The notes under the pieces: model-generated
What the model was told of the DNA's origin: nothing
Databases searched by the model: none
The model's input: the letters and a program-made list of their open reading frames with translations, nothing else
Assembly (NCBI GenBank): GCA_003216775.1
Contig: QCII01000007.1
Span: 42,682 to 106,681, forward strand
DNA: 64,000 nt
From: Prochlorococcus sp. AG-402-K21
GTDB lineage: Bacteria > Cyanobacteriota > Cyanobacteriia > PCC-6307 > Cyanobiaceae
Reading direction: 5' to 3'
Shown: piece after piece, positions 1-64,000 of the stretch
Layout of the letters: each line of letters begins with the position of its first letter
Numbering within the stretch: the stretch's first letter is position 1
Translations under genes and position numbers: made by a program

Positions 1-1
1 T

Positions 2-622
2 TCATTGTGGAAAGCTATTAAAGTTAAAAATGATTGTTTAAATATAAGACAATTAAAAAAACCTTGCTTATTTCAAGAAAAGGAAATTTACTTATTGGGA
101 ATAGCTGTTGTAATTCCAAAAAGTGGTTTTGAGGATATTTTAAAAATGTGTACTGAGATAGGGATTGATTTTATACAACCATTATTTTCAGAAAGACAGG
201 TCAATAAAAATTTAAATTTTACAAGAAAACTTTCGAGATGGAATTCAATTATCAAAGAAGCAGTTGAGCAAAGTGAAAGATTATGGAGACCATCAATTTT
301 AAATGGTATGGATATTATTGAATGGATCAAAACTAGAGGTAATCAAGAAAGAGTTTCAATTTCCATCACTAGAGAAAATACTTTTTATGACTTAAATCAA
401 TGGTTAAAAATACAGCAAGAAACTATTCATAAAGATGGAGGTATTTTTTGGAATGTAATTGGCCCAGAGGGAGGTTGGTCTTCAAGAGAAATTGATTTTT
501 TTAACAAAAATAATAAAACCTTTGTTAAGCTCTCTGATACTATTTTAAGAACTTCAACAGCCAGTATTAATGCATCATCAATCCTTAACCAGTGGAGAAA
601 TGATTTGAATTTAAGGAATTAG
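2..622 (+). CDS. rsmE: 16S rRNA methyltransferase RsmE (5' end cut by window edge)
   Basis: Frame is open to the window edge. C-terminal GPEGGWSSREI and ILRTSTA motifs are typical of the RsmE SPOUT family. Confidence 0.7.
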   Translation, partial: SLWKAIKVKNDCLNIRQLKKPCLFQEKEIYLLGIAVVIPKSGFEDILKMCTEIGIDFIQPLFSERQVNKNLNFTRKLSRWNSIIKEAVEQSERLWRPSILNGMDIIEWIKTRGNQERVSISITRENTFYDLNQWLKIQQETIHKDGGIFWNVIGPEGGWSSREIDFFNKNNKTFVKLSDTILRTSTASINASSILNQWRNDLNLRN

Positions 623-628
623 TTAAAG

Positions 629-1372
629 ATGTATTTAATTACAAATCAATTTTTTATAGGTTTTTGCATTAATTTTATTTTGATTTATATATTTTACAAG
701 ATTCCTTTGATGACGAAAGGAGGTTGGATAAGTGCGGGTATTTTAGGAACAATTTTGTGGGGATGTTTGTCCTGGCAGGGATGGACCTCAGTTGTAATTT
801 ATTTATTATTTGGCTCTTTAGTTACCAAAATAGGCTTTAAGTTTAAAAAAGAACAAGGTATAGCTGAAAAAAGAGGTGGGAGAAGAGGCCCTGAAAATGT
901 GTGGGGCTCTGCAGCTACCGGATTATTTTTAGCCATGATGACCAAATTCAATTCTGCCAACGTACTTTTTTTTAAAATAGGATTTGCAGCAAGTTTTGCT
1001 TCGAAGTTGGCAGATACTTTTGGTAGTGAAATTGGAAAAAGGTTTGGCAAAGATACATATTTAATTACTTCACTTAAAAAGGTTGAGAGAGGAACTGAAG
1101 GAGGAATAAGTTTGGAGGGAACATTAGCTAGCATCTTGGGATCAACATTGATGACTTTTATAATGTTTTTTCTATCAATTATTTCTACAAAATCCCACTT
1201 TATAATCGTTGCAGTCTCGGGATTTCTGGCAACACTTTCAGAAAGTATTATTGGGGCTGAATTTCAAAATAAATATAAATTAAGTAATGAAATGGTAAAT
1301 ACTATTCAGACAAGTATTTCTTCTATTCTCGCAATATTTTCCCTTATTTTTTTCTCATATTTTTTAAATTAA
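629..1372 (+). CDS. DUF92/TMEM19-like integral membrane protein
   Basis: 247 aa, multiple hydrophobic helices. The GPENVWGSAATG and TFGSEIG motifs recall the DUF92 family. Confidence 0.55.
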   Translation: MYLITNQFFIGFCINFILIYIFYKIPLMTKGGWISAGILGTILWGCLSWQGWTSVVIYLLFGSLVTKIGFKFKKEQGIAEKRGGRRGPENVWGSAATGLFLAMMTKFNSANVLFFKIGFAASFASKLADTFGSEIGKRFGKDTYLITSLKKVERGTEGGISLEGTLASILGSTLMTFIMFFLSIISTKSHFIIVAVSGFLATLSESIIGAEFQNKYKLSNEMVNTIQTSISSILAIFSLIFFSYFLN

Positions 1373-1388
1373 AAATATTTCGAAAGAC

Positions 1389-2033
1389 TTAGTAATCCTT
1401 CCATTTTGTAAGAATCTCCCAGCTCTTGAGTCTTTGGAAAAGCCAGAAATGACCTTCGGAATTTAGATGAATTCCATCTTGCGTAATCCAATTTTTACTC
1501 CTTTTATCAGAGTACATTTCTCTAAAAGTAGGCAGAAATGGGACATTCTGATTGAGGCATACTTCCTCCATTCTCCTTTCATAAGAATTACAAAAATCAT
1601 TTGAGTACCATAGACATCCTGCGAACGGCATTTTGCTTTCGTCAACTGGTGTCAGACCAATAACAAAGACATTTGTTTGAGAGCTCATTTCATTAATTAG
1701 TCGCTCTAATCCATATTCAAATCCATCTATATCTAATTGATTTCTTCCATTTTTCTGACCAATTGCTGCAGTGTCGTTAAGGCCAACATTAAGCAGGATT
1801 GCTTTAGGTTTATTTCTTCTCGTTTCTCCTCTAGATGACCATTCTTTTTCCCATCTAGATGAAACTTTTTCTATCCCATCTCCCCTTACGCCAAGTTGAT
1901 AAATTACTGGCCCATTTTGGTTATTGCACCAATCTTTTCTAAGCCTCTCACACCATCCGCCACCTTTATTATCTCCCCATCCATAAACTGAGCTATCTCC
2001 AATTACAACTAGCTGTTTTGGTAAACTAATCAC
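1389..2033 (-). CDS. SGNH/GDSL-family hydrolase
   Basis: N-terminal VVIGDSSVYGWG (GDS block I), GLND block and C-terminal DGIHLN (DxxH block V). Confidence 0.75.
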   Translation of the reverse strand: MISLPKQLVVIGDSSVYGWGDNKGGGWCERLRKDWCNNQNGPVIYQLGVRGDGIEKVSSRWEKEWSSRGETRRNKPKAILLNVGLNDTAAIGQKNGRNQLDIDGFEYGLERLINEMSSQTNVFVIGLTPVDESKMPFAGCLWYSNDFCNSYERRMEEVCLNQNVPFLPTFREMYSDKRSKNWITQDGIHLNSEGHFWLFQRLKSWEILTKWKDY

Positions 2034-2081
2034 TATAACAGGAAAAAATAATTACTTGATTCAACAAATTATTCTTACAAA

Positions 2082-3584
2082 TCAAGTTAAACTATTTTTG
2101 ATTTTACCATTTATTAATTCGCCAATTATTGCGATGGAGCTATAAGCTATCAAAACTATTGTAACTTCTTGCCATGCGAAGGAACTTAGTGATTCTTGCA
2201 ATCGCCAACCTAGACCAACACTTCCAATGACCCCGACAATTGCAGTTTCTCTAATAATGATGTCAGATCTATAAGCGCAATATGCTAAGTAACTTTTTGC
2301 TTGTTGAGAAAATAAACCGAAAAGCCAACTAGTCTTTTTTGAGATTCCTAGAGATTTCATTGCAAGGTAATTTCTGTTGTCTTGGTCATCTAGATTTGTA
2401 AAAAGTAATTTGCTTGTAATGCCAGCGTTGTGAAGACCTAATGTTAAAGCTGCTAAAGATAAAGAAGGATAATTAAAAGTTAATAGAGTTAGAAGTATTA
2501 CCGGTGTAGGTATTAAACGGAAAAAAAATGCAAAAAATTTTATAAAAATCTTAGAAGTATTGTTGTTAAAAATTCCTATTACTAATGGAGGTAAACTAAT
2601 TGCGATTCCTGTTGATAAAAGACCTAAAATTATTGTTTCTAATATAAGTTTTAATAAATCAAATAATCCTAAATCTGTACTTGATTTAAATAAAGAAATA
2701 AGAGAATTATAATTTTCAAAATTATTATTAAAAATAAAATAAAGAAAATATGAAAAAGAAAATAAAATTGTTATAAAAAAAACTGCAATAAGAAAAATAG
2801 ATAGGATTTTATTTGTATTTATAAATTTTATTTTTTTTAATATTAATCCAGAAAGAATTATTAAAAGTGCTAAGGACCATAAATATGTCCATAACTCTCT
2901 AAAATTTAAAGTTTGGAAAGATAAAAAAATACTAGTACCTATTCCTCCAATCCCAAAAATTCCTAAAATCACCGTACTTCTTATTGAACACTCTAACCGA
3001 TATAAACCAAAGTTTTTAAATGTATTTATTATTGGATTCCATATTAAAGTTAATAAAAAAGAAAATTTAGGCGCATTTATTTGATTTATAGATTCAAAAC
3101 TTTTGTAGTCAATATTTTCTAATTGTTCAGCAAAAACTTTTGAATTTACAGCAATATAAGGTATACATATAGCTATTATTCCTATTGAAAAATTTATGCC
3201 ATATATTTGCATTAATAGTATTCCCCATACTACTTCATGAATAGATCTAATTATTGTTAGAAAAACCCTTATTATGCTGTAGAAAAAATTTGGAATATTA
3301 AAAATTTTATAAAAAATATTTGAGGATAATATTCCAAAAATAGCCCCAAAAATAATACTTACTAACCAACTAAAAAACCCAATAAAGACAGTTTCATTTA
3401 AGCGATTAATTACTGTAATGATAATTTCATTATCGATCTTGGGATTAAATGCAGAAATTAAGAATTCTTGGAATAATTTAAATCCTCCAAAATGAATATT
3501 GGTTATTAATTGATACCCTAGAGGTATGCAAACCAAAATTGGAAGAAAAGATAATGAGGTATAGTTTAATTTTAATTTATTCAA
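2082..3584 (-). CDS. phnE: phosphonate ABC transporter permease PhnE (duplicated/fused permease)
   Basis: 500-aa polytopic membrane protein immediately downstream of phnC and phnD. It has two permease-like halves. Confidence 0.8.
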   Translation of the reverse strand: MNKLKLNYTSLSFLPILVCIPLGYQLITNIHFGGFKLFQEFLISAFNPKIDNEIIITVINRLNETVFIGFFSWLVSIIFGAIFGILSSNIFYKIFNIPNFFYSIIRVFLTIIRSIHEVVWGILLMQIYGINFSIGIIAICIPYIAVNSKVFAEQLENIDYKSFESINQINAPKFSFLLTLIWNPIINTFKNFGLYRLECSIRSTVILGIFGIGGIGTSIFLSFQTLNFRELWTYLWSLALLIILSGLILKKIKFINTNKILSIFLIAVFFITILFSFSYFLYFIFNNNFENYNSLISLFKSSTDLGLFDLLKLILETIILGLLSTGIAISLPPLVIGIFNNNTSKIFIKFFAFFFRLIPTPVILLTLLTFNYPSLSLAALTLGLHNAGITSKLLFTNLDDQDNRNYLAMKSLGISKKTSWLFGLFSQQAKSYLAYCAYRSDIIIRETAIVGVIGSVGLGWRLQESLSSFAWQEVTIVLIAYSSIAIIGELINGKIKNSLT

Positions 3585-3588
3585 CTAA

Positions 3589-4329
3589 TTAATATATTTT
3601 TTCTAAATGAAGCTTCTTTAATTTATTTCTTTTAATATTGAAAAAAATTTTACCATCCCTTATTCCAATAACTTTATCGAAATCGTTCAGCAAATCTAAT
3701 CTATGTAATGCAATTAATGTTGTCTTTGGCGATTCTTTTGTATTATTTTTAGCTACATTTTCTAGCAGCAGGTTTTTAATTGTTGTTATCAATTTAGGAT
3801 CTAAATTATTGAAAGGCTCATCAGCAAGTAATATATTTGATCCTTGAATTAATGATCTAGCTATAGCTACCCTTTGTTTTTGCCCCCCAGATAGTTTTCT
3901 GATTTTTTTGTCATAAATACAGTCATGAAGTCTACATAATTGCATATATTTATGCGCCTTCTGAAAAGAACTTATATTTAGCAAATTTTTAAAAGCGAAA
4001 TAAAAATTGTTTTCCGCTAATAGTCCACAATTAACATTTTGTTCTGCAGAGAGATCATCTATTAATCTTAAATCTTGCCAAATAGTTGTTATCTTGGATT
4101 TCTGCTTTCTATCTAATTCATCGAAACTTTTATTGAATAATTTAACCTCACCTTGAGTTGGCTTGATAGTGCCATTAAGCACTGATATAAGTGTAGTTTT
4201 TCCAGAACCGCTTTTTCCTAAAAGTGCAATTTTCTCCCCTGAATTTATTTTTAAATTTATTTTATTTAGGATCAGATTATTGTTGTATTTATAAGATATA
4301 TTTTTTAATTCTAAGAGAGTATTATTCAT
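3589..4329 (-). CDS. phnC: phosphonate ABC transporter ATP-binding protein PhnC
   Basis: Walker A GKSGSGKTT, ABC signature LSGGQKQR, Walker B LLADEP. The 4-nt overlap with phnD suggests translational coupling. Confidence 0.85.
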   Translation of the reverse strand: MNNTLLELKNISYKYNNNLILNKINLKINSGEKIALLGKSGSGKTTLISVLNGTIKPTQGEVKLFNKSFDELDRKQKSKITTIWQDLRLIDDLSAEQNVNCGLLAENNFYFAFKNLLNISSFQKAHKYMQLCRLHDCIYDKKIRKLSGGQKQRVAIARSLIQGSNILLADEPFNNLDPKLITTIKNLLLENVAKNNTKESPKTTLIALHRLDLLNDFDKVIGIRDGKIFFNIKRNKLKKLHLEKIY

Positions 4330-5246
4330 CTAATTTTATTTAATTTTCTCCCTATGTCCTCTATATTTTTATACTGTATTGCTTCTGCATTTATAAAACT
4401 TTTTGCATTGAACATATCTAATATCTGTTTATGTGATTTTTGATTTATATCTAAATTTAGAATTACTGATTTAATTTTTTTTGTAAACCCTTCCCCAAAT
4501 CTATTTTCAAGATCCCCTTGAGCTAGCCAATGATAGTCAACATATTCTGGTGTGATCCAGAATAATTCTAAATTACTTGTTCTTTTGGAATTATTTTTAA
4601 GATTATTTTCCCAAACTTGTTTATTTAAAGCTCCAGCATCAAATGCTCCACTATTAACTAAAGCTATAGTGGCATCATGACTCCCACTAAAACCTGCTTT
4701 TTTTCCTTTAAAGTGTTTAATTTCCACCCCTGCTTGATTTAAAAAGTATTCTGGCATTAATCTTCCAGAAGTTGAGTTTTCAGAGCCAAAAGTAAATCTT
4801 AAATTCTTTAGTTTTTTAAGTCCTTTAATGTTTGAAATTGATTTAAGTTCTAAATCTTTGTTGACTATAAAAACACTTTTAAATTCTTTATCAATATCTC
4901 TTTGAGCTATGACAATTGAATTAGGAGTTTGTAATCTTGCTTGAACTCCTGATAAACCGCCAAACCAAACTAAATCTAAATCTTTAGTTCTAAATCCAGT
5001 TACTGCTGCTACATAATTAATAACAGGAATGTATTTAACTTCTAAACCAAGTTGTTTTGATAATTCTTTTGAAAATAAATTAAATCTTTTGTCTAAAAGA
5101 TCTTGGTTTTGATCAGGTATTGCTCCAACCTTTAAAACTCTGGAATTTGAAAATACAGGTGTTGAAAAAATAGCAAATAATAATGATGAGCTAAATATAA
5201 ATTTTTTTAATTTAAACATTTTTAATTGAGATTTAATAATTTTCAT
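4326..5246 (-). CDS. phnD: phosphonate/phosphite ABC transporter periplasmic binding protein PhnD
   Basis: Signal peptide (MFKLKKFIFSSSLLFAIFSTPVFS) and a PhnD-like body (GAIPDQN, VWFGGLSG). The probable true start is the internal Met at 5219. Confidence 0.8.
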   Translation of the reverse strand: MKIIKSQLKMFKLKKFIFSSSLLFAIFSTPVFSNSRVLKVGAIPDQNQDLLDKRFNLFSKELSKQLGLEVKYIPVINYVAAVTGFRTKDLDLVWFGGLSGVQARLQTPNSIVIAQRDIDKEFKSVFIVNKDLELKSISNIKGLKKLKNLRFTFGSENSTSGRLMPEYFLNQAGVEIKHFKGKKAGFSGSHDATIALVNSGAFDAGALNKQVWENNLKNNSKRTSNLELFWITPEYVDYHWLAQGDLENRFGEGFTKKIKSVILNLDINQKSHKQILDMFNAKSFINAEAIQYKNIEDIGRKLNKIR

Positions 5247-6429
5247 TAATTGCTTTTTTTAGCCTATGTAATCCATCTTTTATCTTAACTTCAGAGGCTG
5301 CACAAGATATCCTAATACATTCATCAACACCAAAAGCTTTTCCAGGTATAACAACTAATCCGTAATCTTGAAGAGCTTTATTACAGAAATCAACAGAATT
5401 AATTGATGAGTTAGGTAATCTTGGAAATGCGTAAAATGCTCCATTAGGTTCTTCAATATAAATCCCATTTATATTCTTAAGGCCCTCATAGAGAAGACTT
5501 CTTCTTTTATCATAATGGCTGTTAATCATTGAGAAAAATTCATTATTAATTTTTAAAGCCTCTAAAGCACCTTTTTGAACAAAAGAGCAAACATTACTTG
5601 TACTTTGGCTTTGTAATGCTGAGGATGCTTTGATTAAGTCTTTGGGACCTACTAAATAACCTATCCTCCAGCCAGTCATAGCCCATCCTTTCGCAAACCC
5701 ATTTATTATAAAAATCCTATCTTTTAAGTCATTTGCTAATGAAGATAAACTGTAGTGTTTAAATTCTTTTTTAAGGATTAGTTCGTAAATCTCATCAGAA
5801 AGAATATTGATATTTGGATTTTCTCTGGCTAAATCGGCAATTTGCAATAATTCTTCCTTTGACATTACTCTTCCAGTAGGGTTATTAGGAGAATTGATAA
5901 TTATAAATTTAGTTTTTGAAGAGATTTTAGACTTCAAATCTTTTATATTTATTTTAAATCCATCTTCTGCAGAAGAATTTGTAAAAATTGGCTTCCCACC
6001 CGCCAATCTAACCATCTGGGGATAACTTAACCAATATGGAGAAGGAATAATAACTTCGTCTCCAGTATTTAACAAAACTTGGAAAAGATTATATATTGCT
6101 TGCTTAGCTCCATTTGTGACCATTACATTTTCAAATTCATAATTTAAATTGTTTTGAATTTGAAGTTTATTCGCGATTGCTTTTCGGAGATCTAAATTGC
6201 CCGCTGCGGGCCCGTACTTTGTAAATCCATCAAATATAGCTTTACTTGTAGCCTCTATAACTTCTTTCGGGGCATTAAAGTCAGGTTCTCCTGCACTTAA
6301 ATTGCAAATATCTACTCCTTCTGCAGATAATTGATTTGCTTTAGCACTTATCTGCAAAGTAAGAGAAGGCTCAATTGAAAGTGCCCGTTCAGATAAATTA
6401 ACTTGACTCATTGACTTATAACTTTTCAA
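5233..6429 (-). CDS. class I/II (aspartate) aminotransferase
   Basis: LSAGEPDF, NSPNNPTG and GFAKGWAMTGWRIGY (PLP-lysine region) motifs of AspC-type aminotransferases. Confidence 0.85.
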   Translation of the reverse strand: MKSYKSMSQVNLSERALSIEPSLTLQISAKANQLSAEGVDICNLSAGEPDFNAPKEVIEATSKAIFDGFTKYGPAAGNLDLRKAIANKLQIQNNLNYEFENVMVTNGAKQAIYNLFQVLLNTGDEVIIPSPYWLSYPQMVRLAGGKPIFTNSSAEDGFKINIKDLKSKISSKTKFIIINSPNNPTGRVMSKEELLQIADLARENPNINILSDEIYELILKKEFKHYSLSSLANDLKDRIFIINGFAKGWAMTGWRIGYLVGPKDLIKASSALQSQSTSNVCSFVQKGALEALKINNEFFSMINSHYDKRRSLLYEGLKNINGIYIEEPNGAFYAFPRLPNSSINSVDFCNKALQDYGLVVIPGKAFGVDECIRISCAASEVKIKDGLHRLKKAINENY

Positions 6430-6573
6430 ATATGACTTTTAATAATGACAAATGCATAATTTAACAATAAGTAAAAGTATCACATAATGGTTTAATTTAG
6501 TTCATTTTCTTAATCTATTTTATTTTCATGTTTTGAGTTCTTAAGATAAAAAATATTTAAAGTTTAATTTTCG

Positions 6574-7077
6574 GTGAAAAGGTTAGTTATTGGTAGAGGA
6601 AGTGTATTTGCCGATTTGTTAATAATTGGTGAGGCACCTGGAGCACAGGAAGACTTTGAAGGAAAACCGTATGTAGGTAAATCCGGTAAGTTATTAAACG
6701 AATTATTGATAAAAGCGGGGATTGACTATAGGGAGGATGTTTATTTTTGCAATGTAATTAAATGTCGTCCACCAAAAAATAGAAAACCCACTGCTAGAGA
6801 GATTAATATTCATAAGCCTTGGTTGTTACAGCAAATTAAGCTGGTTGATCCGAAATTTATATTACTTACTGGTTCGACTGCTATGAGAGCTATTTTAGAA
6901 GTTAAAGAACCAATAAGTAATTTTAGAGGTCAATGGATTAAAAAAGATGGGAGAGAAATTATGGTAATTTTTCATCCATCTTATTTGTTGAGATTTCCTT
7001 CAAAAGAAATCAATAAACCTTACCATCTAACTTTGAAAGACCTAGAGAATGTAAGTGGTAAACTATATGCCGTATAA
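6574..7077 (+). CDS. uracil-DNA glycosylase, family 4
   Basis: GEAPGAQED motif A and HPSYLLR motif B. GTG start. Confidence 0.8.
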   Translation: MKRLVIGRGSVFADLLIIGEAPGAQEDFEGKPYVGKSGKLLNELLIKAGIDYREDVYFCNVIKCRPPKNRKPTAREINIHKPWLLQQIKLVDPKFILLTGSTAMRAILEVKEPISNFRGQWIKKDGREIMVIFHPSYLLRFPSKEINKPYHLTLKDLENVSGKLYAV

Positions 7078-7111
7078 TTTAGTGAATCCTTTTTGAATAT
7101 CAAGAATTTTA

Positions 7112-8329
7112 ATGTCATTAACTCAATCAAAAGAGGTTAATAGTCTCTCCAAAAGATATTCAACTCATATTGAGAGAAGGATAACTAGAACAGTAATGGT
7201 TGGTGATGTAGCTATTGGAAGTGATTATCCAGTAAGAGTTCAATCGATGATAAATGAAGATACTATGGATGTCGAAAATGCTTACTTAGCTATCAAAAGA
7301 CTTCATGATGTAGGTTGTGAAATAGTAAGATTAACTGTACCTTCCTTAGCACACGCAAAAGCAGTAGGAGATATAAAAGCAAAATTATTGAAAAATAATA
7401 TCAAGACCCCCTTGGTCGCTGATGTTCATCATAATGGCATGAAAATTGCAATGGAGGTTGCAAAACATGTTGATAAAGTAAGAATTAATCCTGGATTGTT
7501 TGTTTTTGAAAAGTCGGACCCTACAAGAACTGAATATACAGATGGGGAATTTGAAACTATTAAACAAACAATACTTAAAAGATTTACCCCTTTAGTTGAA
7601 GTTTTAAAGGCTGAAAACAAAGCTCTAAGGATTGGAGTTAATCATGGCTCTCTATCTGAGAGGATGCTTTTTACTTATGGAGATACGCCATTGGGAATGA
7701 CAGAATCTGCGATGGAGTTTGTCAAAATTTGCGATGAACTTGATTTTCATAACATAATTATTTCTATGAAAGCTTCCAGGGCTCCAGTCATGATGGCAGC
7801 TTACAGAATGATCGCAGATAGGCTTGACTCAGAAGGATATAATTATCCATTGCATTTGGGAGTGACTGAAGCTGGGGATGGTGATTATGGAAGGATTAAA
7901 AGTACTGCTGGAATTGGAACTCTTTTAGCAGAGGGATTAGGAGATACTATCAGGGTTTCTTTAACAGAAGCTCCAGAAAAGGAAATACCAGTTTGCTATT
8001 CAATTTTGCAATCTTTAGGACTAAGAAAAACGATGGTTGAATATATCAGTTGCCCTAGTTGTGGGAGAACACTTTTCAATTTAGAAGAGGTTGTAGATAA
8101 AGTTAGGAACGCTACTTCACATCTGACTGGATTAGATATAGCTATAATGGGATGTATTGTAAATGGGCCAGGAGAAATGGCAGATGCTGATTATGGTTAT
8201 GTTGGCAAAGGCAAAGGTACTATTGCTTTGTATAGAAGGAAAGAAGAGATAAAAAGAGTACCTGAAGACGAGGGGGTTAATGCTTTAATCCAACTTATTA
8301 AGGATGATGGGAAATGGATTGACCCTTAA
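7112..8329 (+). CDS. ispG: 4-hydroxy-3-methylbut-2-en-1-yl diphosphate synthase (MEP pathway)
   Basis: Full-length match by eye to IspG/GcpE: RINPGL, GVNHGSL, CPSCGRT and GCIVNGPGE cluster-binding motifs. Confidence 0.95.
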
Positions 8330-8388
8330 GGATTTGTCAAATTTTGAAATTTTAAATAAATTATTTTTATAATAAGGGAACTAATTCT

Positions 8389-9723
8389 TTGAAGATAAGA
8401 AAATTGCTCAAAAAAAAATTTATAATTTTATTTGCGACATCCTTTTTTGGAATATTTTTTAATAATTTTGCAGAGGCAACAATCTTAAATAATGGTTATA
8501 AAGAAGTAATTGATCATGTTTGGCAAATTGTATATAGAGATTTTCTTGATCCAAGTGGTAAATTTCAAAAATCAGATTGGATTAAGCTAAGAAAAGAATT
8601 TTTATCAAAAACATATTCAGACAGCAATGAAGCATATGATGCGATAAGAGATATGCTATCGAACTTAGATGATTCTTACACAAGATTTTTAGAACCTAAG
8701 GAATTTAATCAAATGCGAATTGATACTTCTGGAGAGTTAACTGGTGTTGGTATTCAAATAATTAAAGATAAAGAGTCTGATGATTTAATAATTATTTCTC
8801 CTATAGAGGACACACCTGCTTTTGATGCTGGAATTAAAGCTAGAGACAAAATTTTATCTATAGATGATATTTCTACGAAAGGGATGAATATAGATGATGC
8901 GGTGAAATTAATAAGAGGACAAAGAGGTACTAAAGTTAAGCTTGAAATTCTTAGAGGTTCTCAATCTTTTTTTAAGGTTTTATCAAGAGAAAAGATTGAA
9001 ATAAAAACTGTTTCAAGTAAAGTTAATCAAACCAAAAACGGCTTATTAATTGGCTACGTGAGAATTAAACAATTTAATGCAAATGCATCAAGAGAAATGA
9101 GAGATGCTATTAAGGATCTAGAAACAAAAAAAGTCGCAGGATATGTACTTGACTTAAGAAGTAATCCTGGAGGTTTACTAGAATCAAGCATTGATATCTC
9201 AAGACATTTTATTAATAAGGGAATAATAGTAAGCACCTTAAGTAAAGATGGTTTAAAAGAAACAAAAAGAGGCAACGGTTCGGCTCTAACAAAAAAGCCT
9301 CTAGTTGTCTTAGTTAATGAGGGTTCTGCTAGCGCAAGTGAAATAGTCTCTGGTGCAATAAAAGATAACAAAAGAGGAAAATTAGTTGGAAAGAAAACTT
9401 TTGGGAAAGGTCTAGTTCAATCTATGAGAACATTAGTTGATGGTTCAGGATTAACTGTTACAGTCGCTAAGTATTTAACTCCGAACGGCACTGATATAAA
9501 CAAATCTGGAATTATTCCAGATATAGAAGTAAAAATGAATATCAACCCTATTCTCCAAAGAGAGATTGGAACTAGAAAAGATAAACAATATAGAGCTGGT
9601 GAAAAAGAGCTAATAAATATAATTAATAGAAAGAATCTGATAAGCGAATTTAATCCTGACACTACAAACCTTAATGTATTCCTAAAAATTAATAAGGAAG
9701 ATAAAGTATTTTCATTAAATTAA
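8389..9723 (+). CDS. ctpA: carboxyl-terminal processing protease (S41, PDZ-containing)
   Basis: N-terminal signal/anchor, PDZ region (GVGIQI), DLRSNPGG and GSASASEI catalytic-Ser motif. Confidence 0.85.
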   Translation: MKIRKLLKKKFIILFATSFFGIFFNNFAEATILNNGYKEVIDHVWQIVYRDFLDPSGKFQKSDWIKLRKEFLSKTYSDSNEAYDAIRDMLSNLDDSYTRFLEPKEFNQMRIDTSGELTGVGIQIIKDKESDDLIIISPIEDTPAFDAGIKARDKILSIDDISTKGMNIDDAVKLIRGQRGTKVKLEILRGSQSFFKVLSREKIEIKTVSSKVNQTKNGLLIGYVRIKQFNANASREMRDAIKDLETKKVAGYVLDLRSNPGGLLESSIDISRHFINKGIIVSTLSKDGLKETKRGNGSALTKKPLVVLVNEGSASASEIVSGAIKDNKRGKLVGKKTFGKGLVQSMRTLVDGSGLTVTVAKYLTPNGTDINKSGIIPDIEVKMNINPILQREIGTRKDKQYRAGEKELINIINRKNLISEFNPDTTNLNVFLKINKEDKVFSLN

Positions 9724-10634
9724 TTACTCATATCCAGCATTCTCTTTATTGGCACATAGGCTCTTCTTATTATTTCTGGGTCTAGTTCAATAGACGGGGA
9801 ATTGTTTTTCAAACAATCTAGAATTTTTTCTAAAGTATTTAATTTCATATATGGACACTCGTTACATTTACAACCTTCTACATCTGGGACTTCAATAAAA
9901 TTTTTGTTAGGTTCTTTCTTTTTCATTTGATGAATTATTCCAGGTTCAGTTAGTACCATGTAAGTTTTTGATGGATCTTTACTTACGAAATCAAGCAGCT
10001 TACTTGTTGATCCAATAAAGTCTGAGAGAATTAGTAAATTTTGACTACATTCTGGATGAGCAATAACTTTTGATCTTGGATTTTGATATTTTAGTTTTAG
10101 AAGTGCTTCTTCACTAAATGATTCATGAACAATGCAGCTGCCAGGCCATAATTTAAGATCTCTTCCTGAATTTTTCTGTACCCATCTCCCAAGGTTCTGA
10201 TCTGGTGCAAATATTATCTTTTTATCTTCAGGTATCTTTTTAATTAATGAGACTGCATTACTGCTTGTACATATCAGATCACTTTGAGCTTTTACTTCTG
10301 CAGTACAATTTATATAACTAACGACATAGTGATCTTGATTTTCTTCCCTGAACTTTTGAAATTTATCTGAGGGACAATCGTCTGCCAATGAGCATCCTGC
10401 GTCAATATCTGGTAATAGGACTGTTTTATTAGGGCTAAGTATTTTTGCGGTTTCGGCCATAAAGTGTACCCCACAAAAAATGATTATATCTGCATCATTA
10501 TTTGCAGCTTTCCTAGATAGATCTAATGAATCGCCAATAAAATCTGCAATTTCCTGAATCTCTGGAGCTTGATAATAGTGCGCAAGAATAATTGCATTAG
10601 CTTTTTTGCAACGCGCCTTTATTTCAGAAATCAA
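9720..10634 (-). CDS. nadA: quinolinate synthase
   Basis: 304 aa with AHYYQ, VHFMAETAKIL, CSLAD and HPEC motifs of NadA. Confidence 0.9.
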   Translation of the reverse strand: MISEIKARCKKANAIILAHYYQAPEIQEIADFIGDSLDLSRKAANNDADIIIFCGVHFMAETAKILSPNKTVLLPDIDAGCSLADDCPSDKFQKFREENQDHYVVSYINCTAEVKAQSDLICTSSNAVSLIKKIPEDKKIIFAPDQNLGRWVQKNSGRDLKLWPGSCIVHESFSEEALLKLKYQNPRSKVIAHPECSQNLLILSDFIGSTSKLLDFVSKDPSKTYMVLTEPGIIHQMKKKEPNKNFIEVPDVEGCKCNECPYMKLNTLEKILDCLKNNSPSIELDPEIIRRAYVPIKRMLDMSN

Positions 10635-10715
10635 ATCCTCTTCGTTTTGAACTGATTTCTGTTTTGCAGTAGAAGTTATACTTGTCAGGATTTAGAATAT
10701 CTCTAAATAGATTAT

Positions 10716-11571
10716 ATGCCTTTAAACAGAAAAAATTCTGACAAATTTAAAAATTGCTATTGTTGGTGACTGTCATGGTCAATGGTCTGAATTAGACTTG
10801 AAAGTTTTATCGATTATTAAACCAAATATTGTTTTATTTGTTGGGGATATTTCTGATGGGAGTGTCAAAATAATTAAAAAAATCAATGAGATCAGAATTC
10901 CTACTTTTGTGATTTTAGGAAATCATGATAGAGGGAAGGATTCTACAGGTGAAACTCTCTCAAAGCAGATTCGTGTTCTTGGTGAAAAATATTGTGCATG
11001 GGATCTGAAAGTTTTTAATAATCAAATAAATTTATTGTCTGCAAGACCATGTAGTTCTGGCGGCGGCTATTATCTTTCAAAAGAAGTTAAAGGTGTTTAT
11101 GGGCCTATCACCGAACAAGATTCAATAGATAAAATCATCAAATGTTCGGAAAAGACTTTAGAAGATATACCTCTAATAATTATGTCTCATGCTGGACCTT
11201 CCGGTTTGGGCTCAGAACCTAAAAGTATTTGTGGGAAAGACTGGAAATTACCCTCTTTAGATTGGGGAGATAGAGATTTGTGTGTGGCTATTTCTCAAAT
11301 ACAAAAGAAAAGAAAAGTTGATCTTGTAATTTTTGGTCATATGCATAATCGGCTTAAAAGAAATCTTGGTTTTAGAGAGATGTTTAAAATTGATAACAAA
11401 GGAACAATTTATTTCAACACTGCTGTAGTGCCAAGATATAAAACTGATGAAGAAGGGAAATTACTAATTAACTTTTCCTGGATTGAGTTTGATCAAAAGG
11501 AATTAAGACATGTTTCTCACCGATGGTATTCAGAGTCTGGTGAAATTTGTGAAGAAGATAAATTTTTTTAG
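10716..11571 (+). CDS. calcineurin-like metallophosphoesterase with ambiguous or frameshifted N-terminus
   Basis: GNHD, GHMHN and SHAGP motifs lie in the called ORF (10798-11571). The first metal-binding motif IAIVGDCHG lies in frame upstream of the called TTG start and has no ATG/GTG/TTG before it. An ATG at 10716 is one base out of frame across an A6 run (10730-10735). Confidence 0.7.
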
Positions 11572-11594
11572 GATTAGATATTTTTGATCATATT

Positions 11595-12392
11595 TTAAGT
11601 ATTTTTGGGATTTTCATATCTTGAAAATAATGTTTGAGATAAAATATAACCCGCAATTCCTGCTGCTGTAAAAGCCAAACCATTTTTAAATAATGGTAAT
11701 AAATCATTTGTTCTGGATATTATTGGTGCTAGACCAAAAATTCCGAATAACATTCCCCATAAAGGAGAAAGAAGAGCTAAAAATCCAATTGATATCACTT
11801 GACCTTCTTTTCGTGGTGCAGATGCGAAACCTGCTACTAAACCTCCAAGAATAGATGTACATAAAGTCCATATATATTGTTCTTTGGGTAGGCCAGGAAC
11901 AACTTGACACCCTCCTCTTTCAAGGCAAATCTTTACGGAATTAATTGCATCCAATACTGCGCCATCCTCACCGTGATCTTTCACATAATATTGATTACCA
12001 AATCTAGTTTGAAGTTCAACCCAAAATAACCTTGGCATAAAATTAAAATAAGCCTCTCCGACATTGAAGTTTAGTAAATTTCCTCCTCTAGGATCAGCAA
12101 CTATCAACAAACTTGTTTCATCTAAATCCCAATAGTCCTTTATTGCACTACCTGGAGAACTCTCAAACTGAGATAAATATTTAATTTTCCACCCACTTTC
12201 AATTTCAAGATTATTGAGTTTGTCTTCTAAAGATTTTTTCTGATTAGGGCTTAATGTTTTAGCTAAATCAATTACTGGTGTTTTTTCTTCTGGTAAGAGA
12301 TTTGGATTATTTATAGCGAAAACGGGTTTATGTGAAATTAAAACTAATATAGATAGAAATATTCCCAATAAATAGTTAATCTTTGAAGGCAT
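11595..12392 (-). CDS. TPM-domain (DUF477-like) protein with C-terminal membrane segments
   Basis: Signal peptide, then a TPM-like region (VIDLAKTLSPNQKKSLEDKLNNLE, LLIVADPRGG), then a hydrophobic C-terminus. Confidence 0.55.
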   Translation of the reverse strand: MPSKINYLLGIFLSILVLISHKPVFAINNPNLLPEEKTPVIDLAKTLSPNQKKSLEDKLNNLEIESGWKIKYLSQFESSPGSAIKDYWDLDETSLLIVADPRGGNLLNFNVGEAYFNFMPRLFWVELQTRFGNQYYVKDHGEDGAVLDAINSVKICLERGGCQVVPGLPKEQYIWTLCTSILGGLVAGFASAPRKEGQVISIGFLALLSPLWGMLFGIFGLAPIISRTNDLLPLFKNGLAFTAAGIAGYILSQTLFSRYENPKNT

Positions 12393-12423
12393 AAATAAGT
12401 TTTGTCTCTTTATATTTTCGCCG

Positions 12424-13614
12424 ATGAATAGCTTACCCGCGAATAATCCAGATTGGTTAGTAAAAAAAATAATAAAAATGGGTGGGACTATAAGTTTTTA
12501 TGACTTTATGAATTTTGTTTTAAATGATCCTATTAATGGTTATTATGGCAGCGGTAAAGCTGAGTTAGGCGTTCGAGGAGATTTTGTCACATCACCCTCT
12601 TTATCTGATGATTTTGCTTTTTTGGCTGGTAAACAAATAGAAGATTGGCTAATTCAGTTCAAAAATAGTTTTTTATCTAATCAGAAATTAGCTGTAATTG
12701 AATTTGGAGCAGGAGATGGAAGCTTTATGAGTGGATTAATTAAATATTTTTTAGAAAATAACAAGAATTTTTTGGAAGGAGTTTCTTTTGTAATTATTGA
12801 ACCTAATGAAGGGATGGTAGAAAAACAAAAAAATAAATTGGAGGAATTTTTAAACTTAGGTATTGATATTTTATGGAAAGGTTTGGAAGAAATAGAGGAA
12901 AATAATATTAATGGAATAGTTCTAGCAAATGAGGTTTTAGATGCTTTGCCAGTAGAGAGAATAACCTTCTCAAAAGGAAAATTACTTCGACAAGCAGTTT
13001 CTATAGACAAAAAATCTCATAAATTATTTTTTGATGAAATGCCAATTACAAGTGAATTGGGAAAAAGTATTGAACTTGCTAAAGGTGAGTTGGGAATTAC
13101 TATCCCGCCTGAAGATGCTCTTGAAGGATGGACAACCGAATGGCATGTAGATAACTCAAAATGGTTAGAAGGTATTTATGGAAAAATCAATAATGGTATT
13201 TTATTGATAATTGATTACGCTAAAGAAGCTAAAAAATACTATGACTCTAAGAATTCAGATGGGACGATAGTTTCTTATGAAAATCAAAAAATGATGAATA
13301 ATGTCCTAGATTCTCCTGGAAATTGTGATTTAACTTCTCATGTTTGCATAGAAACTTTAATTAATGATGCTGAGACTCTTGGATTTAATAGTGTTGGAAT
13401 AACTAAACAAGGAGAGGCTTTGTTGGCACTTGGATTAGCAGAGAGACTTTATGGAATTCAGAAGGAATTTAAGGAGGATTTATCAAATGCTCTTTTAAGA
13501 AGAGAGGCATTACTTAGACTCGTAGATCCTTTATGTCTAGGTGATTTTAAGTGGTTTGTTTTTAATAAGTTTAAGGAGAAGGAAATAAATATAAATTCAA
13601 TCTGTTTGCGTTAA
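12424..13614 (+). CDS. SAM-dependent methyltransferase, DUF185/MidA-like
   Basis: YYG...GDFVTSP N-terminal block and [13 protein letters not shown]-binding motif. Confidence 0.65.
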
Positions 13615-14702
13615 GAAAAAAACTTTAAAAATAATGAATCCTCTACGTCATCATATATATCTACTGCACCAATTTCTTTAGGTAATATAAATCTCATTTT
13701 GCCATCACGAACTTTTTTATCGCCCATAAGTATTTTAAGAACGTCTTCTTTATTTATTTTGGGAATTTCGGTAGGAAGATCGTAACTCCTCAAAAGATTC
13801 TTCTGCCTTTCTAATTCTTGTTGAGTCCATAACCCTTTCTCAATTGCTATTTCCCCCGCAATATTCATACCAATTGATATCGCCTCACCATGTAGAAATT
13901 TGCCGTATCCACATAAATTTTCAATAACGTGACCAAAAGAATGACCATAATTCAATATCGCTCTAACACCATTTTCATGTTCGTCTTGTGAGACAATATG
14001 AGATTTTGTTTTTATTGAACTATTAATTATTTTAATTAGATAATCATTCTTGAGATTTATAAGTTCATTCTTGTTTTTTTCAATTTCTAAGTATTCGAAA
14101 AGTTCTTTATCTCCTATTACTCCGTATTTTATTACTTCGGCCATGCCGGCATTAAATTCTCTTTTGGGTAAACTTTTTAAAGTTTCTGGATCAATAAAAA
14201 CTGCTTTAGGTTGATTGAAAGCTCCAATTAAATTCTTACCTTTTGGATGATTTACTCCTGTTTTTCCTCCCACAGATGAATCAACCATTGATAATAATGT
14301 TGTTGGAATCTGAATATATTCGATGCCTCTCAGCCAAGTAGCAGCTGCAAAACCACTTACGTCTCCAACAATTCCTCCTCCAAGGGCAATAATTATTGAA
14401 TTTCTATCTAAGCCAAATTCAAATGCAATATCATATATTTCACTTAAGGTTTTTAAGTTTTTATATGATTCTCCAGCTTTAATAAGAAACATTTTGGCCT
14501 GAAATTGATTATCTTTTAAATTATTTAAGAATCTTTCTCCATACAAATTTGATATTTCTTCATTTGAAATCACAAGTATTTTTCTATTCTTTGTTATTCC
14601 AATTTTTAAGAGTTCTTCGCTGATATTATTCAGTATCCCTGCTTCTAGAGTTACTTCGTATGACTTATCACCTAATGGGACTAATATTTTTCTCTTATTC
14701 AC
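13611..14702 (-). CDS. aroB: 3-dehydroquinate synthase
   Basis: [32 protein letters not shown] and LNYGHSFGH motifs. Confidence 0.92.
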
Positions 14703-14827
14703 AATTCATTACCTAGTTAAAATTTATAAATATTTGGTATTAAATACTTTATATATTAGCAAAATCTAAGCTCTAGATACTTAAAAATTCAGTTGTTAAG
14801 AATTAGAAATGGTAATAAAATCATGCT

Positions 14828-16018
14828 ATGAGTTTTAAAAAAAATATAAACGATATTAAGAAAAATTATTCCCTAGGAATAATTGGAGGTGGTCAACTGG
14901 CTTTGATGTTAACCGAGGCAGCAAAAAAAAGAGATTTAGAAGTATGTGTTCAAACAAAATCTTGTGATGATCCTGCTGGTTCAAAAGCAGATCATGTCAT
15001 AGAAGCTGATCCTTTAAAGATAAGAGGTAATAAATCATTAATTAATGAGTGTGAAAAAATAATTTTTGAAAATGAATGGATAAAAATTGATAAATTAAAT
15101 TTAATTGACAATAACGATATTTTTGTTCCAAGCCTTAATGCAATTAAGCCATTAGTAGATAGGTTTTCTCAAAAAAAATTAATAGATAGAATGAATATTC
15201 CCTGTCCAAAATGGATAAGTATTGAAGATTTTAAAAATCTCTCTGATGAGGAAATCAATAATTGGACTTTTCCTCTAATGGCAAAATCAAATAAAGGTGG
15301 ATATGACGGCAAAGGGAACAGAAAAATAAAGACAAAAGAAGATTTAGATTCTTTTTTAACAGAGAATAATTCTGATGAATGGTTAATAGAAGAATGGATA
15401 GAGTATGAAAAAGAACTGGCTCTTGTTGGTTCGAGAGATAGGACCGGTAAGATAAGATTCTTTCCAATAGTTGAGACATTCCAATCAAACCATGTTTGTG
15501 ATTGGGTTCTTGCACCTGGAACAAGTGAATATGACTTGAACTTATTTGCAATAAACATTTTCTCTTCAATAGTCAATGAACTTAATTACGTTGGAGTTTT
15601 AGCTATTGAATTCTTCTATGGAGATAATGGTCTTTTAATTAATGAAATAGCTCCTAGAACACATAACTCAGCTCATTTCTCTATTGAAGCTTGCACTTCA
15701 AGTCAGTTTGATCAATATGTTTGCATTTCTGCTGGGATAATGCCACCTGAAATTAAAATGAACTGTGAAGGAGCAATTATGATTAATCTACTTGGATTAA
15801 GAAAGAATTTCCCAATCTCAATGGAAACCAGAATTAAAATGTTATCTGAAATTGAGGGTTCTAATATTCATTGTTATGGTAAATCTCGCGAAATTCTGGG
15901 AAGAAAAATGGCTCATATCACATTTTTATTAAATGGTAAAACGCATTCAGAAAGATATGATGAGGCTCTAGCTTTATTAACTATGGTAAGAGACATTTGG
16001 CCATCTCCAAATGCATAA
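14828..16018 (+). CDS. purK: N5-carboxyaminoimidazole ribonucleotide synthase
   Basis: ATP-grasp protein: GIIGGGQLALM N-terminus, GGYDGKGN, EIAPRTHNSAH. Confidence 0.9.
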   Translation: MSFKKNINDIKKNYSLGIIGGGQLALMLTEAAKKRDLEVCVQTKSCDDPAGSKADHVIEADPLKIRGNKSLINECEKIIFENEWIKIDKLNLIDNNDIFVPSLNAIKPLVDRFSQKKLIDRMNIPCPKWISIEDFKNLSDEEINNWTFPLMAKSNKGGYDGKGNRKIKTKEDLDSFLTENNSDEWLIEEWIEYEKELALVGSRDRTGKIRFFPIVETFQSNHVCDWVLAPGTSEYDLNLFAINIFSSIVNELNYVGVLAIEFFYGDNGLLINEIAPRTHNSAHFSIEACTSSQFDQYVCISAGIMPPEIKMNCEGAIMINLLGLRKNFPISMETRIKMLSEIEGSNIHCYGKSREILGRKMAHITFLLNGKTHSERYDEALALLTMVRDIWPSPNA

Positions 16019-16034
16019 AAAAATAAGTTAGAGT

Positions 16035-16220
16035 TAGATTACTGGATCTTTGGTTAAGTTCTTCTTTATGTGCTCTGATCTGACTCTCTTTCGACATGAG
16101 GAGACTGTCGTGATGCGGTAGTAAACCGATCTTGTAATCGGAAACGAAAGCCCACTTTGAATCCTCTTCTGGCATTTCCAGGTCGATGCAGCAGAGAACT
16201 GACGGGGATCCGGTATTACC
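16035..16220 (+). ncRNA. ssrS: probable 6S RNA
   Basis: GC-enriched ORF-poor segment directly 3' of purK, which I recall as the conserved cyanobacterial ssrS locus. The hand fold gives a closing stem (GGAUCUUUGG.. with ..CGGGGAUCC), an internal GAGGAG/CUCUUC helix and an apical hairpin CCGAU-cuugua-AUCGG. Several pairs are G-U wobbles that only work on the + strand. Ends are approximate. Confidence 0.6.
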
Positions 16221-16325
16221 TATCAAAATGCTTGCTATAACAGGCTTTTGGTGGGTATTTAATTTTTAGGAATAACTGAGCTGTTTTATTCTCTATCAGT
16301 GTAAATAATTTATTTGCCAAAATAC

Positions 16326-16372
16326 TTGACGATCCATTTCTAATGTATTTATATTAGTAGTACACACGTATT
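16326..16372 (+). promoter_or_regulatory. sigma70-type promoter (TTGACG-18-TATATT) plus conserved AGTACA-N3-GTATT element, copy A
   Basis: -35 at 16326-16331, -10 at 16350-16355, conserved element at 16359-16372. Almost identical to the copy at 18775-18820. Confidence 0.5.
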
Positions 16373-16380
16373 ACTATGTA

Positions 16381-16680
16381 ATGACTTTAGGAGGAGCTAA
16401 TGTTTGGACTAATTTTTCTTACGGTTATCGTAATGAGTCCCCAAGTGGTTGGTTGCTTAGCCCAAACCGCAGCAGATTAATTTTATTTATAAGGAATAAA
16501 AAATCTCCAAGAAATAGTATGAGAATTTTTGCTCATACATATTATGCAAATGATCTTGGAAAACCAATGTCAATTAAATCATCCACTCAAATGTATTTGG
16601 ATGATGCTTGGGATAAATGGCATGACCTTCAATTAGAGGGTTGGACTTTTGAAGAACTTGAATTACCTGAATCAGTATGA
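16381..16680 (+). CDS. small island protein, paralogue A (possibly DUF1651-like)
   Basis: 99 aa, similar over its full length to the 18826-19116 product (GWL, KKS, LG.P..IK.S, W..L..GW). Confidence 0.6.
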   Translation: MTLGGANVWTNFSYGYRNESPSGWLLSPNRSRLILFIRNKKSPRNSMRIFAHTYYANDLGKPMSIKSSTQMYLDDAWDKWHDLQLEGWTFEELELPESV

Positions 16681-16817
16681 CTAACTTAAATCCAATCAAA
16701 AAGAAACTATCAAAAGCAGATAGAAAGATATCTATACAAGACCCATCAAAATTATTAGCAGAATTTTTTAATGGTATTGTCATTGAACTCGATGAAGAAT
16801 ATAAATATGACTCATAA
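16677..16817 (+). CDS. hypothetical 46-aa protein
   Basis: Hand-called. ATGA start/stop overlap with the upstream gene suggests translational coupling. Confidence 0.3.
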   Translation: MTNLNPIKKKLSKADRKISIQDPSKLLAEFFNGIVIELDEEYKYDS

Positions 16818-16959
16818 AGAATTGATAGATCAAGTTTCCGCAAATTTATTTAAGCAAAGTGGAAAGTTAGAAAGCAGAAGATCTTGGTTGGCAATGAGAA
16901 ATTATCTTGAACAATTAGATGCCGAACAACTTAAATCCATGCTTAAGGACCACGGATGA
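16807..16959 (+). CDS. hypothetical 50-aa protein
   Basis: ORF-track frame 16771-16959. The internal ATG at 16807 (MTHKELIDQ) overlaps the previous micro-ORF by 11 nt. Confidence 0.35.
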   Translation: MTHKELIDQVSANLFKQSGKLESRRSWLAMRNYLEQLDAEQLKSMLKDHG

Positions 16960-16969
16960 TTTAACAACT

Positions 16970-17083
16970 TTATTTAGTTTTTATTTTTTTCTTAATTCTT
17001 AGAAAACCATAAGTTGCAAAGCCAACCAAAAACATATCCAAGTAAATATGCCAAGTAGGAAAAATCTGGTGTATTAATTCCAT
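16970..17083 (-). CDS. hypothetical 37-aa single-TM peptide
   Basis: Hand-called. TAATG overlap with the stop of the ligase-like gene. Hydrophobic core LDMFLVGFATYGFL. Confidence 0.3.
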   Translation of the reverse strand: MELIHQIFPTWHIYLDMFLVGFATYGFLRIKKKIKTK

Positions 17084-17832
17084 TAACGTTTTATTGCCAC
17101 TTGCCAATAAGGATAATCTAAATTTGATTTTTCTCTAATCAATTGTAATTTTCTAGAATTTATTTTTACTACTATTCCATCTGTTGGATATTTACTAAAA
17201 AGCTTCCCTTCTAGCCATCGTTTTCTATATACTTCAACTTGGCTCGTAAAGTTGCATGAAATATCCTGAGGGATCGTGAAGCCAAGCTTTGAAAGACTCT
17301 TTTTGGACTCATATTGGTTAAGTGTTGAATTAAGTATTTGAAATGCGCAGAAGCTAACACTTTCAGAAAATCCTTCTCTAGCTCTTAGAAATCCAGAAGC
17401 GATTCTCTGGGAGATATTTGGACTTTGGTTGGGTGCGTATAATTCACCTCTAACTTGAAGAACTCCTCGTAAAGGGAGATTATTGGGAATGTCTTGGACT
17501 TTAATAAGTTTACTAGTAACCTCTGTCCCTTTTCTTGAAATTGCTTTCTCCAAGGTTCCATCCCTATATTGCAAAGCAACAGCACAACCATCAATTTTTG
17601 GTTCAATTAATAATCTGGTATCTGCTAATAATCCTTTCAAAAATTCATCTATTGAATCCTTTTCTAATGAAGGTAAAACTAGTTTATTTTTCTTTTTAAA
17701 GTAATCACAATTAGGGTTTGTTCTTAATAAATTTTTTTCAAGTTGGTCGAACTGCTTATCAGAGATTAAAGCATTACCATTTCTATAATTATCGTCATAC
17801 CATTCAATTCGTTCTTCTAAATAAGTCTTCAT
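17083..17832 (-). CDS. stand-alone NAD+-dependent DNA ligase adenylation domain (LigA Ia + NTase only)
   Basis: Ia-like WYDDNYRNGNALISDKQFDQL, motif I EPKIDG, motif III LQVRGELY, motif IV VSFCAFQI, motif V TDGIVVKINS. It ends at PYWQVAIKR, where the LigA OB domain would start. Confidence 0.75.
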   Translation of the reverse strand: MKTYLEERIEWYDDNYRNGNALISDKQFDQLEKNLLRTNPNCDYFKKKNKLVLPSLEKDSIDEFLKGLLADTRLLIEPKIDGCAVALQYRDGTLEKAISRKGTEVTSKLIKVQDIPNNLPLRGVLQVRGELYAPNQSPNISQRIASGFLRAREGFSESVSFCAFQILNSTLNQYESKKSLSKLGFTIPQDISCNFTSQVEVYRKRWLEGKLFSKYPTDGIVVKINSRKLQLIREKSNLDYPYWQVAIKR

Positions 17833-18039
17833 TTAATACGATGGCTTAAGTTTTTGGCTAGGTATCCAACTTGGTTTATCTATCATCCATTTTTCTCTAT
17901 CTTCATATTTAACAGTCCATAAAAGAAATGAAGAAATTTCTTTTAGAGTTATGCCAACCAAATATCTTGTTTTTGGACTTATTGATATAAATCCAAATAA
18001 TAATATTAATAAAATAAGTTTAAACATGCCTTTAATCAT
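17833..18039 (-). CDS. hypothetical small membrane protein (68 aa)
   Basis: N-terminal TM (FKLILLILLFGFISI). Its stop abuts the ATG of the ligase-like gene. Confidence 0.45.
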   Translation of the reverse strand: MIKGMFKLILLILLFGFISISPKTRYLVGITLKEISSFLLWTVKYEDREKWMIDKPSWIPSQKLKPSY

Positions 18040-18069
18040 TTAAAAACTCAGCGTAATTTTTCGAACTTT

Positions 18070-18327
18070 TTAATTAATGCAATTCTTATAACCTTCAATC
18101 TTTGCAAGTTCATCAATTTTCAAACCTGTTTCCTCTAGTAAAGTTTCTCCTATATCGTCCTTATTAAATTTAGTTAAAGCTCCTTTATTAGAGTACTTAA
18201 TACATTCGTTTTTGTATTTTGCTTCTTTTACAACAGGAGATAAATAAAAACCAAACAAGATGATAAAAGCTCCATAGGTTACAACTTTTCGATGGTTTTT
18301 CCACCATTCATAAAATTTATTGGACAC
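18070..18327 (-). CDS. hypothetical small membrane protein (85 aa)
   Basis: One TM (VVTYGAFIILFGFYL). Same operon-like run. Confidence 0.45.
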   Translation of the reverse strand: MSNKFYEWWKNHRKVVTYGAFIILFGFYLSPVVKEAKYKNECIKYSNKGALTKFNKDDIGETLLEETGLKIDELAKIEGYKNCIN

Positions 18328-18396
18328 GAAAAATAAATAATTAATTTCTATTTTAAATTGATTGTCAACAAATTACTTTAGTAGTTGAAGGATTGC

Positions 18397-18633
18397 TTAA
18401 TTTATTGTTTTTTCATTAATAGATTTAACCCAAGAATAATATCTTGATTTTCTAATCCTTTGCTCTTTTGAGACTAATCTATCCGCAGATTCTAGGGGTG
18501 ATTCTCCTTTCTCAACTTTTGTTGTAATAGATATACCAAAACCTTTTGCTTCAATTTTTGCAATGCCACCCTCTAAAAAAAATAAAAAAGACCAACCTTT
18601 GTTCCATCCTAAATAAAAGGGATTTCGATACAT
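18397..18633 (-). CDS. hypothetical protein (78 aa)
   Basis: First ORF of the minus-strand run. No recognised motif. Confidence 0.4.
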   Translation of the reverse strand: MYRNPFYLGWNKGWSFLFFLEGGIAKIEAKGFGISITTKVEKGESPLESADRLVSKEQRIRKSRYYSWVKSINEKTIN

Positions 18634-18774
18634 TGCATTATTTTGGATATACTCTTTAATGTTATTTTCCTTTTCAAGGCGTTACTTGTATACACTATTA
18701 CCAAATAAGAAGTTTACGGCTGATTATTTCTGGAAAAGTAATTTTAGTATTTAAATAATTACCTCGAGGAATAC

Positions 18775-18820
18775 TTGACGTCATAGAGTAGTACATTTAT
18801 ATTAATAGTACAACTGTATT
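18775..18820 (+). promoter_or_regulatory. sigma70-type promoter (TTGACG-17-TATATT) plus conserved AGTACA-N3-GTATT element, copy B
   Basis: -35 at 18775-18780, -10 at 18798-18803, element at 18807-18820. Same architecture and offsets as copy A. Confidence 0.5.
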
Positions 18821-18825
18821 GTTTT

Positions 18826-19116
18826 ATGACTTCAGGAGTAGCTAATGTTCGGACTTATTTTTATCGTGGCAGCCTTATTAACCCCCCAACTGGCTGGTTG
18901 TTTAACAAAAAAAGTGGTTTATTAATTTTTTTTGAGAGTTATAAGAAATCTGTATCTAATAACTTAAAAGTATATACTCATCTTTTCTATACAAATGAAT
19001 TAGGTGAACCAGCCCAAATTAAAAATTCAAGACTTCATTCTATTGAGTGTGCTTGTGAAACATGGAATGAATTAATCTCAGGAGGTTGGCAAATTGTTAC
19101 CAATAAATTCCAGTAA
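18826..19116 (+). CDS. small island protein, paralogue B (possibly DUF1651-like)
   Basis: 96 aa, paralogous to the 16381-16680 product. The first ~45 nt are near-identical at nucleotide level. Confidence 0.6.
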   Translation: MTSGVANVRTYFYRGSLINPPTGWLFNKKSGLLIFFESYKKSVSNNLKVYTHLFYTNELGEPAQIKNSRLHSIECACETWNELISGGWQIVTNKFQ

Positions 19117-19118
19117 TT

Positions 19119-19352
19119 ATGATCAAGGTAAATCCGTCAAAATGGGAATATCTAAAAGAATCTACCCTAAAACGAAAACGAACAAAGATTTGTATTACTT
19201 GCAATCACTTTCGCTACAGCACTACAGAAACTTTTGCTACTTTCTTGATCTGTCCAAAATACGAAAAACGCATACCACAGGGTGATCATTTACTTAAAGG
19301 TTGTGAGTATTGGCAAAAAAATAGGATCATATTTTCTCCTGAAGCATCCTAA
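19119..19352 (+). CDS. hypothetical Cys-rich (zinc-ribbon-like) protein, 77 aa
   Basis: CITC...CPKYEK...GC pattern. Starts 2 nt after the upstream stop. Confidence 0.45.
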   Translation: MIKVNPSKWEYLKESTLKRKRTKICITCNHFRYSTTETFATFLICPKYEKRIPQGDHLLKGCEYWQKNRIIFSPEAS

Positions 19353-19452
19353 TTATTCTCTAATTAAACTTCTCTAGGTAGAGATATTTAATTATGTAAA
19401 CAAAGCATTATTTTATACAACTTAAAAAATATTTTTTAAGTAATTTTGAAGC

Positions 19453-19554
19453 ATGATTCAATTTTACTTTTCCATATTTTTATTGACTGTGCTTACATTT
19501 TTTGCACTTTTATTAGATGCACCAGAATTGGCTTCTTTAATTCAAACATTTTAG
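19453..19554 (+). CDS. hypothetical 33-aa hydrophobic peptide
   Basis: Hand-called: MIQFYFSIFLLTVLTFFALLLDAPELASLIQTF. Confidence 0.25.
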   Translation: MIQFYFSIFLLTVLTFFALLLDAPELASLIQTF

Positions 19555-19704
19555 AAAAGAATAAATCAGCATTTTTACTGATTTACTCTCTTTATAGGTA
19601 AGGCGTAGGTTTAACGTGTTGAATAGGAGGGATCTAATGATTGACAGTCCACCAGAGGAGTTAAATTATAAAATCTAAATCTAGATAAAACTAATGCTAA
19701 ATCT

Positions 19705-19739
19705 GGAATGAATCTTCTATTTGAGATTCATTCCTTTTT
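19705..19739 (+). terminator. Rho-independent terminator
   Basis: Perfect 11-bp stem GGAATGAATCT/AGATTCATTCC, 8-nt loop, then TTTTT. Confidence 0.75.
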
Positions 19740-19849
19740 AATTTCTTTCTAAAAAAATGTAAATTATAAATATTAAATTTTTAAAGTAAAAAATCTATTC
19801 ATATTAAAATGATTTAATCCCTAAGTCTCTTCTTAGATAGTGGCTGACT

Positions 19850-20032
19850 TTACCTGAATCCAAAACCATTTTTTTGTTCTTCTTTTTCTTCCCATTCATT
19901 CATAATTAGTTTTAGTAAACTTTTAATTTCTAAATTCGAAGAATCAGTATCTTTTTGTAGATTTATACAAATATTTTTAATTTCCTCAAAAGCATTATCG
20001 ATTAATATTGTTTTTTGATCTGGATTGGCCAT
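19850..20032 (-). CDS. hypothetical 60-aa acidic helical protein (NEW-motif family)
   Basis: Shares the pattern FEEIK..NLQKDT...LIMNEW with the 21771-21980 product. Confidence 0.4.
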   Translation of the reverse strand: MANPDQKTILIDNAFEEIKNICINLQKDTDSSNLEIKSLLKLIMNEWEEKEEQKNGFGFR

Positions 20033-20038
20033 AGAATT

Positions 20039-20236
20039 TTAAAAAGCTCCATTACAGTTAAAACCACTGCAGTTAATGATCCTAAAAATGTTCATTATGA
20101 AATTATGGAATCTTTCATCAAAAAAAAATGCCCAGGTCGTAAATATTGCAAAACCAGAAACAGCAAAGGCAGCATATTGAAGCCAATGTATTCCATAGCT
20201 ATCTATTCCATTTTTATCAAAATCAGAATTACTCAC
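20039..20236 (-). CDS. hypothetical small membrane protein (65 aa)
   Basis: One TM (AAFAVSGFAIFTTWAFFF). 6 nt downstream spacing to the next ORF. Confidence 0.35.
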   Translation of the reverse strand: MSNSDFDKNGIDSYGIHWLQYAAFAVSGFAIFTTWAFFFDERFHNFIMNIFRIINCSGFNCNGAF

Positions 20237-20334
20237 ATGCTTTTTTACTTATAATAAAAAATTTTTTTTTAAAAAGGAGAATTTGTTTTGAACGATAGAC
20301 TTATTTCTTCTTGAATCTTAGATGTATTAATCGC

Positions 20335-20589
20335 TTAAATAAACCCTGGAATTATCCACCCAAAAAAACCGTAGTTTATTACTAAAGCTAAAAAACCAAT
20401 CATAGCTAATCTACCATTTGTTGTTTCGGCATTTTTCCAAAATTTACCCATATAGTTTTTAATTTTTTTTGAATTTTTATCTATCAAATAATTTGGTTCT
20501 AAAGGTTCCTGTAACCTTTTTATGGCGTATAAAGAGAATTGAATTGTGATTGCGATGATAACAACTATAAAACTAGTAAGAGAATCCAT
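20335..20589 (-). CDS. hli: high-light-inducible protein (CAB/ELIP/HLIP family)
   Basis: C-terminal AETTNGRLAMIGFLALV chlorophyll-binding helix motif. A canonical ~38-aa HLIP would start at the internal Met at 20451. Confidence 0.75.
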   Translation of the reverse strand: MDSLTSFIVVIIAITIQFSLYAIKRLQEPLEPNYLIDKNSKKIKNYMGKFWKNAETTNGRLAMIGFLALVINYGFFGWIIPGFI

Positions 20590-21107
20590 TTTTATATTTC
20601 ATATGTGATCAGTTAGTAGCCAAAGAGTAAATGACATTTGTGTGTGTCAAACATTTCCTTTTTCTGCTTCATTGACAGAGGAAATCTTAACTTTAATTAT
20701 TAACAAATGTAACATATTTAAAAAATAATAGTATGAAATCTTACTTTTTCTTTTGATTTGACCTCGCTAGAGACATTACTGCTACATTTATGTGTCAGAT
20801 ATCAAAGAGTGTTCTTGATTGAATTGCAAAATTAGTTTTAAGTCTTGTTTCTCCAAGTCAATAGAGTATTGAAAATTTTATAGGAATATATTTTTAATAT
20901 TATTTATTTAAATTAATTTTTAATAAATAGAAATTATTACTTTTGTTTAATTTCTGGAAGGTAAAATTTATTGCCTAATGTATAACCAATTGACATAAGT
21001 ACGAACCCAATAAGTTGAGGTAAATGAGAATTTGCTAAAGAGATTTTTTCAATCATTTCTCAATCTATAAAATAATATAATAATAAAAAAAATTTAATTT
21101 TGTAAAT

Positions 21108-21281
21108 CTATTTTTTTTTTGATTCTTTAATTTCCCCAGATTTTTTTAGTGAATTAACGAGCCTTTCATTTTCTGTTTTTAAATTTTCTAATGCAGATTT
21201 TGTGAATTGTTCTTTAGCCTCAAATCTTGCTGAACTTATTACTTTTTTATTAGGAAGTTTTTTCTTCGGTTCTGGATTCAT
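21108..21281 (-). CDS. hypothetical 57-aa basic coiled-coil protein
   Basis: Hand-called: MNPEPKKKLPNKKV...ENLKTENERLVNSLKK. Confidence 0.3.
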   Translation of the reverse strand: MNPEPKKKLPNKKVISSARFEAKEQFTKSALENLKTENERLVNSLKKSGEIKESKKK

Positions 21282-21378
21282 ATTAAACAGTTTTATAAAA
21301 TCTTATAAGTTATTTTTTTTGTACTAGGTATTATTTTTTACAATTTTCTGGTTAATAATATTTGTTTACATAAACAAA

Positions 21379-21591
21379 TTAATCTTTATCTTTTGGGAGC
21401 CTTAACCATCCAGAAGTCCATTCTGATTTTAGTTTTGCCCATAAAACCCTTTTAATATCTTTTTTATTTTTGGTAGGAAAAATATCAACCCATCTTTCTT
21501 TATTTTTACCACCATAAGCTTTAACTTGAAAATGCCTATTACCATTAATAGTTTTTGTTGCTGTCCAGCAAAGAGTAGGAGGCCATTTCAT
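21379..21591 (-). CDS. hypothetical 70-aa Trp-rich basic protein
   Basis: ORF track only. No recognised motif. Confidence 0.4.
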   Translation of the reverse strand: MKWPPTLCWTATKTINGNRHFQVKAYGGKNKERWVDIFPTKNKKDIKRVLWAKLKSEWTSGWLRLPKDKD

Positions 21592-21770
21592 GAGGAATTT
21601 TAAAAGTTAAAAAAACTAAAGGTTGCTTTGACCAGTCAAAACTAAACCATAATATGCAATCGTACCAAGGATAAGTACAATACCAAGTATTCTAATAATC
21701 ATGCTTTAATTTTTAAGTTCAAATTATATTAAAGAAGTTTTATAAATATGAGTTAAAGATTTAATATTTT

Positions 21771-21980
21771 CTAATTTTTCTTTTTTTTATTTCTAACTAT
21801 GGAATGGCAACATTCAGGATGCCATTCATTCTGAATCTTGCCAATAAAATCATAAATAAATGAATCGGGACATCCAGTTTCTTTTTGAAGTTCTGAAAGT
21901 TTTTCTTTAATGTATTCATATACATTCGTTATTACCCCTAAACTTTCGTCTTGGGAAGGAGTCCATTTTTTATTCTCCAT
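21771..21980 (-). CDS. hypothetical 69-aa protein (NEW-motif family)
   Basis: YEYIKEKLSELQKETG...KIQNEW resembles the 19850-20032 product. Confidence 0.4.
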   Translation of the reverse strand: MENKKWTPSQDESLGVITNVYEYIKEKLSELQKETGCPDSFIYDFIGKIQNEWHPECCHSIVRNKKKKN

Positions 21981-22161
21981 TAATATTTTTTAAATTATTT
22001 TCCACAATATCGTAATAGGTTATGTCTCCATAATCAGCATCTGAACAGCATAAATCTCCATATAGTTCCTCTAACAAATCGTAAGCATCTGAATACTTAT
22101 CAAAACTTTGAGCAGTTAATTCGTCATCTTTCCCATCAATTCTAATTATTTTGTAAGTCAT
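21970..22161 (-). CDS. hypothetical 63-aa acidic protein
   Basis: 11-nt overlap with the downstream ORF. No recognised motif. Confidence 0.4.
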   Translation of the reverse strand: MTYKIIRIDGKDDELTAQSFDKYSDAYDLLEELYGDLCCSDADYGDITYYDIVENNLKNINGE

Positions 22162-22220
22162 ATTTTACTTAGATGCAAAAAGTATTTTTTATTCATTAGA
22201 CCATCCTATAAATAAAAATC

Positions 22221-22427
22221 TTATTTAGGAGTATTAGTTGGGTAAAGCTTCTGAATTTTATTTTTCTGAATTTCAATTTTTCTTTGTTCATATTTTTTTT
22301 CCATTATTTTTCTGATAAATAATTGTGGGATAAGCCAAACTAATGCAATAGCTACAGCCATAAAAGCAGGATTTCGCCACGTTAACCTTATAAACTCTTG
22401 TATAAATTCTTGATTGAAAATTTCCAT
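22221..22427 (-). CDS. hypothetical small membrane protein (68 aa)
   Basis: One TM (PAFMAVAIALVWLIPQLFI). Confidence 0.4.
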   Translation of the reverse strand: MEIFNQEFIQEFIRLTWRNPAFMAVAIALVWLIPQLFIRKIMEKKYEQRKIEIQKNKIQKLYPTNTPK

Positions 22428-22600
22428 ACATTAAATTTTGATGATAAAAATATCTTTGCTTTCTTTTATAAAAATCTTTTGAATATCACAAATTATTATA
22501 ACCTTAATAAATCTTATAAGGAATTTTATAAATTTTTTCTTTTTCTAGTTTGTTTTTTTTATATTTAGATTTAGATTAATTTTTTATCTTTTAGTTTAAG

Positions 22601-23266
22601 ATGCCGACTTATCTAATTACAGGATCAAATAGGGGTATTGGATTAGAATTATGTAGGCAAATTCATAAGAGGGGAGATAATGTAATTGCAACGTGTAGGA
22701 AAGCTTCAAAAGAACTTAGAGATTTAGGAGTGAGAATCGAAGAGAATATAGAAATTTCTTCTAATAAGTCAATAACAAATTTGTGTAAAAAATTATCTGG
22801 AGTTAATTTAGATTGCTTAATTCATAATGCAGGAATTTATGAATTTAATTCTTTCGAAAATTTAGATAAGAAGAGTATTTTGCGTCAATTTGAAGTTAAT
22901 GCATTGAGCCCAATTTGTATGACTCAATCACTGAAACACCTTTTAAAAAGATCTTCTAAAGTTGCTTTTATCACAAGTAGAATGGGATCTATTGAAGATA
23001 ATTCATCTGGAAGTTCTTATGGTTACAGGATGTCTAAAGTTGCCTTGTCCATGGCAGCAAAATCACTCTCTATAGATTTATCAAATGAAGATATTTATGT
23101 AGCTATTTTGCATCCTGGGTTAGTGAGTACAAGAATGACTGGCTTTACAAGAAATGGAATTAGTCCTGAAGAATCAGCAAATTGCCTCTTAAAACGCATT
23201 GATTCTCTAAATAAAAAAAATTCTGGTACTTTTTGGCACGCCAACGGAGAAGTTTTGCCTTGGTAG
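22601..23266 (+). CDS. short-chain dehydrogenase/reductase (SDR)
   Basis: TGSNRGIGLE cofactor motif, NAG, catalytic YRMSK. Confidence 0.85.
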   Translation: MPTYLITGSNRGIGLELCRQIHKRGDNVIATCRKASKELRDLGVRIEENIEISSNKSITNLCKKLSGVNLDCLIHNAGIYEFNSFENLDKKSILRQFEVNALSPICMTQSLKHLLKRSSKVAFITSRMGSIEDNSSGSSYGYRMSKVALSMAAKSLSIDLSNEDIYVAILHPGLVSTRMTGFTRNGISPEESANCLLKRIDSLNKKNSGTFWHANGEVLPW

Positions 23267-23398
23267 TATCTAAACTTTTATGTTGAAGAGATTTATATCG
23301 TAGATTTGTTAAAAAACTTTTAAATTTTTAACGTATTTCTTTCCTTGTTTAATTCTTTTAGTTATCTTAAGAAAAACATTAGTAAAGGAGGTGATTCA

Positions 23399-23521
23399 TT
23401 GTCGTATCTACCGAAAAATGCGGTTATCAAAGGGGCCGTGAATTCAGTATCTTCATCAAATTCATCGGTCTCTTTTTCTTTAATTAAGAAAAAAGGTTTT
23501 ATTATTAACAGATTTATATAA
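23399..23521 (+). CDS. possible 40-aa ORF behind an unusually strong Shine-Dalgarno sequence
   Basis: AAAGGAGGTGAT (23384-23395) is a 12-nt complement of the canonical 16S 3' end. The TTG start lies at 23399, 7 nt after the GGAGG core. The Ser-rich product is weak evidence for coding. Confidence 0.25.
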   Translation: MSYLPKNAVIKGAVNSVSSSNSSVSFSLIKKKGFIINRFI

Positions 23522-23537
23522 ATCAGTCACTTAATAA

Positions 23538-23577
23538 TAAAAAACTCTGCATCTAAATTAGTTGCAGGGTTTTTTTT
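23538..23577. terminator. bidirectional Rho-independent terminator
   Basis: A-run, then 7-bp stem CTCTGCA/TGCAGGG (one G-U), an 11-nt loop and T8. Confidence 0.6.
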
Positions 23578-23799
23578 ATGAATTTAATTAATAATCAAAA
23601 GTGAACTCTATCTTTTCTGTCCGAAGTAAATTAAGGCCAAAAAAGATAAAGTGCTTACTAAAGCTATTAAATACCACCCAGTTGAGGAGTTGCTAGTTAC
23701 TTCTGTCATTTATTTTGATTTATCGGAGGAATTGATTATTTGAGTAAAAATCACAATTGATATTATTAAAAAAACTAAAAGGATGTAAGTTACGTTCAT

Positions 23800-24054
23800 T
23801 TATAGAAAAATGCTAATTATCAAAAAGATTATTCCTAGAACTACCGTAACAATTGCTCCATCAACTAATAAGTCTTTCCATGTATAACTTTTAAGCATCC
23901 TTGCTTTATCTTCTTCACTCAGGAGGTTCTTTAACCACGTCCAATCTAAAAGCTGTGTCAATGCAACACCAAAAATTAAATGACCAATCAAAATACCAAT
24001 TAGATCAATTCTAGAAATATCTTTAGTGAGACTTGTAATAATAAAAAAGTCCAC
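23800..24054 (-). CDS. hypothetical two-TM membrane protein (84 aa)
   Basis: Two hydrophobic helices. 1-nt overlap with the upstream ORF. Confidence 0.45.
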   Translation of the reverse strand: MDFFIITSLTKDISRIDLIGILIGHLIFGVALTQLLDWTWLKNLLSEEDKARMLKSYTWKDLLVDGAIVTVVLGIIFLIISIFL

Positions 24055-24281
24055 TAACTTTTTTCTTTATTAGATAGGGCTCCACCTTCTTCTTTGTATT
24101 TTTCCCAAGCTTCACTTATTTTTGCTTTAGAGAAGTTTTGTTTCCCCTCAGAGAATTTATTTTTGAGATTATTAAAGCTATTTGTCAGGTCTTTTTTTGT
24201 TGGTTCATCAAGAAAGTTTGATGTTAATTTCCATAAGTACCAGCTACTAGCTAGTAGAAGAATTAATCCTAGTAATTGCAT
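24054..24281 (-). CDS. hypothetical N-terminally anchored protein (75 aa)
   Basis: N-terminal TM MQLLGLILLLASSWYLW, then a charged tail. Confidence 0.45.
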   Translation of the reverse strand: MQLLGLILLLASSWYLWKLTSNFLDEPTKKDLTNSFNNLKNKFSEGKQNFSKAKISEAWEKYKEEGGALSNKEKS

Positions 24282-24372
24282 ATTAGTTTCTTACTATGCT
24301 ACAACTTTTTAAATGATTTCGATAAACTAATTAATTTAATACCTTAATAATTTTTTTTGAGACTAATCAAAA

Positions 24373-24528
24373 TTAAAATTTCAGCCAGTGGAAAAATATT
24401 CTATCCAGTAACCAAATAGTTAACCCCCCTTCCAGGAAAGCTAGCCAGTACATACCATAATCTGAAAATCCCATTTGTTCTTTGACTGTTTTAATAAATT
24501 TTTTGTGAGCTTGAATGAGATCTTTCAT
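24373..24528 (-). CDS. hypothetical 51-aa protein
   Basis: Hand-called: MKDLIQAHKKFIKTVKEQMGFSDYGMYWLAFLEGGLTIWLLDRIFFHWLKF. Confidence 0.3.
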   Translation of the reverse strand: MKDLIQAHKKFIKTVKEQMGFSDYGMYWLAFLEGGLTIWLLDRIFFHWLKF

Positions 24529-24545
24529 TAATAATTAAATTTGTT

Positions 24546-24821
24546 TTAAACCTGCTGATTTTCTTTAATTAAAAAACCCTTCCCATAACAAGAAAGACAG
24601 GTTTTAGTCTCATCTAATGAAACTCTTAGAAAACCTACTCCATTACATCTAAAGCAATTTACTTTAGTATTTGAATAGAGTTTTGACTTGATTTTAGCAG
24701 CACGATTTAAGTAAGAAACTGTTTCTTTACGTCCGTTTGCTTTGGCAGCTTTGTTTAAGAGCTTTTTGTAGTTGACTTTAAGTTCTTGGGTATTCATCTT
24801 TTGACTGGAACTAGTTCTCAA
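24546..24821 (-). CDS. small DnaJ-type zinc-finger protein
   Basis: Two CxxCxGxG repeats: CFRCNGVG and CLSCYGKG. Confidence 0.55.
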   Translation of the reverse strand: MRTSSSQKMNTQELKVNYKKLLNKAAKANGRKETVSYLNRAAKIKSKLYSNTKVNCFRCNGVGFLRVSLDETKTCLSCYGKGFLIKENQQV

Positions 24822-25092
24822 ATGTAGTTAAACGGATCAATAAATAATTAAAATAAGACCTATGAATTTACCGTTAATATTTCTAATCTGATCTCAAATT
24901 GAGATCTACATAATATAACGAATATTTTTTTTTATTGTTTAATGTATGAGAACTTTTTTTAATTTTTAATAGAAAATTTTATATTTGATGAACTAGTTTT
25001 AAATATTTAGAAATAAATTAATTATTGACTTTAGTAGAACAATTTTAAATTAAGAGATTTCTTGAAAAAAAATTTTTGGTAAATCTAAGAGA

Positions 25093-25323
25093 TTATCCAG
25101 CCTTTTTTAGATTTTTAACTAAAAAATCATTTTCGTTGGTAAGTACATCAAACTTTGATTTCTTAAATTTTTCTTTGATTTCAGAAGTCGGATTTTTTTT
25201 AATCTTGTTGGGATTCATAAGTTTAAAAATCAATTTTAAAAAAAAGACATTTTGAATCCTACTGATCATCAAATTAAAATGTGGATATATTTTTGTAAAT
25301 AAAGAAAATATTTTATTTTGCAC
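25093..25323 (-). CDS. hypothetical basic protein (76 aa)
   Basis: ORF track only. Confidence 0.3.
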   Translation of the reverse strand: MQNKIFSLFTKIYPHFNLMISRIQNVFFLKLIFKLMNPNKIKKNPTSEIKEKFKKSKFDVLTNENDFLVKNLKKAG

Positions 25324-25753
25324 ATAGAAGATTTAATTTAATCAACATATTGTGGAAAAACCTGTTGAAAAGCACTAAAAAAGTGGATAACTCTCGGGGA
25401 GCATGATCAAAACAAGCTTTTCTGGAATACTTTCTAAGTATTAATACTTCATCAAGAAAAGTTTAAATATAGTTTAAAAGGCATCATAATCTATTGTTAT
25501 AACTGTGGGATCATTACTTTTTGATTTAAAAAAATGATCTTTTCTAGATACTAGCGTTGAGAAAAAAAATTACAAATTTATTTTTGAATGATGTATCCAA
25601 TTGACAAATAAAGTTAAGAAAAATAAAAGGAAACTTGAATTTTTGAAAATTTGTCTCAACTGTTTTAATTAAGTCTTGATTCGGTTTTCTCTATGTCAAT
25701 ACTTCCCAAACGTAAGATTAATCAAATAGGTTTGATTGAGTTAAATATTTAAA

Positions 25754-25990
25754 ATGAAAGAAGAAAAAAAGGATTCCAAAAAATGTTCTGGGAAGAAAAA
25801 CATTATGTTTGCTTATGGTTTTATTCAACTTGGTTCTAGTTTCGTATCTGCAATAGCTTTAGCTGCGATTGCTTTTGGATTCTGTTCAGTAAAAAAAGAA
25901 TCTAAACTCTTCAATAAATGTGTTACCGCAATTATTGAAGATGGTGGTACTAATTCTGAAGCAGTAAGATATTGCAACGGGGGCAATTAA
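25754..25990 (+). CDS. hypothetical membrane protein (78 aa)
   Basis: TM segment FAYGFIQLGSSFVSAIALAAIAFGF. Confidence 0.4.
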   Translation: MKEEKKDSKKCSGKKNIMFAYGFIQLGSSFVSAIALAAIAFGFCSVKKESKLFNKCVTAIIEDGGTNSEAVRYCNGGN

Positions 25991-26011
25991 AGTCTCATAC
26001 AAATAAATTAA

Positions 26012-26254
26012 ATGGATTCAACAAGTGATTTGATCATTGACTCTTTAAAAAAGGAACCGATTGGAGAAACTGATCACTTTATTTGGTTCATAACAGATAT
26101 TGGTATTGCTGCCCTATTTAAAAGAGATCAGAACATTGAAACTTACAGTTCAAAAGTCGAAAATGAGGCTAATAAAATAGGTTTGGATATTACTAAAGAA
26201 GAAAAAGAGTTCTTCAAAATTAAAGAGAAACAGCTTTTCTTATTTTATTCATAA
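26012..26254 (+). CDS. hypothetical protein (80 aa)
   Basis: ORF track only. Confidence 0.35.
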   Translation: MDSTSDLIIDSLKKEPIGETDHFIWFITDIGIAALFKRDQNIETYSSKVENEANKIGLDITKEEKEFFKIKEKQLFLFYS

Positions 26255-26274
26255 TTTAAAATCTATTCCTTAAT

Positions 26275-26466
26275 TTAGTAAGATGGCTCAAGGTTAAAGC
26301 TTGGCTCCTTAATATTATTTTCGCTAATTAATTCGTATGTGAGCTCTTTATTTAAGGCATTTATATAGGATGTATAAAGTTTCCCCCAAACAAATTCAAA
26401 TTCATCTTTACTTAAATTTTTGAAAAGAATTTCTCCTTTAAAGTAAATGTGATAAGAATCATTCAT
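26275..26466 (-). CDS. hypothetical protein (63 aa)
   Basis: ORF track only. Confidence 0.35.
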   Translation of the reverse strand: MNDSYHIYFKGEILFKNLSKDEFEFVWGKLYTSYINALNKELTYELISENNIKEPSFNLEPSY

Positions 26467-26563
26467 AGTGGAAAATCAATCTTACCCTTTTTAACGCAAA
26501 GGATTCCATATGTAGTATTGTCTGCTACTAAAAAGGAATTTATAAATGGAATGAGAAATACTC

Positions 26564-26875
26564 TTAAACCATTCGTGTATTCATTTTTTGTTTTTTGAAT
26601 AATCCTACTGTCTCATCAAGATCCATACACGGCTGAATACTAATATCCATTAACCTTCTCCAGGGATGCCATTGCTTCCAAATTGTCTCAAGAGAATCTG
26701 CACTAACTACAGAATGTCCTATTCCATTTTGAACCATAAAAATCCAAGAATGAACCTCATAGTTTTCAGGTCTGTTTTGGGGACCACCTGATTCGTACCA
26801 ATTAATTAGCATTTCTGCCCCTTCTTCTTGATCCTCGCCATCTGTGAATTCGTAGGAAATCAAATACCTTTGCAT
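26564..26875 (-). CDS. hypothetical soluble protein (103 aa; possibly DUF3303-like)
   Basis: Globular, Trp-rich. The family name is from memory only. Confidence 0.4.
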   Translation of the reverse strand: MQRYLISYEFTDGEDQEEGAEMLINWYESGGPQNRPENYEVHSWIFMVQNGIGHSVVSADSLETIWKQWHPWRRLMDISIQPCMDLDETVGLFKKQKMNTRMV

Positions 26876-27158
26876 ATAGATTATTATTAAAATCTCTAAA
26901 CTATTTTAACTCTTGATTTAGATATTGCCTCCCAATTTAATTAATGCTAAGAAGTTTATAGAAGTGTTTGTTTTAAATGATCGAAAAATTTGGAGAAATT
27001 AAAAAGAGTATCATAACTAATTTATCTTTTATAAATAAAACAATCTTAAAGTATTTTCAAAACCATGATCTCTTCGTATAGCTCAAATTAATAGATAAAA
27101 TTTGATACTTTTTAAAATACCTTAAATTAGTTACCATAATTGTACAGTAGAAATACTA

Positions 27159-27542
27159 ATGAAAAATAAAAAGGACAACAGAGATCCAATTAATAATTTA
27201 GAGTACGAAAAAATTCTAGAAGAAGAAATAATTAATTCATACGAAAGTAAATTTCAGAAAGATACTGAACCAGACAAAAAAAAGAATAAATTTGACAGAC
27301 TTAAAAGAACTCCATTAGAAATAGTAAATAGGACATTTTTCTTTTTCTTTCTTGGAAGTTTTCTTTTCTCTTTGTTCTTAGCTTATTCAGAAAGTAAGTT
27401 GTGGTTCATACTGTATGTAATAAGTGCGTTGTCATGTGTTTTCTATACTCCTAATAGAAAGGCACTTAAAGAATTAATAGCAGCTTGGCCAAATATAGAG
27501 GATCTCATAAAAGGGAGGAGTATGTGGAGAAAAGGCAAGTAA
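27159..27542 (+). CDS. hypothetical two-TM membrane protein (127 aa)
   Basis: Charged N-terminus, then FFFFFLGSFLFSLFLAY and LWFILYVISALSCVFY helices. Confidence 0.45.
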   Translation: MKNKKDNRDPINNLEYEKILEEEIINSYESKFQKDTEPDKKKNKFDRLKRTPLEIVNRTFFFFFLGSFLFSLFLAYSESKLWFILYVISALSCVFYTPNRKALKELIAAWPNIEDLIKGRSMWRKGK

Positions 27543-27852
27543 ATAAATTATGAAACCTTTAAGTTCATTTAAAAAATGGTTATTAAATATCCTTGTGCCA
27601 TACATAGAAGGCACTAACAAGAAAAAAGAGGATAAAAAGTGAGCCTGGTACAGCTTGGAATTATTCTTGAAATTTTTTTGTTTGTGGCGGTTTTTTTATG
27701 GGTTAGGAAACTAAATAGTAAACAAAGTAGGCAACCATCTCTATCAAAAAAAACAATAAAAAATCTCAAATTTTAGAATTTTGATCACAAAATAAGGAAT
27801 CTTTATAAAGAGATCAAACTTATGGGAAAATTATTTAATTTTTTCTCTCACT

Positions 27853-28251
27853 TTGTGTATGAAATCGGTTAGAACATCTACATCGTTCTTAGAAAATATG
27901 GTTTCTTCCCTCCAAGGTCTTGCTCGAATCACTAATCCGTTAAATAGTGTCTTAGTAGAAAAAAAACTCATAAATGTTGATCAAAAGTTTAATCAACTTG
28001 TTTCTTTAGCAGAAGGGTTACCTCGTACAGAAGTTATTGAAAGTGGTAGAAATTATTGGAGAGGTGTTTGTAGAAGCTTGATTTTTAGGTTTCCAGATGA
28101 CCTCGAGATTTTAAAGCTTGATGTAAGAAGTTATGTAGACAGATCAAAAGGAATAATCCAAATAAGATCTGCAGCAAGATTAGGGCAATCAGATTTAGGT
28201 GTTAATCTCAGAAGAGTGGAATACTTGTTTAATCAATTAGAGAAATTTTAA
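27853..28251 (+). CDS. DUF1499-like protein
   Basis: C-terminal RSAARLGQSDLGVNLRRVEYL resembles the DUF1499 signature (S..G.SD.GVN..R.E). ATG at 27859 is a likely start. Confidence 0.5.
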   Translation: MCMKSVRTSTSFLENMVSSLQGLARITNPLNSVLVEKKLINVDQKFNQLVSLAEGLPRTEVIESGRNYWRGVCRSLIFRFPDDLEILKLDVRSYVDRSKGIIQIRSAARLGQSDLGVNLRRVEYLFNQLEKF

Positions 28252-28644
28252 TTAATCTATTTTTTATAAATTTAAGGTTCTTTTTACTAAATAGTTGTGC
28301 TTTAATTCATAAGAATATTTGAATTGCCATGGTAAAGATAATCTTAGTTGGAATTATTGTCGCGCTTGTATATTCTCAACCTGACCTTCGTCTTACAGTT
28401 GCTGATTGGTTAAAAGCAGCTTCTGATTTTCTTATTGAATCAGTACAAGTAAAACCTTGAATAGAATTTTAAATTAATAGCTAAATAAGACCTGAGACAG
28501 TAATCATTTGTTTAACGCATACAGCAACGAAAATAAATATTATTATCCTGCTTAATAGATATTTCACTTAAACAAATAAATAGTTTTAGGAACATAATAG
28601 AAAATTTTTTTGAAATTTTTGAATAGTTAACGATAATAAGGGAT

Positions 28645-29700
28645 ATGAAGCTTAGATTATTCGAGTTCTATTTTCTAAAAGATTACTTAAGACCATGGTT
28701 AGGTCTTATTTACTCTTTATTTTTCCTGTTTTTTCTTGGTGCAATTGGGTATCGAATAACAGAAGGATGGGAATGGAGTGATTGTTTATGGATGGTTCTG
28801 ATTACAATCACCACTATTGGTTTTGGAGAAGTTCAACCTTTAAGCGCTGAGGGTAGAATCGTCACGGTACTAATAATTGTTGCTGGATTAATTTTTATTC
28901 AATTTACTTTTCAAAAAGCTGTCAGATTATATGATTCTGGCTATTTTCGGAGAGTAAACGAGTTACGTTTTAAAAGAATTCTTAGAAAAATGGAAAATCA
29001 TGTAATTTTGTGCGGCTATGGGAGAGTAGGTCAGGAGATTTCCAACCAAATAAAAGTGCAGAATATCCCAATAATTGTTGTTGAAAGTAATGAAGAAAGA
29101 GCAGATATTGCTGAAGATAATGATCTAGAAGTACTTCGAGGAGATGCAACCCTTGATGAGACTTTAAAAATAGCTGGATTAGAAAAATGCAAAAGCTTGG
29201 TTGTTACTTTGCCTAATGATGCTGCAAATTTATATGTAGTTTTAAGCGCTAAAGGAATAAGAAGCTCTATAAGAGTCATTGCAAGAGCAGGAACTGAAGA
29301 AGCTGCAAGTAAGTTGAGATTAGCTGGTGCAAGTATAGTAGTAAGTCCTTATATCGCTGCAGGAAGGGCCATGGCATCAATGGCTTTAAGACCAATAGCT
29401 ATTGATTTTCTTGATCTGCTTGCAGGAAGTGAATGTGAAATTGAAGAATTTGAATTGAGTAATGATATTAGTCTTTTTGAAACAGCAGAAAAAAGATCAC
29501 TCATCGAACTTGGGATAGGCAAAAAGAGTGGTGCAAAAATATTAGCTATTAAAGAAAATGAAAAATTAATAACCAATCCTGGAGGCAACTTTATTCTTCA
29601 GCCAGGTCAGGTATTAATAGCATTTGGTAGCAAAGAACAGCTTAATATTTTGAACGGCTTATTAGGAAATCTTGTCGTAGCAGTAGAGTTATTAAAATAG
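28645..29700 (+). CDS. two-TM potassium channel with RCK/TrkA domains
   Basis: Pore-like TTIGFGE between two TM helices, Rossmann GYGRVGQ (TrkA-N), C-terminal TrkA-C-like region. Confidence 0.8.
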   Translation: MKLRLFEFYFLKDYLRPWLGLIYSLFFLFFLGAIGYRITEGWEWSDCLWMVLITITTIGFGEVQPLSAEGRIVTVLIIVAGLIFIQFTFQKAVRLYDSGYFRRVNELRFKRILRKMENHVILCGYGRVGQEISNQIKVQNIPIIVVESNEERADIAEDNDLEVLRGDATLDETLKIAGLEKCKSLVVTLPNDAANLYVVLSAKGIRSSIRVIARAGTEEAASKLRLAGASIVVSPYIAAGRAMASMALRPIAIDFLDLLAGSECEIEEFELSNDISLFETAEKRSLIELGIGKKSGAKILAIKENEKLITNPGGNFILQPGQVLIAFGSKEQLNILNGLLGNLVVAVELLK

Positions 29701-29754
29701 ATAGATTGAGATTCAGAATTAATTGCTAACTTGATTGTGGGTGGAATAAATCAA

Positions 29755-30108
29755 ATGAAAATATTTAAATTTCTATTCGTAATTACTGTAATAACTTTAA
29801 TAATTATTTTTCAAACCTCTTTGCAAAATAGATATCTAATGGCTTCTGATATTAGAAATGGACAAACAATTTTTAGAAATGTTTGTGCAGGCTGCCATGT
29901 AAGAGGAGGATCAGTCGTTCTCAAAGGATCTAAATCATTAAAACTTTCCGACCTTGAAAAAAGAGGAATAGCAGATGTAAATTCAATAACAATAATTGCT
30001 AATGAAGGGATTGGTTTTATGAAGGGTTATAAAAATAAATTGAAGGATGGAGAGGATAAGGTTCTTGCACAATGGATTATTCAAAATGCAGAAAAGGGTT
30101 GGGAGTAG
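29755..30108 (+). CDS. petJ: class I c-type cytochrome, cytochrome c6-like
   Basis: Signal peptide, haem motif CAGCH, distal Met in GIGFMKGY. The ORF track starts at TTG 29731; ATG 29755 is more likely. Confidence 0.65.
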   Translation: MKIFKFLFVITVITLIIIFQTSLQNRYLMASDIRNGQTIFRNVCAGCHVRGGSVVLKGSKSLKLSDLEKRGIADVNSITIIANEGIGFMKGYKNKLKDGEDKVLAQWIIQNAEKGWE

Positions 30109-30118
30109 ATGAAAAGTT

Positions 30119-30165
30119 TGCTTCTTTAATATGTTTGTGTGAGGAAAACTAAAGAAGCATTTTTA
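30119..30165 (+). terminator. Rho-independent terminator
   Basis: Perfect 10-bp inverted repeat TGCTTCTTTA/TAAAGAAGCA (21-nt loop) followed by TTTTT. Confidence 0.6.
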
Positions 30166-30180
30166 TATTAAATAAACAGG

Positions 30181-30210
30181 TTTAAGGACAAATTAAAAAG
30201 CTAATAAGAT
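30181..30210 (+). promoter_or_regulatory. possible Pho box upstream of phoB
   Basis: TTTAAGGA-caa-ATTAAAAA has TTAA cores 11 nt apart. The third repeat is degenerate. Confidence 0.3.
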
Positions 30211-30302
30211 CAAATAAAAAATAAGCATTAATTGTAAAGTAAATATGAAATAATTACATCAAATAAATTTGATTATATAAAATTAATTTGTTGGGTTTTC
30301 AA

Positions 30303-31031
30303 ATGACTATTAAAGATCATAAAAGTCTGCAGGGCTCAAAAATTCTTCTTGTAGAGGATGATAAGAGTATTAGGCTGACAGTAAGTGAATCATTGAAAGG
30401 CGAAGGTTTTCAAGTGTTAACTTTTAAAGATGGTTTAAGTGCCTCAGATTTTATTGGCGATAATAATAGAAATGATATAGACCTTATAATTCTTGACTTG
30501 ATGTTGCCAGGTCTTAATGGATTAGAGTTATGCAGAAAAATAAGAAATGAAGAAAATTATACACCTATATTAATTTTAAGTGCTAAAGATAATGAATCAG
30601 ACCGGGTTCTTGGATTAGAGGTTGGTGCTGATGATTATTTAACAAAACCTTTTGGTTTAAATGAATTAATTGCCAGATCAAGAGCCTTAATAAGAAGATC
30701 TAAACGTAATAAAAAAAGTTTAGAAAACTCAAAAACCGTCATAGAGTTTAATCATATAAAAATGTTTCTGGAAGAATGTAGGGTAACTTCTTTCGATAGA
30801 GAAATAACATTATCTCCAAAAGAATTTAAATTATTAGAATTATTTATGAAAAATCCTAAAAGGGTATGGTCAAGAGATTTAATACTTGAAAAAATATGGG
30901 AAATTGATTTTATCGGTGATACTAAAACTGTAGATGTGCATGTTAGGTGGCTCAGAGAGAAATTAGAAGAAGATCCCTCAGCTCCAAAGTTTCTTAAAAC
31001 TGTTAGAGGCTTTGGATATAAGTTTGGATGA
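30303..31031 (+). CDS. phoB: phosphate-regulon response regulator (OmpR family)
   Basis: Receiver domain (DLIILDLMLPGLNG, acceptor Asp) plus winged-helix output (TVRGFGYKF). Adjacent to phoR and the pst genes. Confidence 0.85.
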   Translation: MTIKDHKSLQGSKILLVEDDKSIRLTVSESLKGEGFQVLTFKDGLSASDFIGDNNRNDIDLIILDLMLPGLNGLELCRKIRNEENYTPILILSAKDNESDRVLGLEVGADDYLTKPFGLNELIARSRALIRRSKRNKKSLENSKTVIEFNHIKMFLEECRVTSFDREITLSPKEFKLLELFMKNPKRVWSRDLILEKIWEIDFIGDTKTVDVHVRWLREKLEEDPSAPKFLKTVRGFGYKFG

Positions 31032-32179
31032 AAATGAAAACGCTACAAGGGGTATTAACTTTCTTTTATGAGAAATGGAAAACCAAGGTTAAAGGATTTT
31101 CAAAAAATAATAAAAATATTGAATTAACTAAGAACCAACAAATTTTTGATTTTCCATTTGATAAAGTTAAACCAAAGCAAATTTTATCTTGGTTAGATTA
31201 TTCATCTCAAGGATGGATGATTTTGTCATCTGATCTAACAATAAAATTTATCAATCAGAAAGGTTTATCTCTCATTAAGTTTATTAAATATAAAGATGTT
31301 ATTGGAAAAGCAATTAATGATATTAATGAGCTCGAAGTACTAAGAAATAAGATTTTATATTCAAGAAAAAAAGATTTCCCAATCAGCCTAGATTGCATTA
31401 TTTCGGGGGAACCCATTTCTGTAAATATTGTTAGAGCAAGGAAAAAAAATTATTTAATATTGTTGGAGAGTAAATTATCAATTGAATCCATAAAAAAAAG
31501 ACAGAATCAATTAATCAATGATGTGTCTCATGAACTGAAAACACCTCTTACATCTCTTATTTTGATAGGCGAAAGACTGGAAGCAGTAGTATCAAAGAAA
31601 GATAGATATCTTGTTAAAAGACTTAAGAAAGAATCTAAAAGATTAAGAAAAATGGTCGAAGAAACTTTAGAACTTTCTAAGCTAGAAAGTAACGACGCTC
31701 TTCAAGAAAATAAAAAAGTATCTATTTCAGATTTAGTTATGGAATCTTGGCAAACCATAAAACCACTTGCAGAAAAAAAAGATGTAAAAATAAATTTACT
31801 GATACCAACAAAATATTTTATATCTGGTGATATTGAAAATTTAAAAAGAGCTTTTATAAATATTTTGGACAATGCTATTCGTTATTCCCCAGCTAATGAA
31901 GAAATTCAAATTGAAATTTTTAAAAGAGATAGCTCTGTTGTTATAAGAGTTAGAGATAAAGGTATTGGATTAGAAGAAAATGAATTTAATGATATTTTCT
32001 CTCGTTTTTATAGAGGTGATCCATCAAGGACAAAATTCAAGAAAAGTGGTAGTGGTTTAGGTCTTTCAATAACAAAAAAAATAATCAACAACAATAAAGG
32101 TTTTATAAAGGCTTTTAATCATAAGGATGGTGGAGCAATTTTTGAAACTATCTTTCCTTGTCTTAATACAGATTTATAG
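31028..32179 (+). CDS. phoR: phosphate-regulon sensor histidine kinase
   Basis: H-box SHELKTPLTS, N box NILDNAIRYS, G boxes DKGIGL and GSGLGLS. ATGA overlap with phoB. Confidence 0.85.
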   Translation: MKMKTLQGVLTFFYEKWKTKVKGFSKNNKNIELTKNQQIFDFPFDKVKPKQILSWLDYSSQGWMILSSDLTIKFINQKGLSLIKFIKYKDVIGKAINDINELEVLRNKILYSRKKDFPISLDCIISGEPISVNIVRARKKNYLILLESKLSIESIKKRQNQLINDVSHELKTPLTSLILIGERLEAVVSKKDRYLVKRLKKESKRLRKMVEETLELSKLESNDALQENKKVSISDLVMESWQTIKPLAEKKDVKINLLIPTKYFISGDIENLKRAFINILDNAIRYSPANEEIQIEIFKRDSSVVIRVRDKGIGLEENEFNDIFSRFYRGDPSRTKFKKSGSGLGLSITKKIINNNKGFIKAFNHKDGGAIFETIFPCLNTDL

Positions 32180-32183
32180 GATG

Positions 32184-32215
32184 GAAAAAAAAGACCTCCA
32201 ATCTGGAGGTCTTTT
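32184..32215. terminator. bidirectional Rho-independent terminator between phoR and the porin gene
   Basis: A8, then perfect 9-bp stem AGACCTCCA/TGGAGGTCT with a 3-nt loop, then TTT. Confidence 0.8.
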
Positions 32216-32232
32216 GAACATTGTTATTCTGA

Positions 32233-33573
32233 TTAGAATTTGAATGATGTAATTATACCAATCCCAGTATCATCATCACCGGTTTGCTCAACAACATAAA
32301 CAAATGGAGTAATAGTCATAGCATCGTTTAATGGATAAGAGTAACTAACGTCGTAAGCGTATAGCTCTGTTTGTGAATCCGTGTAACCAGATTTTGTTCC
32401 CAATGATGCTGATAGGTTACCCTCACCAAGATCGGAAGAGAGACCTACTACATATTGAGTAGTATTTTCTGAAGATGATTCAGGATTTCCAAATTCAACA
32501 CCACCGCTTATTGTTGGGAACCCATCTGGAGTATAAGCAGCTGTAGCCCCCCAGTATGAAGCATTATCTTTATCAGAGTAAGCAAGAGTTACAGCATAAT
32601 TATCTGATGAGTATCCGAGAGCAGCCCCGTAGTAATCAGCTCCTTCCTTAGTGAACATACCTTTTGCAGTTTCACCATCATTTGCTGAAACACCGATACC
32701 TACATCCCATCCATCTCCAAAACTTCTGCCAGCACTAAAAGAAATATCTCCTGATAGATCAACAGAGTTTGCAGCTCCACAATCTCCTAATGCATCAACG
32801 ATGTTGTTTACTGCACAGGCATTTGGCCAGTTTTTGGAAGCATCCATTGACTCACCAACGGATAATTTCCATTCTCCTACAGGGAAAGTGTAGTTAATAT
32901 CTTCGATTCTTAAAGCATCTGATGCGGGCTCTCCGAAATCGAGAACTTCACCTACAGTCCTCCCAGTATCACTGTTTGCAGAAGTGATTTGGTTCCCTGA
33001 TGATATCTCAACGTTTAATTTGTCTTCACCAGTAAAAGATGTATTTAAATCGAATGAGTAATGATAGTGAGCCATAACAGCTTCATCACTATCAGTACCA
33101 CCATTACTGGAGGCACCGATCAAGAATTCACCTACACCTTTAAAAGTAGTAGTTTCTGAGAAACTGCCAGCTTCAATTCCATTAACACGAGCTTCAAGGC
33201 CATCCACTCTTCCTTTCATAATTGCCAACTCAGAACCAAGCTCATCACTTAACCTGTCTATTGCAGCGCCGTTCATTAAGCCTTCACCACCTGCAATTAG
33301 ATTACTTAATTCAGCAGCAGCTTCTAAACGAGAGACTGAGTTTCCATTGAATTTTGGACTATTTGTAAGATCCTTTAATGAATCGTAAGCCCAATCTCCT
33401 GGGAATAAAGTATCTGATTTAAAATCGCCTAAAGATACTAAATCATTAGAATTTGAATAATCACTAAGATCTGTTGAATTGATCTCAGCTGCGTTTATTG
33501 CGAAACCTGATGCCAAAGAAATTAAGGCAGGAGCAGCAATTAATTTTTGAAAAAGTTTCATGAACCTCAACAC
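32233..33573 (-). CDS. cyanobacterial Som-type outer-membrane porin (called phoE in the Prochlorococcus P-stress literature)
   Basis: Signal peptide, SLH-like N-terminal motif (GDWAYDSLKDL), coiled linker, Gly/Ser/Tyr-rich beta-barrel ending in F. Confidence 0.8.
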   Translation of the reverse strand: MLRFMKLFQKLIAAPALISLASGFAINAAEINSTDLSDYSNSNDLVSLGDFKSDTLFPGDWAYDSLKDLTNSPKFNGNSVSRLEAAAELSNLIAGGEGLMNGAAIDRLSDELGSELAIMKGRVDGLEARVNGIEAGSFSETTTFKGVGEFLIGASSNGGTDSDEAVMAHYHYSFDLNTSFTGEDKLNVEISSGNQITSANSDTGRTVGEVLDFGEPASDALRIEDINYTFPVGEWKLSVGESMDASKNWPNACAVNNIVDALGDCGAANSVDLSGDISFSAGRSFGDGWDVGIGVSANDGETAKGMFTKEGADYYGAALGYSSDNYAVTLAYSDKDNASYWGATAAYTPDGFPTISGGVEFGNPESSSENTTQYVVGLSSDLGEGNLSASLGTKSGYTDSQTELYAYDVSYSYPLNDAMTITPFVYVVEQTGDDDTGIGIITSFKF

Positions 33574-33607
33574 GTAAAAATGGATATAAATCCATATTTA
33601 TGAGAAC

Positions 33608-33640
33608 GGATTAAGGTTAAGAAACGGGTAAGAAATAAAG
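33608..33640 (-). promoter_or_regulatory. Pho-box-like repeats upstream of the porin gene
   Basis: Minus strand reads CTTACCCG-ttt-CTTAACCT (11-nt phasing, PyTTAAPyPy-type), followed by a CATAAAT -10-like element. Confidence 0.5.
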
Positions 33641-33798
33641 TCAAAAAGAAAGATTTAAATAGACCTTAAACTACTCTTAAATTGAGAAAAAAAAATTACA
33701 TATTTTTCATGATTGTTTGTATAAATGTTAAAAATCAACCTAAGTTTATTTTTAAATATTTTCAAAACCAAACGAAAAAAGCTCTAATCAAGATTTAG

Positions 33799-33828
33799 TT
33801 TAAGAGAGGGTTAAGAACTAATTAATTA
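33799..33828 (+). promoter_or_regulatory. Pho box upstream of pstS
   Basis: TTTAAGAG-agg-GTTAAGAA-cta-ATTAATTA, with three TTAA cores exactly 11 nt apart. Confidence 0.55.
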
Positions 33829-33902
33829 AAAGATAAACTTTTAATTTAGATAGTATTTGTGTTCAAATTAAGTGCTATAAAGATGTTGTCTTTCGTTAAT
33901 TC

Positions 33903-34898
33903 ATGAAATCAATGAACATAGCTAAGAAAGCTTTGGTCTTTACTTCTGCAGTAGCCATTGCTGCTAGTACAAGTGTTCCTGGTACAAGTGTTTCTGCTAG
34001 AACAAGATTAAGTGGTGCTGGAGCATCATTTCCTGCCAAAATTTACACTAGATGGTTTTTTGATCTAGCAAAATCAGGCGGACCAAGAGTTAATTATCAA
34101 GCTGTCGGCTCTGGTTCTGGAAGAAAAGCATTTATTGATCAAACTGTTAACTTTGGTGCATCAGATGATCCAATGAAAGATAAAGATATAGCAAAGGTTA
34201 CCAGAGGTTTAGTACAGATACCTATGGTTGGTGGAACTATTGCTTTCGGTTACAACTATGATTGCGATTTGAAACTTTCCCAAGAGAAAGCAGTACAAGT
34301 TGCTATGGGAATGATTAAAGATTGGAAAGAATTAGGTTGTAAACCAGGGAAATTGACCTGGACTCATCGCTCTGATGGATCAGGTACAACTAAAGCCTTT
34401 ACAAACTCTATGGAAGCGTTTTCGAAAACCTGGACATTAGGTACTGGTAAGTCTGTAAAATGGCCGGCAGGCGTTGGAGCAAAAGGTAATTCTGGCGTAG
34501 CTGGAGTTATACAAAATACTCCTGGTGCAATTGGTTATGTTAACCAGTCTTATATAAAAGGTAATGTTAAGGCCGCTGCACTCCAAAATCTTTCTGGAGA
34601 ATATGTAAAGCCTACAGTTGAAGCAGGAGCAAAAGCTCTTAATGGTATTACTTTAGATGAAAATCTTGCTGGTAAGAACCCTAATCCAACGGCAAAAGGA
34701 GCGTACCCTATCGCTTCATTGACATGGATACTCGCCTATGAAGAAGGTAATGGTAGAAACACTAAAGCAATCAAAGAAGCCTTTAATACATTGTTAAGTG
34801 ATGAGTATCAAGACAAAGCTCCATCACTAGGATTTGTTCCTTTGAAAGGCGAAATTCTTGAGAAATCAAGAGCTGCAGTAAAAAGAATCGGTAAATAA
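33903..34898 (+). CDS. pstS: phosphate ABC transporter substrate-binding protein
   Basis: Signal peptide, then GAGASFP, YQAVGSGSG and SDGSGTT motifs of PstS. Confidence 0.92.
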   Translation: MKSMNIAKKALVFTSAVAIAASTSVPGTSVSARTRLSGAGASFPAKIYTRWFFDLAKSGGPRVNYQAVGSGSGRKAFIDQTVNFGASDDPMKDKDIAKVTRGLVQIPMVGGTIAFGYNYDCDLKLSQEKAVQVAMGMIKDWKELGCKPGKLTWTHRSDGSGTTKAFTNSMEAFSKTWTLGTGKSVKWPAGVGAKGNSGVAGVIQNTPGAIGYVNQSYIKGNVKAAALQNLSGEYVKPTVEAGAKALNGITLDENLAGKNPNPTAKGAYPIASLTWILAYEEGNGRNTKAIKEAFNTLLSDEYQDKAPSLGFVPLKGEILEKSRAAVKRIGK

Positions 34899-34918
34899 AT
34901 CGTAAGACAAACATTTAA

Positions 34919-34946
34919 AAGGGGGAATTTATTTCCTCCTTTTTTT
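34919..34946. terminator. bidirectional terminator between pstS and chrA
   Basis: 9-bp stem AAGGGGGAA/TTCCTCCTT (one G-U), 5-nt loop, T-run. Confidence 0.65.
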
Positions 34947-36171
34947 ATGCAAAAAAATATTTTGATAAACCTAATATTAAAGAAAAGAGAATAAGTATGT
35001 ATGTTGGAACTAATTTTAAAAACGATAATACTGTGGAGATTAAAACTATAAAAATAGAGCTAATTAAAAAGAATTTTGATGAAAAACTATCTTCAATTAA
35101 ATTAAAGCCAGAGAAAATAACTGCTCCAGGAATTGTATTGATGACTCCTTCGATAAAGTAATTAATCGATTTAATTCTGTTTTTTATGAAGCCTTTCCCA
35201 AAAACAAAAATCAATAAAAAGCTTGGTAAAAAAATTGCAAAAGTTGATATAAATGAATACTTTAAAGCTTCATTTATTCCTCCGATCGTAAACCCAGCTT
35301 TGTATCCAATAAAACTTGTAGTTAATAAGACAGGACCAGGTGTTATCTGGCCAATCATTATCCCATCAATAAATTCATTATTTGTTAACCATCCTTGTGA
35401 GACAACATAATCACTCATTAGAGGAATGATTACTAGTCCCCCTCCAAAAATAAAAAGTCCCGATTTGAAGAAGAAAATAAACAGATTAAGATAATTTATT
35501 AAAAACTTTGAGTTTAAAGAATCCTTCAAAAAATTATAGAATTTAAAAATATCTAAAAAGAGTGTACTACTCAAAAATGAGGTTGTTGAAAATATAGATA
35601 AAGGGATCAAGCTGTAAAAATTATCTTTGAATTTCCGTAATAATATATTTATCAATCCTGCAATAGTAAGAATTGTTATGAGTGGAAATTGAATACTATT
35701 ATATTTGGCAAATATAAGTAGAAATAATATTGAGCTAGAGAATAATATTCGATCAAACTTTAATCTTTTTTTTAATAGAACTAAAGAGAATGAAAAAATA
35801 ATTCCTGCAATAATAGGAGGATTGAAATAAATTAAATCTGTTAAGAATTTTGATCCTGATCCAATTTGCCAAAAAATACTAAGAGCTAATACCGAAACGA
35901 ATCCTGGGATAATGAAACTTATACCGGATACCAATCCACCAAGATATCCATTAATTTTAAGACCTATATATATTGCTAATTGAGTAGATATTGGACCTGG
36001 AAGTATTTGACATAATCCAATTCCTTTTTCAAAAGATTGAGTTGAAATCAATTTTTTATTATTTATAAGTTCATCTTCGAATAAGGAAATATGAGCATAC
36101 GGTCCTCCAAAACTTAAAATACCAATTTTTAGGAAAATTTTTGCAAGTTCAATTAAGGATATTTTTGCCAT
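34945..36171 (-). CDS. chrA: chromate ion transporter (CHR family, two-domain)
   Basis: 408-aa polytopic protein with duplicated CHR motifs (SFGGPYAHI..., GPISTQLA and FGGGLVIIP..., TPGPVLLT). Confidence 0.8.
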
Positions 36172-36201
36172 TTAAATATTCTAATTTCAAAAAATTAGTT
36201 T

Positions 36202-37461
36202 TTATGGTGATGATAAGCTTTGTTTGATTGATGGTAATTTAAGACTCGAAATCCAAGATAATAATATTAGAAGTGATGAAAAATAAAGACAATATTGAAG
36301 ACCAATACTCGGATTTCTTCCAATCATAAATAGTAAGCCAGATAGTAATGTTCCAACTAGTCTTCCAGCAGCATTTGCCATGTAATAGAAGCCAACATTT
36401 AAACTGACTTTTTCATTATCAGAGTAGGCCAAAATCATATAAGAATGTGTAGAGGAATTCATTGCAAAAACAAATCCAAAAATAGTAAGTCCTAAAATTA
36501 TTGCTATCGATGGAGAACTTTCTCTCCATAATGCGACTCCTATCAAAGATGGTACTACCATTAATACGGCACTCCAAAATTGGATAGCTTTACGATCTGG
36601 ACTTTCTTTCTGGCCCCATATCTTTCTAATTGCTGGAGCCGAAGCCTGAACAATTCCATAACCTATTACCCAGGCCCCAAGAAATAATCCTATTTCCATG
36701 TAGTCCCAACCAAAGGCCATATCTAGGAATACTGGAAGAGCTACAACAAACCAAACATCTCTCGCTCCAAAAAGAAAAAATCTTGCTGCTGAAAGAATAT
36801 TTATTGCATTTGATTTTGAAAAAAGATCATTAAAAGCTGGTTTGGTTTTCATCTTGCCAATTTCTCCAGGCAAAATTAATGTCAATAAAAAGGCTAAGCA
36901 GAGTCCAAAACCCATAATTCCTACAGCATTATTGAATCCAAATAACTTATATAAAAGTCCACCTAAGAAAAAGCCAACTCCCTTAAGAGCATTTTTAGAT
37001 CCAGTTAAAATAGCAACCCATTTAAAAAGTTGTTTTTGGCCAGTATCATTGCCATCATTTGTCTCTGGAACTACTGTCTTAACAGCACTTTTAGCACTCA
37101 TTTTGTTTAAATCTTTTGCTATCCCACTAACTGCTTGAGCAACCATAACGTATGCGACACTAAAAATTATCGGCCAATCTTCCTTAACTGGAATAAGCAT
37201 AAAAAGAGCGATGATTTGCAGGATAGTCCCAATCCACAAAGTAAGCCTTAATCCATATCTTGCTCCTATCCAACCACCATAAAGATTAGTAATTATCCCA
37301 AAAAACTCATAAAAAAGGAAAAGTAAAGCAATTTGAAGAGTTGTGTAACCTAGCTCATGAAAGTGCCCAACAACTAATAATCTTAATGCGCCGTCAGTAA
37401 GCGTGAATGCCCAATAGTTTGCTGTTACGACACTATATTGTTGAATATTAGATAACTTCAT
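36202..37461 (-). CDS. arsJ: MFS transporter, ArsJ-like (organoarsenical efflux partner of GAPDH)
   Basis: 419-aa 12-TM-type MFS protein directly downstream of a GAPDH gene and next to arsR, which is the arrangement described for ArsJ systems. Confidence 0.6.
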   Translation of the reverse strand: MKLSNIQQYSVVTANYWAFTLTDGALRLLVVGHFHELGYTTLQIALLFLFYEFFGIITNLYGGWIGARYGLRLTLWIGTILQIIALFMLIPVKEDWPIIFSVAYVMVAQAVSGIAKDLNKMSAKSAVKTVVPETNDGNDTGQKQLFKWVAILTGSKNALKGVGFFLGGLLYKLFGFNNAVGIMGFGLCLAFLLTLILPGEIGKMKTKPAFNDLFSKSNAINILSAARFFLFGARDVWFVVALPVFLDMAFGWDYMEIGLFLGAWVIGYGIVQASAPAIRKIWGQKESPDRKAIQFWSAVLMVVPSLIGVALWRESSPSIAIILGLTIFGFVFAMNSSTHSYMILAYSDNEKVSLNVGFYYMANAAGRLVGTLLSGLLFMIGRNPSIGLQYCLYFSSLLILLSWISSLKLPSIKQSLSSP

Positions 37462-37472
37462 AAAGACATAAA

Positions 37473-38495
37473 TTAAATCTCTTTTTTGATTACATATTCA
37501 GTAAGATCTGCAAGTCTGCAGCTGTAACCCCACTCGTTGTCATACCAAGCGTATATCTTTAATAAATTTGAATTAACAACCATAGTTGATAAACTATCAA
37601 CTATTGAACTTCTAGAGTCATTTACATAATCTGCAGAAACTAAAGGCCTTTCTTCGTAGCCAAGAATTCCTTTTAAATAAGTTTCTGAAGCTTCCTTTAG
37701 TGCCATATTCACTTGTTCAGTTGTCACTTCTTTATTTAATTCAAAAACTGCATCTGTTAAAGAACCATTAAGTAGAGGAACTCTTACTGCATGTCCATTT
37801 AATTTTCCTTTTAATTCTGGAAAGATCTCAGCGATAGCTTTAGCAGATCCAGTGGTAGTAGGTATTAAACTTTGCATACATCCTCTTGCTCTCCTCAGAT
37901 CACTTTTATAAAAATCTACAGGAACTTGAGTGTTCGTTACATCGTGAATAGTTGTAATAGCACCGTGTTTAATAGAAAAATTTTCATTAATTACCTTTAC
38001 TATCGGAGCTAAACAATTTGTAGTGCAGGATGCTGCAGTTACTAATTTATGTTTGGAAGGGTCATAAAGACTTTGATTTATACCGTAAACAATATTCAGT
38101 GATTCAGCTTCTGCAACAATTCCTTTGACTGGACAAGCTACTATTACTCTTTTCATCCCAAGAGTATCAAAATAGGGATTTAGTTTGTCTGGCTTTTTAT
38201 TCTTTCCTGTACATTCCAAAATAATATCTACAGAAGATTTTTCCCAAGGAACATCAAGGTAATTTTTAAAAGATGTGTAGGTTAATTTCTTTCCATCTAC
38301 TATTATTTCTTCTTCTTTAACCTTTATATCTTTCACCCATCTACCATGGACTGAATCGAATTCGAGTAAATGCGCAGCAGCATTCGAATCTCCTGCTATC
38401 TCATTTATATGAGTTATTTCTATATCAGCTCTGTCCCATAATGCTCTGAAAACTAATCTGCCAATTCTTCCAAAACCATTAATTCCAATTTTCAT
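37473..38495 (-). CDS. gap1: glyceraldehyde-3-phosphate dehydrogenase (accessory copy)
   Basis: [11 protein letters not shown] motif, catalytic [20 protein letters not shown]-terminal motif. Confidence 0.9.
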
Positions 38496-38525
38496 AACTG
38501 TTGAAATTTTCTATATAAATTATAT

Positions 38526-38559
38526 ATCAAAATATTTTGATGTATCAAGATGTTTTGAT
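38526..38559. promoter_or_regulatory. tandem palindromic operators in the gap1/arsR divergent intergenic region
   Basis: Perfect 16-bp palindrome ATCAAAATATTTTGAT (38526-38541), followed 2 nt later by ATCAAGATGTTTTGAT (38544-38559). Confidence 0.5.
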
Positions 38560-38613
38560 TAATGAAATCTTTTTTATTTAAGCTATATTTAGGAAAATTT
38601 ACTTACTTTAAAA

Positions 38614-38934
38614 TTGTTAAAAGATATTAGCAAAGTAAAAAAAGAAGATATATCTAAGTTGATGGTTTCATTTTCTGATCCTTTTAGGCTAGAAATAATA
38701 GACCTAATGATGGAGGGAGAAGTTTGTGTTTGCGATATTATGAAATTAACTAAGTTATCTCAATCAAGAATTTCATATCACATAAAAATTTTGAAGGAAG
38801 CTGGTCTTATCGCAGACAGGCAAGAAGGTAGATGGGTGTATTACAGCCTAAATAAAGAATCTCTCTTTTTGATAAAGGAATGGATAACTTCTTTGACAGA
38901 TTATTCCTCAAATAGAAAACGTTGTTGCGAATAA
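38614..38934 (+). CDS. arsR: ArsR/SmtB-family metalloregulator
   Basis: wHTH with EVCVCDIMK (ELCVCDL-type metalloid site) and a C-terminal CC pair. Confidence 0.8.
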   Translation: MLKDISKVKKEDISKLMVSFSDPFRLEIIDLMMEGEVCVCDIMKLTKLSQSRISYHIKILKEAGLIADRQEGRWVYYSLNKESLFLIKEWITSLTDYSSNRKRCCE

Positions 38935-38952
38935 ATTATATTTTAGATTTTA

Positions 38953-39159
38953 TTAATTAACTTCTGATTCCCTGTCATAAGTCATTCCTGATTGTTCCAT
39001 CCACTCAGCTTTAGTTTTGCAGTTTTGTTTGTGGTTAAAGATGTGAAAACCTTCAATAATAATCATTATGGATAGAAGCAAAACAGGAATAAAATATACA
39101 GGGGAAGATATTACTTCTTTATATTTGATTTGAGCAATGAATTCCTTATATTTAAACAT
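38953..39159 (-). CDS. hypothetical single-TM protein (68 aa)
   Basis: TM PVYFIPVLLLSIMIIIEGF. Confidence 0.35.
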   Translation of the reverse strand: MFKYKEFIAQIKYKEVISSPVYFIPVLLLSIMIIIEGFHIFNHKQNCKTKAEWMEQSGMTYDRESEVN

Positions 39160-39261
39160 TCCCTCAGTTGTTATTCAGTAAATAATATTCACCTATGGTT
39201 AAGTAAAGTTAAAGAAAAAATTTTTGAAGAAATTAAGCTGAAGGATGTTTACTTTTCATGA

Positions 39262-39302
39262 CTTTCTTATACCTTTAACCCCTCTTAAAGTCTTTTACAA
39301 CA
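39262..39302 (+). promoter_or_regulatory. Pho-box-like repeats upstream of pstC
   Basis: CTTTCTTA-tac-CTTTAACC-cct-CTTAAAGT-ctt-TTACAACA. The 8-mers are in 11-nt register, but the TTAA cores are 10 nt apart. Confidence 0.4.
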
Positions 39303-39337
39303 TTTAGTAGTAGATTTATAGAGATATTCTTTTTTTA

Positions 39338-40285
39338 ATGGAAGAGAAATTAACTCTTTTCAAGAATCGTAAAAGATTCGGTATCGAAAAAAATATAGAT
39401 ATTATCTTCAAGAATACTGCCTTAGTCTTGTCTAGTTTCGTGGCAATAATACTTTTAGGAATAATTTTAGTAGTCTTTTTTCAGTCATTAGAATCCTTTT
39501 CAAGGTATGGCTTGAAGTTTTTAGTAACCTCTGAATGGAATCCAGTAAAAGATGAATACGGAGCTTTTACTGCAATTTATGGCACATTAGTAACCTCATT
39601 TCTTTCGTTATTAATAACTATCCCTTTGGGAGTTGGAACTGCAATATTTATTACCGAAGACTTTGTGCCTAAAGTTGTTAGAGAAATAATAGGCTCCTTT
39701 GTTGAATTACTAGCGGCTATACCATCAGTTGTATTGGGACTTTGGGCAATATTTGTGATGGAACCCTTTTTTAGAGCATTTTTTGTCTTTTTACATAATT
39801 TCTTTGGTTGGATACCTTTATTCAGTACAGAACCTACAGGCAGGAATTCCTTCTTAGCAATATTGATTTTAGTCGTGATGCTTTTGCCAATAGTGACCTC
39901 CATTGCAAGGGATTCACTTAATCAGGTTCCTAAAAAGCTAAGAAATGCGGCTTATGGAATTGGAGCAAGTAGATGGAAAACAATATTTTCAGTAATTTTG
40001 CCGGCAGCACTATCAGGAATTATGGCAGGTGTCTTATTAGCTTTAGGAAGGGCAATGGGAGAAACAATGGCTGTGACAATGATTATTGGTAATTCAAATG
40101 CATTTAGTTGGTCTCTATTATCTCCTGGATATACCATTTCCTCCATGCTCGCAAACCAGTTTGGTGAGGCTGATGGAAGTCAGGTTTCATCACTTTTTTA
40201 TGCGGCTTTTGTATTGATGATCCTATCTTTGGTAGTAAATATCTTTGCGCAGTGGCTAGTTAAGAAATTTAGTCTCAAATATTAG
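39338..40285 (+). CDS. pstC: phosphate ABC transporter permease
   Basis: Polytopic permease with an EAA-like loop (ARDSLNQVPKKLRNAAYGIGASRW). First of the pstCAB run. Confidence 0.9.
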   Translation: MEEKLTLFKNRKRFGIEKNIDIIFKNTALVLSSFVAIILLGIILVVFFQSLESFSRYGLKFLVTSEWNPVKDEYGAFTAIYGTLVTSFLSLLITIPLGVGTAIFITEDFVPKVVREIIGSFVELLAAIPSVVLGLWAIFVMEPFFRAFFVFLHNFFGWIPLFSTEPTGRNSFLAILILVVMLLPIVTSIARDSLNQVPKKLRNAAYGIGASRWKTIFSVILPAALSGIMAGVLLALGRAMGETMAVTMIIGNSNAFSWSLLSPGYTISSMLANQFGEADGSQVSSLFYAAFVLMILSLVVNIFAQWLVKKFSLKY

Positions 40286-40291
40286 ATAATT

Positions 40292-41185
40292 ATGAATTCA
40301 CTCTATTACCAGAAAAGATTATCAAGAAATATAGGAGATAAATTCTTTACTTCTTTATCAATAATTTGTGCACTGATGGCAATTCTTCCTTTGATTTTTC
40401 TTGTGACTTATATCCTTTACAAAGGTGGATCTCAAATCACACCAGAATTATTTATTTTAGAACCAAATCCTCCTGGAGATGATTTAGATGCTGGAGGTAT
40501 TAATCCTGCTTTGATCGGAACATTAATAATAACTACCATTGCTTCAATTATCGCCATACCAGTAGGTGTTGGTGGTGGAATTTATCTGGCGGAATATTCT
40601 AATGGTGGAGCTTTTTCAAGATTTATCAGATTCGGGGTAAATGTTTTAGCTGGAGTCCCTTCAATTATTGCCGGTGTATTTATTTATGCCTTAATTGTCT
40701 CTACAAAGATCTTGTTTGGAAGTATGTATAGCGGTTTGGCAGGAGGTATGGCTCTTTCAATATTGATGTTGCCTACTGTGATTAAGACTACTGACGAAGG
40801 TTTGAAGTTGGTTCCTAATGAATTGAGATATGCCTCTCTTGGTGTTGGAGCAAGTATGTATACAACCATATTGAAAGTTACTTTGCCCTCTGCCTTTAGG
40901 TCTATTGCTACTGGTGTTGTACTTGGAATCGCAAGAGCTGCAGGTGAAACCGCCCCTTTGATATTTACGGCTTTATTCTCTTACTACTACATAACAGGCT
41001 TTGGAGACTTGTTTTATGAGATGGGTTCTTTGGCTGTATTGATATACAACTTTGCTCTAGAACCATACGATGCACAGAATAAATTAGCCTGGGCAGCTTC
41101 CTTTATTCTTGTTTTATCGATACTATCAGTAAATATATGTTCAAGGATATTGGCCGCTTTTACTGAGAAAACCAAGAGAGTATAA
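40292..41185 (+). CDS. pstA: phosphate ABC transporter permease
   Basis: Polytopic permease (TDEGLKLVPNELRYASLGVGAS) between pstC and pstB. Confidence 0.9.
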   Translation: MNSLYYQKRLSRNIGDKFFTSLSIICALMAILPLIFLVTYILYKGGSQITPELFILEPNPPGDDLDAGGINPALIGTLIITTIASIIAIPVGVGGGIYLAEYSNGGAFSRFIRFGVNVLAGVPSIIAGVFIYALIVSTKILFGSMYSGLAGGMALSILMLPTVIKTTDEGLKLVPNELRYASLGVGASMYTTILKVTLPSAFRSIATGVVLGIARAAGETAPLIFTALFSYYYITGFGDLFYEMGSLAVLIYNFALEPYDAQNKLAWAASFILVLSILSVNICSRILAAFTEKTKRV

Positions 41186-41995
41186 ATGATTAAAACTAAT
41201 AAAAAAACTCCAAAGAATATCATTTTATCTCTAGAGAATGTCTCAATTAGCTATGGAACCTTTGAAGCTGTAAAAAATGTTTTTTGTGACTTTAAAAAAG
41301 GAAATATAACCTCTCTTATTGGACCTTCAGGTTGCGGTAAATCAACTGTTCTTAGATCATTAAATAGGATGAACGATTTAATTCCTAATTGTTCATTAAA
41401 AGGAACAGTCCTCTTTGATGGAACTAATATTTATGATAAAAGAGTAGATCCAGTTGAAGTGAGAAGAAGAATCGGAATGGTATTTCAACAACCTAATCCT
41501 TTTCCTAAATCTATTTACGAAAATATTGCATTTGGAGCAAGAATTAATGGCTTTACTGGAGATATGGATGAATTAGTCGAAAGTTCTCTAAGAAAGGCAG
41601 CATTATGGGACGAATGTAAGGATAAATTAAACGATAGTGGTTACTCTTTATCTGGTGGACAACAACAAAGATTATGTATCGCTAGAACTATTGCTATTGA
41701 GCCTGAAATAATTCTCATGGATGAGCCATGCTCAGCTTTAGATCCAATCTCTACTTTGAAAATAGAAGAGACGATGCATGAACTTAAGAAGAATTACACA
41801 ATAATAATCGTTACTCATAATATGCAGCAGGCATTAAGAGTTAGTAATATGACTGCATTTTTTAATGCAGTTGAATACGAAGATGGTGATGGGGGGAAAG
41901 TAGGTTATCTTGCAGAATTTGATTCTACAAAGAAAATTTTCAACTCTCCAAAAGAAAAAACTACTCAGGAATACATCTCAGGTAAATTTGGTTAA
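41186..41995 (+). CDS. pstB: phosphate ABC transporter ATP-binding protein
   Basis: Walker [10 protein letters not shown], signature LSGGQQQRL, Walker B ILMDEP. PstB-typical N- and C-termini. Confidence 0.92.
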
Positions 41996-42386
41996 TGTTT
42001 AATTTTCACTTTTAAAAGAAAGATTTTATCCTTAAAACGGATATAGGGTAGACAAAAGGTATAAATACTTATATAGTAATTCCAATTATTAAGTTTATCT
42101 TTGAAAAACTACCCTTTTCTACCTTTCTTGATTTTTGCAGGGGCTCTCATAACAACTGCAACAATAGGATTGCCTGTATTTATTTCATAATTTAAGAGTA
42201 TTTCTATTTCGGGTAATCTTATGGTTTCAATAATAAATAAAGAATTAATTGGAAGTCCTCATAAAACCTTAATAAAGGGAAATTTATTTGACTTTATAAA
42301 AAAAAGAGAGAATATGAATCTGTGTGGGAGTGAAAAATCTGTATTAAAACCATTTTCAAAAGTGGTTAATTTCTAATTTATTTATC

Positions 42387-42533
42387 ATGGATAAAACTAA
42401 AGAACAGTTAGAAAAATTAAGAGAAGTTGCAGAAGCATCCCTCACAAAAACGGATGAACTTCAAAAAGTTCTTGCTCAAATAGAAGCTTTAATGTCTAGA
42501 GAAGAATCACAAACATTATCAAAGAAGAAATAA
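42387..42533 (+). CDS. hypothetical 48-aa helical protein
   Basis: Hand-called: MDKTKEQLEKLREVAEASLTKTDELQKVLAQIEALMSREESQTLSKKK. Confidence 0.3.
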   Translation: MDKTKEQLEKLREVAEASLTKTDELQKVLAQIEALMSREESQTLSKKK

Positions 42534-42716
42534 TTTTTTTAAAAATAATTTTAGTTTTTGTACTTTTAATTACATCTCTACAATATCTTTGTCGTTATTA
42601 ATTGGGTATGCAGAACCCGTTCCAAAGTTTTCTGTTAGGTCTCGAGGTCTTACCTTCTTTAAGTAAAAGACCTCTTTAATTTGTTTATTTTTATTATATT
42701 TTTATAACTTGCTTAA

Positions 42717-43019
42717 TTAGTTGATTACTCTAAAAATTTCTTTCAAACAGACATTTACATCGAAAGATTCAGTATTTACGACTTCTAATCCTGTTTTTTC
42801 TGTAACTTGAACAGTTGCATTGCATTCGTCTTGTTTAAGAGCCATGAAACTTGATTTTTTATCCTCTATGTCTGATTCAATACTAGATTCATTCTCATCT
42901 TTATACTGCTCCATCACAAGTGTTAGTGCCTCTATCTCAACGGAAAAATTCTCATTTGCTTTTGTCCCAAAGGGAATAATAAGAAATGGAAATAAAATCA
43001 AGGCTATTAATTTTTTCAT
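42717..43019 (-). CDS. hypothetical secreted protein (100 aa)
   Basis: Signal peptide MKKLIALILFPFLIIPFGTKA. Confidence 0.45.
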   Translation of the reverse strand: MKKLIALILFPFLIIPFGTKANENFSVEIEALTLVMEQYKDENESSIESDIEDKKSSFMALKQDECNATVQVTEKTGLEVVNTESFDVNVCLKEIFRVIN

Positions 43020-43221
43020 TTCTATAAAATGTGTTTATTTTTTTTATAACGTGTTTTGTCTACTAAAGAAAGGGTCATTAGCTGTATAAATTTTTTTTAT
43101 CTAGGTGCTTGTAAAAAAATAATTTAATTGCAAGTTAATTGAAAAAAAAACCAAACGAGACTTTAAAGTATAAATTGGTATATCTAAATGATAAATTTTA
43201 GTCACTTCAATAGGATTTTTC

Positions 43222-43872
43222 TTAAGATTTTATTTCGATAATTTCTTCTTCAGAAACAATTGCCCATTTTTTGAATGACTTTTTGCAGGGATATCCTCCT
43301 GTTAAGTCTCCAAATGCAGGAAGATATAAAACATTTTTATTCATATCAATTGCAAAACACCTAAAAGATAATTTATCTCCATTGCTTTTTAAATATATTT
43401 TTGGATGATAATGTCCACAAATATTCAAGGTTTTATTGTTTTTTAGATTAACTGGCTCATGGCTAAAAGTAATATTTTTAGATTTTCTAATGTCAAAAAT
43501 TTTTATATTTTTAATATCACAGCCTACATCATGATTTCCGAGGATGAGTTCAACATTAGTTTTTAGTAGTTCAGGAAGATCCTCAACTTTTTTTTGAAGA
43601 GTTTTATCTATTGAATATTTGCTGTGGAATAAATCTCCCAATATTATTAACTTTTCAGGACTATATCTTTTTACTATTTTTTTTATTCTTGCGAAATTAT
43701 TTTTATCTGAATTACTAGTAAGAGGAATACCATTTTGCTGAAAATACTCAGCTTTTCCAAGATGAATATCGCATATTAACAACTCTTTTGTTTCCGGTAG
43801 AAATAAAGCTCTTGAAGGAAGCATCTCTAATAATGTATCTTCCCAACTAAATTTAAAAGAACTTTTTTTCAT
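43222..43872 (-). CDS. pdeM: ligase-associated DNA damage response phosphoesterase/endonuclease PdeM
   Basis: Calcineurin-like motifs DIHLGK, GDLFH, GNHD, GHYH. Its start abuts the helicase stop. Confidence 0.8.
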   Translation of the reverse strand: MKKSSFKFSWEDTLLEMLPSRALFLPETKELLICDIHLGKAEYFQQNGIPLTSNSDKNNFARIKKIVKRYSPEKLIILGDLFHSKYSIDKTLQKKVEDLPELLKTNVELILGNHDVGCDIKNIKIFDIRKSKNITFSHEPVNLKNNKTLNICGHYHPKIYLKSNGDKLSFRCFAIDMNKNVLYLPAFGDLTGGYPCKKSFKKWAIVSEEEIIEIKS

Positions 43873-46359
43873 TTAATCACTATATTTTTTTATAAGTTTT
43901 TCTACTCTTTTTTCTATTGGTTCATTGCTTAAAGTATTTTTAAGTCTTTCAACTAATAAAGGGAAAGCAAAAGGAGTTGGAGTTTTTATCTCGTTTAATA
44001 GAATTTTTAAATTTTTTAATCTTTCTAATGATCTAGATATTCTTTTATTTTCTAATTGATATTCTTTAACTTCTTGATGCGATTGTTTTATCAAAAGATG
44101 GTCTTCTTCATATTTAGTAAAGACATCGTAGAAAAGACTTGAACTTATTTGAAGTTGAGAAGAAGTTTTTATTTTGGTTGGATTATTTTGATTTACAAGT
44201 CCACTTATTTGGGCAATATTTTTAAATCTACGTTTTGTTAATTCTGAAAAATTAATTGCATTTTCTAGATCCTCTTCTAATTTTTTGTTATTCAAAAAGT
44301 AATCAGCTTCTTTTTTTATTATTGAAAAATCATAATCTTCTGCAGTAGTTAAGCTGAATCCAAAATCATTAGCAGTAATACTAAATGTAGATTGTTTTAA
44401 TTTTGCCAATCTCAAAGCCCATAAAAATGCAATTCCCTCATTTACAAATTTGCCATCAAGTGTAAAAACAAAAAGATTTGATAAATCCTTGGTTTTATAT
44501 ATTTCTATAAGGAATTCATCTTTCTTTGGAATATTTGAAAGAACTTTTTGTTTCTTCAATATTGGGCGTAACGAATTGAGTTCAGGATTTAAGCAATCAA
44601 AATTTTCTAGTTCGTTGCATATATCGATTTCTTTTCTCAAACTCTCACAAAGTAGATCAGAAATTGCCATTTGACCTCCAACCCATGCAGGAATTAGAGA
44701 ACTTTTTTTAGTTGATTTTTTAACGTATAAAATCATATCTCTTATTCTTACAAATTGAAGCATTTTGCCGGCAAAGTAAAATGTATCTCCAGGATTTAAT
44801 TTTGAAGCAAAATTCTCCTCTAAATTACCTAAGGATTTACCTTTCACATATTTGACATTTACAAATTTGTCACTTGTAATTGTCCCAATATTGAACTTAT
44901 GAATTCTTATTATAGATTTGTCTTTTACAAAATATTTAAAGTTTTCATTATTATTTTGTGATTCTTCTTTAACTATCTTTTTATATTTTGGGTATGCTTT
45001 AAGACATTTTCCTCCATATTCTAAAAAGTCAAGACACCAATTCCACTCTTGATCTTTTAAGTTTCTATAACTCCAGCAATTTTTAATTCTTTCTTTCTCA
45101 ATTTTTGGATCAAAGCCATTTCCACATGCCAAACTTATTAGATGTTGCAGAAGCACATCATAAGATAATTCAGGAAGTCTAATTTTCTCAGATATACCAC
45201 TTTTTATTATTCTTCTCATTGCACTAATCTCTAATAACTCTAAAGAATTAGTAGGCATAAAAATTATTTTTGATTTTCCACCTGGTCTATGAGCACTTCT
45301 TCCCGCTCTTTGGATAAGTCTAGCTAAATTCTTTGCACTACCAATTTGAACTATTTGATCTACAGGTTGGAAGTCAACTCCCAAATCTAACGAGCTGGTG
45401 CAGACTACCCATTTTATTAATCCGTCTTTAACCCCTTCCTCAACTCTTTTTCTATCTTCTTTATCCAGGGAGCCGTGATGAAGTGCAATTTTGTCTTCCA
45501 TCTCTGGGAGAAAAAATTTAAGACATTGATACCATCTTTCAGATTGGTTTCTTGTATTAGTGAATAATAAGGTGCTTTTATTTTTATCTAGGATTTTTAA
45601 TAGTGAAGAATGACTTCTAATTCCTAAATGTCCACTCCATGGAAAGGTAGTTTCCTCCTCTGGTAAAACACTTATAATTTCGATCTCTTTTTGAATATTT
45701 GTACTTATAATTTTGGGTTTAATAGCGCTCATCCCAACTATTCCTCTTGCTGCTTCTTCAATATTTCCAATAGTTGCAGACATTGCCCAAATTTGTAAAT
45801 TTTTTATATTACCTCTAAGCCAACTTAAAGATAACTCGCACTGGTTTCCTCTTTTACTACCCATCAATTCATGCCATTCATCAATAATTATTGATGACAA
45901 CTCCTTGAACAGATTATTAGATTCTTTATTAGAAAGTAAAAGAGATAAAGACTCTGGAGTGGTAATAAGAATATTAGGTGGTTTAGCTAGTTGCTTTTTC
46001 TTTTCATATGGGGTTGTATCCCCGTTCCTAATTTCAACAGTGATTTCTTTATTAAAATGTAAAGCTGCTAATTGTATGGAATTTTTTAGATCTCTACTTA
46101 GTGCTTTCAAAGGGGTTATTAATAATATTTGCACACTTTTATTATTTTTGGGATCTGCAATCTGTGATAAAGGTCCCATTAATGCAGCGTAAGTTTTGCC
46201 GCATCCAGTAGGAACTTGTATTATTCCGTTTTCCCCATTTAAAAATGCTTTCCAAGATTCTATTTGGTAGGGTAATGGCTCCCATCCATTTGAGAAGAAA
46301 AACTGTTTAATTTTAGAAATTAAATTATTTTGCTTATTATTTTTCGTAATATTTTTCAT
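43873..46359 (-). CDS. ligase-associated DExH-box helicase (Lhr-like)
   Basis: Walker A PTGCGKT, DEWH box, SAT, QRAGRSAHR motif VI, long C-terminal extension. 4-nt overlap with the ligase gene. Confidence 0.85.
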   Translation of the reverse strand: MKNITKNNKQNNLISKIKQFFFSNGWEPLPYQIESWKAFLNGENGIIQVPTGCGKTYAALMGPLSQIADPKNNKSVQILLITPLKALSRDLKNSIQLAALHFNKEITVEIRNGDTTPYEKKKQLAKPPNILITTPESLSLLLSNKESNNLFKELSSIIIDEWHELMGSKRGNQCELSLSWLRGNIKNLQIWAMSATIGNIEEAARGIVGMSAIKPKIISTNIQKEIEIISVLPEEETTFPWSGHLGIRSHSSLLKILDKNKSTLLFTNTRNQSERWYQCLKFFLPEMEDKIALHHGSLDKEDRKRVEEGVKDGLIKWVVCTSSLDLGVDFQPVDQIVQIGSAKNLARLIQRAGRSAHRPGGKSKIIFMPTNSLELLEISAMRRIIKSGISEKIRLPELSYDVLLQHLISLACGNGFDPKIEKERIKNCWSYRNLKDQEWNWCLDFLEYGGKCLKAYPKYKKIVKEESQNNNENFKYFVKDKSIIRIHKFNIGTITSDKFVNVKYVKGKSLGNLEENFASKLNPGDTFYFAGKMLQFVRIRDMILYVKKSTKKSSLIPAWVGGQMAISDLLCESLRKEIDICNELENFDCLNPELNSLRPILKKQKVLSNIPKKDEFLIEIYKTKDLSNLFVFTLDGKFVNEGIAFLWALRLAKLKQSTFSITANDFGFSLTTAEDYDFSIIKKEADYFLNNKKLEEDLENAINFSELTKRRFKNIAQISGLVNQNNPTKIKTSSQLQISSSLFYDVFTKYEEDHLLIKQSHQEVKEYQLENKRISRSLERLKNLKILLNEIKTPTPFAFPLLVERLKNTLSNEPIEKRVEKLIKKYSD

Positions 46360-47996
46360 GATATTTTTTTCATCAGTTCATAAGCATTATCTAGGCTATC
46401 GGCATCATTGATTTTTTTATCTTTTCTCCATTTTGTTATTCTTGGAAATCTTACTGCTATGCCTGACTTATGACGTTTTGAAATTTGTATTTTCTCAAAA
46501 GATATTTCGAATACCATTTCTGGTTTTAAAGATCGAACAGGACCAAATTTTTCTATTGTATTTTTCCTTATCCATTTATCTAACTCTTTAATCTCAATAT
46601 TTGTTAAACCAGAATATGCACTTGCAAATTTAATTAATTCTTGGTCTTTCCATAATGCAAAACTGTAATCTGTATAAAGACCAGCTCTTCTACCGCTACC
46701 GCCCTTTGCGTAAATTAGAACAGCATCCAGTTGCATAGGATCAACTTTATATTTCCACCAAATACCTTTTTTTCTACCAGAGGAGTATATAGAAGTCTTT
46801 TTCTTAATTATTAATCCTTCAGTATTATTTTCTCGAGATTTTTCTTTATAAGTTAAAGCATCAGGCCAATCTTTAGGGAAGATTAAATCACATATTTTGA
46901 AAATATCAGAGATATTATTCTCAGTTTTATTTTGACATTTTGAAAAATATTTTTCTAACTCAATTCTTCTATTTTCTAATTTAATTTCTCTTATATCTCT
47001 TCCATTAATCTCTAAAAGATCATAAGCAATAAAAATAATTGGATATTTTATTTGGATTGATCTAGTAGGAGATTTTCTATTTATTCTTTTTTGAAGTAAA
47101 GAAAAATCACAGGCAATTTGTTCTTTAAAATTCCAAACTAATAATTCCCCATCAAGAACAAAATCATCTTTTATATGAGACATTTTCTCTACTAATTCTG
47201 GGAAAGATTCATTGACTAATTCTTGTCCTCTTGTCCATAACGAAACATTTCCTGATCTTTTAATTAATTGCATCCTTATACCGTCGTATTTCCATTCAAA
47301 TTGAAAATCATTTATTGAATGTTTGAAGATTTTATCTTCAATAGTATTCGCTAGAAGAAACGGAAATGGTTTGGAATTTAACTCTTGAAGATTAATATTC
47401 TTGTTAACTAAAAATTTATATGAATCAATTGAAGGCTCAAAATTCCCCATCAACCTATGGGAAATAATCTCTTCATCAATATTAATTAGTTTTGATATTG
47501 ATTTTGTGATTAATCCGATAGAGACTCCTACTCTAAAAGTTCCTGTAAGAATTTTATTGAAAATTAAATGGTTATCTTCAGGTAATGTTTCCCACATATT
47601 TTTAATTTTAAAATTTTTCTCCTTCTCATTAAGTTTTGATAACTCAGGTATTGTTTTGCTTAGTAATTCATTGAGACTTATATTTGATAATTCTTTATGT
47701 CTGGAAGTAGTTTTATTTTTAAGTAATAACGTTATTACCTCAGCAGAATCACCAACTTTTAAATAACATGTATCAATTAACCATTGAGGATATTTATATA
47801 TTTGAGCAAAAAGATTTTTTAAATATCTTCCACTAATAAATCTCTTATTACTTTTCCCAGTTAATAGATATATTGCCCATGAGTTATCTATTGGTTCATT
47901 TGAAAGAAAATAACTTTTTAAAACTTCAATTTTATTATTTGTGCTATTCATTGAATCTAGATCGCAAAATAATTCTGAAAACTTATTTAAGCTCAT
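46356..47996 (-). CDS. ATP-dependent DNA ligase
   Basis: Motif I EWKYDGIR, motif III VLDGELLV, motif IV IFIAYDLL, motif V EGLIIKK, motif VI region RFPRITKWRKDK. Confidence 0.88.
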   Translation of the reverse strand: MSLNKFSELFCDLDSMNSTNNKIEVLKSYFLSNEPIDNSWAIYLLTGKSNKRFISGRYLKNLFAQIYKYPQWLIDTCYLKVGDSAEVITLLLKNKTTSRHKELSNISLNELLSKTIPELSKLNEKEKNFKIKNMWETLPEDNHLIFNKILTGTFRVGVSIGLITKSISKLINIDEEIISHRLMGNFEPSIDSYKFLVNKNINLQELNSKPFPFLLANTIEDKIFKHSINDFQFEWKYDGIRMQLIKRSGNVSLWTRGQELVNESFPELVEKMSHIKDDFVLDGELLVWNFKEQIACDFSLLQKRINRKSPTRSIQIKYPIIFIAYDLLEINGRDIREIKLENRRIELEKYFSKCQNKTENNISDIFKICDLIFPKDWPDALTYKEKSRENNTEGLIIKKKTSIYSSGRKKGIWWKYKVDPMQLDAVLIYAKGGSGRRAGLYTDYSFALWKDQELIKFASAYSGLTNIEIKELDKWIRKNTIEKFGPVRSLKPEMVFEISFEKIQISKRHKSGIAVRFPRITKWRKDKKINDADSLDNAYELMKKIS

Positions 47997-47998
47997 AT

Positions 47999-48985
47999 TT
48001 ATTTCCCAAAGAAAAGAATATTTATTGATTCCTTCTCAACTAAATATTTGCTTAAGGCTTCACTATCTCCATGATGAAAAAATACATTTTTTGCTTCAGA
48101 CTTTTTTATTACTTCCAGAATTCCATCCCAATCTGCATGATCAGAGATTGCGAATCCTTTATCATATCCTGATCTTTTTCTTAGAGCTCTTATTGACATC
48201 CATCCACTCGCAAAAGCTGTTTGAATATTTTTGAAATTTTTTAAATAAGAGCCCTTACTTAAAGATGGCGGTAATAATACTAGACTTCCTTTAAGCTCAT
48301 CAATCTTTTTTTTACTTTCGATTTTTATAGTATCTTTAATATCAATTCCAAGTTCCTTATAACAATTGTTCATTTTATAAATACTGCCATGGGAATAGAT
48401 ATTACCTTTAAAATTTGTTTTGCTAATTTCGTATAACAATCTCTGAGCTTTTCCAAGAGAATAGCAGAAAAGTAAAGAAGTTTTTTCTGGCGAATTAGTT
48501 ATCCATTTTGAAATATCATTTGCTATTTTATTTGTTTCATCCCACTTGAATATTGGTAAACCAAAAGTACATTCACTTATTAAATAGTCAGTTTTTACTA
48601 TTTCATATTGTTTGCAAGTCTCATCTTTTTGAAGCTTAAAGTCTCCTGAAATTAGCCATTTTTCTTCAGCAAATATAAACCTTATTTGGCTAGATCCAAG
48701 GATGTGACCAGATGGATGAAAAGAAATTTTTATGCCATTTATCTTAAATTCTTCTCCATATTCAAAAGTCTTAATTTTGATATTATCTCCAGCTCTTTCT
48801 TTAATAAGTATCGCAGTCTCCTTAGTAGAAATGTATTCTTCACAGCCAAATGTAAAGTGATCAAAATGAGCATGGGTTATTAATGCCTTTTTTACTGGCT
48901 TGCTTGGATCAATCCAAATATCAGCAAGTTCACAATAAAGATTCCCATCTTTATATCTAATTAAATATTCTTCTTTAGTTCTCAA
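47999..48985 (-). CDS. ligase-associated metallo-beta-lactamase-fold exonuclease
   Basis: HAHFDH (HxHxDH) motif and later H/D motifs (SGH, SDHAD). 2 nt upstream of the ligase start. Confidence 0.8.
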   Translation of the reverse strand: MRTKEEYLIRYKDGNLYCELADIWIDPSKPVKKALITHAHFDHFTFGCEEYISTKETAILIKERAGDNIKIKTFEYGEEFKINGIKISFHPSGHILGSSQIRFIFAEEKWLISGDFKLQKDETCKQYEIVKTDYLISECTFGLPIFKWDETNKIANDISKWITNSPEKTSLLFCYSLGKAQRLLYEISKTNFKGNIYSHGSIYKMNNCYKELGIDIKDTIKIESKKKIDELKGSLVLLPPSLSKGSYLKNFKNIQTAFASGWMSIRALRKRSGYDKGFAISDHADWDGILEVIKKSEAKNVFFHHGDSEALSKYLVEKESINILFFGK

Positions 48986-49020
48986 AACTACATCTCTTAC
49001 AATGAAGTTAATTTAGCTAA

Positions 49021-49434
49021 TTATGCCCATGCTTGTTTTGATAAAGCTATGGCTGAAATTGTTAGTAAAGCAATAACTACAAATTTGTTACTCCATTTAA
49101 TCATGAATGAACTAATTTTGATAAAAGAAACTCTATTAGATGGCACAATCTTTTTCTGATTCAGAATATGATAATTTTGATTATTTTCTAAGTAATTTAA
49201 ACTTTTAATCTCATTTATTAATTTAGATTCGCAAGTTGAGAGTTGTTCTACTTGATTTAATAAATCAATATCTTCTGGTCTTAATAAAGAATTTAATTCT
49301 TTAATTTGTCTTTCGTTTTTCATAAGAAATTCATTAACTATCTCATCTGCTCCTAATCCCTTCTTTATATTTAAAAGAATATTATCTCTTTCCCAGGATT
49401 TTTCAAGAGAATTTAAAATTTTGCTTATGTTCAT
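49021..49434 (-). CDS. hypothetical coiled-coil protein with C-terminal TM anchor (137 aa)
   Basis: Helical N-terminal region, C-terminal FVVIALLTISAIAL. Ends 35 nt upstream of the exonuclease gene. Confidence 0.45.
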   Translation of the reverse strand: MNISKILNSLEKSWERDNILLNIKKGLGADEIVNEFLMKNERQIKELNSLLRPEDIDLLNQVEQLSTCESKLINEIKSLNYLENNQNYHILNQKKIVPSNRVSFIKISSFMIKWSNKFVVIALLTISAIALSKQAWA

Positions 49435-49518
49435 TTTAAGTATTTTTACTTATGATAAATTATTATTTTTTTCTTCTGTGGCTTATTCCTTTAAGTAATT
49501 AGAAAAAATTATTTTTTT

Positions 49519-49794
49519 TTAAGATTTGCGAATAAGTCTGTTTGCAAAATATTTTATCTTTACCTTTTCTAAAATTTTTTTTGAACTGCTTTTGGTTTTA
49601 ACTTTATTTAAATTAATCACTTCATCTGAAACATTTTTACCAGTTTCAAAGTAATTCTTAATTTTTTCTGACTCTTCTTTATTTAATCTTTTTGTGGCCC
49701 CTTTTGCGTTGATTCCAAGCTTCTTGCAGGCTATTAGTACTCTATTACTTTCAACATTAAGAACTTTAGCAATAGTAAAAATTGGAGTGTTCAT
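49519..49794 (-). CDS. small IF2_N-domain-like (helix-rich DNA/RNA-binding?) protein
   Basis: FTIAKVLNVESNRVLIACKKLGINAKGATKRLNKEESEKI matches the IF-2 N-terminal region pattern. Confidence 0.45.
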   Translation of the reverse strand: MNTPIFTIAKVLNVESNRVLIACKKLGINAKGATKRLNKEESEKIKNYFETGKNVSDEVINLNKVKTKSSSKKILEKVKIKYFANRLIRKS

Positions 49795-49898
49795 AGAAAT
49801 TATTTTTTATAGAAAGGCATTTAATATAAATAATATATTTATAAATTAGTAATTAACTTTATTTTTAACTATTATTAATTTCAATTTTTATTGTTAGT

Positions 49899-51215
49899 TT
49901 AAGCAACCTCATCTTCGAAATTGTTTAAGTCATTAAACTTTTTGTTCATGGTAGGGTTATTTCTTGTTAATTTCTTAACTGTTAAATCTTGAGATTTGCT
50001 GTCAGCAGATAAAAGATGTTTTTTTGAGAGAATTAAAGCTTCTTTAGTCTTCTGTAAATGGGTTATTGATTTATCAATTTCTGAAATTGCATCATTGAAT
50101 CTATCTTGGGCCTGTGAAACATTTTTACCAAATGCGCTCTTAAATTGCTCAAGAGTATTTTCAAAATTAGTTATGTCGTAATTCTCGCGTTTCATCAAAT
50201 CAATTTTTGACTTGTACTTTAATGTTTCCAAAGATGCATTTCTTAGTAGAGAAATAATTGGCAAAAAGAATTGTGGTCTTATGACATACATCTTTGGAAA
50301 TCTATGGGAAACATCTACTATGCCAGAATTATATAATTCACTTTCAGGTTCTAGAAGAGAAACGAGCACTGCATACTCACAAGATTTTTGATTTCTATCT
50401 TTATCTAATTCTTTTAAGAAATCTTCGTTTTTTCTTTTATTATTTCCATTTAAACTTTCGTTCTTCATCTCAAACATTATAGATACTATTTCGATATTAT
50501 TATCAAATTCTCTAAATATATAGTCACCCTTGCTCCCTGAAGAGACATCATTATCCTTTTCAAAATATGAGTTTTTAAATGCCGTAGCACGATTAAGATT
50601 AAATTGGGTTTCGCAATGGATTTCCAAGGTTTCGCCAACCATCTTGGTTGACAATTTAGATTTCATTTCTCTTAACTCCTGAATAGTAAGGTCCCTTTCA
50701 CTAATTTTGCTTTTAAACTTTTCCTCAATTAACTTTTCATTAATTGATTGTTCAATCTTCATCTTTTCAATGGAATTGGTTAATGATGAGTTTTCTTTCT
50801 CTAAACTAGTAACTGCTTCATTTACTTTATTTTTTATAGATAATTCTGAAATTAAAGCCTGGTTTTTAATCTCATCCTTTAGTTTGCTTAATTCATTATT
50901 TAGTGAATTTATTTTATTTGTTGCCTGAATTCTTAAATCGTTTAGGGCATTTGTTTTCTTTTCTTCTGCAATATTTAATTTAGTTTCAAGGGTTTGAATC
51001 TCATTTTCTTTAATACGTTTTTGCTCAATTAACTGTATTTTTAATTCTCTCTTTAAAATTTCTAGAGCTTTTTTATTATCCTCTTCAGCCAAAAGCATTC
51101 TTTCTTTAATTTGTTTGTTAAATTCCTCATCTTTAATTTGAAGAAGTATTTCTTCAAAGCTGCTTGGATCAATTCGGAATGTTTCGCCACATGAGGGACA
51201 TTTTATGTCTTTCAT
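49899..51215 (-). CDS. Zn-ribbon / long coiled-coil / PD-(D/E)xK-like protein (DUF2130- or RmuC-like architecture)
   Basis: N-terminal CPSCGETF, about 200 aa of heptad-like K/E-rich sequence, C-terminal GDYIF...IMFEMKNE (D...ExK). Confidence 0.55.
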   Translation of the reverse strand: MKDIKCPSCGETFRIDPSSFEEILLQIKDEEFNKQIKERMLLAEEDNKKALEILKRELKIQLIEQKRIKENEIQTLETKLNIAEEKKTNALNDLRIQATNKINSLNNELSKLKDEIKNQALISELSIKNKVNEAVTSLEKENSSLTNSIEKMKIEQSINEKLIEEKFKSKISERDLTIQELREMKSKLSTKMVGETLEIHCETQFNLNRATAFKNSYFEKDNDVSSGSKGDYIFREFDNNIEIVSIMFEMKNESLNGNNKRKNEDFLKELDKDRNQKSCEYAVLVSLLEPESELYNSGIVDVSHRFPKMYVIRPQFFLPIISLLRNASLETLKYKSKIDLMKRENYDITNFENTLEQFKSAFGKNVSQAQDRFNDAISEIDKSITHLQKTKEALILSKKHLLSADSKSQDLTVKKLTRNNPTMNKKFNDLNNFEDEVA

Positions 51216-51344
51216 TTTTTAATTACGAAATTAATATTTGATAGGAATTAATATTCGAAATATTTAAAAAGAATATTATTCTTGACTTAGAATAAACAAT
51301 GATCCAATGTTATGCATTAAAAACGAAATAAATACTTGAGGAAG

Positions 51345-51713
51345 TTATATTAATCCTGATTCTTTAAGTATATTTATTTTATTTGCTAATTCTATATCTG
51401 CAGAGGATATAGAGCGATCTAATGTTTTGTGAGAGGAAACTGTGTAACCACTATCATCAACAAATTCATCTTCTGCATCTTTTAGATGCAGATTCTCATT
51501 ACGAACATCTTTTTGGTTATTCGATTTGTATGAATTTGATTTAGCAATGGTGCTATATCCAAAATTTGCAATTCCTCTTGCATCTAAAGCTTCCTCAACT
51601 AATATTCCAACAACTTTTGATCTGCTTATAGATTCGCTTTTCGATATTTCATCAATAATTTCAAGAACTCTTTTTCTTGGAAGATATCCTATCCTTTTTA
51701 CTTTATTTTCCAT
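51345..51713 (-). CDS. ribbon-helix-helix (CopG/Arc-like) DNA-binding protein
   Basis: N-terminal KRIGYLPRKRVLEIIDEISKSESISRSKVVGILVEEAL fits a beta-strand/helix/helix pattern. The C-terminal half looks disordered. Confidence 0.45.
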   Translation of the reverse strand: MENKVKRIGYLPRKRVLEIIDEISKSESISRSKVVGILVEEALDARGIANFGYSTIAKSNSYKSNNQKDVRNENLHLKDAEDEFVDDSGYTVSSHKTLDRSISSADIELANKINILKESGLI

Positions 51714-51944
51714 GAAATTTAAGATATGTCATTATCGTAACACTTCTGTCAAATGTAAAAAGGTTTTAACTGGTAGTACTAAATGTAAATTTGAATAAGG
51801 AAAGAAAGTATAATTTAAAAGAACTCTCATAGAGATTCATAACTTGATTTAGTGATTAGAGAAGTTTATGTCCTTCTCTTGATAACTAACTATTTTAGTT
51901 TGAGTCAAAATTTTAAAACCTTTTTAATTTAAATTCTGTATCTT

Positions 51945-52148
51945 ATGGTAAATAGACTTTTTGACAATGCTGACAGCTTTGCAATCTCCTTTGACGAAGA
52001 ATGGAGCAATATTGATTGTGATGATTTACGATTAAAGATAAATAAAGTATTTCAACGTTTATCCGAACATCCTTTTTTAGTTTCAAATCCTGAAAATGCA
52101 AGGAAAATAGCAGAATTTAGAATATTTTCTTTAAAGAAATTTCAATAA
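51945..52148 (+). CDS. hypothetical protein (67 aa)
   Basis: ORF track only. Confidence 0.35.
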   Translation: MVNRLFDNADSFAISFDEEWSNIDCDDLRLKINKVFQRLSEHPFLVSNPENARKIAEFRIFSLKKFQ

Positions 52149-52180
52149 TTATTTAATTTTTAATCCTCGTTTCTAAAGAG

Positions 52181-52378
52181 TTACATATTTGGGGAATTGA
52201 AAAATCCCCTGCTATATAAAAATAATATTATGCCTATTATAGGGCCTATCCCAAAAACAAATAAAACTAACTTAGCAGAATTTTTTGTTTGACCTAGTTC
52301 TTTATTATTGTTTTTAACACTTGTTTTAATTTTTTTAGAATTTTTGTTTTTCATGAAAGATATACTACTACATGGCAA
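52181..52378 (-). CDS. hypothetical C-terminally anchored protein (65 aa)
   Basis: Basic N-terminus, TM LVLFVFGIGPIIGIILFLY. Confidence 0.35.
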   Translation of the reverse strand: MPCSSISFMKNKNSKKIKTSVKNNNKELGQTKNSAKLVLFVFGIGPIIGIILFLYSRGFFNSPNM

Positions 52379-52491
52379 CTTTAAAGAAATCTTAAAGTGT
52401 TAATAAATCTCTAATATTTTTTAATCTAATGAAACTTTTTAGGGGATCATAAAAACACAATAATGTATAATTAATCTAATAAAAAGCAAAT

Positions 52492-52698
52492 ATGAGTGCA
52501 ACTAAGAGAGAGGAAGTGAGTTCCCACCTTAGATACATAAGGTTGGAGCTTAGGGAGATGCATCAAATGCTTATCAAGGACGACTTGTTACCAGATTTAA
52601 ATGAAGCAAAGGAAGTACATGCCCAACTAGATGCTTTACTGGATTTACTATCAGATAAAAAGGTAAATAAGTTCAAAAGTCAATTTGGAAAATTCTAG
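52492..52698 (+). CDS. hypothetical helical protein (68 aa), HL..R..L..MH family
   Basis: Paralogous by eye to the 53934-54110 product. Confidence 0.45.
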   Translation: MSATKREEVSSHLRYIRLELREMHQMLIKDDLLPDLNEAKEVHAQLDALLDLLSDKKVNKFKSQFGKF

Positions 52699-52712
52699 TT
52701 TATTTGAATAAA

Positions 52713-52907
52713 TTATAAGTAGTTAGTAGCTGATTCTATTTTTTTACGATTATCGTGCATTTGTTCTAATTTATTATATATTTCTTTAATTTGAATTTGA
52801 ATTAGATCAGTAGAATTTATATTGCTTAAAGCATCCATTGCTGATAGAAGGCTCTCCTTAGCTTCTATCAAATGTCTACATTCTTTACTCCCTGCTTCGT
52901 AAGACAT
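52713..52907 (-). CDS. hypothetical helical protein (64 aa)
   Basis: ORF track only. Confidence 0.35.
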   Translation of the reverse strand: MSYEAGSKECRHLIEAKESLLSAMDALSNINSTDLIQIQIKEIYNKLEQMHDNRKKIESATNYL

Positions 52908-53048
52908 AGTTTAATTAAAATCACATTATCTATAATATTAAAATAAATGTTCCGTATTGCTTGATACTCTTATCGAATAAAAACTTATTATTGTCACTTT
53001 TAATACAGAATAAGAAATTATTCTTACTAATATTAAATTTAAAAACTA

Positions 53049-53231
53049 ATGCAAGAAAATACTAGGGATTATGAACTTTGCATTCAAATTGCTTTAGATA
53101 ATGCAAAAAAAAGAATCGATTTATTAGAAAATTCGAATAAAATTTGTGTTTTTGAAGAATATAGAGAGTGGATAAATGATGGCTTAAGTAAGCAAACAGT
53201 TTTACTACTTAGGGAAGACCCAATTATCTAA
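53049..53231 (+). CDS. hypothetical protein (60 aa)
   Basis: ORF track only. Confidence 0.3.
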   Translation: MQENTRDYELCIQIALDNAKKRIDLLENSNKICVFEEYREWINDGLSKQTVLLLREDPII

Positions 53232-53540
53232 AAATAATATATTAACTATCTTTAATTTTTAGCATTTGAAGTAACCCTATATAAAAAATAAAGGCTTATG
53301 ATAAATAATATTATTAGAAGATATGTTAGATAAGATAAACTATACATAATAAAGTTTTTGATTTTTCCTTACATCATAAAGTTTATTATATCTTATTAGA
53401 AATCAGTTCTCTTTATATAGAGAAAAAATAAATCTCCTAAGATTTTCCTTTTCTAAAAAGATATCTCTAGACTTATAATTTTTTAATTTCTTAAAAATTA
53501 AATCAACTAAAAATTCTGAATTTGGATTCATAATATAAAG

Positions 53541-53915
53541 TTATTTTTCCAATAAATAAATCTTTTCTTCTCCAATTTTATCAGGCTTAGTTATCTTGCA
53601 TCCTTTATCTTTTTCCATGTCACAACCTTTTGTGGCAGGGAAGGATTTCCAAGTACAAATTTTTTCCTGAGAATCTTCCTTTAAGATTACCCATCCATTA
53701 TCTAAGTATTCTGAAATCCCATCTTCTCCACATGAAAACTTTATTTCCATTCTTTTCTTTTCTGAATTAATACTCTCATTAATATTTTCTTCTGAATTTG
53801 TTATTGAGTCATCTTCATTAATAGAGGTTCTACAGGCAGTTAAAAAAATTAAGAATACAAATACTTGTAGAAAATAATTAATTTTTTTCATTTTTTTATT
53901 ATTAGGTAATACCAA
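53541..53915 (-). CDS. putative lipoprotein (124 aa)
   Basis: Signal peptide with lipobox FLTAC. Likely start at the internal MKKINYF. Confidence 0.5.
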   Translation of the reverse strand: MVLPNNKKMKKINYFLQVFVFLIFLTACRTSINEDDSITNSEENINESINSEKKRMEIKFSCGEDGISEYLDNGWVILKEDSQEKICTWKSFPATKGCDMEKDKGCKITKPDKIGEEKIYLLEK

Positions 53916-53933
53916 ATTTAAATGAATTATAGT

Positions 53934-54110
53934 TTATTTTGATTCTATTAATTTTAATAATTTATCCATTTTATTCATTAAATTTTTTACTTCATCTGGT
54001 TGAGGTAAAACTAATTCTTCAGTAACAGCTAAATGCATTTTTTTTAAATTTTGCCTTAAATCTTTTAAATGCATTTTAACGTTTTCTTTTTTCTGTCTTA
54101 TATCAGTCAT
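53934..54110 (-). CDS. hypothetical 58-aa helical protein, HL..R..L..MH family
   Basis: Hand-called (below the ORF-track cutoff): MTDIRQKKENVKMHLKDLRQNLKKMHLAVTEELVLPQPDEVKNLMNKMDKLLKLIESK. Confidence 0.4.
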   Translation of the reverse strand: MTDIRQKKENVKMHLKDLRQNLKKMHLAVTEELVLPQPDEVKNLMNKMDKLLKLIESK

Positions 54111-54188
54111 AGTGATAACTTTTAAAATTAATTAAACTTGGAGGAATTATTATAGTATTATTAGGATTTATATGAAGTAATAAATTTT

Positions 54189-54626
54189 TTAATTCTTTAA
54201 ATTTTCAATTTCATAAATCTCTTCTCCACCATAACAAAAATTTGTTGATAACATTTTTAGCTCCCTACTATTAATCGGTTTTATGTTTTTATTTTTTATG
54301 ATGTAATTTTTTGCACTCTCTTCACAATCTAACTTACTTTTTGCATGTCTAATAACTGGATAAAAATATGCCAAAGTAGAAATCACGAAAAAAAATATTA
54401 TTAATGTTTTTTGATCTTTTTTAATTAATTCTTTAGAATTTTTTTTGGCTTTTAATATTTTTATTAGTAATTTATCTGGTAATCCTATTTGAACAAATAA
54501 CAACTCTACCCACCATGGTAAATCTTTATCCTTTTTTTTCTTTGCGTTTTGCGGAGTATTCATTCTCTTAGTTTCATGATTTTGATTTATAACCTCATTG
54601 GGATTATTTGTTTCTCTTTTATTCAT
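54189..54626 (-). CDS. hypothetical membrane protein (145 aa)
   Basis: Two hydrophobic segments (WWVELLFVQIGL, LIIFFFVISTLAYFYPV). Confidence 0.4.
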   Translation of the reverse strand: MNKRETNNPNEVINQNHETKRMNTPQNAKKKKDKDLPWWVELLFVQIGLPDKLLIKILKAKKNSKELIKKDQKTLIIFFFVISTLAYFYPVIRHAKSKLDCEESAKNYIIKNKNIKPINSRELKMLSTNFCYGGEEIYEIENLKN

Positions 54627-54760
54627 ATCATGGAAAAACTTATTTGGAATGTAGAGGTTTTATTTTGATTTGAAAACTATATTTTTATTTTATAAGTTTT
54701 AATTTAATTTATCTATGAATTTTAGTATTGTAAATTTGTATTTATAATCAAAAATTTTAT

Positions 54761-55030
54761 ATGGCAAAAAAAAGAAGGAAGTTAAATAAAGATTTTGAGA
54801 AGAAAATATATTCATCAAAAAAAGATGTAGAATTAGTTTTGGCAAAAATCTATGATATTGATGACGAAGATATACAAAAAGAATATATGAGCGCATTTAA
54901 CGTAGTTGCATTCATATATGATGAATTAAAAGAAGATTATGAAAAAAAAGGATTCAATGAGAATTCGGAAGGACTTTTATTAAATTATAAAAATGCGTTT
55001 AATCTTTTTGAATCAGAATTTGAAATTTAA
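54761..55030 (+). CDS. hypothetical acidic protein (89 aa)
   Basis: ORF track only. Confidence 0.35.
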   Translation: MAKKRRKLNKDFEKKIYSSKKDVELVLAKIYDIDDEDIQKEYMSAFNVVAFIYDELKEDYEKKGFNENSEGLLLNYKNAFNLFESEFEI

Positions 55031-55037
55031 ACTTTTA

Positions 55038-55253
55038 TTACCTCTTATAAGGTATTACAGGTATTTCAATTAGTTTCCCTTTCTGTAGATTAAATTTTTT
55101 CTCTTGTAAATTTTTTATGCAAGTTAATTTTCTTTTCTCTTTTTTACATAACTTTTTAATTTGGTAATCAGAAAGTGAATATGATTTATCGCCAATTATA
55201 AAAAAGGCTAATAAAAAAATTTTTAATACTAATTTCATTGATTTCCCTTTCAC
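55038..55253 (-). CDS. hypothetical secreted basic protein (71 aa)
   Basis: Signal-peptide-like MKLVLKIFLLAFFIIG. Confidence 0.35.
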   Translation of the reverse strand: MKGKSMKLVLKIFLLAFFIIGDKSYSLSDYQIKKLCKKEKRKLTCIKNLQEKKFNLQKGKLIEIPVIPYKR

Positions 55254-55277
55254 AAAATCTAATTCTCATTGCTTCAT

Positions 55278-55553
55278 CTATCTATTATATGTATCTATTA
55301 TCTGTTTTAACTCTTCTTTACTTAAGTCTGTTGAAATAAAAACTTCTTGGGCTGTTTTACCCTTTCTTGCAATCGCTTTATATCCGTTTATAGTTTTCAC
55401 TGATAACCTTATTATTAATTTAGACGATCTCCCTTTTGCTCTTGATATTACAGCAGGCGTTATCGTCTTGATATTTATATTGAGGGCTATTTTTTGCAGT
55501 ATAGGAATTAGACCTTCAATATTTGTACTATGATTTAATACTAATCTTCCCAA
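55278..55553 (-). CDS. conserved hypothetical protein (91 aa)
   Basis: ORF track only. Globular and basic. Confidence 0.4.
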   Translation of the reverse strand: MGRLVLNHSTNIEGLIPILQKIALNINIKTITPAVISRAKGRSSKLIIRLSVKTINGYKAIARKGKTAQEVFISTDLSKEELKQIIDTYNR

Positions 55554-55669
55554 TTTTAATTTTTATTTATTCTATTTAAAAAACTTTGTTTCTGAGAAAT
55601 TAACTTTAGCTTAGAAATGATTAAAAATTATTGAAGTTCTGTTATATTTAAGATAATGACTTGATTCTA

Positions 55670-55771
55670 ATGATCTTTCAAATTGGATGGGCTGCATTAG
55701 CTGCAATTTTTACTTTTTCTATAGCAATGGTTGTTTGGGGCAGAAATGGTGATGGCTCGATTGATATATGA
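55670..55771 (+). CDS. petN: cytochrome b6f complex subunit VIII
   Basis: Hand-called 33-aa [36 protein letters not shown]. It matches the PetN signature (W..L...F.FS...VVWGRNG). Confidence 0.8.
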
Positions 55772-55911
55772 TTTCATTTTCAACTTATGAATTCTATCTA
55801 AGCAATTTTATTATTCTTACCTCATTCGTTTTACTTATATTTATAACGATCGCAGTAATTTATATATCCTTTGTCTCTTGGAAAGATAAAAAAAGACTAA
55901 AAAATAGGTAA
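55768..55911 (+). CDS. hypothetical 47-aa single-TM peptide overlapping the petN stop
   Basis: Hand-called, with an ATGA overlap. [25 protein letters not shown]. Confidence 0.3.
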
Positions 55912-55922
55912 TACAGATTTTG

Positions 55923-56567
55923 CTATTTTTTCTTGTCCTTTATTCTTAGTTCTTCAATTAATTCTTTTGCTTGTTGCATTTTTGAAATACTACTTTTGTA
56001 TATTCCAATATCTTTTTCTCCCTTATTTGTAGATAAATTCAAATTTTCGAAAATATTAGATACTAATTTATTAATTTCAGATTCATTTTTGCTTTTAAAA
56101 TCTTGAGAATTTGAAATTAATATATACACACCTAAGTTCAATATCCTTGAAGGATAAAGATTGGAATTGCTTTTTTCTTTTAATAACTTCAATAAATCTT
56201 CTAATGATTTATCATTAAATTCCTTAAGAGATTTTTGAGAGATTTCTTTTATTTTTTCCGCTTCAAAATTAGAAGAACTGCATAAGGATTCAAAAAGAAG
56301 ATCTAAATGATTTTCAGGTTTGTATCCTTTCATTAATTCTTTAAAAGTTTCAGTGAGACCAACGCAAAACAGATAATCCTGTTTAAATTCATTTTGATGA
56401 TTTAAAAGATTTAGCTCTACAAGCATTTCATCAACTATTCTTTTATATAAACCTGGAATGACGTAAGGGAATTGTTCATGGAATAACTTTTTGCTATCTG
56501 AAACAGTCAATTTTTCTTTCAATTTTTTATATGTAAACCTTAATAAGGTTAGCGTATGTTGCCTCAA
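55923..56567 (-). CDS. thf1: thylakoid formation protein Thf1/Psb29
   Basis: [35 protein letters not shown] matches the conserved Thf1 N-terminal block. The real start may be downstream of the first Met. Confidence 0.8.
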
Positions 56568-56602
56568 TATCGTTAATATCTAATAAACAGATAAATATTA
56601 TT

Positions 56603-57190
56603 ATGATCCCATTAGTTTTAGAAGAATCAGGAGGCAGTGAGAGAGTCTTTGATATTTATTCGAGATTATTGAGGGAGAGAATAATCTTTTTAGGAGAACA
56701 AGTTACTAGTGAAACTGCAAATAGAATTGTTGCTCAATTATTATTTTTGGAAGCAGAGGATCCCGAAAAAGATATTTACATGTACATAAATTCTCCTGGG
56801 GGATCTGTATACGATGGTTTAGGTATCTTTGATACTATGCAACATGTCAAGCCAGATATTCATACAGTTTGTGTTGGCTTAGCAGCTAGTATGGGTGCAT
56901 TTTTGTTGGCAGCAGGTACTAAAGGTAAAAGAAGTAGTCTTAGACATTCAAGAATAATGATTCATCAACCTCTAGGAGGTGCCAGAGGGCAAGCAAGTGA
57001 CATAAGAATTCAAGCAGATGAAATTTTATTTTTAAAAGAACGCCTTAATAGTGAATTATCAGAAAGAACAGGTAAAGATTATGAAACTATTAAAGAGGAT
57101 ACTGATAGGGATTTTTATATGTCTCCCAAAGAAGCTGTGGAATATGGATTAATAGATCTAATATTAGATAAAAAGCCAGTAAAAGTTTAG
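56603..57190 (+). CDS. clpP: ATP-dependent Clp protease proteolytic subunit
   Basis: Catalytic Ser in GLAASMGAF, His in MIHQP, Asp in DTDRD. Confidence 0.92.
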
Positions 57191-59100
57191 TTTAATAATT
57201 GTGGTGTTCTTTCTTTCTCAGGGATATTAGTGTATTTGGAGAGAATACTCACAAATTCTTCACCGTCCAATGTTTCTTTTTCAATTAATAAGTCGACGAT
57301 TTTATCCATTGCTTCTCTATTTTTACTAACAATAGAATAAGTTTCTTCATAACATTTTTTAACCATAACTCTTACACTTTCATCAATCTGTTTGGAGATG
57401 GAATCAGAAACTTCACTTCTAGTCATCAAATCTCTACCGACAAAAACTTCTTGATTGCCACTCTCTAATGCTATAGGACCTAAATTACTCATTCCAAATC
57501 TTGTTACCATTTGGCGAGCCATAGAAGCAACTTGTTGGAAATCACCTCCTGCGCCAGTTGTGATTTCACCCTTTCCAAAAACCACATCCTCAGCAGCTCT
57601 ACCACCTAATGCACCCATTATTCTTGCTTTCAACTGAGCTCTGCTTACTAGGGTCTGTTCATCATCAGGAGTAAACCAAGTTAGTCCTTTAGCTTGGCCT
57701 CTTGGAATAACAGTAACTTTTTGTACTGGATCATGAGCTTTCACAAGTGAACCAATGAGAGCATGACCAACTTCGTGGTAAGCAATTAATCTTTTGCTTC
57801 TCCCATCTGTTAGGGGAGAACCCTCCATCCCAGCAACAATTCTGTCAACAGAGTCGTCGATTTCTGAAATACTGATAGAGTCTTTTCTTCTCCTTGCCGT
57901 TAGGATAGCAGCCTCATTTAATAAATTTGCTAAATCAGCTCCAGTAAACCCTGGTGTTCTTCTTGCAATACTTTCAAGTGTCAAGTCTTCTTGGAGCTTC
58001 TTATTCCTGGCATGAACTTCGAGTATTGATAGCCGTCCTTTAATGTCTGGGGCATCTACAGTTACTTGCCTGTCGAATCTACCTGGTCGCATAAGAGCAG
58101 AATCTAAAACGTCAGGTCTGTTTGTTGCAGCAATTATTATTATTCCGCTATTCCCCTCAAAGCCATCCATTTCAGTAAGCAATTGGTTTAGTGTTTGTTC
58201 TCTTTCGTCATTGCCTCCACCAATACCAGCACCTCTTTGCCTCCCAACAGCATCGATTTCATCAATAAAGATTAAACAAGGACTATTTTCTTTTGCTCTT
58301 TTAAAAAGATCTCTTACTCTACTCGCACCAACGCCAACAAACATCTCAACAAATTCAGACCCTGATAAAGAAAAAAATGGAACCCCCGCTTCTCCTGCTA
58401 TTGCTTTTGCCAGAAGAGTTTTACCTGTACCAGGAGGACCAACTAATAGAACTCCTTTTGGGATTCGTGCGCCGACAGAAGTAAATTTTTCTGGTTTTTT
58501 CAAGAAAGTAACCACCTCTTGTAAATCCTGCTTTGCTTCATTAACGCCGGCTACATCATCGAAAACGACACCTGTTTCGGCTTCCATTGCAAATCTTGCC
58601 TTAGTCTTTCCAAATTGCATTGCTTGGCCAGGACCTCCAGGCATGCCATTAGATCTTCTTGCTAATAAGATCAAACCTCCAATTAAAATTGCAGGGAAAA
58701 GTAAATTACCCAAAATTCCTAATGCAGGAGGAGCTGTTTTAACAGGATGAACATCAAAACTAATCCCTTCATCTTTTAAATTGTTTATAAGTTCTGGAGT
58801 TAAGCCAGGGAGATCTACACGTAATCTTTGTACTTTATTATCTAAATCTGAATCTATTGTCTCTATTACTGCATTTCTACCACCTTCAAAAATATCAACT
58901 GATGTAACCCTTCCGGACTTAATATAATCTAAAAATCTTCCATAACTAACTCTCGCTACTGCTGAATTTCTTGGAGCAATAGTTGTCCCGTTTGATTTAA
59001 GAGAATCAACATTGTTAGATGATAAAAATTGATAGGAAAGTACAATAACTAAAATTATAGGTAAAGCCCACAAAATTAATGTTTTAAATTTTTGGTTCAT
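57187..59100 (-). CDS. ftsH: ATP-dependent zinc metalloprotease FtsH
   Basis: Two N-terminal TMs, Walker A GPPGTGKT, Walker B IDEID, SRH, zinc site HEVGHA. Confidence 0.95.
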
Positions 59101-59208
59101 TAATTTATTTATTGTTTATTTCAGGATTCTAGAATGAATCAATACATTTCGTTGAAGTTTTTTCTAATTTTATGCTTATATTACTATTGATTGTATTGGA
59201 TTTTTTTG

Positions 59209-59418
59209 ATGAAATTTGAGGTAAAAGATAAGGTCAAGATGATTTTGCCAGTTTCTTACTTAAAAACTTCAGATAATATGCCGATGCTAAGACCACCTGA
59301 TTTAGTGGCAATTGACGAAATTGGAGAGGTCCTATCAATAAAATCTCCAGATACTGTGGAAGTAAAGTTTAGAAGAGGCTCGTTTTTAATTGATATTGAA
59401 AAAATTGAAAAAATCTAA
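59209..59418 (+). CDS. small conserved cyanobacterial protein (possibly DUF3148-like)
   Basis: YLKTSDNMPMLRPPDL motif. ATG 59209 is preferred over the TTG at 59191. Confidence 0.45.
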   Translation: MKFEVKDKVKMILPVSYLKTSDNMPMLRPPDLVAIDEIGEVLSIKSPDTVEVKFRRGSFLIDIEKIEKI

Positions 59419-59419
59419 T

Positions 59420-60634
59420 TTAAAAGTTTTTGTTCCACTGAGAATTGACTTCTAAACAAATTTTTTTATCTCCAGAAATACTCAAAAAAGGTTTCGAAAA
59501 ATATTTTTTAGTCAGTTTGAAAATATCTAATGAAGATATTTCATCTATTTTTAAGTTTAAATCACTTTCTTGAATAGGTTTGATACCAAAACTAATTAAT
59601 TGTATTTTTCGTTGCAAGACATCGTCTAATGATTGATTACCTAAAAGAAAAGAACTTTTTAATTTTTCTTTAGATAAAAATAATTCAGAATGAGTCAATG
59701 GTTGTTTTAGTAAATTTTTCCATAGCGATGATAAAAGTTCAAAGGCAAAAAGGGCATTATCATTTGACACTGATAAATAAATTAAAAAGGGGGCATTTTT
59801 ACTCCTGACAGGATTAAAGACCCCTAAATCGTAAGTAATGCCATTTTTTTCCCTAAACAGTTTAAATAGAGATCCGCTCATCCCAAAAGATAAATATGAT
59901 TCCAAAACTTTAAGAGGCAAGTATTCCTTACTATTACAAGAACAGGTTTGGTTGCCTATTATCATTATCATTTGATTTGAATCATTGTTAACGCAATCAA
60001 ATCTACATATCGGATCTAAATCGTAATTTATATGACTTGTATTTTCATTTTCGATTTTCTGATTAACTGTTCCTAAATTTTCTCCATTAATTGCTAAATT
60101 GTTTGAAATAATATATTTTTCTCTTTTTTTAAAGTTTTCAAACTCATTTAAAACATCTTTATAGGAAATATTTGAAACCTCTTTTTCATTCCCAATTGTA
60201 TTAAAAGCATAAGGATGGTTCGAATAAACAATTTTTCTCCATTTATCAAAACATATATTAAATGGGTTCTCTTTATCTTTTTTAATTAAGTCCAAAGATG
60301 ATTTTTTCACCTTTTGAAATTCAATTTCCGAGAGAACTGGTTTATTTATTACCAAATCTAGTAGAGGTAATAATTTGTTGAAATGTTCATTTAGGGATTT
60401 AATGCTTATAGAAATACCATCTTCAAACACTTCCTGATTTAGTTCTGCTCCATGGGATTCAACATATTCTGAAAGATTGAAATTTTCAAAGCCTTCACAT
60501 CCTCGAATAAGTAATGAACTAAGAATCTTGTTTATCCCTCTTTTGTTGTCAATATCCATGTCGCTGCCTCCTTTAATCCAAATTGAAGCAGTTGAGAAAT
60601 TTCTTTTTTTGTTGTAGAGATATCTTTTTAACAT
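59420..60634 (-). CDS. M16-family peptidase-like protein (non-catalytic subunit; no HxxEH)
   Basis: Size and position immediately downstream of the catalytic M16 gene (1-nt overlap). Lacks the zinc motif. Confidence 0.65.
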   Translation of the reverse strand: MLKRYLYNKKRNFSTASIWIKGGSDMDIDNKRGINKILSSLLIRGCEGFENFNLSEYVESHGAELNQEVFEDGISISIKSLNEHFNKLLPLLDLVINKPVLSEIEFQKVKKSSLDLIKKDKENPFNICFDKWRKIVYSNHPYAFNTIGNEKEVSNISYKDVLNEFENFKKREKYIISNNLAINGENLGTVNQKIENENTSHINYDLDPICRFDCVNNDSNQMIMIIGNQTCSCNSKEYLPLKVLESYLSFGMSGSLFKLFREKNGITYDLGVFNPVRSKNAPFLIYLSVSNDNALFAFELLSSLWKNLLKQPLTHSELFLSKEKLKSSFLLGNQSLDDVLQRKIQLISFGIKPIQESDLNLKIDEISSLDIFKLTKKYFSKPFLSISGDKKICLEVNSQWNKNF

Positions 60635-61893
60635 TAATTAGGTGATGCAATTAAAGTGAATTTCTCTCCTAGAAAAAATTGCGTGATTTCTTTGAAATTA
60701 TCTATATCATTCCAATATTCCAAATGATTTTCTAACTTATTTATTGAAGATTTCCTCCCCCAAAGAAGTTCATTTCCAAAAAATGAAGAAAGTTGTGTGG
60801 ATGTCTCTAAATTAAAAATATAATTACTTTTTACAATATTTATAGCTTTTTTAATTTCATCCAAAGTTAAGTTCTTAGAATCTAAAATTTCATCTATGGT
60901 TTTATCAATTTGCTTTTCTACTGAATAAAGATCTTTTTTTTCACAACTTGCTTCTAAGATAAATAATCCCCCTAATTCTCCGGCATTTACATCAACGTAT
61001 ACAGATTCAGCAAGGTTATTATCTTCTTTTAAAACTTTAACTAATCTGCTATTTCTTCCTACAGATAGTATTGATGCTAGTATCTCTAATCCAATAATAT
61101 TTTTTTGTTCACTCAGATTAGGAATAAACCATGCCATAAATATTCTGGAAAACTCTAAATTATTAAACTTAACCATCTCTCTACCATTTCTAATTTTTAA
61201 AGGAGGTTTGCTTTTTAAATCAACTTTATTTGTATCATTAAAAATAAGATTTTCATTTATTCCAGAAAGATCACTTTTTTCAAAAATTTTATAAATATCC
61301 CCTGAGAGATTGCCTGTAACTGCGATGCAAATATTCTCTATGGTGTAACGCTTTCTATGAAATTTCTCAAGATCATTTATCTCTATGTTTTTAACACTTT
61401 GTTCAGTTCCCAATATTGAATTTGCATAATTAGAACTTAGCCAAACCCTTTTTAAAAAGTAATTAAATAATTTTTCTTCAGGCTGATCATTTTGTTGTTT
61501 TATTTCATCAATAACTACACCTTTTTCTTTAATAAATTCATGACTATTGAAATTTGGAGAAAAAACAATATTTGTCAAAAGACCAAGTGATTCTCTAAAG
61601 TTATTGGGTGGAATGAGGACGTGGTAATGAACATCATCATAACCTGTCGAGGCATTGCTTAATCCTCCAAGTGATTCGATTTTATGATCAAACTCACCAG
61701 GCATAATTTTGTTAGAGCCTTTAAAAATCATATGTTCTAAAAAATGAGCAGTGCCATTTTTATCCTTTTCCTCAAATGAAGAACCCGCTTTGCACCAAAT
61801 ATCAATGCTTATAAGCGGCAATTCCTTATTATCCACAAAAACACATCTAGTTTTGCTTGAATGAGTATAGTAGTTGACTTCTCCTACATTCAT
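60634..61893 (-). CDS. M16-family (pitrilysin/insulinase-type) zinc peptidase
   Basis: Inverted zinc motif HFLEH followed by the downstream Glu region. Confidence 0.85.
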   Translation of the reverse strand: MNVGEVNYYTHSSKTRCVFVDNKELPLISIDIWCKAGSSFEEKDKNGTAHFLEHMIFKGSNKIMPGEFDHKIESLGGLSNASTGYDDVHYHVLIPPNNFRESLGLLTNIVFSPNFNSHEFIKEKGVVIDEIKQQNDQPEEKLFNYFLKRVWLSSNYANSILGTEQSVKNIEINDLEKFHRKRYTIENICIAVTGNLSGDIYKIFEKSDLSGINENLIFNDTNKVDLKSKPPLKIRNGREMVKFNNLEFSRIFMAWFIPNLSEQKNIIGLEILASILSVGRNSRLVKVLKEDNNLAESVYVDVNAGELGGLFILEASCEKKDLYSVEKQIDKTIDEILDSKNLTLDEIKKAINIVKSNYIFNLETSTQLSSFFGNELLWGRKSSINKLENHLEYWNDIDNFKEITQFFLGEKFTLIASPN

Positions 61894-61934
61894 TTAAATT
61901 CTTTCTTTAAACTCTATTTTGGTCCTTTTTACTC

Positions 61935-62660
61935 TTGTTGTCTGAATCCTTAACTAAAACTAAATTAACAGACCCTCTTATTTTGGACTTGTTAAAAAAT
62001 ATTAGAGAGCATAGATCCATGCTCGAGAACCTTAAATGTATAAAAATTGATCCAAATCTTACTAATATAACATCTAAAGAAATTGGTAGAGAACTCTATA
62101 TAGAAAATGAATTCCACAAAGCAAAAGGATTTAGAAAGTTACATATAGAGGTGGCAGAATTTTCTAAAAATCTTCAAATTCTACACTGCGTTTTTTTTCC
62201 TGATCCAAATTTTGATATTCCAATTTTCGGAATGGATTTGGTAAAAATAAATGATATTGTTTCCGCAGCAATAGTTGATTTATCTCCTGTATCTAAAAAA
62301 CAAGGTGAAAAATACGAACAATTGCTTTCTGAAGTTGATAAAAGTTGTTTTACCTCATTGAGAGATATTCCTAATTGGGGGGAGATTTTTTCTAAGAATG
62401 TATTTTTTGGTTCTTTAAAAAACCAAACTGAAAAAAATGCTTTTTGTATTTTAGTTGATGAATATCTTTCTATCTTGATAAAATTAAGTAAGAAAGCTAA
62501 ACCTGAATTTAATGAGGAAATTATTCGAGAGAGAATAAATTATCAAAAGAAATATTGTGTTCAACAAATGAAAAATGATAAGACTAGTATGGTTCTTATG
62601 AAATATTTCGATGAAAAATGGGTTAATAACTATATAAAAAACGTGTTATTCGATTTTTAA
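61935..62660 (+). CDS. pcyA: ferredoxin-dependent bilin reductase, most like phycocyanobilin:ferredoxin oxidoreductase
   Basis: [38 protein letters not shown] is the conserved FDBR core. The subfamily is assigned from memory of PcyA. Confidence 0.65.
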
Positions 62661-63574
62661 TGCATTTAAAAACACTAAAAAATTTATTTATTTTTTTATT
62701 ATTATTTGCGCCATTATCCTTAGGGATTATTTCCTGTTCTGGCAATAATAAATCTAGCTCTAAATTAGAAGATGAAATAACTGAAGATTTTATACCCCCT
62801 ATTAGAGCTGTTGCAGCGCTAGGTCGACTTTCTCCTTCTGGAGAGATTAGGCAATTAGCGGCTCCTGTAAGTGAGTTTGGTTCTTCACCTCGTATAGTGG
62901 AATTTTTAGTAAATGAAGGAGATTTTGTAAAAAAAGGTGATATCCTCGCAATTTTTGAAAATAGAGAAAAGTTAATTTCTGATATTGAAAGGAATGAAAA
63001 TCTAATTAGTACTATTAACGAAGAAATTGCTCTAAAGAAAGATCAAATTGAAAGGTATAAGTTAGCTTTGAGCAAGGATGCATATTCTTTTGTAGAGTTT
63101 TCGCAGAGAAAAGACGAATTATTGAAGTTGCAAAAACAAAAAATAAACCTTATCGGCGATCAAAAAAATATAAAGATTGATTTATTTAATTCCAAACTAA
63201 GAAGCCCAATTGATGGCTTTATACTTGGAATAAATACGAGAGTTGGTGAGAGGCCCAAAAATGAAGGAATTTTGGATATTGGTTCTAGTCAAAAGATGGA
63301 AGCTCTAATAGAGGTTTATGAATCTGACATTGATAGAGTTTTTATTTCTCAGAATGTTGAATTGAGTAGTGAAAATGGTGGTTTCCAAAAAAATCTTAAA
63401 GGTAAAGTAATTAGGATAAGTCCTCAGGTAAAACAAAGAAAAGTTTTGTCAACTGATCCAACGGGGGATGCTGATTCGCGAATCATCGAGGTACTCGTAG
63501 AGTTAGATCAGGATTCTATAGATACTGTACAAAATTATGCAGGAATGAAGGTGATTGCAAAATTTATTCCCTAA
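62660..63574 (+). CDS. devB: HlyD/DevB-type membrane fusion protein of an ABC exporter
   Basis: Lipobox-like LGIISC, biotinyl-lipoyl-like and coiled-coil hairpin regions. Followed by a DevC-like permease. Confidence 0.7.
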   Translation: MHLKTLKNLFIFLLLFAPLSLGIISCSGNNKSSSKLEDEITEDFIPPIRAVAALGRLSPSGEIRQLAAPVSEFGSSPRIVEFLVNEGDFVKKGDILAIFENREKLISDIERNENLISTINEEIALKKDQIERYKLALSKDAYSFVEFSQRKDELLKLQKQKINLIGDQKNIKIDLFNSKLRSPIDGFILGINTRVGERPKNEGILDIGSSQKMEALIEVYESDIDRVFISQNVELSSENGGFQKNLKGKVIRISPQVKQRKVLSTDPTGDADSRIIEVLVELDQDSIDTVQNYAGMKVIAKFIP

Positions 63575-64000
63575 TGAGTTTTTCTTTTTTTAAATTCAGA
63601 AAAATACCATTAGCTTGGTTGTTATTAACTAGGCAACCGTTAAGGTTGGTAGTTGCCATTGCAGGAATAAGTTTTGCAGGAATTTTGATGTTTATGCAGT
63701 TAGGTTTCAGAGATGGTTTATTTGATACTAGCGTCACTATTCATAAACTTTTAGATGCTGATCTGGTTTTGATAAGTCCCAGATCAAAAAGTTCCATAAG
63801 CATGAGTGGATTCCCAAAAAGAAGGTTGATTCAAACTCTTGCAGTTGAAGATGTTGAAAAAACTGCCCCCGTAAATTTAAATTATTTACTTTGGAGAAAT
63901 CCCGAAAATCTCAAAACTAGATCGATACTAGCATTGGGTTTTAATCCCTCCGATTCACTCCTTTTAGATGATGGATTCTCAAAGAATGCTTATAAATTAA
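63574..64000 (+). CDS. devC: DevC/FtsX-like ABC exporter permease (3' end cut by window edge)
   Basis: TAATG overlap with devB. N-terminal TM LVVAIAGISFAGILMFMQLGF, then a periplasmic-loop start. Confidence 0.65.
   Translation, partial: MSFSFFKFRKIPLAWLLLTRQPLRLVVAIAGISFAGILMFMQLGFRDGLFDTSVTIHKLLDADLVLISPRSKSSISMSGFPKRRLIQTLAVEDVEKTAPVNLNYLLWRNPENLKTRSILALGFNPSDSLLLDDGFSKNAYKL

Follow-up and report, generated by a model that had tools for sequence, protein, structure and literature searches.

A gene in the 64-kb stretch of Prochlorococcus DNA analysed here (hereafter, the window) encodes domain Ia and the nucleotidyltransferase (NTase) domain of an NAD+-dependent DNA ligase (LigA), and nothing beyond motif V. 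In the chromosome the gene is passed on vertically and is constrained by purifying selection, and in HLII it is fixed. Taken as a whole, the observations are best explained, at a confidence just short of even, by a maintained gene of mobile-element origin whose product is predicted to self-adenylylate with NAD+ and would rely on factors in trans to act on DNA.

The 249-aa product matched Pfam PF01653 (DNA_ligase_aden) with 66.7 bits (E = 3e-18), above the gathering threshold of 27 bits, and PHROG 3869 (NAD ligase) with E = 2.5e-29. The whole-protein LigA models TIGR00575 and NF005932 returned 70.4 and 65.8 bits, below their cutoffs of 444.45 and 369, respectively. A profile of the family (positions 6-252) aligned end to end with residues 8-307 of the adenylation domain of S. 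aureus LigA (E = 2.5e-34). The AlphaFold model had a pLDDT of 91.7, and its top Foldseek matches were all LigA adenylation domains (TMq ~0.7). The LigA homology, proposed in the preliminary description from motifs read by eye, is thus confirmed far above chance.

Domain Ia covers about residues 3-47, the NTase domain then runs to K248-R249, and the protein ends one residue past the motif V lysine. The catalytic Lys, Glu, Asp and Lys of NTase motifs I, III, IV and V are all present (Table 1). The motifs named previously, with the motif I lysine, were therefore real, and two of the labels needed correction: TDGIVVKINS is motif IV and not V, and VSFCAFQI is motif IIIa and not IV. Pfam detected no domain beyond PF01653 in the product. 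Seven full-length LigA queries (tblastn) aligned only up to about residue 300, at 17089-17820, with no alignment elsewhere in the 64 kb; no C-terminal remnant (OB, Zn, HhH or BRCT) is therefore present in the whole window, in agreement with the earlier view that the locus left no room for one. No full-length LigA was found within the window either, and the full-length ligA that the preliminary description wished to see confirmed elsewhere in the genome is not expected, as high-light strains reportedly have none.

Table 1 Features of the ligase-like gene, its cluster and the flanking genes (window coordinates).
Feature	Position	Strand	Description
DUF1651 gene, promoter-like element	16326-16355		TTGACG-N18-TATATT, at the gene 16381..16680
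DUF1651 gene	16381..16680	+	Low-coordinate flank of the cluster; Pfam PF07864, E = 1.5e-10
37-aa ORF	16970..17083	-	ATG overlaps the ligase stop (TAATG); hydrophobic core, then basic tail
Ligase-like ORF (ND-Lig tr)	17083..17832	-	249 aa, LigA domain Ia + nucleotidyltransferase domain
NMN-pocket residues			Y16, D25, F28, D29 (align with LigA Ia residues)
Motif I	17598-17596 (K79 codon)		K79, D81, G82
Motif III			E130
Motif IIIa			VSFCAFQI
Motif IV			D218, K223 (TDGIVVK)
Motif V			K248 (VAIK248-R, C-terminal)
Other key residues			R100, R143, R150
68-aa ORF	17833..18039	-	N-terminal transmembrane-like segment; TAA stop abuts the ligase ATG
85-aa ORF	18070..18327	-	GTG start; one transmembrane-like segment
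78-aa ORF	18397..18633	-	First gene of the cluster; no recognised family
DUF1651 paralogue, promoter-like element	18775-18803		TTGACG-N17-TATATT, at the gene 18826..19116
DUF1651 paralogue	18826..19116	+	High-coordinate flank of the cluster; Pfam PF07864, E = 2.7e-13

The protein shares with bacterial LigA (TIGR00575; 1tae, 3jsl, 1b04) the fold, the Ia NMN pocket and motifs I, III, IIIa, IV and V, and its natural end coincides with the boundary of the LigA adenylation constructs used in crystallography. Unlike bacterial LigA, it occurs naturally on its own, with none of the OB, Zn, HhH and BRCT domains, and it is trimmed at the SPTxRVG linker after Ia, at the GDGxxGE loop after R100, and by ~15-20 residues in the stretch that joins motif III to the NAAAGSLR segment. 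The T5-type heterodimeric NAD+ ligase (PDB 9hu3, 9i5i; phage PR1) is likewise a split phage LigA homologue with a catalytic subunit lacking HhH and BRCT, and its subunit A showed ~26% identity over the NTase. However, an OB domain is still part of T5 subunit A (323 aa, PF01653 + PF03120) and the adjacent subunit B supplies HhH and BRCT, whereas the short proteins have no OB domain and no subunit-B-like neighbour; the window gene is not a T5-type subunit A. The T5 type and the short family also grouped separately in a neighbour-joining (NJ) tree without bootstrap. The basic charge of the window protein (pI 9.3) was rejected as a sign of nucleic-acid binding, because the pI of the family spans 4.95-9.7.

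Genes of this kind have been described as 'ND-Lig tr' in all high-light Prochlorococcus, which were reported to be without full-length LigA; the products are <260 aa with Ia and NT only, no synteny was seen between high-light strains, and the one expression attempt gave insoluble protein, which the authors presumed inactive (Hjerde et al., bioRxiv 10.1101/2020.05.11.089284). The window gene is the HLII orthologue of ND-Lig tr and thus already described, of which the preliminary description was unaware. The window protein shares the length limit, the Ia + NT content and the high-light host, and has 90% identity with WP_011376249 of MIT 9312 and 90-98% with proteins of MIT 9312, MIT 9322 and many HLII single-cell genomes. 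In contrast to that preprint, we observed synteny in about 80 HLII genomes, purifying selection and a conserved active site, and we extended the family to uncultured marine phages. What is new here is the evidence that the gene is under selection, that its active site is conserved and that the family has a phage and satellite pedigree.

The members of this family have 228-283 aa, are 25-65% identical and all stop at motif V. Residue conservation was counted over 66 non-identical members, all of which extend 0-11 residues past the lysine of motif V. Motif I was conserved at K79 (65), D81 (61) and G82 (66), and the other catalytic positions at R100 (60), E130 (63), D218 (62), K223 (59, plus 4 with Arg) and K248 (63). 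In domain Ia, Y16 was kept in 62, D25 in 58, F or Y at position 28 in 64 and D29 in 58, and R143, the equivalent of E. coli R200, was kept in only 33/66. The short family was monophyletic relative to full-length LigA, and the Prochlorococcus clade was sister to low-GC phage contigs (NJ tree without bootstrap). Judged from these alignments and the tree, the window gene is shown to belong to an old monophyletic short family and not to be a decayed host ligA.

The five tightly packed ORFs and the convergent gene beyond them were found as first drawn, the convergent + strand ORF next after the 37-aa ORF terminating at 16959. Both flanking DUF1651 genes have a 26-nt leader repeat in common. This was the sole repeat around the cluster, there is no tRNA, and att-like sites or flanking repeats were rejected. 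Three of the small peptides had been predicted to span the membrane once, and hydropathy backed this for the 68-aa ORF (KD19 2.23) and the 85-aa ORF (KD19 1.95), but the 37-aa ORF was only borderline (KD19 1.13).

For the orthologue survey of length and neighbours suggested earlier, we compared 85 Prochlorococcus loci. The ligase-like gene was intact at 249 aa in 84/85 loci, the copy in L004 having 251 aa. Its dN/dS was 0.10-0.24, also at 65-70% identity; it was 0.10-0.19 at 67-90% identity, and 0.24 in the 85-locus comparison (purK, 0.13). Together with the uniform end of the 66 family members, this supports the earlier reading of a maintained NTase-only protein and not a fresh truncation. 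The five ORFs and both DUF1651 genes had matches in 81-85 of the 85 loci (same-length and intact in 58-84), and the five-gene cluster was syntenic across about 80 HLII genomes. The locus is therefore not hypervariable at the scale sampled, and the hypervariable islet of the preliminary description is not upheld.

The 78-aa ORF was very strongly conserved (median identity 98.7%, dN/dS 0.06). Intact copies of the 37-aa, 68-aa and 85-aa ORFs occurred in 78, 72 and 80 of the 85 loci, with dN/dS of 0.07, 0.43 and 0.18, respectively. The 37-aa ORF matched only in part in L060 and not at all in L057, L004 or the phage loci, and the 68-aa ORF was absent in L060 and L057. The 85-aa ORF had the widest linkage to the ligase gene, with a homologue (49% identity) ~830 bp downstream of it in L057. 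The tiny-peptide neighbours are thus lineage-specific: phages and the satellite lack them, deeper Prochlorococcus clades have only some of them, and they are therefore not integral to the function of the family.

A relative 65% identical to the window protein was found in MIT 9302, inside an excising 8.4-kb satellite element of ten genes that bears a capsid gene and a serine recombinase. The ligase-like gene overlaps by 4 nt the stop codon of the 618-aa large serine recombinase, also in the circular forms of the element, which was captured as a circular permutation in metagenomic contigs. A duplication of gloA had suggested a minimal 3-kb element (recombinase, ligase, gloA fragment), which was rejected as the circularly permuted contigs give ~8.4 kb. 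The entry 'lig_IRVE-NAD / DNA_ligase_aden' is listed as a replication hallmark of tycheposons (Hackl et al., bioRxiv 10.1101/2020.12.28.424599), likewise a DNA_ligase_aden-only gene in Prochlorococcus integrative elements. The MIT 9302 relative shows the tycheposon arrangement, with an integrase and replication genes beside DNA_ligase_aden. The window copy differs from it, as no integrase, tRNA, capsid or replicase was found near the gene, no tRNA in the window, and no integrase-sized ORF within the 16-28.6 kb stretch of small ORFs; it is not part of a recognisable element of this kind.

The short form was also carried by 36 IMG/VR phage contigs, and the family is widespread in uncultured marine phages (30-62% GC); among cultured phages (INPHARED) no relative closer than about 30% identity was found. 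With the satellite, this supports the earlier guess of a phage-related role. The surrounding phage module includes an exonuclease, a ResIII helicase, VRR-NUC and a VapE or Toprim primase-helicase, so the conserved context of the family is one of replication and recombination genes and not of defence genes. One further gene, c1 (phrog_1924, ~250 aa), was present in 36/36 of these loci, directly upstream of the short form in 34 of them (gap -17 to +125 nt) and still present at L005 and L006, where the gene order differs. A conserved downstream phage partner was rejected, as different loci have different genes following the short ligase.

These observations bear on the likely activity. In NAD+-dependent ligases, Ia and NT serve for step 1, and the DNA binding that the enzyme requires comes from HhH (review PMC7470946). 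The present protein retains the lysine of motif I, the residues of motifs III, IV and V and, in Ia, the aromatic and acidic side chains of the NMN pocket, which suggests, at the level of sequence, that it probably still reacts with NAD+, forming lysyl-AMP and releasing NMN. Because every DNA-clamping domain is absent, AMP transfer to a 5'-phosphate end and any sealing would depend on DNA binding provided in trans or on a different acceptor. To our knowledge, based on the deletion literature, isolated LigA Ia + NT fragments are unable to seal nicks. The ancestral role may have been in mobile-element DNA replication or end processing, and the host copy would then be a domesticated or retained mobile-element gene. 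No partner of the window copy was identified, the constant phage neighbour c1 being absent from the window. A bolder version is possible, though doubtful: an active NAD+-dependent adenylyltransferase without canonical ligase DNA-binding domains that forms the catalytic half of a new two-component phage/satellite ligase with a non-homologous clamp (e.g., c1), or else an end-adenylylating or AMPylating enzyme, the HLII copy in either case serving a distinct NAD+-linked DNA/RNA transaction.

The published view is that of an inert relic or pseudo-enzyme persisting in mobile regions (bioRxiv 10.1101/2020.05.11.089284), which we consider unlikely. The loss of all DNA-binding domains and the insolubility of the recombinant protein reported in that preprint are in its favour, as is a sister subclade (P0132, P0141, P0142, P0145, P0171) that has lost domain Ia and residues of motif I, III or IV and kept its length, so at least some lineages do not need catalysis. 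However, a relic is hard to reconcile with the low dN/dS and intact, same-length copies over saturating synonymous divergence, with catalytic and NMN-pocket residues kept in 58-66 of 66 divergent members, or with retention of the gene in phage replication modules and in the satellite; so compact an element, with its ten genes, would probably not keep a useless one. Taken together, the signs of selection, the conservation of the active site and the pedigree in phages and satellites argue against the assumption of inactivity.

We regard it as quite unlikely that the protein is the catalytic subunit of a two-component ligase in which phage c1 replaces the OB/HhH clamp, analogous but not homologous to the T5-type LigA/LigB heterodimer, with the host copy using another partner or being an orphan. 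Split NAD ligases do exist, in T5-like form with A as adenylation + OB and B as HhH + BRCT, and a heterodimeric phage ligase has been solved on nicked DNA (PDB 9hu3). The constant presence of c1 beside the short form, and its absence from 15 viral loci encoding full-length ligases, fit such a pairing, but the co-occurrence is confounded by shared phage-lineage ancestry because the whole phage module is syntenic. A scan from the c1 side gave three loci only, with A3; A2 was too divergent as a query. As the missing OB/HhH module, c1 was rejected: it had no Pfam match, no PDB sequence match and, from a model of moderate quality (pLDDT 71.7), no PDB fold match, and hhalign against both T5 ligase subunits gave a probability <1%. 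Comparisons with OB, HhH, BRCT and the T5 subunits thus revealed no recognisable DNA-binding fold in c1, and its BFVD matches were only unnamed phage proteins with weak hints of an HK97-gp10-like tail component. Moreover, neither the window nor MIT 9312 nor the MIT 9302 satellite has c1.

Even less probable is a stand-alone NAD+-using enzyme with a non-DNA role, i.e., NAD+ consumption or sensing, or AMPylation of protein or RNA, with the co-translated small peptides perhaps anchoring it at the membrane, and acting in phage defence or counter-defence. An NAD+ site kept without DNA-binding domains, the translational coupling to the hydrophobic 68-aa and 37-aa ORFs that is conserved in HLII, and the mobile-element pedigree are consistent with this, and insolubility upon expression alone is compatible with the need for a partner. 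Against it, membership of a defence system was rejected (no significant PADLOC match; best E = 0.011, 13 bits), the peptides are absent wherever else the family occurs, and the conserved context is replication and recombination. We know of no precedent for LigA-type NTases acting on non-nucleic-acid acceptors.

It is highly improbable that the protein assists the large serine recombinase without any catalysis of its own, such as in the role of a recombination directionality factor, by analogy with Bxb1 gp47, an enzyme-fold protein doubling as such a factor: the 4-nt gene overlap in the MIT 9302 satellite and its circular forms favours it, but the linkage occurs in one element family only, control of directionality would call for the reverse of an obligatory co-translation with the integrase, and the conservation of catalytic residues is left unexplained. 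The recombinase was likewise rejected as a general partner, since tblastn found it in that element alone and detected no homologue in the 51 viral loci or the window, and no recombinase was called in the other Prochlorococcus loci looked up.

High-light Prochlorococcus, in which LigA has been replaced by an ATP ligase, is reported to be the sole bacterium that replicates with an ATP-dependent ligase, and this half-enzyme is the sole NAD+-ligase sequence that it has kept. If the protein were inert, it would be a remarkable example of a pseudo-enzyme kept over the long term. If it is active, as the favoured reading predicts, it would be a minimal NAD+-dependent nucleotidyltransferase maintained by phages, satellites and the ocean's most abundant phototroph, and would point to an undescribed ligase architecture or AMP-transfer reaction.

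The five tightly packed minus-strand ORFs at 16970-18633 include, as originally located, a genuine ND-Lig tr gene. Its 249-aa product matched Pfam DNA_ligase_aden (66.7 bits, E=3e-18) and the PHROG NAD ligase (E=2.5e-29), and NCBIfam LigA/LigB models were matched over their N-terminal 300 positions only (66-70 bits vs cutoffs of 369-498). All PDB sequence matches were adenylation-domain constructs. A profile built from 31 members of the short-ligase family aligned end to end with LigA adenylation domains; residues 8-307 of S. aureus 3jsl corresponded to profile positions 6-252 (E=2.5e-34), and the alignment ended at the motif V A-x-K. The AlphaFold model had a pLDDT of 91.7, and its top 34 Foldseek matches were all LigA adenylation domains (TMq 0.61-0.71 in 33 of them), the large rmsd values reflecting the mobile Ia domain. 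The sequence and structure evidence is concordant: the protein is LigA domain Ia plus the nucleotidyltransferase (NT) domain.

Residue mapping identified Y16, D25, F28 and D29 in domain Ia, motif I (E77-P-K79-I-D81-G82), the key residue R100 between motifs I and III, motif III (R128-G-E130-L-Y132), R143 and R150 in the segment equivalent to NAAAGSLR of LigA, motif IIIa (F161 in SFCAFQI), motif IV (D218-G-I-V-V-K223) and motif V (A-I-K248). Motifs IIIa, IV and V were thus wrongly labelled in the preliminary description, a minor error. The description correctly placed the end of the protein at the would-be OB start: seven full-length LigA queries (tblastn) matched the window at 17089-17820 only, through approximately residue 300, and no C-terminal-domain remnant of LigA was detected anywhere in the 64 kb.

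That the gene exists is not new. Hjerde et al. (bioRxiv 10.1101/2020.05.11.089284) reported that all high-light Prochlorococcus carry 'ND-Lig tr' (<260 aa, Ia + NT only), and Hackl et al. included a DNA_ligase_aden-only profile, 'lig_IRVE-NAD', among the tycheposon replication hallmarks. WP_011376249, the MIT 9312 protein named by Hjerde et al., shares 90% identity with the window protein. According to the same authors, high-light strains lack a full-length NAD+ ligase and have an ATP-dependent ligase at the ligA locus, so the full-length ligA that was proposed as a control elsewhere in the genome is not to be expected. In LLI strains both forms occur, and the NATL2A copies belong to an incomplete prophage. 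Hjerde et al. obtained insoluble recombinant protein and presumed ND-Lig tr to be inactive.

Searched exhaustively with HMMER, 1.84 billion representatives yielded 181 matches with E<=1e-10. The best of the complete matches were 220-283 aa long, and full-length ligases (>=600 aa) appeared only at ~1e-12 to 1e-15. Across 66 non-identical members (25-65% identity), the adenylylated lysine was kept in 65, G82 in all, D81 in 61, E130 in 63, D218 in 62, K223 in 59 (plus four with Arg), K248 in 63 and the Ia pocket residues in 58-64, and the C-terminus lay 0-11 residues past K248 in 66/66. An NJ tree, built without bootstraps, showed the short family as monophyletic relative to full-length LigA and T5 subunit A, with low-GC phage contigs sister to the Prochlorococcus clade. 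The monophyly and common end point indicate a truncation that is old and heritable, not local decay of a host ligA. Domain Ia and catalytic residues of motif I, III or IV are gone from one subclade (P0132, P0141, P0142, P0145 and P0171), which still retains ~230 aa; P0141 (L146 6001-6693) adjoins sbcC/sbcD in a Prochlorococcus single-cell genome.

That the window protein is itself an inert relic, in line with the presumed inactivity, seems unlikely. Scanning the GTDB species representatives yielded 181 relatives; the top 80 were 94-98% identical and all from Prochlorococcus or uncultured relatives. The gene was intact and of the same length in 84 of 85 Prochlorococcus loci, with a dN/dS of 0.24 (purK, 0.13). 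Against orthologues at 90, 80, 69, 68 and 67% identity the ratio was 0.17, 0.12, 0.19, 0.12 and 0.11, respectively, with synonymous sites near saturation. The range of 0.11-0.24 agrees with the earlier view of a maintained protein.

Features of the window in and around the ND-Lig tr cluster
Feature	Position	Strand	Remark
6S (SsrS) RNA gene	16036-16220	+	Rfam 94.3 bits; directly downstream of purK, before first DUF1651 gene
Promoter-like element	16326-16372 (with leader)	+	DUF1651 paralogue
37-aa ORF	16970-17083	-	
249-aa ORF (ND-Lig tr)	17083-17832	-	
68-aa ORF	17833-18039	-	
85-aa ORF	18070-18327	-	GTG start
78-aa ORF	18397-18633	-	heads cluster
Promoter-like element	18775-18820 (with leader)	+	DUF1651 paralogue
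84-aa ORF	20335-20589	-	MIT 9312 counterpart: weak Chloroa_b-bind (HLIP) match
adh_short gene	22601-23266		within 16000-28600 stretch
Yfr17, cyanobacterial sRNA	25242-25507	+	Rfam 92.2 bits; within small-ORF stretch

Within the cluster, the ATG of the 249-aa ORF directly follows the TAA of the 68-aa ORF, and its stop codon is overlapped by the ATG of the 37-aa ORF (TAATG). Over the 85 loci, dN/dS was 0.07 for the 37-aa, 0.18 for the 85-aa and 0.43 for the 68-aa ORF. The 78-aa ORF was unusually conserved (median identity 98.7%, dN/dS 0.06), yet matched no family; it keeps the same length in only 58/85 loci, which may mean a wrongly placed start or end, or overlap with an RNA element. The purK and 6S RNA genes lie just upstream of the cluster, which is bracketed by two plus-strand DUF1651 genes. 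These paralogues share a promoter-like TTGACG-N17/18-TATATT and a 26-nt leader (85% identity), consistent with their description as co-regulated-looking. Nearly all ORFs at 16000-28600 (12.6 kb, 28.5% GC) are <130 aa. This succession of genes is found again in MIT 9312 and other HLII (high-light group) loci.

Synteny of the ND-Lig tr locus extends to MIT 9312 and many HLII genomes, which at that phylogenetic scale contradicts both the supposed hypervariable islet and the 'no synteny' of Hjerde et al. Deeper than HLII, the context differs (L057, L145) and the small ORFs are lost, and they therefore fall outside any conserved functional unit with the enzyme. The 68%-identical copy on L145 (Logan SRR7041065 contig) lies beside a Methyltransf_24 gene, a Cytochrom_B559-like ORF and large unannotated ORFs, a context that could be phage or island.

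The suspected phage connection was borne out by 36 IMG/VR contigs (30-62% GC) and by a serine-recombinase satellite. In 34 of these contigs the short ligase was the last gene of a conserved replication/recombination module comprising DUF3799 or PD-(D/E)XK exonuclease, ResIII helicase, VRR-NUC, VapE/Toprim primase-helicase, c1 and ligase-like gene. Cultured phages had no relative closer than ~30% identity; the nearest named ones, T5-type 'subunit A' proteins, retain the OB domain that the short ligase lacks and have an HhH/BRCT subunit B adjacent (PDB 9hu3).

The MIT 9302 copy, 65% identical, shares 4 nt with the end of the gene for a large serine recombinase of 618 aa. Two metagenomic contigs (L142, L144) were circular permutations of MIT 9302 locus L004 4080-12450; they define an ~8.4-kb excising element and are direct evidence that it occurs excised or as a concatemer. 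Inserted into the host gloA at its 3' end, the element encodes the recombinase, the ligase-like gene, a gloA of its own, a 77-aa ORF, a protease-capsid fusion, a 44-aa ORF, an AAA_25 replicase and three further ORFs (194, 115 and 60 aa). That an element this small carries the ligase-like gene argues that the gene is functional.

Step 1 of ND-ligases requires domain Ia and the NT domain, nicotinamide stacking between two Ia aromatic residues, and essential DNA binding is supplied by HhH (review PMC7470946). The 249-aa protein would thus probably react with NAD+ to give lysyl-AMP and free NMN. Alone it would be unable to clamp a nick, so either a trans-acting DNA-binding factor would help or AMP would pass to a different acceptor; the ancestral setting may have been mobile-element DNA replication or recombination. 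We favor this composite reading, tentatively. A two-component ligase with c1, somewhat less probable than a relic, overlaps it where phages are concerned. The c1 gene (L007 7160-7894 and 35 other viral loci; ~250 aa, phrog_1924, annotated 'minor tail protein') directly precedes the short-ligase gene in the replication modules of marine phages; it was present in 36/36 short-form contigs and not found in 15 with full-length ligases, an association that may be shared ancestry alone. Its relatives numbered only 248 among 5.8 billion proteins, all marine, with none in Pfam or PDB. However, such a ligase leaves the host copy without c1 unexplained. A non-DNA NAD+ enzyme or defence function is a little more doubtful still, and a recombinase accessory, for all the gene overlap in MIT 9302, is very improbable.

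The preliminary description was partly right in taking the protein as maintained, phage-related and non-canonical, but it erred on the hypervariability and in expecting a ligA. The existence of the gene being published, what is added here is evidence against the assumption of inactivity and a phage and satellite pedigree, which leaves moderate residual interest.

Follow-up and report, generated by a model that had tools for sequence, protein, structure and literature searches.

The window analysed here is a 64-kb stretch of Prochlorococcus sp. AG-402-K21 DNA, in which eight genes lie on the minus strand between positions 43222 and 51713 (Table 1). Recomputing ORF coordinates and spacing from the sequence reproduced every ORF and interval that the first-pass annotation had listed for this co-directional series. 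In transcription order, from the ribbon-helix-helix (RHH) gene to PdeM, the genes are separated by 129, 104, 84, 35, 2, -4 (an overlap) and 0 nt, the last three values being the gaps within an adjacent quartet that runs Exo, Lig, Lhr-Core, MPE. All eight genes are under purifying selection, and the four extra ORFs upstream of the quartet are real genes, with codon position 3 the least conserved across 28 HLII sequences. No paralogues of these four were found within the 64-kb window, a scan for promoter and terminator consensus sequences performed no better than on shuffled sequences, and a repeat search of 48.9–52.1 kb returned AT-rich background only.

Table 1. Genes and putative regulatory elements of the locus (window coordinates)
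Feature	Coordinates	Strand	Description
PdeM/MPE, binuclear metallophosphoesterase ssDNA endonuclease	43222..43872	-	216 aa; TIGR04123; last operon gene
Lhr-Core DExH helicase	43873..46359	-	828 aa; TIGR04121
ATP-dependent ligase (Lig)	46356..47996	-	546 aa; NF006701, TIGR04120
Ligase-associated MBL/beta-CASP exonuclease (Exo)	47999..48985	-	328 aa; TIGR04122; TTG start
g137	49021..49434	-	137-aa protein, conserved hydrophobic C-terminus (KWSNxFV...KQAWA); ORF, no family match
Palindrome TAAGTA-N4-TACTTA	49437..49452		Just upstream of the g137 start codon
g91, small IF2_N-domain protein	49519..49794	-	91 aa; Pfam IF2_N, E=3e-6
DUF2130 protein	49899..51215	-	438 aa; PF09903, E=1e-77; stand-alone gene
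g122	51345..51713	-	122-aa protein: N-terminal RHH-like domain, disordered linker, conserved C-terminal helix (AF2/Foldseek)
Element TTGACAGAAGTGTTACGATAATGACA	51726..51753	-	GATAAT (-10-like) between two TGACA repeats; conserved before the RHH gene

The quartet had been recognised previously as the ligase-associated DNA damage response set, an assignment that holds, with all four proteins scoring above the curated NCBIfam cut-offs: PdeM (179 bits, cut-off 150), Lhr (1058 bits, cut-off 850), the ligase (NF006701, 688 bits, cut-off 543; TIGR04120, 509 bits, cut-off 400) and Exo (387 bits, cut-off 325). The best PDB match of PdeM is the Pseudomonas putida 'Nuclease MPE' (6NVO, E=2.9e-20), and its translation contains the metal-ligand motifs DIHLG, GDLFH, GNHD and GHYH. 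Lhr carries the Pfam domains DEAD, Helicase_C, WH_Lhr and DEAD_assoc, matches Mycobacterium smegmatis Lhr (5V9X, E=9e-54) and has an intact Walker A motif (PTGCGKT) and DExH motif (DEWHE) in its translation. The KxDG motif of the ligase reads EWKYDGIR, while the SDHADWDGIL and TAFASGWM motifs of Exo are identical in a Gemmatimonadetes homologue. As judged from the sequence, the quartet is a bacterial nucleic-acid repair operon already known as Exo-Lig-Lhr-Core-MPE (Ejaz & Shuman; TIGR04120-04123), here in its Prochlorococcus version; it shares with that cluster families, order, strand, tight packing and catalytic motifs.

This operon is already described, is carried by all high-light (HL) Prochlorococcus and is named in RefSeq. 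A ligase/exonuclease/helicase operon common to all HL isolates was published in 2007 (PMC2151091), contrary to the earlier view that such a machine was unexpected in this host, and AD-Lig B is reported from all HL strains (bioRxiv 10.1101/2020.05.11.089284). The HL-core operon of Kettler et al. (2007) and the AD-Lig B of Hjerde et al. (2020) are the same locus as the one studied here (MED4 PMM0727-0730); the portions of the two reports consulted do not mention the phosphoesterase as a member of the set, nor the four upstream genes. HL Prochlorococcus are of interest because LigA, RecJ, XseA and MutY have been lost. No canonical LexA box was detected near the block or upstream of it, and the MED4 orthologues have absolute weights below 0.025 in the LexA iModulon.

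The order of all eight genes is retained in 27 HLII loci, in HLI (MIT9515; MED4, where the block corresponds to PMM0727-0734) and in two more low-GC Prochlorococcus lineages (L057 and L059), and with it that of the quartet. The flanks on both sides, from pstB through a small-ORF 'islet', are syntenic in the same 27 HLII loci, HLI and two further lineages, and the GC content of the block is similar to that of the rest of the window. Since both flanks are conserved too, the locus is, by its sequence context, core synteny and not an island, and the proposal that it occupies a variable stretch is contradicted.

Beyond these lineages, only the highly conserved Lhr among the protein queries reached other clades; searches with the DUF2130 protein and g122 matched near-identical HLII sequences only. 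A scan of the genome collection with exact peptides returned HLII and a few weak MBL matches, and the hits L034-L042 proved to be unrelated MBL proteins. In the nearest outgroup, two Synechococcus-like contigs (L058 and L061) carry nadA/fba followed by Exo-Lig-Lhr, and a third (L060) carries Lhr alone, 850 nt from the contig end. PdeM lies 5–8 kb away beside a GST gene in all three, so that these nearest picocyanobacterial relatives differ from the canonical cluster in the separation of MPE from the other genes. On the three contigs no match at E<=1e-3 was obtained for any of the four extra genes, g137 included, and a Gemmatimonadetes locus gave no match either.

In the DUF2130 protein, an N-terminal CxxC knuckle is followed by a helix of ~170 residues, then by the PD-(D/E)xK core and by another long helix at the C-terminus. 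Across 56 diverse DUF2130 homologues, D231 and K251 show little or no variation and E249 matches the consensus; the AF2 model has a pLDDT of 84, with the core (residues 197–312) at pLDDT>90. Its top Foldseek matches, which are weak (E>=0.012), are restriction enzymes, DdmD, Cas4 and Can2. The DUF2130 family has been classed as PD-(D/E)xK (PMC3424549). From its sequence features, the protein belongs to the PD-(D/E)xK nuclease superfamily, and the first-pass description of a 438-aa Zn-ribbon/coiled-coil/PD-(D/E)xK-like protein is borne out by the PF09903 match, the N-terminal CxxC and the conserved D/E/K residues. The architecture is reminiscent of RmuC, a stand-alone chromosomal gene product in which long helices also flank a PD-(D/E)xK core. 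However, no homology to RmuC was detected: an hhalign comparison of the DUF2130 profile with Escherichia coli RmuC gave a probability of 0.3, and there was no match to Pfam RmuC. The DUF2130 protein also adds the N-terminal CxxC and two more near-invariant cysteines.

DUF2130 genes occur without the quartet in NATL1A (LLI) and six other contexts, spanning Firmicutes, Actinobacteria and proteobacterial plasmids, and in the contexts examined a DUF2130 gene was never seen beside the quartet outside HL Prochlorococcus; two further DUF2130 matches lay on contigs too short to reveal their neighbours. The copies from HLII and LLI share 50% identity, which is no more than either shares with those of Firmicutes. 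NATL1A also has an IF2_N gene 3.7 kb from its DUF2130 gene, which has no similarity to g91. On this distribution and its predicted fold, the DUF2130 protein is an independent, widely distributed putative nuclease.

On one Bradyrhizobium plasmid, a DUF2130 gene lies near TIR and caspase genes. This neighbourhood, together with strong PADLOC scores of Lhr for the helicase models SngC, BrxHI and DpdJ, would favour the suggestion that the block serves in defence against phages or plasmids, with nucleases and an Lhr-like helicase at the centre of the system. We consider this extremely improbable. The helicase belongs to the same superfamily as BrxHI of BREX, DpdJ and SngC, but the partner genes of those systems are absent here, and the PADLOC scores reflect general Lhr-family similarity, the cut-off passed being that of the curated ligase-associated equivalog TIGR04121. 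In PADLOC, neither the ligase nor Exo nor any of the four extra genes had a significant match, PHROGs returned nothing for the four, and neither a set of 50,697 phage records nor IMG/VR yielded homologues, a relative of Exo being likewise absent from IMG/VR. The locus is moreover core, syntenic and compositionally ordinary.

For g122, which had been called an RHH regulator, the fold is supported weakly by modelling, with no sequence-profile match: searches of Pfam, NCBIfam and PDB sequences were empty. The AF2 monomer has helices 13–27 and 31–45 at pLDDT>90 and does not form the strand, and the top 17 Foldseek matches are all RHH proteins (Arc, CopG, AmrZ, StnY), albeit weak ones (E 0.5–3). 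The MIT9515 orthologue is deposited as 'copG family'; the MED4 orthologue is PMM0734, a different gene from the MED4 'CopG' regulator that two papers discuss, PMM1176. A metagenome scan for the RHH helix with a GC-rich degenerate pattern gave one chance match, in an ankyrin-repeat ORF (L052). Element TTGACAGAAGTGTTACGATAATGACA, upstream of g122, is nearly invariant in HLII, HLI and L057 and occurs once in the 64-kb window when up to 3 mismatches are allowed; from its sequence and position, it may be a promoter with an autoregulatory operator. Compared with CopG/Arc/MetJ repressors, g122 is alike in its predicted strand-helix-helix N-terminus and in the repeat-bearing element over its own -10 region, but differs in lacking a sequence-profile match and in its additional parts, a disordered linker and a conserved helix at the C-terminus.

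The IF2_N-like assignment of g91 stands, the PF04760 match (27.4 bits) exceeding the gathering score of 25.3, and the HLI orthologue also carries this domain; the match is uninformative on function. In most HLII sequences the protein is 93 aa long. Other HLII genomes begin it at an ATG lying two codons further upstream, for which another ATG compensates in the window. The MED4 orthologue is PMM0732.

Expression divides the block. In MED4, an HLI rather than an HLII strain whose RNA-seq data come from one unreviewed preprint, 4 h of dark versus light lowered Lhr, Lig, Exo and g137 (log2 changes of -0.75, -1.02, -0.69 and -1.25), raised g91 (+2.20) and g122 (+1.66), and left DUF2130 at +0.21 (not significant). 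Light versus dark at 16 h gave -0.89, -1.87 and -2.12 for Lhr, Lig and Exo, +2.60 for g91, +1.94 for g122 and -0.42 (not significant) for DUF2130 (PMM0733). The eight genes are thus not co-expressed: Exo, Lig and Lhr fall, g91 and g122 rise and DUF2130 is flat. Across 32 independent components, the correlation of iModulon weights with Exo is 0.81 for g137, 0.17 for g91, 0.05 for DUF2130 and 0.13 for g122, and diel peak times range from 7.1 h (g91) to 13.5 h (DUF2130).

These data bear on whether all eight genes form one repair island, with the RHH protein as regulator, the DUF2130 protein as a third nuclease and the IF2_N and membrane-tail proteins as accessories. The conserved order and spacing of the eight in HLII, HLI and two further lineages, the complete PD-(D/E)xK active site of the DUF2130 protein and the joint response of the RHH and IF2_N genes are all in keeping with such an island, which we nevertheless regard as very unlikely: expression of the RHH and IF2_N genes changes in the direction contrary to that of Exo-Lig-Lhr (although opposite regulation would fit a putative repressor), DUF2130 is static, the weight correlations of these three with Exo are 0.05–0.17, TTGACAGAAGTGTTACGATAATGACA has no second copy in the window, the DUF2130 gene is never with the quartet elsewhere, and the outgroup contigs show none of the four. 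The earlier picture of eight linked genes accordingly fails for the DUF2130 gene, which occurs apart from the quartet and does not respond, and for the RHH and IF2_N genes, whose responses run counter to those of Exo-Lig-Lhr.

By its gap of 30–38 nt to Exo in all the lineages and the correlation of 0.81, g137 (MED4 PMM0731) alone of the four extra genes behaves as part of the operon, and it is probably a lineage-specific first gene extending it. This family-less gene, co-expressed with Exo, also sets HL Prochlorococcus apart from the canonical cluster. No family was found for it in Pfam, NCBIfam, PADLOC or PHROGs. The C-terminal membrane anchor that the first-pass annotation had placed in a coiled-coil protein finds a counterpart in its conserved hydrophobic C-terminus. 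The palindrome before its start codon has identical arms and a variable spacer in HLII, HLI, L057 and L059, and is present as a single exact copy within the window. It contains AGTA/TACT half-sites, yet its spacing is wrong for the Prochlorococcus LexA consensus, and it was rejected as a LexA box.

A somewhat unlikely alternative is that none of the upstream genes has a functional connection with the quartet, the co-expression of g137 with Exo arising from read-through or from the chromatin or promoter surroundings that the two have in common. With both flanks as conserved as the block, synteny is uninformative on this point; in many phyla the quartet functions as a four-gene or two-gene unit with no partner of the 137-aa type (PMC7826289; also locus L033); and g137 has no recognisable domain and diverges fast, at 37–45% identity between lineages as against 66–80% for Lhr. 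In one of the two perturbations, the light-at-night contrast, g137 also departs from Exo-Lig-Lhr (-0.31, not significant). PdeM, though abutting Lhr, likewise does not track Exo-Lig-Lhr, and these two departures make the data set an imperfect guide to operon structure. Against this alternative stand the correlation over 32 components, the retention of both the gap and the TTG start of Exo in four lineages (HLII, HLI, L057 and L059), and the invariant C-terminal motif, which indicates that the g137 protein is under selection. The 35-nt g137–Exo spacer contains a -10-like TAAATT, so Exo could have its own promoter.

We therefore favour, with a probability of roughly 0.6, a known quartet operon with a co-transcribed g137, in which the RHH, DUF2130 and IF2_N genes are separately regulated neighbours rather than subunits of the machine; they would lie at the locus because HL genomes are syntenic outside islands. 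By analogy with P. putida and mycobacterial biochemistry, Lhr-Core, a 3'-5' helicase, would expose single strands, MPE, a Mn-dependent endonuclease, would cut them, the beta-CASP exonuclease would presumably trim the ends and the ATP ligase would seal the nick. An HL Prochlorococcus ancestor may have joined a split Synechococcus-type arrangement (Exo-Lig-Lhr, with MPE elsewhere) next to pstB, the operon since then probably being co-transcribed with the new upstream gene encoding the hydrophobic-tail protein, while the three genes further upstream would have their own conserved upstream elements and expression patterns. Two observations sit less easily with separate neighbours: no Prochlorococcus lineage with the quartet departs from the order of the eight genes, a synteny that would also fit linkage by selection, and the DUF2130 protein, as a DNA enzyme, would suit a repair context.

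On the favoured reading, attention narrows from an eight-gene machine to the PMM0731 family, a single small gene, and any partner of the cluster that is confined to the lineage might give a clue to the cluster's substrate or to its place in the cell; the DUF2130 protein merits study in its own right, as a nuclease of wide distribution. Should the membrane-tail protein prove irrelevant, the locus amounts to an operon that is well annotated, has been reported before and lies in a syntenic part of the core genome.

A more elaborate and unlikely possibility is that HL Prochlorococcus remodelled the operon, with MPE re-joined to Exo-Lig-Lhr and g137 added as a lineage-specific first gene. The hydrophobic tail of g137 could then tether the helicase, nucleases and ligase to a membrane or bring them together there. 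The RHH and IF2_N genes, whose expression rises jointly on abrupt light-dark changes as that of the operon declines, could encode a small pair of regulators, with the conserved palindrome before the operon as their target.

The eight co-oriented genes that the first-pass annotation had considered as a possible linked module are a lineage-wide synteny block and not a demonstrated unit. Their synteny does hold across the lineage, but three of the four genes preceding the quartet, encoding a putative ribbon-helix-helix (RHH) protein (g122), a DUF2130 protein and an IF2_N protein (g91), are probably independent neighbours by both distribution and expression, and the 137-aa gene (g137) is the one plausible addition, which would give a lineage-specific five-gene operon. 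All eight minus-strand ORFs lie exactly where they had been placed. Spacers of 129, 104, 84 and 35 nt separate the first five, and the remaining junctions are 2 nt, an overlap of 4 nt and 0 nt. The window comes from a Prochlorococcus of high-light clade II (HLII) and is low in GC (about 23–39 % over 1-kb windows), and the GC content of the block resembles that of the remainder.

Coordinates of the features discussed (positions in the window unless a contig is named), NCBIfam family for the quartet (each above the curated cut-off) and log2 expression change of the MED4 orthologues (dark vs light at 4 h; light vs dark at 16 h)
Feature	Position	NCBIfam	4 h	16 h
g122 (putative RHH)	51345–51713, minus		+1.66	+1.94
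DUF2130	49899–51215, minus		+0.21 (n.s.)	-0.42 (n.s.)
g91 (IF2_N)	49519–49794, minus		+2.20	+2.60
g91 start region	49786–49800
Palindrome	49437–49452
g137	49021–49434, minus		-1.25	-0.31 (n.s.)
Exo	47999–48985, minus	TIGR04122, exonuclease	-0.69	-2.12
Lig	46356–47996, minus	TIGR04120, also NF006701	-1.02	-1.87
Lhr	43873–46359, minus	TIGR04121, DExH helicase	-0.75	-0.89
PdeM/MPE	43222–43872, minus	TIGR04123	+0.34 (n.s.)	+0.97
LexA-box-like motifs	16358–16373; 18789–18821
99-aa ORF	16381–16680
249-aa truncated ligase	17083–17832
96-aa ORF	18826–19116
Synechococcus-like PdeM/MPE–GST region	L058 13709–14931; L060 7670–8976; L061 19597–20816
Inserted photolyase gene	L057 1693–3174
DUF2130–T5orf172 region	L046 10001–11876

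The identification of the quartet was upheld, as all four proteins belong to the 'ligase-associated DNA damage response' families of NCBIfam, and Pfam calls agree. The nearest solved structures are the Pseudomonas putida 'Nuclease MPE' for PdeM, mycobacterial Lhr for the helicase, three-domain archaeal-type ligases for the ligase and CPSF73-type beta-CASP enzymes for the exonuclease. The genes already carry names in RefSeq, and this ligase is the 'AD-Lig B' found in all high-light (HL) strains and in no low-light (LL) strain (Hjerde et al. 2020). Kettler et al. (2007) had already described the operon in HL isolates. The quartet is a known system, and its occurrence in HL Prochlorococcus is likewise known.

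The four upstream ORFs are real genes, as all eight ORFs showed a coding pattern when the window was aligned to 27 further HLII loci, third codon positions being least conserved. Further support comes from a compensating start-codon change in g91, where most HLII genomes read ATG TCT ATC and the window reads ATT TCT ATG; the usual ATG two codons upstream has been lost and a new one has arisen at the Ile codon.

The 438-aa protein belongs to DUF2130 (Pfam, E=1e-77), a family of unknown function classed as PD-(D/E)xK (Steczkiewicz et al., PMC3424549). Among 56 homologues only 37–49 % identical to the window protein, the D...ExK motif keeps D231 and K251, and C6, C9 and two more near-invariant cysteines (C201 and C279) are likewise retained; together these four might provide a metal-binding or Fe-S site, as nucleases of the Cas4/AddB type have. 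Its AlphaFold model (pLDDT 84) places an alpha/beta core between a single helix of ~170 residues and another long helix, and the top Foldseek matches were restriction endonucleases, DdmD, Cas4 and Can2, none of them significant. RmuC is built along similar lines; no homology between the two was detected by hhalign. The 122-aa protein, whose N-terminal 50 residues are invariant, returned no match in sequence profile searches (Pfam, NCBIfam, PDB). Its model has an extended segment, two confident helices, a disordered linker and a conserved C-terminal helix; the top 17 Foldseek matches were all ribbon-helix-helix proteins, but weak (E 0.5–3), and the MIT9515 orthologue is deposited as 'copG family'. 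The 91-aa protein exceeds the Pfam IF2_N threshold. No family matched the 137-aa protein, the C-terminus of which (KWSNxFV...KQAWA) is invariant across lineages and may be a tail anchor. The suggested defence role found no support, since the four proteins lack PADLOC and PHROGs matches and have no homologue in 50,697 phage records.

The block had also been placed in a variable stretch; however, the eight genes, pstB, a 100-aa ORF and, on the opposite side, a string of small ORFs are kept in every HLII locus spanning the region. The stretch can thus not be called variable, and as the flanks are retained along with the block, HLII synteny alone cannot show linkage. Relatives in other clades were obtained by searching with the well-conserved Lhr helicase, which is ~80 % identical in HLI, 70 and 66 % in two further low-GC Prochlorococcus lineages and 52–53 % in Synechococcus-like/Vulcanococcus sequences. 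MIT9515 (HLI) and the TARA scaffold L057 and contig L059 of the two further lineages have the same gene order, nearly the same spacers and both flanks, and MED4 (HLI) carries the eight genes as PMM0727–0734. On L057, the string of small ORFs preceding the block includes an inserted photolyase gene, which HLII and HLI lack at that position.

The three Synechococcus-like contigs (GC 64–68 %) are arranged unlike Prochlorococcus. Two carry divergent fba and nadA followed by Exo-Lig-Lhr, while on the third Lhr stands alone, adjoining a toxin–antitoxin pair, and is 850 nt from the contig end. In all three, the PdeM orthologue lies 5–8 kb off beside a glutathione S-transferase (GST) gene; it is 37–39 % identical, overlaps the GST gene end and adjoins a large Fer4_5 protein. 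The four extra genes were detected neither on these contigs nor at a Gemmatimonadetes locus with Exo-Lig-Lhr.

Per-gene expression was taken from the supplement of one 2026 preprint on MED4, an HLI and not an HLII strain (bioRxiv 10.64898/2026.04.15.718746). Fitted diel peaks fall at 7.1 h (g91), 9.0 h (g122), 10.2 h (g137), 12.7 h (Exo) and 13.5 h (DUF2130). Across 32-component iModulon weight vectors, g137 and Exo correlate at r=0.81, a value reached in none of 20,000 permutations, whereas Exo gave r=0.17, 0.05 and 0.13 with g91, DUF2130 and g122, respectively. PdeM (PMM0727), despite its 0-nt gap to Lhr, does not follow Exo-Lig-Lhr in either light–dark perturbation, and its weight-vector correlation with Lhr is only 0.08.

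Conserved footprints upstream of the genes would fit at least three to four transcription units (g122; DUF2130; g91; g137 plus the operon). Upstream of g122, TTGACAGAAGTGTTACGATAATGACA (51726–51753) is conserved between lineages; a TGACA repeat stands on either side of a -10-like hexamer, and the element occurs only once in the window. A palindrome, TAAGTA-N4-TACTTA, immediately precedes the g137 start codon; in the g91–g137 intergenic region of four Prochlorococcus lineages (window, L056, L057 and L059) both arms stay unchanged while the spacer differs, and the palindrome may serve as a protein-binding site or fold into a small RNA hairpin that covers the ribosome-binding region. The Exo TTG start, 30–38 nt past the g137 stop, is kept across lineages.

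DUF2130 also occurs apart from the quartet. In NATL1A (LLI), which lacks the quartet, it is part of an island that also contains hli-like genes and truncated NAD ligases, and a T5orf172 gene comes after it. It stands by itself among unrelated neighbours in Mitsuaria, Bradyrhizobium and Ralstonia replicons, in Lachnospiraceae and Coriobacteriales MAGs and on a low-GC TARA contig. Identity between the HLII and LLI copies is 50 %, and each of them matches Firmicutes homologues at least as closely; the two are not simple vertical orthologues. On the NATL1A-type contig L046, the T5orf172/MUG113 gene lies 40 nt after DUF2130, and the island, with its two truncated NAD-ligase genes, also holds an AbrB-like gene.

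No LexA box was found upstream of the block, and in the MED4 LexA iModulon the weights of all eight genes are negligible. Elsewhere in the window, two paralogous small ORFs (99 and 96 aa) are each immediately preceded by a LexA-box-like motif (TAGTACA-N2-TGTACTA, with two mismatches in either case). The gene between these ORFs encodes a truncated NAD-dependent DNA ligase of 249 aa (KIDGCAV) that is of the 'ND-Lig tr' type, which Hjerde et al. placed in HL islands.
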